DNA from: Anolis carolinensis
Taxonomy: Eukaryota
Length of the DNA: 64,000 nt
Direction of reading: 5' to 3'
NCBI RefSeq assembly: GCF_035594765.1
Contig: NC_085844.1
Span: 74,601,923-74,665,922 of the forward strand
Shown in pieces: positions 1-64,000 of this stretch (its first letter is position 1; the number at the start of each line of letters is the position of its first letter). The notes beneath the pieces are model-generated. The model was not told the origin of the DNA. It searched no databases and was given only the letters and a program-made list of their open reading frames with translations. Position numbers and translations under genes: made by a program.

Positions 1-228
1 CCGCTGTTAGCCCCAGCTCCTGCCAACCTAGCAGTTCGAAAACATGCCAATTAGAGTAGATCAATAAGTACCTCTCCAGCGGGAAGGTAAGGGCGCTCCA
101 TGCAGTCATGCTAGCCACATGACCTTGGAGGTGTCTACGGACAACACCGGCTCTTCGGCTTAGACATGGAGATGAGCACCAACCCCCAGAGTCGGTCACG
201 ACTGGACTTAACGTCAGGGAAAACCTTA
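1..228 (+). mobile_element. Sauria SINE (5' part outside the window)
   Basis: Same body as 48031-48361 (ctgccaacctagcagttcgaaaacat...ggacttaacgtcagggaaaacctt). Confidence 0.85.
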
Positions 229-317
229 TCCTAAAGGTTCCCAAAAGCAAACTTTCATTCTATGTGTTGTCAACATTAGAAGTGTTGCTCTTTTATATAT
301 AAAGGACAGCTAATGTT

Positions 318-796
318 GGGTTGCTGTGAGTTTTCCGGGCTGTATGGCCATGTTTCAGAAGCATTCTCTCCTGACGCTTTGCTTACATTTATAGCAGGCA
401 TTCTCAGAGGTTCTGAGGTCTGTTGGAAACCAGGCAAGTGGGGTTTATATACCTGTGGAAGGTCAAGGGAGAGAAAGAACTCTTTGTCTGTTTGAGGAAA
501 GTGTGAATGTTGCAATTGACCACCTTGATTAGCATTGAATAGCCTTGCAGCTCCAAAGCTTGGCTGCTTCCTGCCTGGGGACATCCTTTGTTGGGAGGTG
601 ATTTATTGGACCCTGGAGATTCCACAGACATATATACCCTGCTTGCCTGGTTTCCAACAGACCTCACCACCTCTGAGGATGCCTGCCATAGATGTGGGTG
701 AAACGTCAGGAGAGAATGCTTCTGGAACATGGCCATACAGCCCGCAAAACTCTCAGCAACACAGTGATTCCGGCCTTGAAAGCCTTTGACAATACA
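318..796. mobile_element. Penelope-like element terminal repeats in inverted arrangement
   Basis: Family motif ctctgaggatgcctgccatagatgtgggtgaaacgtcaggagag present in both orientations; same family as the GIY-YIG-bearing copy at 27710. Confidence 0.8.
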
Positions 797-1859
797 CATA
801 ATGTTGATGGAATGCTTGTTTTCATTTCAATGGCTGTGCCAATGGGTACATCGACACTGTTGAATTAATGCAGCTTGGGACCCCTTTAATCACCATGGCT
901 CAATGCTGTGGAATCCTGGGAGCAGAGTTGCATCCAATATCCTACAGTTCTTGGCAGTCACCTTTCCACTCATGACAACTTTATGAATGGGAAACATCCA
1001 GGTCTTTTATGGTATGTTCTACATTCTCCTGGTTTGGTGAGGCTCTAAAGCTCTCTAATTGAAAATTCTAAATATCTAAACTGTATTATACTTAAATATT
1101 CTAGATATCTGATCTTGAAAGATAAGCAGAATCACCCCTGCTTAATATTTGGATAGTAGACCATCAACAAACACCAGGTGCTGTAGCCTATACTTCAGAA
1201 GAAGGAACTGGCAAAACCACCGCCGAGTATTCCTTGCCTAGGAAAACCCTATGAAATTCACAGGCTTACCACAAGTCAATTGACTGACTTAAGTCTGCAA
1301 GGTCAACAATTTCTTCTTACTGTATAAACTTTAAATTACTTTTACAGGTTTACTTGTAATTGTCTCCATTACCTTTTTTAATGTAGTGTGCTCTGATCAT
1401 GTTCTCTTTCATCTCTCCCTAGTTTTTGATATTTCAGCCAGGTGTTCACAATAATGGAACTACTCCTTAATCTGATGAAAAAAATGTTCCTGCTGTGCAC
1501 CATTAGGATTCTGTCAGTTCTAAATTTCTTCATGTTGGAGGGATTTGTAAAGCTTCCCTGTTTAAAATCTGAAAGAACTTTCTGTCTGTCATGGAGATGA
1601 TACACTCATTTGTGTCCAACCTAATGCCTTCAGATTACATCACTATTTCAGCCCATTGACTACAATGGTCTCTAGTATTTACTAAAACAGGTTGCAACAT
1701 TTGTCTTCATTTCAACATTTTGCCAATCTTAATATTTCTTTTCTCTAATGCTGCACCTGAGAGTGGCTTTTAGTTTTAAAACAAATAAATACCCTTGATG
1801 TTATGAGCGTTTGCACTTCAATAGACACTTGAACAAACAGGTTTCCCATCAAGTTCAGC

Positions 1860-2029
1860 CAATTTCATAGAATCATAGAATCATAGAATAGCAGAGTTGG
1901 AAGAGACCTCTTGGGCCATCCAGTCCAATCCCCCGCCAAGAAGCAGGAAATCGCTTCTTGGCAGGGGGTTGGACTGGATGGCCCAAGAGGTCTCTTCCAA
2001 CTCTACTATTCTATGATTCTATGAAATTG
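1860..2029. repeat. Palindrome made of two inverted CR1 3' tails
   Basis: (tcatagaa)n tail plus CR1 3' UTR, then its reverse complement; arms about 80 nt. Confidence 0.9.
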
Positions 2030-3634
2030 AAAAACCCAATAATTTGTTTCAAATTCTTGCTGTACAAAAAAATGCATCATATAATTTTAATAAGACTCAA
2101 CAAATAAAATGTCATTTTCAAACTTTCCCCAGAATACAATAATAACTTTTCCCATAGATGCTTTAACTCTTCCTGTAATAATACAAAAGTGCTAGCTTGC
2201 TTGTGTTTAACTTTTATGCCACAATAAAAAATATTTTACATCTTCACAGTGTTGATTATTTTGTATACTTCATGTGTCATGTCAACAATGCTACATAAAC
2301 CCATTCAGTTCCAGATTCTAATGCATCAAAATGGGGAATAGTCAGAGGTGAGTTTGTGTGCACATGCAGGTGAATAATCCTGTACTGTAAATAAAAACGC
2401 TGAACAAACATACTGATATACAATACTTGTTTCATTTATCCTTCGACTTGAATCATTCTGTAAACCAAAATGTTAACATCCCATTCAAGTCATATGAGAA
2501 ACAACCAAACAACCTTTGGATTACAAAGTATATTACAAATGATGCACCAAAGATAAACATAAGTAGGGGGCAATCTGGCCTCCAAGAGATAGAAGCAGTT
2601 TGCTCAGGACTTTCTAAAGTTTAGAGCAATAAACAGTAAAATGCAAAAAGGGATTAACAAAAAGAAATAATTTTGATGCAATATGGGGTAAATTCTTAGA
2701 ATATATATTTGTCAAAGAAAAAGGGATAAACCCAAAGAACACGTATATTAGCATTTTGGAGAATAGATTATTAATATTAAGGATGAATAAATGTCTCATG
2801 GGTGGTGAGTGCACATAGAGATTAAATGTATAAAATATATTATTTTTAAATTTAACTGATTTATTGTATGTTTTGTGTTGATGTTAGTTGCGTTTGATTT
2901 GTATGATTTTTATTATGAATAATGAATGAATAAAAAATAAAAGTCCTAAGCTGAACTAGAAGATGTATAAAGATATCCATGTAAGGCTATAGTAAGTTTC
3001 CCACTAACCATAAGAGGGAAGTCATCACAGCGTGGCAATTGTGTGCACTGGCTGTCAGCCTCTTGGCACTCTAGTTCTTAATCCACTTACTTGGAAGGAA
3101 CTCCCCATTCAATGCACTAGGGCATTTTTCTAAGCGAATGAGAAGCCATATAATGGCTTGTATCCTAGGATAAATGAACAGAAGAAAAGACACATAATGG
3201 AAGATTTCCAGAGGGCCCTTTTGAATAGTGCTAAAGGACACACACACAACCTCAAATTGGACAGACAACCTAAAACTGACCCCATCTCTGACAACTACCT
3301 TGAAACATGCTGCCATAATAGCAGTTTGCTGCTCCCACAGTTGATTATGATGACGGATATAACAGAAAACAAAGAACTTGCAGAATCCCCTAGCAAGCAT
3401 GCTGGATAGTCATGCTGGCTGTTGGGCATTGTAGCAAACAAACAATTTTTTCCCCAAGTTCTGTTACAGGGGCAGGACCAGGGTTGGCCCAAGTTATTTT
3501 GCTACGAGAGTCAAATAACATGATGACATCATTCCAATCTCATATAGAAAAGCCGGCTGCAGCTGACAACTGAATCTTCCTCTAGTAGGGGTTGTTACAA
3601 GATCACATTTTTCATCTGTTGTAACTCAAGCACA

Positions 3635-4141
3635 TCTATATATATAAAAGAGTGATGGAATCCTGGCGACCGCCAAAACAACAAAACTAAACACCCACAA
3701 CCTCGAAAATTGACAACATAATCCATCATCCACGCCTCTAGGTTGATATAACAAAAAGAAAAGAAAAATAAAGTCCTAATTAGAGGGAGAGGAATAATTG
3801 TTTTTATCCAATTGCTGCCAGTTAGAAGGCTAAGCTCCGCCCACTTGGTCTCCTAGCAACCCACTCACCCAGGGGACAGGCAGAGTTAGGCCTCTCTTAG
3901 GCCTCTTCCACACTGCCTATAAAATACAAATTATCAGATTTTAACTGGATTAGATGGCAGTGTAGACTCAAGGCCCTTCCACACAGCTATATAACCCATT
4001 TATAATCTTACATTATCTGCTTTAACTGGATTATCTGGACTCCACACCTTTACCCTTTACCTAACTACCACCAATTCCTCAATACTTTTTTTCCCATACC
4101 ACCATACTTCGCCACAGCAACGCGTGGCCGGGCATAGCTAG
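3635..4141 (+). mobile_element. Non-autonomous Helitron
   Basis: A|TC 5' end (tctatatatataaaag), subterminal hairpin gccacagcaacgcgtggc, CTAG|T 3' end, no TSD. Confidence 0.8.
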
Positions 4142-5708
4142 TCCTTAATAAGTTTGTAGTCCATATCAAGGAATTATATAGGCACATGAGTTTGAATAAA
4201 GTGTTTTACACCTTTTAAAGCTTGGCTCTGCTCCTGTATTAAGCTCAATCACTCTAATGCTGGCACTAGGAGCTTCTGATCTGCTGCTGCTATTGTTGCT
4301 GCTTTACTCATTTTGAATGTTTTTTTTCCTTTTTGGAAATTACCCCCAACATCAACATATCTAAAGGAAGCAGGCAAGATTATGAGTCAAATGGTTAGCA
4401 GACAGTCCTTTCCTCCATACCATGCTGAGGCCTTCATGAACTGCCTCACTCCATCTAATAGTATAAACATCCTTAGAGACAATACCAGGCAGGTGGCAGA
4501 AGCCCTAAGTCTATCATGCTCCAGATAGGGCCCTGCCACCATCACCCCACACACACACAAAATGCCACATGAATAACACACATGAATAGCTTGACATATA
4601 GTTCTGCCCTGAGAGGGCACATGGAAAGTTAATATTAGTCACAAGATAGGGAAAAGGAAAGATAGAAATACAACTGATTTTGATGAAATGGAATATTGGT
4701 ATGAAATGGGCTTCAGCTAAGTTTTTACATTATTGTTATTACTTTTGTTTGTTTGTTTCTTGAACCTTTGAGAGGGTATTTTAAAATAATCTTCTACTTC
4801 ATTTTCTAAAATAGTGAGTTCATTGTTAAAAGGCTCTTCCTTGGAAAAAGAGTCATGTTTGTATCTTTTTTGCTTCCGTTATGTTTTTATTTTTTCCTGA
4901 TCATATAATATGTTCCCTTCTTGGTTGTTTATATTCTTGTCAGAAATTTCCCTTTGATTTATTAATCTTATGCAAACAGATTTTGTTCCATCTTTTTTGC
5001 TGAGTTCTTATATGTGTTTTTATGTTGATTGTTACCATAATTCCCACAGCTTCTATGCAGAAGTCACTGAACAGTTACATTCAGGATTTGGACCCTATAT
5101 TTGACACTTTTTTCCTTTTGACCTGCCCTATGCAATTTAGTTTCTACAGACACCCCAATGAGGTTTAATATTTGGGGTGAATGAGCAAAATTTATATTTC
5201 CTTGTCTTATAGTTTCTTACTTTCTGATTCCTACTTCTCACATTCTGTGTTCCTGTTATGTACACTGTGTAGCATTTGAGTTTTGTTTCACATCTGTGCA
5301 CAATCAGCAACTGAAATGTCCTTTCAGCATGCCTTCTGCTGAATTCCCACTAGATGGCAAGGCTGAATGCCCCTTTTTAAGAGCCACATTAGCTGAGAGC
5401 TGCTAAACTTTGGAAAGTCATCATGAGCACTTTCATAAAATTGTTGCGATGATGTGGCCAGTCACAAGCCAGTGAAACTGAAAGCAACATGTCCAAGAAA
5501 TTAAATGCAAGACAAGGAATAGGGGCCTGGGCTCTTTTGAAATCACAGATTTTGGCTTTATTATCCATTTCAGAGAAATGATAATAATAGCTGAAAGAAA
5601 ACAACCTTGATCAAGAAACTGAATATAGATAGGGTATGAATACCCAAATGTCAAGTTGTTCCCACAAAACACAAAAACACCTCTTCCATTGTGTACTGTC
5701 CATGGATT

Positions 5709-6073
5709 ACACAATGTAACACAATTTGAAAATTTTTCTGTTTGTGGTTTGAAAGTGCAATTTCCTGTTAAATTATGCAGTACCTTCTTTGAAGTTCTAC
5801 TCTAGAAACTTAATTTCTGTTTGATTGTGTGGTTCCTACTTTGAAAGTAGTTGTTCTACTCCATAAACTTCATTTTTGTAGCTGCCACACACTATGTTGA
5901 ATTGGATGAGACTCAAAGAGATATTAATTGAAAAAACTATAGCAAAATGTGCTGCAGGATGCCCTGCAAAAACAAAGTTTTTGCAGTTTTAAAAACTTTT
6001 TACATGTTTTTATTATAGAACCAATTAGGAAATGACATTTATAATCCAGGAACAAAATTGTGTTACATAGTGT
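5709..6073. mobile_element. MITE-like element with TIR cactatgtaacacaattt (related pieces at about 22612-22885, 33088-33320, 54846-55735)
   Basis: Terminal inverted sequences acacaatgtaacacaattt / aaattgtgttacatagtgt; the body recurs four times in the window. Confidence 0.6.
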
Positions 6074-6165
6074 TATTACTGTGCCCATGAGGTTCTACTT
6101 ATCATGTGGCTGGGCTTTATGCTTGTGATACACTTGGGAGTTTGCAATACAAGCAACACAAGTAC

Positions 6166-6883
6166 TGGGTTGCTGTGAGTTTTCTGGGCTGTATGGCCAT
6201 GTCCCAGAAGCATTATCTGCTGATGTTTCGCCCACATCTATGGCAGGAATCCTCAGAGGTCTGTTGGGAACTAGGCAGGTGGGGTTTATATATCTGCGGA
6301 AGGTCCAGAGTGGGAGAAAGAATTCTTGTCTGTGTTGTCAAAGACTTTCATGGCCGGAATCTCAGGGCTGTTGCGGGTTTTGCGGGCTGTATGGCCATAT
6401 AGCCCGAAAAACCCACAACAACCCTGAATTCTTGTCTGCTGGAGGCCAGTGTGAATGTTGCAATTAATCATCTTGATTAGCACCGAATAGCCTTGCAGCT
6501 CCAAGGCCTGGCTGATTCCTGCCTGGGGGAATCCTTTGTTGGGAGGTGTTAGCTGGTCCTGATTGTTTCATGTCTAGAATTCCCGTTTTCAGAGTGTTTT
6601 TTTTTATCTACTGTCCTGATTTTAGGCAGGAATCACCCAGACCTTGAAGCTGAAAGGGATTAAATGCTAATCATGCTGGCCCACTGCAACATTCACACCT
6701 ACCTCAAACAGACAAGAGTTCTTTCTCCCACCCTGGACCTTCCATAGATATATCAACCCACTTGCCTACTTTCCAAGAGACCTCTCAATGTCTGAGGATG
6801 CCTGCCATAGATGTGGGTGAAACGTCAGGAGAGAATGCTTCTGGAAAACATGGCCATACAGCCCGAAAAACTCACAGCAACCC
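6166..6883. mobile_element. Penelope-like fragments, nested and inverted
   Basis: Same family motifs in both orientations. Confidence 0.75.
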
Positions 6884-6974
6884 ATGTGTATATATCCGAT
6901 CACACATCTTTTTGGCATTATAGCTTGGCCTAAATCCAATTATTCTTACCCAGGATGAACCCATTGAATCTTTA

Positions 6975-7254
6975 AAGGTAAAGGTTTTCCCCTAACGTTA
7001 AGTACAGTCGTGATGGACTCTGGGGGACACCTCCAAGGTCATGTGGCCGGCATGACTGCATGGAGAACCCTTACCTTCCCGCCGGAGCAGTACCTATTGA
7101 TCTACTCACATTTGCATGTTTTCGAACTGCTAGGTTGACAGGAGCTGGGGCTAACAGCGGGCGCTCATTCCGCTCCCGGGAGTTGAACCTGGCACCTTTC
7201 GGTCCGCAAGTTCAGCAGCTCAGTGCTTTAACACACTGTGCCACCAGGGGCCCC
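6975..7254 (-). mobile_element. Sauria SINE
   Basis: aaaggtaaagg tail and tRNA-like head; reverse complement of 48031-48361 with an internal deletion. Confidence 0.85.
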
Positions 7255-7499
7255 TTCTTTTGGCAATATAGCTTGGCCTAAATCCAATTATTCTCACCTA
7301 GACCCACTGAATCTTTACCCACCATTAAACGAAGCGGAAAAACTGCTGTAGCAGATCAGTGGGCTTTTCTGAGGCAGGGAGTTTGACTTGGCTAAGGTCG
7401 CCTAGTGGGTTTCCATTGCTGACACGCCACCTTAACTGCTATGGCTCAAGGCTTTGGGATTATGGCAGCTGTAGTTTCCTGAGGTACCAACCCTGTTTA

Positions 7500-9250
7500 G
7501 CAGGGACGCCTAAAGGAGAAGCCAATGGACGCTCAGAAGGTTAGCGCGGGCAATGCCCACTGGAAACTCACATATAACACGGGTTGTACGTAATCTTTTT
7601 GGCTGATAGAAGGTTGACCGCCTTCTGAGGTTGTCGGTGCCTTGGAGAGCCCATTCGGGCCTACTCCAAAGGAAAACTCAGCCTGCCCACTCAGGGCCGC
7701 CACCTGAGGCGCTTCAAGTCGCTAAAATGAAGGAGCCTACCACGTGACACGGGGCAGGGGTGGGGAATCTATATACAGTACAGGATAAGCGCCAGCGCGG
7801 GACAGTTGTCAACTTCCCTTCCCTCTCTCACTATGTGGTACAGTCCATGTGACACATGAGGGGGGGAATCAATATGCATGCTAAGCGACGACCAATTGTC
7901 AGCTCCCCTTCCCTATCTCCGCCTCCCCCCATTTCTTTCTCCCCCATCTACATGGTACGGGCCAGGGCAGGGCGCCTGCGCGTTGCGCCAAGGGGCGGAG
8001 CCTGCATTGGTGTGACTCAAGCGAGAAGGAGCGGTGTCGGCTGCCATTTTGAAGGCTTCTCGCTCGGTCCTCTGCGTCGTCGTCAGCGCGAGAGAAGGCG
8101 AGGCCTATCCTTCGGCTGCGAGGGGACAGGAGGGAGGCCTTCGCTCGCTCTCTGGCCTCCTGCCCTTTCTTTTCCCCCCTTCCTTCCGTAGCGCAGGGAC
8201 TGCTAGGCCTTCCTCCTCGTCCTCCGCCTCCTCCTCTCTGCCCGTCCTCCTTCCTCTTTCTCCTCCCGCCGCCGCCATTTGCTGCTTCTCCCCGGCGGCT
8301 CCAGCGTCGGCGATGGGGACCAGGCTGCTGGGGCTGAGCAGCAGCGGCAGAGCGGGCGGCCCGGTGGCCTTGGACGGCGCCGCGGGGATGCTGAGGGAGC
8401 TGGGCGGCTTCTTCTTGGTGGCCTTCTCTTGACATGGCTCCGGCCCGGCCCGCTTCCCACAGCGCCGCCACCGACGCCTCCTCGGCCCCGCCCGCCGGCT
8501 GCGGGTAGACAGAAACAGACAGACAGACAGACACGCCGCCATACTCCTCCGCCGCCGCCTCCTCGGGCCTCTCTCGATTCAGACAAAAGAGGGAAGCTGT
8601 CACACTTTGCTCTTCCAGGGGGTGATTCGGAAACAGCTCCAAACCGTCAGCACACAAGTAATAATAGAGGACAATCCTTTATTATTATTCTTGTTGTTGT
8701 GATCTTATCCTTCCCCATTTCTTGTGAGAGGAAACTTTAATAATTGTTTTCCCTTTGGGCGCTTTTTCTCCCCCCTCCCTTGTTGTTCTTTATCAAGGAG
8801 AGCATGGAGGCCTCGTTGTGAGGAGCACAGGCCTCAGGAAGAGAAAGGCAAAGGCTCAGCCCCATGTAAGCTGGTGCCAGGCGGTGGAGGGAAGAGGAAA
8901 AGGAGGAGGAGGACTTCTCACCTTCCAGGGCATCGGTGGAGGGGATGTAGGCCAAGACCGAGAGCTCGACTCTTGGACCCCAGCCTTTGGGCCAGAGAGT
9001 AGCACCTTTGAGGGCCCCCCTTCTTGATACCCTCCTTGTCTCAATGGCCATCATGATCCCTTTCCTTCTCTCTGACAGACCCAGCCTCAGGGCGGCCACG
9101 TGCCTCATTACGAGCAGGATGAAGTTAGAAATGACTCTGCCCTTTGCCAGACCTTTGCAAACCAGCACCTTGTTGTCTGTAGCCGATGATGATTTTCTCC
9201 TTGGTAGGGAAGCGTCTTACCTCCCGGGACATCCACGCCAGTTCTGCCAC
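7500..9250 (+). promoter_or_regulatory. CpG island / promoter and GC-rich leader of C6orf62
   Basis: High GC and CpG density; E-box CACGTGAC at 7741, CCAAT boxes near 7522, 7892 and 8006 (reverse), GC box GGGGCGGAG near 7992, YY1-like GCCATTTT at 8043. Confidence 0.8.
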
Positions 9251-9852
9251 CCTTCCTTTGCTTTCTACCAAATCTAAAATTCTTCCTTTTTTAAAAAAAA
9301 TAATAATAAATAAAGCCAGGCAGCATAGCAATATAAAGAAAAAAATCTTGATAATAATAATCAGCAGAGTCATGAATCTGGGCGGGGTAGAACACTGTCT
9401 TTGATTTTCTGTTTTTGTTTGGGTTTTGGGTCAAAACCAACAGCGCCCAAATGGATTGGGTCCATGCCCATGCCGATTCCGGGTTTTTTTTACTCATACA
9501 AATTGTGATAAGATTTTCCCCCCATTCTTGCCCATTTCTCCCCGTGGTTTAAACTGTTGTCTATCAGTGTATTTTCTTCAAATTTCTTTGGGCTTTTAAT
9601 AATACTGCACAAGCGTTTTTTGTCCAACGATGGTTGGGCGACTCCTTATTTTGTTTTATGACCCCTCTAATAAGACAGTCTCGTAGAACAAATGCCAGAG
9701 GTGCATTTTTTTGGGTTGCGCCTGAGTTTTATTGATTCAGCCGTATGAGCAGGAATAAAATGACTTATTTCTGTTGTACTCGAGTCTTATGAGAAAAGGG
9801 CCCATAGCTTAGTGACGGTTTCCAAAGGCTTTAGTACCACCTGTATTACAAA

Positions 9853-9981
9853 ATGGGGGACCCAAACTCCCGGAAGAAACAAGCTCTGAACAGACTTCGT
9901 GCTCAGCTTAAAAAGAAAAAAGAATCTCTAGCTGACCAGTTTGATTTCAAGATGTATATTGCCTTTGTATTCAAAGACAAG
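9853..9981 (+). CDS. C6orf62: C6orf62 homolog, coding exon 1 of 5; full CDS join(9853..9981,10618..10794,12094..12219,12692..12826,13841..13966), 230 aa
   Basis: Translates [43 protein letters not shown], the recognisable C6orf62 N-terminus; donor AAG|GTAAAT; all five exons join in phase 0. Confidence 0.96.
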
Positions 9982-10617
9982 GTAAATCTCAGTTCTGATT
10001 GTTAAAAGAGTTGTGTGTTAAGTGACTTCAAAGCTATCACAATTAATAGTCCCCAAACTGATTTTAAACTAAGTCTGGATTATACTAACAAAAATCCATT
10101 AGTAATTTTTATGTTAAGCTTAGACTTGAGATTTTTTGTGATGCTCAGAATGTTGCTTTTGTAGCAACTGGTTTTTAGTAATGACTATAAGTTCTTATTT
10201 AATGAAATTTCATGATAAAATCACATTGTGTTGCTTTGTTTATAGATGGTTTGGGAATAGATACTATACTAAACCTTAGTATTTTAAAAGGGTGGAAATA
10301 TTTTATTAGGACACAATTGGTGGACATAAACTTGGGGAATACCCAAGATCAGATGTAGAAATTGTGGGGCTGAACTTCTTCAGTATTTTAACGTACATTG
10401 TCTTAATGCATCTTGTATTGGTGTTAGTAGTGCTGTACTTAAAGAATGGGCTTTGCCTGTTCACACTATCTCATAATTTGATTATTTAGCATTTCCCATT
10501 TTTTTGTGTTTGAATTCCCTTTACTGTTAAAAGCATTGTAACTACAAATGGATTACAGATGGATAAAATGCTATGTTCTATTAGTTTGAGATCATTTTGT
10601 TTGTCTTCTTTGATTAG

Positions 10618-10794
10618 AGGAAAAAGTCAGCGCTCTTTGAAGTGTCTGAAGTGATACCAGTAATGACCAATAATTATGAAGAAAATATCCTGAAAGGTGT
10701 GCGGGATTCCAGCTATTCCTTGGAAAGTTCCATAGAGCTTCTACAAAAGGATATAGTACAGCTGCATGCACCCCGTTATCAGTCTATGCGCAGG
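10618..10794 (+). CDS. C6orf62: C6orf62 coding exon 2
   Basis: ttag|AGG acceptor; [59 protein letters not shown]; AGG|GTAAAA donor; 177 nt. Confidence 0.96.
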
Positions 10795-10959
10795 GTAAAA
10801 TACTTTTTTTTCCATTTTCAAGCGTTTTGTTAAAAGTTTGGTTCTGGTTGTGTTCCTTGATCAAATATATAGATCAGTCAGCCATACTTGACACAGCTGA
10901 TTGACTAGAATGATGTCGAAAGGCAATGAAAAGCATCTGAAGGACTATAGGTTGACTAT

Positions 10960-11790
10960 CCTTGATCTAGGTCAGGTCTTGGCAGTGACCAGGGGAGCTT
11001 TTGCACAATTAAAACTTGTACACCAGTTCCACTCATACCTTGAGAAGCCAGACTTGGCCACGGTGGTCCACGCTCTTGTTCCATCTAGAATAGCCTACTG
11101 CAACACGCTCTACGTGGGGTTTCCTTTGAAGACTGTTCAGAAATTTCAAGTGGTCCAATGGGTGGCAGCTAGATTCCTCGCTAGGGCAGTGTACAGGGAG
11201 CACACAACCCCCAGTAAATCAGCTCCACTGGCTGCAAGTCTGCTACCAAGCAGAATTCAAAGTGCTGGTGTTAGCTTATAAAGCCTTAAATGGTTCTGGC
11301 CCAGCTTACCTGTCCGAATGTATCTCCCTCTATGATCCACCTTGGAAATTAAGATCTTGGAGACCCTTCTGTCAGTCCCACCTCCTTTGCAGGTGTGGCT
11401 GGTGGGGACGAGAAACAGGGCCTTCTCTGTTGTGGCCCCTCGGCTATGGAACTCCCTAGTGAAATTAGAGCAGCCCCTTCCCTCCTGACCTTCAAGAAGA
11501 AAGTAAAAATGTGGTTATGGGACCAAGCTTTTGGTTAGCAAATTTCTAGTGCAATAAGAGAATAAGGAATAGTGAAATGACAAATGGAGTGGCCTTGGAT
11601 TATGATTTTGGATGGCATGATTTTAATAATTGTTTTTAAACTGTGTTTTTTTTATGTCTTTGGTTTTAATGTATTTTATTTTATTGTATATTTGTTAATG
11701 GCATCAAATTGATGCCTATTTTGCAAGGCCACTCTGAGTCCCCTTCAGGGTGAGAAGGGTGGGATATAAATTAAGTAAATAAATACTAAA
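10960..11790 (+). mobile_element. L2 LINE 3' fragment in C6orf62 intron 2
   Basis: DLATVVHALVPSRIAYCNTLYVGFPLKTVQKFQVVQ is typical of the L2 ORF2 C-terminus; 3' stem gagtcccc...gggtgagaagggtgggatataaa. Confidence 0.8.
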
Positions 11791-12093
11791 TATTCAGATG
11801 GACAGTGCTGATACTAAACATTTCAATTACTGCTTTGGATATTCCTTTTAACACAGTGTGCTACCACTCCAAAAATTTAATAATAGGACTGATTTACAAT
11901 TTTTATAATAGAAATGTAGATTTACTATAAGGTAGGCTGTAATATGTATTTTGACAATAAGATCAAATGAATAGGGGAAATGTTAGTGATGTATCAAGAA
12001 AGTTATACTGGTAGTGTAGTCAACATTTTTCCAGCAACCTGTTTAAACAAGTTCTCATACTATGTTGTTGAACAGTTTTTACTTCTTTTATAG

Positions 12094-12219
12094 GATGTGA
12101 TTGGCTGTACACAGGAAATGGACTTCATTCTTTGGCCTCGGAATGATATTGAGAAGATAGTCTGTCTTCTATTTTCTAGGTGGAAGGGATCGGATGATGA
12201 GCCCTTTAGGCCGGTTCAG
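12094..12219 (+). CDS. C6orf62: C6orf62 coding exon 3
   Basis: tatag|GAT acceptor; [42 protein letters not shown]; CAG|GTATAG donor; 126 nt. Confidence 0.96.
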
Positions 12220-12691
12220 GTATAGTGAATGTTTCCAAGTAGCGTACAAATAAATCCAAATAAATTGTTAGCACCTTAAACAAAATCGCTCCTTTCTTCA
12301 GTGCCCCCTGAAGTAAACTTGTGTGTGCGCGGACATGTAAAACGTTGATGTTGAGCACAAGGACAAAATCGGTGAAAAGTAACTTAAATTACAATGCTGA
12401 TATGGGGGCAAAAGTGGGGAAGTAACCAGAAGTGATTTTTGTGGTGGATGGATTGTAGGCTTCACTTAGTTCTGGTACTCAGTTCCTGAATTCAGAATGC
12501 ATTTAAGCCTGGTTCTCATTAATGGATTTGGCGTCAATAGCTTTTTTTTTTAAAGAGTTCTTGTAAGAATCACATTTGCCCATCTTCATTGTACTTAAAA
12601 GTGTTTGTGTGACTTTAAGAAAAATAGTTTTGAATTAGTGTTTTCGATACATTTTGATTTAAATTTGTGTCTAATATTTTATTTCCTGTAG

Positions 12692-12826
12692 GCCAGGTTT
12701 GAATTTCATCATGGTGACTATGAAAAACAGTTTCTGCATGTACTGAGCCGAAAGGACAAGACTGGAATTGTTATCAACAACCCTAACCAGTCAGTGTTTC
12801 TCTTCATTGACAGACAGCACTTGCAG
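12692..12826 (+). CDS. C6orf62: C6orf62 coding exon 4
   Basis: tgtag|GCC acceptor; [45 protein letters not shown]; CAG|GTAAAT donor; 135 nt. Confidence 0.96.
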
Positions 12827-12963
12827 GTAAATGAAAAAATAACTACTGTGGCTATACTTTGCTTCATTTTTTAAAATTAAAAGTTGTCATAGCTTTCATG
12901 CTGTCAAAACGTGTAGATAAAAACTGTCAAGGCAGAATACAGAAGCTGTTTAGATCAACAGGT

Positions 12964-13430
12964 TTTATTTATTTATTTGATTTACAGTATTTATATTCCG
13001 CCCTTCTCACCCCGAAGGGGACTCAGGGCAGATCACATTGTACACATATAAGGCAAACATTCAATGCCATATAACACAGAACAGAGACAGAGGCAATTTA
13101 AACCTTTTCCAGCTTCCTGAGGGTATGCTTGATTCCGGCCACAGGGGGAGGAGCTGCTTCATCATCCACTGCAACGGCACTTCCTCATTCCAACGGCGGC
13201 TGGGTGATTTTTATGGTGTTGTAATTAGCCTCCCCACATATAAGTGGTACCTAAATTTCCTACTTGATAGATGCAACTATCTTTTGGGTTGCTTAGGTCA
13301 GCAACGAGCAGGGGCTATATTTTATTTTTAATTGTTGGGTGCTCACCCCAACACGGGCTGGCCTCGAACTCACGACTTCTTGGTCAGAGTGATTTATTGC
13401 AGCTGGCTGCTCACCAGCCTGTGCCACAGG
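12964..13430 (-). mobile_element. SINE with L2-like tail and tRNA-like head (a related copy at about 41755-42690 is split by CR1)
   Basis: (TTTA)n tail, cccttctcaccccgaaggggactcagggc, and ctcgaactcacgacttcttggtcagag head. Confidence 0.6.
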
Positions 13431-13840
13431 CATAATGTGTAATATCTGTGAAAGACAACACTGGAATATATTGCTTTGCACAAAGTCAGTTTTCTTTATG
13501 AAGACAGTGAAACATTCACTACTTGTATTTCTTTTTATGCTATATAATTGAACTGTCTATATGCACCATGCTTCTCATTCTAACAGTTTACATCCAGTTG
13601 TTGTGAAATACAACAAGTTAATACATGCCCTCAGGAAAAGTAATTTGATATACCACTCTTTCTGGGATGTGCAAAATTCTGGTCTGAGCAGGCTCCACAT
13701 TTCTTGCATTTTTTTCACAGTGCTTTTCTGCTGCACTGGTTGCTTGGTCTGTATATAGTGGAATGTTAAGCAGAGAGAATGTTTCCTTCGTTTTTCCAGG
13801 AAGAGCTGTTCATAAACATATCTGACATTTCTCTTTCCAG

Positions 13841-13966
13841 ACTCCAAAAAACAAAGCTACAATCTTCAAGTTATGCAGCATCTGCTTGTATCTGCCACAG
13901 GAGCAGCTCACCCACTGGGCGGTTGGTACGATAGAGGAACACCTCCGCCCTTACATGCCAGAGTAG
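13841..13966 (+). CDS. C6orf62: C6orf62 coding exon 5 (terminal)
   Basis: ttccag|ACT acceptor; [41 protein letters not shown] then TAG. Confidence 0.96.
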
Positions 13967-15120
13967 GGCACTGGCCAGCAAAATGGGGAAGATCACAGAA
14001 TGCAGGAGTGTGTTTTTTCACTTTTCTCGCCATTTATTCTTTCGGAGTTGAAGAAAATGGACACATGTTCAGAACACTATCCATCGTGGAACTTGATCAT
14101 CCTGGATTTTTTTTTAATCATTTGTATCTCAGAACTTTAAATTTTTTTTAGATGTTTTCTGCATGGACCTTGTGAAAGAGAATGCTCTGCATATTTCTAC
14201 ATTGTATGAGCATCCTACCAAAATGTGAAATGAACGGACTGTAATACACTGAAAGAAATGTATCTGAGAGCACAAAGTGATCATTTATGGTGGTGTTCCC
14301 ATTTGTGCTGGTCATGTCCCCCAATATCAGTATTCATAGGGTGAGAAGTGAATGTAATGGCGTAAAAGCCTTATAAGCTTTGCCGTTAACATGATTGTAT
14401 CAGCTGTGTCAGATTCATTCTGATGAAAGTTTATGGCTTGTTACAGTAGCTGGCTAACCATGGGAAAGAAATCTCAAGGAATAAAAGCATCTCATTTGGT
14501 GTAGGCACTATTTGCCTCTCTTATTTTGCTTGGCCATGTTTTAAGTTTATTGGCATTCTCATTTTTGGATCTCTTTCCCCAGTTTGCTGTATAACTAAAT
14601 GTAGAGTGTTCTGTTGAGTTGAATACATTTTTACAGACCTGGAGTCTGAAGTAGCCTAAAGCAGCTAAATTTAAAATAGGAGCTGCAGAAACTATATTGG
14701 CAGAGGATTATTTTTTTTTCCTGAGAGTTGACTCCTTGCTGGTGAACTACGTAGGAAATACTGGTTTCCAAAACATTTCTTACAGAAAACCCTCTGAAGT
14801 TCTTTTTGGGAATGGGGGTGGGGCAGGGAGGGTGGAATAAGATATTCTAAAGCAGTTGTGGATTTAATTGTAAAATATTGTTTGGAGTGTCAAAGTTGGT
14901 TTGACAACATATTTTGTTTAAGATTGTGCAATGAACATAAGAAAGACTACTGTATAGTTTTGGCAAAGAATGCTTTGCTTAAGGGTTGAGTAATTTTACT
15001 GAAGTAAATCTGTATAAGCCTACTCCCTTTGGGTAATCTAGTGCTTATCTGTTCAAAATTTGTATTTAGCTTTTGTTTGGAATTGGAAAAAAGAAATAAA
15101 TTAGTTGAACCATGATGTGT
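13967..15120 (+). other. C6orf62: C6orf62 3' UTR with candidate poly(A) signal AATAAA at 15095-15100
   Basis: Repeat-free AT-rich stretch after the stop codon; AATAAA followed by TG-rich sequence; true 3' end not determinable from sequence alone. Confidence 0.55.
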
Positions 15121-16329
15121 ACTGATTCTATATTTAAAATCTGAGCTTGCAGCATATTTTAACACAGTCTTGTAAAATATTCTGTGTATTTCAGTTTTAT
15201 TTTACTTAACTGTAAACAGTCTACACAAGTAAATAGTTTTTAAGAGTGCAAGTTAAGGTACTAGAGGTACGCACGGCTTTGTACCATATACATATTCAAC
15301 TTGGGCAGTTTGATTGAAATATTTAAGATTACTGTTTAGAACTCACAATGATCTCTTTGGTTTCCTCCTTTCTTTTCATATTCACATACTTAAATTAATT
15401 TACACCTTAATTTAACATCCGATAAAGCAACTAATGCACTTAGCAGGTTAATACAGTCTGGGCATCCTTTATCTGGAATTCTAAAATATGCCAAAAATGG
15501 AGGCACGGACAAACATGCAATGCATGGATTGGGAAAAAAGTCCCAGAAGTTACAGTAAGCTAAAAGTTCTGGCAAGTTTCAAGCGCTTTGGGAACCCATT
15601 GTTGCCATAGGAGTGATTATTCTGGCATGCTGCAGGCCAAACATGGAGCTGTTAAAAAGAGCTCATCCATGCTCTCCCCGGGTTGGATTCGAACTGGCAA
15701 CCTTCAGGTCATCAACCCAACCTTCAAGTCATCAGTCCTTCCAGCACAAGGGTTTAATCCACTTCACCACTGGGGGCTCCCAGTAAAGTAAATGAAAATA
15801 CTAGAGAAGAAGTCAAGTCTTCATTAATGCAAAATATTCTTCAGGAGTTAAAGTGTTATGGACACAGGAAGACACTTCATAAAGCATCACAGAAGAACCA
15901 GACACTCCTGACAGTGCAACACAAAACATAGGCAGTCCCTGAGTTATGAACATCAGAGTTACGAATGTGTCCTGGTTGGGAAATATAGCAAGGGGGGAGG
16001 GAGTATGTTGACTATCAAGTGATTTTGTTGGCCAGCAGGTAAACCAGGACTTCTGCCCAGCCGGCTGCATCTGTGAGTTGATAGTGGGAATGAAGAGAAA
16101 GAACGCATTGGTGACCACTAGGAGATTACAGTCCTCCCCCTCATCATTCTGGGCACAGAGTTGGAAAAGTAAATGAAAAAGAAAAAGAAGAAATCGAATC
16201 TACGTTCAGGCAAAGTATTATTCAAGAGGAATCAGTACTATGGACACAGGAAGACAGTTCACAGAGCATCAAACAGCCAGATGTTTCAGACTCCACAATG
16301 CAAAATATATTAGAAAACCCAATTTTTTT

Positions 16330-16568
16330 TCGTGTGAAGAGCAATTGCAAGTCGCTTCTGGTGTGAGAGACTTGGCCATCTGCAAGGACGTTGCCCAGGG
16401 GACGCCCTGATGTTTTACCATCCTTATGGGAGGGTTAGCTCATGTCCCCGCATGGAGAGCTGGAACTGACAGAGAGCTCACCAGCTCTCCCCGGATTCAA
16501 ACCGCTAACCTGTCTGCCAGCAGTCTTGCTGGCAGAAGGGTTTAACCTATTGTGCCACTGGGGGCTCC
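16330..16568 (-). mobile_element. tRNA-derived SINE (copies at about 15660-15780 and 48395-48647)
   Basis: Shared head aagggtttaacccattgtgccactgggggctcc and body gcaagtcgcttctg...tgcaaggacgttgcccagggg. Confidence 0.65.
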
Positions 16569-18237
16569 ATAGAAAATTAAATAAAAGGACTATAGAGGAA
16601 ACAGTCTTCATTAATGTAAAATATTCTTCAGGTATTAAAAGACCCATAGGCTGCCAGACCCGAAGGAGCCACTAAAGCCCATCATAATTTGTGTGGCTGT
16701 CACTAGTTTATTCCTTGTGTGTGTGCAGATACATCTTACTTTTAGGGAGAGAAAAAAACAGGACTCACATGGAACAAACAAGAATAAAATCATAGGACCT
16801 GAGGAAAAATAGGGACTACAGCCAAGAGTCAGACACATGAACTGGTTGATCACTAACACCAAGAAGTGTTGCATGATGTCTGGGGGGTGGGGGTGAAATG
16901 CATATATTCATAGAAATGTCAATGCCAAGAAACAAGTATTCAAATTGTATCTGTTCAACAGAAGCCCCTGAAAGCCCCCCCCCCCCCCCAAAAAAAAAAG
17001 TAAAATAAAGGCAACAGACAAAAACTTTATTCGGACAGGCTTTTAGAAGTGAAAAGGAGCTGTAAGTGTTCTGCTCTGTTGTTTTGATTGGATTGTTTAT
17101 TGTTTTTAAACTCTTAGAGGGTGTGCTTTTAATATGGTTCTTCGTTTAATTCAGTTTTAATGTGACTTTTAGTATGCTTTTAATTGTAATCTTTTAAATA
17201 TGTAAGCTGATTTGAGTCCCAATTTTTGGGAAAAAGCAGACTATAAACAAATACGATGATAATAAATATGACTGCTTTACAAGGTACTATGAATCACTGA
17301 AACCTTCTCAAGAACAGCACCATATCGATCATTGCTCCGAAATATCCATTATTTATGGTGCTCAAATTTTGGAAGACTTTCACTAAATCTTAGTGGACTA
17401 AAACTGATGGACAATGATGTTAGTGATTGTATTAAGAAATGTGAATTCCAGCAAAAGAGATGTGGGTGTTATTTGAAGTCAACTTTGAAGAGGGACTAGA
17501 ACAAGGTTAAGGAAATTTTACAATACCAAATTTTCATAACAGACAGCAAGTTCTCAAGACGTGAATCATTTTTTAACAAAAGACCCACAGGATAGATTCA
17601 ATATTTTGGAAATAACTGTGAAATTCCAATATCTATTACCTCTGCGCACTTCAACATGAATGAGTATGAATCAATAACTTAACAGATAATGAATGAAATA
17701 ATTATGTGATGTTTAACAGATGTGACATTCATTCAATACTGGATTCAAAGTACTCAAAACAGATCATATGGTTCCAATAATGTCTTCTGAATAGAGCAAT
17801 AGGGAAGTCACCTTGGATTCCTGCAACCATCCCAGTTTGGATTTAAGGTAAAAATAAAGTCAATTTTCCAAAGGGAAAATGATCCAGCAGAAATCCCCCA
17901 AAAATATTTTCTTCCACATTCTTGTTTATGTGATGGTTTTGTGTGGTTTTTGCAATTGTGGTTGAAACCCTTTGTTTTTACTGGTGGCTTATCTACCCTA
18001 GTAAGTTATTAACATTGAATGTATGCTTTGGTGATTTCTGTGTATGCTTCTCTCCAACTGGGTAGAAATCTGGCTAATATTGACTACACCACACTGCTAT
18101 TCCCTCTCCGCCATGAGGACAAATGATTGCCTGCATTTATATTCCACTCACCGGGAGACGCGATATGAAGACAGTTCATAACCAAAGATGCATAAAGAAG
18201 AGGAAATCTGAATTTAGGCCACCAACTTACTGTAGAT

Positions 18238-18372
18238 CAGTGGTTCTCAACCTATGGATCCCCAGGTGTTTTGGCCTACAACTCCCAGAAATCCCAGCCA
18301 ATTTACCAGCTGTTAGGATTCCCGGGAGTTGAAGGCCAAAACATCTGTGGACCCACAGGTTGGGACCCACTG
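18238..18372. mobile_element. hAT MITE, 135 bp; paralogous copy at 30210-30344, so it predates the duplication
   Basis: TIR cagtggttctcaacct, 8-bp TSD ctgtagat. Confidence 0.85.
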
Positions 18373-18672
18373 CTGTAGATGAACAGTAAAGAAGATTGAT
18401 ATAGTGAACATTGATCTTTTGCACTTTAGTACTGTTCTAAAGTTGCTTTGTTCTGCTTTCTCAAAACTCCAAGCTTTTTCCCCAGATATTTAATTTTATT
18501 AATATAACAGTTCACCATAACATTCAAACAACACCACACGTATTACAGACCATACAGGCACCCAAAACCCCAATCCCACACAAAATAAAACCTCTTTCCC
18601 AGACCCATGCACCCTTCACCATGACTTCCGATAACTGAAGCACTATGAAGCCTTTAAGCCAATTTATCTACC

Positions 18673-19528
18673 TGTCAGGACCCTGGCTGCAGAGCACCAA
18701 AAACCTTACACAGAGGCCAGTCTCTATCTAATATCTTTATTAAAGAAATATATAAAATCAATAAAAACAAGTGAAGAATATAGTTCAGAAGCAGACCTTT
18801 CAGATAAGGTCAAATATAGTCCAGAAATGTATTGTCCAATATAAGATATTAGAGTTCAAAGTTTTAATCCACTTGACCGAAACACACACTTTGCCAAGCA
18901 ATAGTGTGGGGAAATAACAGAGTCTTTAAAGTCCAATGAAGCTTGACAACAAGGCTGGAAATAAACTTGATTCTTGACTAGATCCGTGACTGGAGGCAAG
19001 ACGAACATGAAGCATGAAACAGAGTCCGTGGTAAAACCGTGAGACAAGGCAAGGCTTGAAGCTTGATCCGGGAAGCAAGGAACTGGGATTACGAAGTCCA
19101 CACACGATCTCTCTCCTCAAGCTGATCAATTGACTCCGCAAAGAATCCCTCGCGCCAAACACCTATATTGGGTCTCGTTTTCCCGCCAACAGAACTCTTT
19201 CCCTAGAGAAACCCAACTCTGTCCAGATGCATGACTCCTTAGAATTTCCCAAGGGAAGCAGACCTAATCAGCCATTTGTTTGGCAGCGATTCTCAGGCTT
19301 CTCCGATTAGCCTCCCTGACTCCCCTATCTTTAGAATAATTTTCCCTCCTGGAAAACGGGGGGGAGTTCTGCCCAAGGCCTGTTTGGCTGAATTCTTGAG
19401 GGCAAACATCAACATCCTGCAGGTGAAGAGACTCCGGCTCTTGCTGAACCGGCGAAAATCCCATGTTTTCCTCTTCGTCTGCCACAATAGTACTAGGAAC
19501 AGGACTACAAGGCCCATGAGTCATCACA
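18673..19528 (-). mobile_element. Solo LTR, 856 bp, unit A only
   Basis: TG...CA ends, 5-bp TSD CTACC (18668-18672 and 19529-19533), empty site in unit B near 30697; TATA-like and AATAAA signals on the minus strand. Confidence 0.85.
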
Positions 19529-19822
19529 CTACCCTTGTCCATTGCCTAATCCTAAATTCCTAATGGCACTCCTCTATGTCACTGACACTCCACTCAGATA
19601 TGCCATGGCCAACTTCCACTTTTCCAGAAAGTCCTCATTACTTTTGTTCCTCCTATTTTGGTTAGTTTGGCCATTAGCATATATTCCTGCATTCTCTCCC
19701 TCCAATCGTTTTTAGTTAAACTTTTTTCCCCATTCCGGTCTTTGGCCATGGTTAATCTTGCCATGGCAAAGCTATATTGGTGTATTTTTGGTCCTTTTGA
19801 TCATTGTTTTCTCTATGTAAAC

Positions 19823-20576
19823 CAGTGGTTCCCAAACTTATTTGGCCTACTGCCCCCTTTCCAGAAAAATATTACTCAACACCCCCTGGAAAGGGTGGGC
19901 GTGGCTTAGAGGGTGGGCGTGGCTCCTGCTCAAGAGGGCAGGGCTGAGCCTTTCCCCTAGTCCAAGATGCAGGGCTGCGAGGGGAGGTGGGCAGGGCCAC
20001 AAATGGGCAGCCAGGACTGGGATGGACGGAATTACAAGCTCTGAGGCAGGGCTGAGCTTCTATCCCTGTCCTGCAGCACCTGCCAGGACACAGGGGGCGT
20101 GGCTAGAGGAGGGGCCGGAGCCTATTCCCAAGTGCCTGACGGGGCTGAACCTCTATACCCCACCCCTGTGTTCTAACAAGCGCTTCAGGGGAGGTATATA
20201 GAGGCTCAGCCCTGTCTCCTGCTCTTGGCAAGAGGCCCCACCCTTGCCCCTAGCCCCCCCCCCCCCCTTTAGTCCTAAAAGGCCTCTCAGGAAAGGTATA
20301 CAGGCTCAGCCCTGTCTTGGGCTCTAGCTCTGCCATCTGTGTCCCAACACGTGCCTCAGGAGAGGTATAGATTCTCAGCCCACTCAGCCATGCCCACTCT
20401 TCTAGCTCCGCCTCCTGTTTCCTAACAGGCACCTCAGGGACTTAGCCCTGTCTCCAGCACTTGGGAAGAGGCCCCGTGCCCCGGCCCCACACCAAATGCA
20501 CCTGTGGCTATCACCGCCCCCCTGCATCGCTGCAGCACCCACCAGGGGGCAGTAGCACTCACTTTGGGAATCACTG
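19823..20576. mobile_element. Non-autonomous hAT transposon, 754 bp, GC-rich, unit A only
   Basis: TIR cagtggttcccaaa / tttgggaatcactg, 8-bp TSD atgtaaac, empty site in unit B near 30982. Confidence 0.9.
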
Positions 20577-20816
20577 ATGTAAACCTAACAAACACAACCC
20601 TATGCTTTTTTAATCTTATTATGTAGCATTTTATTTGTCTCCTTAAGTTTCCTTATCCCAAAATGCCTGTATGGTCTCACAGGTCCACCAAATATGGAGG
20701 AATGTCTCCTTCTGTTTCCTACACCTCCAGCAAATACTTTGTTGCGATTTATCTATCTTTCCCAATGTTGCTGGGTCAAAGCTCCAAGCCTTTAATTGGA
20801 CACTCCCTTTGTCCAA

Positions 20817-20973
20817 TCAGGATCCTAGGTATTTGGTATGCCTTCCTTGGGCTATCAATCTTCCAGTTGCTTTGTTTGTTAAATCCACGGTGGTAAAGGC
20901 CAGCCTTTTTCCTTGCTTGAGGATCTCAGCAGTGATCAGGATTTCATCTCCAATCTTAGCTGCCGACACATAG
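20817..20973 (-). CDS. ACOT13: ACOT13 copy A exon 3 (terminal)
   Basis: YVSAAKIGDEILITAEILKQGKRLAFTTVDLTNKATGRLIAQGRHTKYLGS then TGA; AATAAA on the minus strand at 20630-20635. Confidence 0.95.
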
Positions 20974-23117
20974 CTTGAAGGTGATAAGAAAGAAAGGGGG
21001 ATAAGATTTTTTTCCATTGTCCATGGTTTCTCATTTCATTTTAACCTACCAACCCTGAGGTAGGGAAGGCTGAGACAATTAATGGTCCAAAATAATGCAG
21101 CAAAATCCACAGCTGATGTTGCATATAAAGCTGACATAGAGTTGCATGGTGTAGTTGTGAATAAAGCAAAGATGGGAGACATGTGGCCCTTCACATGTTG
21201 GCCTCCAACTCTCACTTAGCCGAATGAGAACTCTCAATGCTAAGAGACCATGGAAGTTGTAGCATACATTGCTCATTCCTGGCATAAAGCATTGGAAAAA
21301 CAGGAGTTCAAAGTCCCATTTGGACCATAAGGCTCACTGGATGACCCTGCCCCAGTCATACATAACCTACTTCATGGGGATACTGGAAGGCTAATGCAGG
21401 ATAAAAGGACCATCTATGTGTACCAGAACTTCTTGGAATTAATTCAAAATAAAACAAGGTTCAAACATTCAAAATGCTACTCAGGCTTCCTAACAGGTTA
21501 AAGTGGTTGGTATGAAGATTTCTAGTTCTAATCCCAGACTCCAAGACTATATGTAGCAGTCTTGGGAAAATGTGGGGGTCTCTATCTCAACAGTACAGTA
21601 TGTGCTTTGCATGTTGAATTTCTGGTGTCTCTTTATCAAAGATTTGAGAAGCCATTACCAGTCAATATAGACACCTAGATGGACCAAAAGTCTCCTCACT
21701 GAGTGCACAGCAGGTGCCTGTATCCCCAGGTAACATCAGCACACATGCCCAGATTCCAGCTTCTGCTTTCTACATACGTACAAACTAAGATGACAAATTG
21801 TGATGGTAAACAAAACAGAAATAAGGGCTGCACTACATATGAGGGCTCTAAATCTTCAGAAAATGTGGTCTCTGGTCCCATTTTTGTAGCTCTCAAAGAA
21901 AGCCCCGACACACTTCACAGATCACACTATTCCATTTCTTCCAGATTTTTTTTGTTAAGCAGTATGGCAGAGTTGTCTGTATACTTTCTCCAAATGTGAG
22001 ATTCCATCTTTTCCCCTCCGTAACCCACAAAACACTTTTTGAATCCAAAAGTGAACACTGTGGGTTTAGTTTCAGGACACATCCTCCCAACCCCTCCCAT
22101 GGATATTAAAATTGGTGGATGCTCAAGTCCCATTATACAATGCCATAGAAAACGGAGTCCCTTATATAAAAATGGCAAAATGAGGGGTTGTTTTTTTTCC
22201 CAATGGGTGAGGAAGAAGAGCTTTCAAGCTATGAATTGTTGAATACATAGGAGCAACAACTGTGGATACAGAGGGTCAACTGTATTTTGTAGAGTTTCTT
22301 TTGATTGGGAATCATGAGAAAACCTTCCAAACCACTGACATAAGTGACTGTTAGCATATCCTTTCTGCCAAAAATGTCCCACTCGACAATTTGCCTGGCA
22401 GAAAGCCAGAAGTAACATTAATTCCAAAGGACCACCAAGAGACTAGTGTAACCCCTGGGGAAGAAGGCTGTCCTGTACTCCCTAAAAGCTGCCCATCCTG
22501 GCACAAAGGAAGTCTTTCCATATGCGTTGAAGCATGAAGTGCCACAACCTAGGGTGCATCTATATACTGTATAACTAATGCAGTTTGACAACATTTTCAC
22601 CACTGTGCCATTACACTATGTAACACAATTTTTATTCCTGGGTTATAAATGTCATTTCCTAATTGGTTCTATCATAAAAACATGGAAAAGGTTTATTAAA
22701 CTTCAAACACTTTGTTTTTGTGGGACATCTTCTGCAGCATGTATTGTTGTAGTTTTTCAGTGAATATCTGAGTCTAAACTAATGCAATATAGTTTATGGC
22801 TGCTACAAAAACAAAGCTTCTGGAGTATAGTTTCAAAGTAGGAACCACACAATTAAATAGGAATAACACTCTCAAACCAGGAACATAATGTAATGCTATG
22901 GAATCATAAGACATGAAGTTTTGCAAATTCTTTAGCCTTCTCTGCCAAACATTGCTGCTGTCTCACCAAGATGACAACTCCCACGACCTTCTAGCATTGA
23001 GACAATGCAGTTAAAAATGGCGTCCAACTGCTTTAATTCTATAGTTTAAATACATCCCCTAGACTCTACATATACATGGGAACAAAAATGGCACAACCCC
23101 ATATCTTTGATACCTAC

Positions 23118-23302
23118 GTAATATTCATGTCCACACTGACTCCAGGTGCTCCTCGTTCACTGTGCAGCAAAGCAGCTGTCGACACGACATCAATGAGTGT
23201 TGCCGTCAGCCCTCCATGCAGAGTTCCTCCCCGGTTTGTGTGCTCTTCTGCTACCTCCATTCCACAGACTACTTTTCCAGAGTCAGCAGAAAGAACTGTC
23301 AT
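23118..23302 (-). CDS. ACOT13: ACOT13 copy A exon 2
   Basis: Hotdog-fold thioesterase motifs HTNRGGTLHGGLTATLID and GVSVDMNI; cag| acceptor, AC|GTAGGT donor. Confidence 0.95.
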
Positions 23303-23934
23303 CTGGGAACAGGGGGGGGGGGGAGAAAACCAACTCTGTTAAGTTCCAGTAAACTTTTTACATACCATGAAACTGAAATATAATGCTTTCTTGTTTTTCA
23401 CAGTCACATAGGGCTTTTTAGGACAACATTCAGAATATTGCCTTGAGGATTCTGGGAATTATAGTCCCAGAATGTTGGCAAGTAAGTTTTGCCAAATTTT
23501 GTATATGACATTAGTGCAAATACAAATAGGTAATTCTTTACAAACTAGGTACTCTGCCTGTCATCAGGCCCCTAGGAAAATAACAAGGAGAAAAAGTGGG
23601 AAAACAATCCCCCAAAGCTGAATATGGTGGGTATTGAGAGGAACTGCTCTGGACATTTTGGAATTGCAGGTACTAAGATGTATAGTTCACCTGCAATCAA
23701 TGAGTACTTTGAACTCCACCAAATACGGAATTTGACCAAACTTGGCACATAGAGCCTCCATGACCCAGCAAAAAATACTGGACGTCTTTGGTGGGAATTC
23801 ACCTTGATTTGAGGGAGTTTTAGTTCACTTACATCCAAAAAGCACTGTGAATCCAAACACCGATAGATCTGGACCCAACTTGCACACATACCTGATATGC
23901 CGAAATTTGATTACTGGGGGGGGGGGGGGGGGTT

Positions 23935-24987
23935 AGTGATCTGTAATTGGCTAAGTGAACGAACCCAAAAGATGCTCACCAATGCATTTTTTTCATCCTG
24001 GAAAGAAGTGATAAGTGGAGTGCCCCAGGGTTCCGTCCTGGGCCCGGTACTGTTCAACATCTTTATTAACGACTTAGACGAAGGATTAGAAGGCACGATC
24101 ATCAAGTTTGCAGACACCAAACTAGGAGGGATAGCTAATACTCCAGAAGACAGGAGCAGAATTCAAAACGATCTTAAAAGACTAGAGATGGGCGGAAACT
24201 AACAAAATGAAGTTCAACAGGGACATTTTTCACTTCGGCAGAAAAATTGAAATGCAAAGATACAAAATGGGGGACGCCAGGCTCAACAGCAGTATGTGTG
24301 AAAAAGATCTTGGAGTCCTCGTGGACAACAAGTTAAACATGAGCCAACAATGTGATGCGGCTGCTAAAAAAGCCAACAGGATTTTAGCCTGCATCAATAG
24401 GGGTATAGCGTCTAGATCCAGGGAAGTCATGCTCCCCTTCTATTCTGCCTTGGTCAGACCACACCTGGAATACTGTGTCCAGTTCTGGGCACCGCAGTTG
24501 AAGGAAGATGTTGACAAGCTGGAAAGCGTCCAGTGGAGGGCGACTAAAATGATTAAGGGTCTGGAGAACAAACCCTATGAGGAATCGCTTAAAGAGCTGG
24601 GCATGTTTAGCCTGCAGAAGAGAAGGCTGAGAGGAGACATGATAACTAGCCATGTATAAATATGTGAGGGGAAGTCATAGGGAGGAGAGATCAAGCTTGT
24701 TTTCTGCTGCCCTGGAGACTAGGACACAGAACAATGGCTTTAAACTACAGGAAAAGAGATTCCATCTGAACATGAGGAAGAACTTCCTCATTGTGAGAAC
24801 TGTTTGGCAGTGGAACTCTCTGCCCTGGAGTATGGTGGAAGCTCCTTTTTTGGAGGCTTTTAAGCAGAGGCTGGATGGCCATCTGTAGGGGGTGCTTTGA
24901 ATGCAATTTCCTGCTTCTTGGCAGGGGAGGGGATTGGACTGGATGGCCCATGAGGTCTCTTCCAACTCTACGATTCTATGATTCTAG
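23935..24987 (+). mobile_element. CR1 LINE, 5'-truncated, in ACOT13-A intron 1 (followed by an L2-type tail to about 25087)
   Basis: [21 protein letters not shown] and FAD RT motifs; attctatg tail; absent from unit B. Confidence 0.93.
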
Positions 24988-25544
24988 AATGCTGTCGTGT
25001 CTGGGCATGGCCCCATGTAAGCCGCCCTGAGTCCCTCCGGGGAGATGGGGCGGGATATAAGAATAAAATTATTATTATTATTATTATAGGAGGAACTGAC
25101 CTTTCTTTCTGGGAGTTGTAGTTCACCCACAACCAGGGAAACTGTGACCTCCACCGATGACGGACCTGGACCATACTTGGCACACAGAACCCCATGACCA
25201 ACCCAAACTACCGAGGGGTTTGAGAGAACTGACACATCATAGTGGGAGTTGTAGTTTACCCTATAGCCAGAGAGCACACTAAACCCCACCCATGATGTAT
25301 CCTGAGCAAACTTGCCAAACATAACAAACTTTAAGTACAGATGGTGTTTCTCGGTGTTAACCTGGCATGATGTCAGTTGTAGTTCACCCACGACCTTAGG
25401 CATTTTGTACAGCTAAAAAATGTTGCTGTTTTTTTTTTTTCAAATAACCCAGGCAATGACGGGTATTCAAGCTGGTCTGGGATAAACAGAAAACCTGGGA
25501 TCAGATCCTGGGATATAGGGCCTGTTTGGAAAGGCCCTCTAAAG

Positions 25545-25679
25545 CAGTGGTTCTAAACCTGTGAGTCCCCAGGTATTTTGGCCTACAACTCCCAGAAATC
25601 CCAGCCAGGTTACCAGCTGTTAGGATTTCTAGGAGTTTGAGGCCAAAACATCTGGGGACCCTCAGATTGAGAACCACTG
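25545..25679. mobile_element. hAT MITE, 135 bp, unit A only
   Basis: TIR cagtggttct / agaaccactg, 8-bp TSD ctctaaag; empty site near 37926. Confidence 0.85.
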
Positions 25680-25958
25680 CTCTAAAGCGTAAGCAGCCAA
25701 TGCTTTTCACGGCTCAATTGGGGAAAATACTCACTTTGCTGTCCTGACCAAGGTCACCCTCACAACCTCTGAGGATGCCTGCCACAGATGCAGGCGAAAC
25801 GTCAGGAGAGAATGCTTCAGGAACATGGGCATACAGCCTGGAAAACTCACAGCTACTCAGATTTCATCTCGGTGTTTTGTCAGAAAAGGCAAAGATCTCA
25901 CCTCAGCATTCCCTCAAGCTCTCTCTCTTACACACACACACACACACAATATGGCTAC

Positions 25959-38082: not shown

Positions 38083-38388
38083 CAGTAGTATCTCACTTAT
38101 CCAAGCTAAACGGGCTGGCAGAAGCTTGGATAAGCGAATATCTTGGATAATAAGGAGGGATTAAGGAAAAGCCTATTAAACATCAAATTAGGTTATGATT
38201 TTACAAATTACGCACCAAAGCATCATGTTATACAAAAAATTTGACAGAAAAAGTAGTTCAATACGCAGGAATGTTATGTTGTAATTACTGTATTTACGAA
38301 TTTAGCACCAAAATATCACGATATATTGAAAACATTGACTACAAAAATGGCTTGAATAATCCAGAAGCTTGGATAAGTGAGACTACTG
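38083..38388. mobile_element. Tc1/mariner-type MITE (same family)
   Basis: Same TIR and body, TA flanks. Confidence 0.8.
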
Positions 38389-38449
38389 TAGTTGATAAAG
38401 CCCAAGCTCTCAGCTCCATTTCAGTTGGGGAAAGACAAGGATTTCATCT

Positions 38450-38682
38450 CGTTGAAGGCTCTCATGGCCGGAATCCCTGGGTTGCTGTGAGTTTTCCGGG
38501 CTGTGTGGCCATGTTCCAGAAGCCTTCTCTCCTGACGTTTCGCCTGTATCTGTGGCAGGCATCCTCAGAGGTTATGAGACCTCACAACCTCTGGGGATGT
38601 CTGCCACTGATGCAGGCGAAACGTCAGGAGAGAATGCTTCAGGAACATGGCCACTACAGCCCGGAAAACTCACAGCATCCCA
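38450..38682. mobile_element. Penelope-like inverted terminal-repeat pair in ACOT13-B intron 1
   Basis: Two opposed arms; flanked by the direct repeat gatttcatctcg. Confidence 0.8.
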
Positions 38683-38774
38683 GATTTCATCTCGGTTTTT
38701 TTGTCAGAAAAGGCAAGGATCTCACTTCAGTATTCTCTCAAGCGCTCTCTCTCTTACACACACAATATGGCTAC

Positions 38775-38858
38775 CTTGTTTAGCACTCGATCAAAACCCG
38801 ACGCCTCCGTGACGGCCTTCATCCCCTCGCGAAGGGACTGGAGCGTGGAGCGGTTCAT
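38775..38858 (-). CDS. ACOT13: Acyl-CoA thioesterase 13 copy B, exon 1 of 3; CDS complement(join(31220..31376,33477..33661,38775..38858)), 141 aa
   Basis: MNRSTLQSLREGMKAVTEASGFDRVLNK, donor AAG|GTAGCC; head-to-head with TDP2 as in other vertebrates. Confidence 0.92.
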
Positions 38859-39020
38859 GGTAGTGAAGAGGTCCAGGAGAAAAGCGTAACTGCGGTTCCC
38901 GGAGAAACAAGCGGCCCGCGCGGACCCCCCGCATCCGTCATGGGGCGTGGCTTCTGGGAGGGTAGGGACCCATTGCGCATGCGGGGGGTCCGCGCGGGCC
39001 CGCTTGCTTCTCCAGGCAAG
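38859..39020. promoter_or_regulatory. Bidirectional ACOT13-B/TDP2 promoter (162 nt between start codons) containing an inverted repeat
   Basis: CpG-rich; NRF1-type TGCGCATGCG, Sp/KLF GGGGCGTGG, ZNF143-like CTACCCTCCCAGAAGC (minus strand); arms 38901-38934 and 38979-39013. Confidence 0.85.
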
Positions 39021-39203
39021 ATGGAGGCAGACAGCACGGCGCAAGGGCGGGAGCCGGAACTGCTGCGACCCTCTGAGGAAGAGGAGCGGCGGGAAAAGCT
39101 TGAGGAGACCCGGAAGCGCCTTTGCCTGGACTTTGCCAACGTCAGCGGCACGGACGTAGCTGTTGCCCAGTGCTACTTGGCAGAGAATGACTGGGACATG
39201 CAA
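39021..39203 (+). CDS. TDP2: Tyrosyl-DNA phosphodiesterase 2, exon 1 of 7; CDS join(39021..39203,42843..42922,44011..44184,45422..45513,45923..46041,47107..47277,50042..50323), 366 aa
   Basis: aagATGG start; UBA-like segment RKRLCLDFANVSGTDVAVAQCYLAENDWDMQ; CAA|GTAAAT donor; total 1101 nt in frame. Confidence 0.93.
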
Positions 39204-39523
39204 GTAAATGAAAGACTGTGGACCCATGCTAATTGTTTTGACCATTTCTACCGTCATTTATATACTCCCCTCTATAGGACCTCCAGTGCGACTCTGTGGC
39301 AGATGTTGACCACAGACAGAGCCTTGCTAGAGGATCTAGAGATTCCAGGCAGGAAACAGTCAGGGCCAGCAAACACCCCCAACAAAGGATCCCCCAGGCA
39401 GGAAGCAGCCAGGCTTTGAAGCTGCAAGGCTATTCAGTGCTAATCAGGGTGGCCAACTGCAACATTCACTCTTGCCTCAGGCAAACAAGAGTTCTTTCTC
39501 CCATCCTGGACATTCCACAGATA

Positions 39524-39844
39524 CAGTAGAGTCTTACTTATCCAAGCTAAACAGGCCGGCAGAACCTTGGATAAGCAAATATCTTGGATAATAAGGAGGG
39601 ATTAAGGAAAAGGCTATTAAACATCAAATTAGGTTATGATTTTACAAATTAAGCACCAAAACATCATGTTATATAACAAATTTGACAGGAAAGTAGTTCA
39701 ATACGCAGTAATGTTATTTTGTAATTACTGTATTTACGAATTTAGCACCAAAATATCACGATGTATTGAAAACATTGACTACAAAAATGCCTTGGATATT
39801 CCAGAACCTGGATAAGCGAGTCTTGGATAAGTGAGACTCTACTG
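39524..39844. mobile_element. Tc1/mariner-type MITE inserted in a Penelope fragment (about 39340-39978)
   Basis: Same TIR; splits the Penelope sequence at cagata|tataaacccc. Confidence 0.85.
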
Positions 39845-40228
39845 TATATAAACCCCACTTGCCTAGTTTCCAACTGACCTTACAACCTCTGAGAATGCCT
39901 GCCATAGATGTGGGCAAAACATCAGGATAGAATGCTTCTGGAACATGGCCATACAGCCTGGAAAACTCACAGCAATCCATTGATCTTTTTCTTAGCAGCA
40001 CAGTTGGTGTTTCTTCGCCATATTTGGAAGACTTTCCTTTTCATATCTTTGATCTAATTCTCATCTAAGTGTCTTGATGTTGGGTTGCTCTGAGTTTTCC
40101 AGGCTGTATGGCCATATTCCAGAAGCATTCTCTCCTGACGTTTTGCCCATATCTATGGCAGGCATCCTTAGAGGTTGTGAGTCTTGATGTTTCTTCATTT
40201 GGTGTCCAATTGTTTGTTTACAAGCAAG

Positions 40229-41450
40229 GCAGACTCTAGCAATACATGGAGCGAGAGTTGCCAGATGTCCAAGCTGAGTTCAGAAAAGGCAAAAGAACGA
40301 GAGACCAAATTGCCAATATCTGCTGGATAATGGAGGAAGCCAGGGAGTTTCAGGAAAACATCTACTTCTGCTTTATTGACTATTCTAAAGCCTTCGAATG
40401 TGTGGATCATAATAAACTATGGCATGTTCTTGGTGGTATGGGGATACCAAGTCACCTTGTCTGTCTCCTGAGAAATCTGTATAAAGACCAAGTAGCCACA
40501 GTAAGAACAGATCACGGAACAGACTGGTTCAAGATTGGGAAAGGAGTGCGGCAGGGCTGCATACTTTCACCCTCCCTATTCAACTTGTATGCAGAACACA
40601 TCATGCGATGTGCGGCTTGAGGAATCCAAGGCCGGAGTTAAAATTGCTGGAAGAAACATTAACAACCTTAGGTATGCAGATGATACCACTCTGATGGCCG
40701 AAAGCGAGGAGGAGCTGAGGAGCCTTATCACCAAGTTGAAAGAAGAAAGTGCAAAAGCTGGGTTGCAGTTAAACATCAAGAAAACCAAGATCATGGCAAC
40801 TACACCTATTGATAACCGGCAAATAGAAGGAGAAAGCATGGAGGCAGTGGCAGACTTTATATTTCTAGGTGCGAAAATCAAAGCAGATGCAGACTGCAGC
40901 CAGGAAATCAGAAGATATTTACTTCTTGGGAGGAGAGCAATGGCCAACCTTGATAAAATAATGAAAAGCAGAGACATCACACTGGCAACGAAGGTCAGCA
41001 TAGACAAAGCAATTGTATTCCCCATAGTAACTTATGGGTGCGAGAGCTGGACCATAAGGAAGGCTGAACGAAGGAAGATAGATGCTTTTGAACTTTGGTA
41101 CTGGAGGAAAATCCTGAGAGTGCCTTGGACCACAAGAAGATCCAACCAGTCCATCCTCCAGGAAATAATGCCCGACTGCTCACTGGAGGGAAGGATATTG
41201 GAGGCAAAGCTTAAGTATTTTGGCCACATCATGAGGAGACAGGAAAGCTTGGAAAAGATCACGATGCTGGGGAAAATGGAAGGAAAAAGGAAGAGAAGTC
41301 GACCAAGGGTGAGATGGGTGGACGGTATCCTTGAAGTGATTGGCTTGACCTTGAAGGATCTGGGGGCGGCAATGGCTGACAGGGAGCTCTGGCGTGGACT
41401 GGTCCATGAGGTCACAAAGAGTCGGAGACGACTATGCGATTGAGCAGCAA
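40229..41450 (+). mobile_element. RTE/BovB LINE, 5'-truncated, in TDP2 intron 1
   Basis: CFIDYSKAF, GVRQGCILSP and NNLRYADDTTLMAESEEEL RT motifs; frameshifted. Confidence 0.93.
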
Positions 41451-41856
41451 TAATAGAGGTCTTCAGTTTATTCTAATGTTCCTCAACATTTACAGGGTGT
41501 TCCATGAGTAGATGATCCTTAAGAGTTGTTTGGAGATCTTGCCACCATGGATCAGTTGTAGTATGCCTCATCTTGCCTTCTTGATAATAATAAGCTTTTA
41601 AAAATTAACCAAGACTTTTTTTTTCATCAGCAGTGTATTAGTTTGTCCATTTCAGCTATTTCATACATTTTCACCCACTAGTGAAATATTTCTATTGTAT
41701 ATTTATTGTGATTGGAAGCCATCTTGGCTATCACTCAGGAAGAAAGGCAGCACATATTTATTTATTTATAGCATTTATATTCTGCCCTTCTCACCCCGAA
41801 GGGGACTCAGGGCGGATCACATTACACATATAGGCAAACATTCAATGCCTTTTAAT

Positions 41857-42567
41857 CATAGAATCATAGAATCATAGAATAGTAGAGTTGGAAGAGACCA
41901 CATGGGCCATCTAGTCCAACCCCCTGCTAAGAAGCAGGAAATCGCATTCAAAGCACCCCCGACAGATGGCCATCCAGCCTCTGCTTAAAACCCTCCAAGG
42001 AAGGAGCCTCCACCACAGCCCCGGGGAGAGAGTTCCACTGTCGAACAGCTCTCACAGTGAGGAAGTTCTTCCTGATGTTCAGGTGGAATCTCCTTTCCTG
42101 TCGTTTGAAGCCATTGTTCCGTGTCCTAGTCTGCAGGGCAGCAGAAAACAAGCTTGCTCCCTCTTCCTTATGACTTCCCTTCACATATTTGTACATGGCT
42201 ATCATGTCTCCTCTCAGCCTTCTCTTCTGCAGGCTAAACATGCCCAGCTCTTTAAGCCGCTCCTCATAGGGCTTGTTCTCCAGACCCTTAATCATTTTAG
42301 TCGCCCTCCTCTGGACGCTTTCCAGCTTGTCAACATCTCCCTTCAACTGTGGTGCCCAAAATTGGACACAGTATTCCAGGTGTGGTCTGACCAAGGCAGA
42401 ATAGAGGGGGAGCATAACTTCCCTGGATCTAGACGCTATTCCCCTATTGATGCAGGCCAGAATCCCATTGGCTTTTTTAGCAGCCGCATCACATTGTTGG
42501 CTCATGTTTAACTTGTTGTCCACGAGGACTCCAAGGTCTTTTTCGCACACACTGCTGTCAAGCCAGG
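41857..42567 (-). mobile_element. CR1 LINE 3' fragment
   Basis: ORF 41948..42550 is the CR1 ORF2 C-terminus; (tcatagaa)n tail. Confidence 0.93.
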
Positions 42568-42842
42568 GTTAACATAGAACAAAGACAAACAAACATAGGC
42601 TCCGAGCGGGCCTCAAACTCATGACCTCCTGGTCAGAGTGATTCATTGCAGTGAATCATTGCAGCTGCTGTCCAGCCTCTCCACAGCCCGAGATAAATAA
42701 AATAATGTGGCTGGCTTCCTCCCCCCCCCCCCCCCCGTGCTTTTTGTTTTTCATTTTGAGTAAAGTATTCCTGTTCATGATGTTTTTAAGCAACTTGAAG
42801 TCAGTCATGATCCACCTATTTGTCTGGTGTTTTGTTTTCTAG

Positions 42843-42922
42843 AGAGCTCTGAATTCTTATTTTGAGCCACCACTTGATGAACCGGCCATGGACACGATGC
42901 CTCCTCCTGTAACAGAGACCTT
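42843..42922 (+). CDS. TDP2: TDP2 exon 2
   Basis: ttctag|AGA; RALNSYFEPPLDEPAMDTMPPPVTET; TT|GTAAGT. Confidence 0.93.
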
Positions 42923-44010
42923 GTAAGTTACTAGTATAAAAAGTCTTGGTCTTTACATCTGAAGAACAGTGTGGAAAACAGTAATAATAATAATAATAAT
43001 AATAAATTTATTCTTATATCCCGCCCCATCTCCCCGAGGGGACTCGGGGCGGCTCACAACAATAATAAAAACAGTGACAAATTACACATTGTAAAATCAA
43101 ACATGAAAAGCAGTCATACAATCAATACATACATCACATGTTAAAAACAAGGAGATAAAACAATAACAATAATACAGCCCACTCAAAATTATTGGTATCT
43201 TGGTTTTTGGATTTGTTCCTGGAGTTATTTGGGGTACTGTTTCAGAAAATTCCACTGCGTAGACCACATCAGCACTAGTTTCTTCGATATGGTTATCATG
43301 GTTTTTTTTATGGTCGAGCACATGGTGACTGGTAGATTTTATATGTTCCATATCTCAAAAACTATAGCGGATAAAGGAAAACTGGTGTCAGTAGGTCAAA
43401 TATACCCAGAAACAGGTCTGTCATTTGAGGCACCAAAATGTGTGATGGCCACACAATAATAATAATAATGTTCTTTCTTTAAAACATACCATACGCAGCT
43501 TGATCCTATAGCAGAGTGACATGTCTTATTGCTCAAATAGAAAGAATAGGTTGAATATCCCTTATCCGAAATGGTTGGGACTAGAATTGTTTCGAAATTA
43601 GGATTTTTTTCCAGTTTTGGGAATACAGTACCTGTATTTGCTATGCTGTGACTGAAATAGGTGGTGATGCTGTTGCCGCCATCCATACTTGACATATCTA
43701 AAATAAGAGCTTAGGAAATTTAATGTGAGAAATGACAATCTGCCAGAACTTCCCAACTAGCATGACCTTTGCCAACTAGTGGTTTTTGGAATCATGTCCC
43801 CCCCTCCTTCCTGCAAAAAGGGATCTTTCCAGGTTTTGCGTAGACTTGGTTTTGACTTTAATATGTAGTTTTCACCCCGTCAGAATCAAATTGAATGAAG
43901 ACAAAACAAACTTTACAGTTGTGCACCTTCTTAAATATTTTGTTGCTAGGATATGAGTAAATAGTAAAAAAAATCTTTGAGGCAGTCTAACATTTGTCTG
44001 TTCTACCTAG

Positions 44011-44184
44011 TGTTGATCTTACTGGTGAATCATCTGATAATAGCGTACCTGCTGCTGTAGAAAAAATTGGTCTCAACCCACAAGATGATGAGAGTACATT
44101 GTCTTTAATTACCTGGAATATAGATGGCCTGGATTTGAAAAATCTTCCAGAAAGGGCACGAGGAGTCTGCTCTTATATTGCTTT
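44011..44184 (+). CDS. TDP2: TDP2 exon 3
   Basis: cctag|T; VDLT (SIM-like) and LSLITWNIDGLD (EEP family motif); TT|GTAAGT. Confidence 0.95.
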
Positions 44185-44657
44185 GTAAGTACTCACAGCA
44201 TTCATCCTATGATGCTTCTTTGAAATAACTGTGGCTTTTTTCCAAACAAAACCACAGGTGAAAAATAAAATAGAAGGACAGGTCCCAACATTTATCAAAT
44301 ATTTTTAGGTGTCTAGAAGTGTTTCTAAATTGCACTTTTATTTTACAACTGTCATATATTTTAGACCTTAATAACTATTATTCAGACCTTAATAACTATT
44401 ATTAAAAATAACATTTTTGACTAATTGTTCTGTAATGGGGAGAAAAATACTTTTGGAGGTCCCAGTGTAGTTTAAATATACACCAGAATTTGGTCGCAGA
44501 ACTTTTGGATCAGCTTTCTAATAGTTTTACACTAATGTGGCTTTTGGAAACCAAAAGCCAAGAGGTTTTTTGGTTCTGCAAAAATCATACGTCTGTCTCT
44601 TAGATCACGGATACAGGTGCTTTATTTCACATGAGAGTAGAAGTAAAATCAGTCAGA

Positions 44658-44888
44658 TGCTGTGAGTTTTCCAGGCTGTATGGACATGTTCTAGAAGCAT
44701 TTTTTTCTGACGTTTTGCCCACATCTGTGGCAGGCATCCTCCGAGGTTGTGAGGTCTACAACCTCTGAGGATGCCTGCCATAGATGTGGGTGAAACGTCA
44801 GGAGATAATGCTTCTGGAATATAGCCATACAGCCCGGAAACTTCACAGCAACCCAGTGATTCCAGGCATGAAAGCTTTTGACAACACA
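44658..44888. mobile_element. Penelope-like inverted pair in TDP2 intron 3
   Basis: Opposed arms of about 95 nt around 44750-44758. Confidence 0.8.
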
Positions 44889-45421
44889 TTTAAATCAGTT
44901 ACATTAGAGAATGATCTGCTAGTGGAGATCAGGAGATGGAGTAAAGAACTTGAAGTGCAGGCATATTCTCTTTGTAGAAGTGTGGCCTACTTGTTTTCCT
45001 TCATTTCACCTGTGCCTGGATAGGGATGGCAAGCTGCCTGGGCAAAACACCAAAATAAAAGCCTTCTAGTGATCAGACCAGGATGGAAATAGTGTTGCCA
45101 TCTGGGTGGCTCCAGGACCTTTATCAGTTATTATGTTCAGGACTTTGTACTCCTTGCATTTGTAGCTTGGCCACCATGGCGCAGTTCAGATATGGTGTGA
45201 GTCATGAAGTATTGTACACTGATTAACATACATGTGTGTGATCACACTGGTTGTTTTTAAAAAGAGCAAAAGACATCCACAATGAAACAGCAAATTTATG
45301 GTCATTCGGTAGCCTAGCACAGCTCTGCTAATCGGAATCAATTGTATTTTTCTTTTTTGCATTATAGTATTATGGTATGTTGCCTTTTGCCTTCTATTAT
45401 AATTTCCACCTTTTCATTTAG

Positions 45422-45513
45422 ATACAGCCCAGATGTTGTTTTTTTACAGGAGGTTATTCCTCCACTTTTTGACTACCTACAGAAGAGAGCAGTCAGTTAC
45501 ACAATTATTCCAG
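45422..45513 (+). CDS. TDP2: TDP2 exon 4
   Basis: tttag|A; YSPDVVFLQEVIPP (metal-binding Glu); G|GTAAAA. Confidence 0.95.
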
Positions 45514-45922
45514 GTAAAATGGTGTTTTATAATAATTGCAATATACTCAATCATATTGTTGTCATTGTGTTCAGTGTGGGGACAGAGTCTGGAGGCTGTT
45601 AGGAATTGAAGTCCAAAAACACCCGGAGGGTCAAAGTTTATCCATGCCTGGGTTAGCTGCAGAGATTGAAAGTTATTTTTTGGTATGGTGCATTCTATAA
45701 TCTTTTAGCTAGCTGGGGCCAGGATCTTAGTCTACCAAGTTCTGACCACAATTTAGTGGTTAGGATATTACACTAAACTACAGTTAATACACTTGGAAAC
45801 AAAAGCATATGGGGTGGTGCATTCTGCATAAAATTGAGTTCACTTTTCTATTACACAATTTTAAATAAAGTGTCATTAATATTGGCCTCTTTTTCTCTGT
45901 ATGTGTTTTTCTCTCTCTTCAG

Positions 45923-46041
45923 GTAATACGGACGCATATTTTACTGCCATAATGTTAAAAAAGTCAAGAGTAAAAATAATAAAACATGAAATAATACGTT
46001 TTCCTACAACATCTATGATGAGAAATTTACTAGCAGTGCAT
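45923..46041 (+). CDS. TDP2: TDP2 exon 5
   Basis: ttcag|GT; YFTAIMLKKSRVK...FPTTSMMRNLLAVH; CAT|GTGAGT. Confidence 0.95.
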
Positions 46042-46546
46042 GTGAGTCAACTGTACGTTTAGTTTATGGACAAGATTATTTGGTCTAACATTACAAGTCC
46101 TCTGAAGTGGGTTACATTGATCAATTGTCAAGGGAAACCTTTTTTTAGAAAATTCCCTCTTTAGATGTATAAATCAATTTTACTTCTGTTTTTTAATTGG
46201 GTAGCTATTTAACTTTTTGTTTAATATAAACACAACATAGCTATTTGGGAAGATGCTGTGGAGAAATTGAGAAAACTGTTTTTAAAATGCAAACAAAATT
46301 CAATAGTAAAAGAAAAGACTGTTTTTAAATCTTGTTGTCATTTAACTAGAAGAAAAATTGCATTTTAAAAATGCACCTTTATCTCATAGCCACTAGTATT
46401 TTCTGTCTCTGAAGCACCACCATTTTGATTGTACAGGAGAAGCCAAAATTAACCTGATCTTCTGTCCCCAGAATGTTTCCAGCCTAAGGTAGAAAAATAA
46501 GAAATTTAAGATAGCAATGGAGGTAAAGTACATGTATCATATATGT

Positions 46547-46865
46547 CAGAGCTTTCAAACACTTCATGTTGGTGACACACTTTTTACACTTCCATCATTT
46601 TACATCACAGTAATTCAGTTCTAGCAAACTGGAGATTATCCCAAGCCCTTATAAGAAATATGGAGACATACTTAAATTCTAATAATGAAACATATGGGGA
46701 CACAACATTTTTCACAAAAACCCTTTCCCTTCATATTTTAAAAAAATATTTGATTTATTGCTTATTTCACATCATCTCAGAGGTTTCTCGTCCCATTCAT
46801 GCAAGACACCTTTAAACTACAGCTGGCACACTAATGTGTCACAACACACAGTTTGGAAAGCTCTG
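46547..46865. mobile_element. hAT-like MITE
   Basis: TIR cagagctttcaaac / gtttggaaagctctg, imperfect 8-bp flanks atatatgt / atatagat. Confidence 0.6.
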
Positions 46866-47106
46866 ATATAGATGTTCTTGGTTTATAGCTCCATTATCCC
46901 TCACCATTGGTTGTGCTAGTTTTGTTTGAGTAATTCTATAACCCAGTAATATCTGAAAGGCCACCCCATTCCTAGTCTTAGAAAATACCTGTCTTTCGGC
47001 TAATCAAAACTATAGGGCCAAATTTGATGAGTAGGGAGAATTAACTAGTATTGTAAGAAAAACTGGCATCATGTAATGTTTATTTTACAACTTTCTCTTT
47101 TAACAG

Positions 47107-47277
47107 GCAACTGTTTTTGGCAACGAGCTCTGCTTTATGACTTCCCATCTAGAAAGTACTAAGGACCATGGTGAGGAACGTTTAAACCAGTTGAAAATGG
47201 TGCTGGCAAAAATGAAAGAGGTTCCTGAGTCCACTACTGTAATCTTTGGAGGAGATACAAATCTGAGAGACAAAGAG
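47107..47277 (+). CDS. TDP2: TDP2 exon 6
   Basis: aacag|GCA; LCFMTSHLES and VIFGGDTNLRD catalytic motifs; GAG|GTGAAC. Confidence 0.96.
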
Positions 47278-48030
47278 GTGAACTGAAGTAAAACTGCTTG
47301 GGGGTTTCTTTTGTAGCTATTTTGTAAAAGTTATTGTTGGCTTTACAGGTATTCTGCAGTTAATAAGGAAGTTGTGCTCCAGGGTCTTACTTCTTCAGAT
47401 ACTGAAATTACATGGAAGGAATAAGGAGAGGCCCTAAATTACTGAAAAAAGTGGCAGTTCAGGTTTTTATCAAAACTAATGCAATAGACAAGTCTTGCAT
47501 AAGTAAAAACAAAGAAAAATACAGGCCAATGGATTTTTTTTGTCTAATGCATCCAAAAATGACTACTTCTTTCCCCACCAACCATTGATGATTTCTATTT
47601 TGATGGTCACTTATAGATTTAATGGGGTTTTTTTTTAAATCTTCTGGAGGCAGCTGGTGAGGCAAGGAGTTCATCTGCTCTTGCCTTTTTTTCTGTTCTG
47701 ATATTTGCACTTTCTCAAATTGTGCAGGCAGCTTTTTCTTACTTTTCCTGTTTTAAGCAGGCACACACATCTATGTGCGATCAGCTAGTGCAGAATCCAG
47801 CTCTTTCCCAGATCAAGCTTTATTGTATTGTTTACTGTAACACAACACTGAAATATTGTTTCTCCAGCTTTCCTTCACTATTCTCCCTATGTCGACTCTG
47901 TTAAAAAACTTAGTAGACAGAGGACAAGGAGGACTGGTTGGGCAGAAAATAAAAGAATTTTATCAGTTTTACCGTCAGAGTTTGTTAAATGAGGTATGCT
48001 TGCATTTGCATCTGCTATGAGTAACAAAAG

Positions 48031-48361
48031 GAGCCCCGGTGGTGAAGTGTGTTAAAGCGCTGAGCTGCTGAACTTGCAGACTGAAAGGTCGCAGGTTCAA
48101 ATACCAGGAGCGGAGTGAGCGCCCGCTATTAGCTCCAGCTTCTGCCAACCTAGCAGTTCGAAAACATACAGATGTGAGTAGATCAATAGGTACCGCTCCC
48201 GCGGGAAGATAACGGCGCTCCATGCAGTCATGCCGACCACATGACCTTGGAGGTGTCTATGGACAACGCCGGCTCTTCGGCTTAGAAATGGAAACGAGCA
48301 CCAACCCCCAGAGTCAGACATGACTGGACTTAACGTCAGGGGAAACCTTTACCTTTACCTT
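48031..48361 (+). mobile_element. Sauria SINE, full length
   Basis: tRNA-like head with A and B box-like motifs, (acctt)n tail. Confidence 0.88.
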
Positions 48362-49674
48362 ATGAATAACAAGTTTTTTTGGTTTTTTTTTTTTGTTAGG
48401 AGCTACTTGAGAAACTGCAAGTTGCTTCTGCTGAGAGGGAATTGGCCATCTGCAAGGACGTTCCCCCAGGGGATGCCCGGATGTTTAATGTTTTACTATA
48501 CTGTGGGAGGTTTCTCTCATGTCCCCGCATGGGGAGCTAGAGCTAACAGACAGGAGCTCCCCCCGCTCCCCGGATTTGAACCAGTGACTTTTCGAGCAGC
48601 AGTCTTGCTGGCACAAGGGTTTAACCCATTGCACCACTGGGGGCTCCTGAGTAACAAGTGATCTCGGGGGGGGGGGAATCAAATGCCTTTTAAGAAAAGT
48701 TTATTTAAAGTTCCTTCTCATCAAATGGTAAAATGAGGCAGGCTAAACAAATGTTACTTGTCCCCAAATTGAAAGACTGTTGCTAAGGAGGAGTGACTTC
48801 ATACGCCTACTTTTCAATCTGTTGGGTTGCTGGTGATTTTATGACAAAATTAATTCAACATTAATTGGGCTTGAACATTTTAAATATCTTCAAGTATAAC
48901 AGTGAAAATACTGTATTTAGTCCATTCTACTGCTCACCCCTTTTTTACTAAATTACCTTTCCAAAATTCGGGTACACATTAGATTCATGTAATATGGTAC
49001 TTATTTGGGTTTCAGGGTTTTGAAAATTGAGGTGTGCATTAGATTCAATGGCACATTAGACTCGAGTCAATACAGGTAATGATTTATTGTTGTGTGCCTT
49101 CAAGTCAGTTCCAACTTGTGTGATTTTCTGGGGCTGGGGGAGTGCGACTTATCCAGGGTCACCCAGTGGCTTTTAATGGCTGAACAGGAAATAGAATCCT
49201 GGTCTCCAGAGTAGTAGTCCAACTCTGAAACCCCTACCATGCTGCTATCTTTAAACAGTGATAGGAAATGTTAGTTTGTGAGATTTAATCCCCAACATAA
49301 ATTATACTTAAGAAGCAAGGTCACTTGGGCTTGCTTATTTCCTGATCTTATTTTTCAGAATGTTAATTCAAATTAACCCAGAATCCCCCAGTTATGGAAT
49401 GATCTGAGCTCTGGCACAATATAAAGCGGGATCTCAGACCTCCAGGCAGAGGAAGGATATTTAGGATATTCTCAGAAGGAAAGTACCACAACCTTTGAAA
49501 GTTAAAATTTTTCATCTTAGGACACTTGTACAATCAAGATGTTTCTTAAAGTTCCTGACTCTCTGAAAACCATATAAAAAGATATAAACTGATTGTGACA
49601 AACCTTTGTTGTTTTTAAATTGTTTTTACTACAGATTGAGCATTGCTTAGCTGGAATTCCAAAATCCGAAATTG

Positions 49675-49808
49675 NNNNNNNNNNNNNNNNNNNNNNNNNN
49701 NNNNNNNNNNNNNNNNNNNNNNNNNNNNNNNNNNNNNNNNNNNNNNNNNNNNNNNNNNNNNNNNNNNNNNNNNNNNNNNNNNNNNNNNNNNNNNNNNNNN
49801 NNNNNNNN
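49675..49808. other. Assembly gap (134 N) inside a TIR element (about 49631-49966) in TDP2 intron 6
   Basis: Run of N; exons 6 and 7 join in frame, so no coding exon needs to lie in the gap. Confidence 0.98.
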
Positions 49809-62735: not shown

Positions 62736-64000
62736 ATTTCCATTTATATGTATATTTTATTAATGTTCAATGTATTTAATTTTAATTGATTGAATGTTTT
62801 GTATTATTTTTATACATGTGTTTTATTGTAAACCGCCCTGTGTCCCCTATTGGGCGGGATACAAGTACTGTAATAAATAAATAAATAAATAAATAAAATA
62901 AGATAATAATAATCATCATCATTATCATCACCTGGGTTTCAGGGATACCTCATTATTATCTCTTCGACCAGTGCTTCCAAAGCTATTATTATTTTTCAGT
63001 GTCCCAGGAACTGGCACTATATTTGTGCCCATTTGCTACAGCTGTTTCTTTCTTTCCTGGAAACATGCCAGGTACCAGCCTTCAATGGCTCAGCAATGGG
63101 CAAAACATCCACATTGACTACTTACCGCGAAGGTGCCCCAGATCACCTCTGTGGCAGCCAAATGTGGGATAAGGCCAACTTAATGCAGGAGGTCAGGAAG
63201 GGGGGGGGGGAAGGAGGGGTGATTTCTCCTCCCCCATCTATCTTGTTGCTTTGATGTCCTAACTGATTTCACTTCAGGTGACAACCTACTGGTTGGACCA
63301 TGTTGTGCCTGGAGACCGTCACAACATGAACAACAGGAGGAGACAGTAAGGGTTGCTGTCTGGTGGCACCAAACTGGATTCAATGTCCCTGGACAGTTTG
63401 AATTCCCCCTCTCCTCCACAGTGTCTGTGGGATTGTGGCTTTGAAAACCGTTCCTGGGGCTGATCTGGATTGGTGTGGCGTATGCCAAATCAGTCCCCAG
63501 GATCAGTCCCAAGATGGGTCAGCATAGATCTACCCAGAATCAGTCTGGAAGCTACTTCTTTTGAGTAGTATTAGTTTAGACTTTAACATCTTTTTATTCT
63601 TCAAGGTGTTTAGCAACCGCCTTGTGTTTCTGCAGGTTGCATTGATTTCCTGATAGTTTGTATTGACTGCACTTTGCGACTCAGGTGTTCTTTTTAATTG
63701 ATCAATTTCATTCTTGTATTTAATAATTAACTTGGCCACCTTGGGTGACTGGGAATTACACATAGCTGAGCGTGTAGAATTCTTTCCAGGTGACTGAGCT
63801 GGCTGCCAAAAGAGGTGACAAAGTGCTCCATCCCTTGTTTATCAGTCGGCTTCCAAGCTGACCACTGAAGAAGGACCTTCCCATTTTCCCATTTCCACAC
63901 ACTTCCCTGTTTCCAGGATTCATTTTAGGAAAGTCTTACTCATACATTCTTTACTGAGGATTAAGAACTCATTCATATACCCTGTTTCCCTGAAAATAAG

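Follow-up and report, generated by a model that had tools for sequence, protein, structure and literature searches.

The promoter between the divergent genes ACOT13 and TDP2 in anoles is built on a long palindrome, and the two arms of this palindrome carry substitutions that mirror each other. The mirrored bases differ between the single locus of Anolis sagrei and the two tandem copies (A and B) present in Anolis carolinensis. The aligned sequences show a palindrome that drifts in sequence without losing its symmetry, as is characteristic of concerted evolution. We hold the best reading of these data, and a probable one, to be the homogenisation of one arm by the other, through template switching or through hairpin-templated repair or conversion. 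All coordinates refer to the window, which is the whole stretch of 64,000 nucleotides of A. carolinensis DNA that was analysed (NC_085844.1, positions 74,601,923 to 74,665,922).

Palindromic promoters in copies B and A

The start codons at 38858 (− strand) and 39021 (+ strand) are divergent and lie 162 bp apart, separated by a GC-rich interval. With starts less than 1 kb apart and both genes transcribed, the interval is a head-to-head bidirectional promoter. It contains an inverted repeat, for which the initial annotation had given arms at 38901–38934 and 38979–39013 with one mismatch, one indel and a 44-nt spacer. The sequence matches this description exactly. The mismatch is an A at 38907 against a G, and the indel is 1 nt long. 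When mismatches are allowed in the inverted-repeat search, the repeat grows to 38896–38944 and 38969–39018, with a spacer of 24 nt. Folded as single-stranded DNA, it reaches −53.3 kcal/mol (z = −8.0), a value equalled by none of 200 shuffles. The features of copy B and of its flanking exons are as follows.

38775–38858 (−): coding exon 1 of ACOT13-B, the divergent partner gene; 28 codons, with the ATG at 38858
38896–38944: left arm (ACOT13-B side), core 38901–38934; reproduced with 0 differences in the sequencing runs X13 and X18; B-specific mirrored bases at 38922 (G) and 38926 (C)
38945–38968: spacer; inner right-arm sequence that has survived, with a GC/GT box (GGCGTGGC) and CTTCTGGGAGGGTAGGG, the left partner of which is deleted
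38969–39018: right arm (TDP2 side), core 38979–39013; mirrored bases at 38991 and 38987
39021–39203 (+): coding exon 1 of TDP2; 61 codons, UBA region

The right arm holds an NRF1-like motif (TTGCGCATGCGG, matched to the consensus by eye) and stops 3 nt short of the TDP2 ATG. At the inner end of the left arm, the pairing of 38935–38944 needs three mismatches, and this segment may alternatively be a remnant of the old centre.

Both genes of copy B are transcribed. Run X18 gave one contig of 723 nt that matches 38775–39203 exactly. Its ends continue into ACOT13 exon 2 (from 38775) and into TDP2 exon 2 at 42843 (from 39203). The contig is RNA, since exon 2 is joined at both ends and the introns are without coverage; it shows expression and splicing of ACOT13-B as well as of TDP2. 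RNA k-mers from this run, the contigs of which show neither strand nor ends, cover the entire copy-B palindrome without a break. Because the RNA covers the whole palindrome, the divergent transcripts overlap, or one of them starts beyond the centre.

In copy A, the palindrome (26080–26238) has 79-nt arms that are 94% complementary and separated by 1 nt. Its predicted fold reaches −106.1 kcal/mol (z = −23.8). The features of this copy are the following.

26080–26158: left arm; mirrored A-specific or A-state bases at 26107 (T), 26111 (A) and 26130 (G)
26160–26238: right arm, next to the centre base 26159; mirrored bases at 26211, 26207 and 26188
26239–26286 (+): remnant of TDP2 exon 1; ~130 nt deleted, start codon lost, splice donor kept

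The last ~41 nt of TDP2 exon 1 remain in copy A with an intact GT donor. The right arm of this copy may be the driver of a non-coding transcript. The copy-A motif CGCGCTGACA is present at 26102–26111 (+) and again at 26207–26216 (−), and copy B carries the pair cgcgcGGACC and GGTCCgcgcg, one in each arm. The paired differences between the copies that were described at the outset (cgcgcTGACA against cgcgcGGACC) are therefore real in the sense that they are mirrored in both arms of both copies. The sites are T at 26107 and 26211 against G at 38922 and 38991, and A at 26111 and 26207 against C at 38926 and 38987.

The two copies belong to a tandem duplication of approximately 11–13 kb, which self-comparison of the window places at ~16666–27074 (A) and ~29647–39820 (B) with 87–93% identity. 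The duplicated unit comprised ACOT13, the promoter and the start of TDP2; the deletion in TDP2 exon 1 of copy A came later. The duplication is placed in the A. carolinensis lineage. A frame search with exon 2 of ACOT13-B returned two ACOT13 proteins from A. carolinensis (97% and 88% identity) and one from A. sagrei. The locus of the first A. carolinensis match (GCA_035594765.1, CM069370.1) is 100% identical to 21220–48858 of the window. Exon 2 of ACOT13 encodes HTNWGENMHGG in copy B (33476–33763, −) and HTNRGGTLHGG in copy A (23117–23338, −).

The anole promoter can be described as two inverted copies of a module of ~77 bp, set back to back. From the centre outward, the module would consist of a GC/GT box (GGGGCGTGGC), CTTCTGGGAGGGTAGGG, an NRF1-like site (GCGCATGCGC), a variable 7–8-mer and a GC-rich leader. 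The labels NRF1-like and Sp/KLF-like (for the GC/GT box) come from matching by eye to known consensus sequences, and we take these to be candidate sites only.

Two smaller features were seen at the edges of the palindromes. Between the ACOT13 ATG and the palindrome there are ~38 nt in both A. carolinensis copies (38859–38895 in copy B) and ~15 nt in A. sagrei (L002:9986–10000). The extra leader of A. carolinensis loosely resembles the outer arm (GGAGAAAAGCG compared with GGAGAAACAAGCG) and may be a small tandem duplication. At 26039–26270, copy A has short open reading frames on each strand that yield one and the same peptide of ~30 residues (MRNGALPSQKPRPVTGRGFWEGRAPLRMR...). These twin peptides arise because the palindrome is symmetric; they are trivial and no sign of coding.

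Ancestry of the palindrome

ACOT13 and TDP2 are arranged head to head in every squamate locus examined. A. sagrei has a single ACOT13 adjoining TDP2, and its orthologous palindrome is 154 bp long. The arms of 77 nt are 99% complementary, with one mismatch and no spacer, and the predicted fold reaches −119 kcal/mol (z = −24). Sceloporus is without a long palindrome; its interval of 300 bp holds no more than two inverted copies of the AGAAGCCACGCCCA box, a pair of 25 nt that flanks an NRF1-like site. Such a palindrome was not found in the orthologous interval of Pogona. Nor was one found in a contig from a distant squamate, the only match to an open-frame search that ran from the TDP2 ATG into intron 1. 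The long palindrome therefore arose in the anole lineage, before A. sagrei and A. carolinensis split.

Since the single-copy locus of A. sagrei has the full palindrome, the full form is ancestral, and copy B lost 34–36 nt from its inner left arm. The initial annotation had offered two possibilities, that B had lost 36 nt of the inner left arm or that A had gained them. The comparison with A. sagrei decides for the loss. A gain of the inner arm in copy A by fold-back is ruled out by the same full palindrome in a single-copy species. Two equally parsimonious alignments place the deletion differently. In one, the junction is 38944/38945, and the deletion spans the old centre with GGG/GGGGC microhomology. 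In the other, the junction is 38934/38935, inside the left arm. The deletion lengthened the spacer and halved the hairpin energy.

In Sceloporus undulatus (L003:9752–9878), the 25-nt GC/GT-box pair is 84% complementary across a gap of 77 nt and has a central NRF1-like site. The boxes point toward their genes, as in Anolis, and the order of box and NRF1-like site is reversed. A single simple inverted duplication, applied to the Sceloporus order (box, NRF1, box), did not yield the Anolis order (NRF1, box, centre, box, NRF1).

Mirrored changes and their origin

The arms were compared in a six-arm alignment containing both arms of A. sagrei, copy A and copy B, with the right arms reverse-complemented. 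Three palindrome-bearing loci from two species are thus represented. Columns 28, 30, 32, 35, 46 and 51 vary from locus to locus, yet within any one locus both arms show the same base. Three such states occur at column 32, where A. sagrei has G,G, copy A has A,A and copy B has C,C. With A. sagrei as the outgroup, column 28 (T to G) changed in both arms in the B lineage, and column 51 (T to G) changed in both arms in the A lineage. At both columns, the derived base in either arm is what a reverse-complement copy of the other arm would give. The duplication was followed by at least three mirrored changes: one at column 28 in B, one at column 51 in A and one at column 32, in copy A, copy B or both. 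Columns 30, 32, 35 and 46 are mirrored between species.

Across the three whole palindromes, 96.3% of cells are paired, and 6 of the 75 pairs (7 cells) changed on both sides. This confirms the covariation that the initial annotation had proposed to look for: only 1 of 500 shuffles reached the pair count, none of 500 reached the cell count, and slid controls gave 0–1. A permutation test found five mirrored columns between A. sagrei and copy A and five between A. sagrei and copy B (each P ~5e-6). The comparison of A with B alone is weak (2–3 mirrored columns, P ~0.03). The same base was taken in both arms at 7 of 8 co-located events, for which a hand calculation with a 1/3 chance per site gives P ~0.003; this value conditions on the co-located changes, and the co-location test is inflated if the variable 7–8-mer is a shared hypervariable slot.

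Grouping of the arms leads to the same picture. All parsimony-informative columns inside the palindrome group the arms by locus and none by left or right side, as had been expected of arms that evolve in concert; the sole conflicting column lies at the outer edge. The maximum-likelihood tree joins the left and right arms of B (81/83) and the left and right arms of A. sagrei (93/90). With locus-wise grouping and with mirrored states of its own in A. sagrei, the earlier proposal that the arms were re-synchronised after the duplication is supported. The related claim, that each arm is closer to its partner than to the same arm of the other paralog, holds within the core arms. When all 47 shared columns are compared, three of the four arms conform to it; the exception is the right arm of B, which is equally far from the left arm of B and from the right arm of A (5 differences each).

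The arms of A. sagrei and A. carolinensis differ at 10–13% of columns, and the surrounding 611 nt differ at ~16%. Simple purifying selection does not explain the identity of the arms, because they are not unusually conserved. The differences between the two arms of each locus are listed here.

A. sagrei: 1 difference over 77 columns
A. carolinensis, copy A: 6 differences over 80 columns
A. carolinensis, copy B: 6 differences over 49 columns

Since the duplication, most arm changes have remained unmirrored, so homogenisation in A. carolinensis would be patchy.

Under arm-to-arm copying, a strand that is being synthesised or repaired would fold back and use the partner arm as its template. A change in one arm would then be either erased or copied to the other arm. 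The palindrome would drift almost as fast as its surroundings and retain its symmetry. After the duplication, A and B would have been homogenised separately, which would give the paralog-specific mirrored bases. Copy B would subsequently have lost the 34–36 nt at or next to its symmetry centre, in what would be a typical palindrome-stabilising deletion. The inverted repeats are predicted to be able to form hairpins, with fold z values from −8 to −24 across the three loci. Through template switching, an inverted repeat that is almost perfect is made fully so, and compensatory changes of several bases appear with no need of selection (PMC5453318, PMC8794818). In yeast, high transcription stimulates such events (PMC3820800). 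Copying is read here from end states at three loci in two species, so that tract lengths and event counts are poorly constrained.

Compensatory selection for pairing is the alternative that fares best, and we consider it possible but clearly less likely than copying. Here, mutations in a single arm would be deleterious until matched in the other, and the selected structure would be a DNA cruciform (with supercoiling from divergent transcription) or an RNA hairpin in the 5′ leader. The high fraction of paired cells, the six covarying pairs and the very strong hairpin energies all agree with such selection. So does the spliced RNA contig, which spans the whole palindrome unbroken while the flanking introns are uncovered, so that some RNA does span the centre. 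However, four of the seven double changes, with pair types assigned by eye, are transversion swaps (T:A to G:C and G:C to C:G), for which there is no wobble intermediate. Only one of the seven is a CpG transition (column 32, CG to CA in copy A). These proportions favour copying over stepwise compensation and over mutational hotspots. A perfect stem of 77 bp (−119 kcal/mol as DNA) in a 5′ leader would be expected, from general knowledge, to block scanning, and this harm again favours copying over stepwise compensation. The right arm of copy A no longer has a TDP2 gene beside it and still carries the A-specific bases at columns 51 and 32, which also argues for copying; the mirrored changes were kept there though no TDP2 mRNA is made. 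Copy B, for its part, tolerated the loss of 34–36 nt and six arm mismatches and is still transcribed and spliced.

A broader account would have the 154-bp palindrome itself under selection, as a cruciform or as an RNA hairpin in overlapping divergent transcripts that balances the expression of ACOT13 and TDP2. On this view, genuine compensatory evolution of a structural promoter element conserved across anoles would lie behind the mirrored substitutions, and the deletion of the centre in B would be a regulatory change that accompanied the divergence of ACOT13-B. We regard this account as unlikely.

Parallel selection on mirrored transcription factor sites, with each arm serving as the core promoter of one gene and binding the same factors, would need no pairing. 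The arms do carry recognisable promoter boxes. Sceloporus, which is without the long palindrome, has the inverted AGAAGCCACGCCCA pair over 25 nt, so that the symmetry of the sites predates the palindrome. However, most of the mirrored changes fall in the variable 7–8-mer between the conserved boxes, where the three loci have three sequences. Independent acquisition of the same base in both arms at seven events is unparsimonious, and the right arm of copy A has no gene to serve. Parallel selection on sites is therefore improbable as the source of the mirrored bases.

Chance, or parallel mutation at hypermutable mirrored positions such as CpG, we consider very improbable. The comparison of A with B alone, taken by itself, would leave some room for it, and the column 32 event in copy A is indeed a CpG transition. 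Once A. sagrei is included, though, P falls to ~5e-6 per comparison, and the count of six double-changed pairs is reached by 1 of 500 shuffles, with 0–1 in the slid controls. Of the seven events, four are transversions. CpG transitions account for one of the seven, so CpG hotspots are rejected as the main cause.

Copy B was re-observed in run X13, which is independent DNA. Its contigs tile 38790–38948, 38919–39015 and 38995–39075 with 0 differences and cover both B arms and the deletion junction. The same run contains an A-type contig with the letters of A, a strand-switch joint where the A arms collapse, and the deletion junction in exon 1 of A (TTGGAGCTTGGAC). Resequencing, on which the initial annotation had let the mirrored differences stand or fall, thus upheld the bases of copy B in full; for copy A, it recovered the flanks and the turn-around, and the variable heptamers are not in those contigs. 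An assembly artefact, with palindromes or mirrored bases arising as long-read errors such as fold-back chimeras, is scarcely credible: palindromes are a known trouble spot for assemblers, and the copy-A heptamers are absent from the contigs shown, but two independent runs agree with B at every base, the A-type flanks, turn-around joint and exon-1 junction recur in run X13, and in the independent assembly of A. sagrei the palindrome lies at the orthologous position between unique flanking sequences.

A further contig of run X13 fits the window from 38942 rightwards; ahead of that point it carries 214 nt with no counterpart in the window. The letters adjoining 38942 in this contig (CACTGGCAAAGGGAAGCCACGCCCAGTGAC) share the centre-left of copy A and not its arm. 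The contig represents either a structural variant of palindrome A or a third locus with the same box–centre–box core. For two further organisms (runs X21 and X22), contigs compared with the window at 80% likeness gave no match, and neither did metagenome contigs scanned for the palindrome centre.

An origin of the palindrome from a transposable element (MITE- or SINE-derived) was rejected. Within the window, the arm core is found only at A and B, and the boxes are common to the non-palindromic promoter of Sceloporus. The window holds other near-perfect palindromes with arms of 64–104 nt, at 38505–38654, 1873–2024, 44647–44861 and 30203–30351. At least two of these belong to one dispersed repeat family, and one lies only ~120 nt beyond exon 1 of ACOT13-B. 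Hairpin-forming repeats seem to be common in the A. carolinensis genome.

Comparison with known systems

Long spacer-free palindromes are regarded as unstable, and it is debated whether 'compensatory' double substitutions in stems come from selection or from copying. The anole promoter offers three natural states: the near-perfect palindrome of A. sagrei, copy A, which is intact and has lost one flanking gene, and copy B, which has lost its centre. Together they form a compact and tractable system in which hairpin potential can be set against arm homogenisation, and in which the need of promoter function for symmetry can be addressed. They also make plain that covariation alone is no proof of a selected structure, as a stem-like DNA repeat in a promoter passes the covariation tests used here. 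Literature searches, both on the ACOT13/TDP2 promoter and on bidirectional promoters of palindromic build, returned no described case.

The closest likeness is to template switching in quasi-palindromes (the Ripley model; Loytynoja & Goldman 2017, PMC5453318; Monttinen & Loytynoja 2022, PMC8794818). There, too, an imperfect inverted repeat acquires changes that are reverse-complement copies of the partner. Multi-base 'compensatory' changes arise there without selection, and high transcription of the DNA promotes the process (PMC3820800). The arms in described events are usually ~10–30 nt long, and the events were detected singly, between closely related genomes or within RNA genes. In contrast, the anole arms are 77–79 nt long and make up a whole bidirectional promoter, and repeated events would have occurred both between species and between paralogs.

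The ampliconic palindromes of primate Y and X chromosomes (PMC7999016) likewise show concerted evolution, with arms that are near-identical within a species and diverge between species. Those palindromes have arms of kilobases to megabases, long spacers and genes, and they evolve by homologous recombination. The anole palindromes do not belong to this kilobase-armed, spacer-containing type: their arms of 77–79 nt with a spacer of 0–1 nt are shorter than recombination usually requires and lie in a promoter. Deletions that stabilise a palindrome by removing its centre (PMC7999016) resemble the loss in copy B, where 34–36 nt at or beside the symmetry centre are gone and the spacer is longer. Unlike the experimental deletions, the one in copy B would be a fixed germline event recognised by comparison, with breakpoints that are ambiguous between two alignments.

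As in structured RNA stems, Watson–Crick pairs have been swapped for Watson–Crick pairs, and covariation exceeds that of the controls. As a stem, the anole palindrome would greatly exceed those of functional RNAs in length and in perfection, and transversion swaps predominate in it. With vertebrate bidirectional promoters of the CpG type, it shares divergent genes, a GC-rich interval and motifs that are NRF1-like and GC-box-like. Ordinary promoters of that type hold short palindromic sites, without being long perfect palindromes in their own right. The process is thus one already known, from hairpin maintenance by template switching and from arm-to-arm conversion in large palindromes; it is the object that is unusual.
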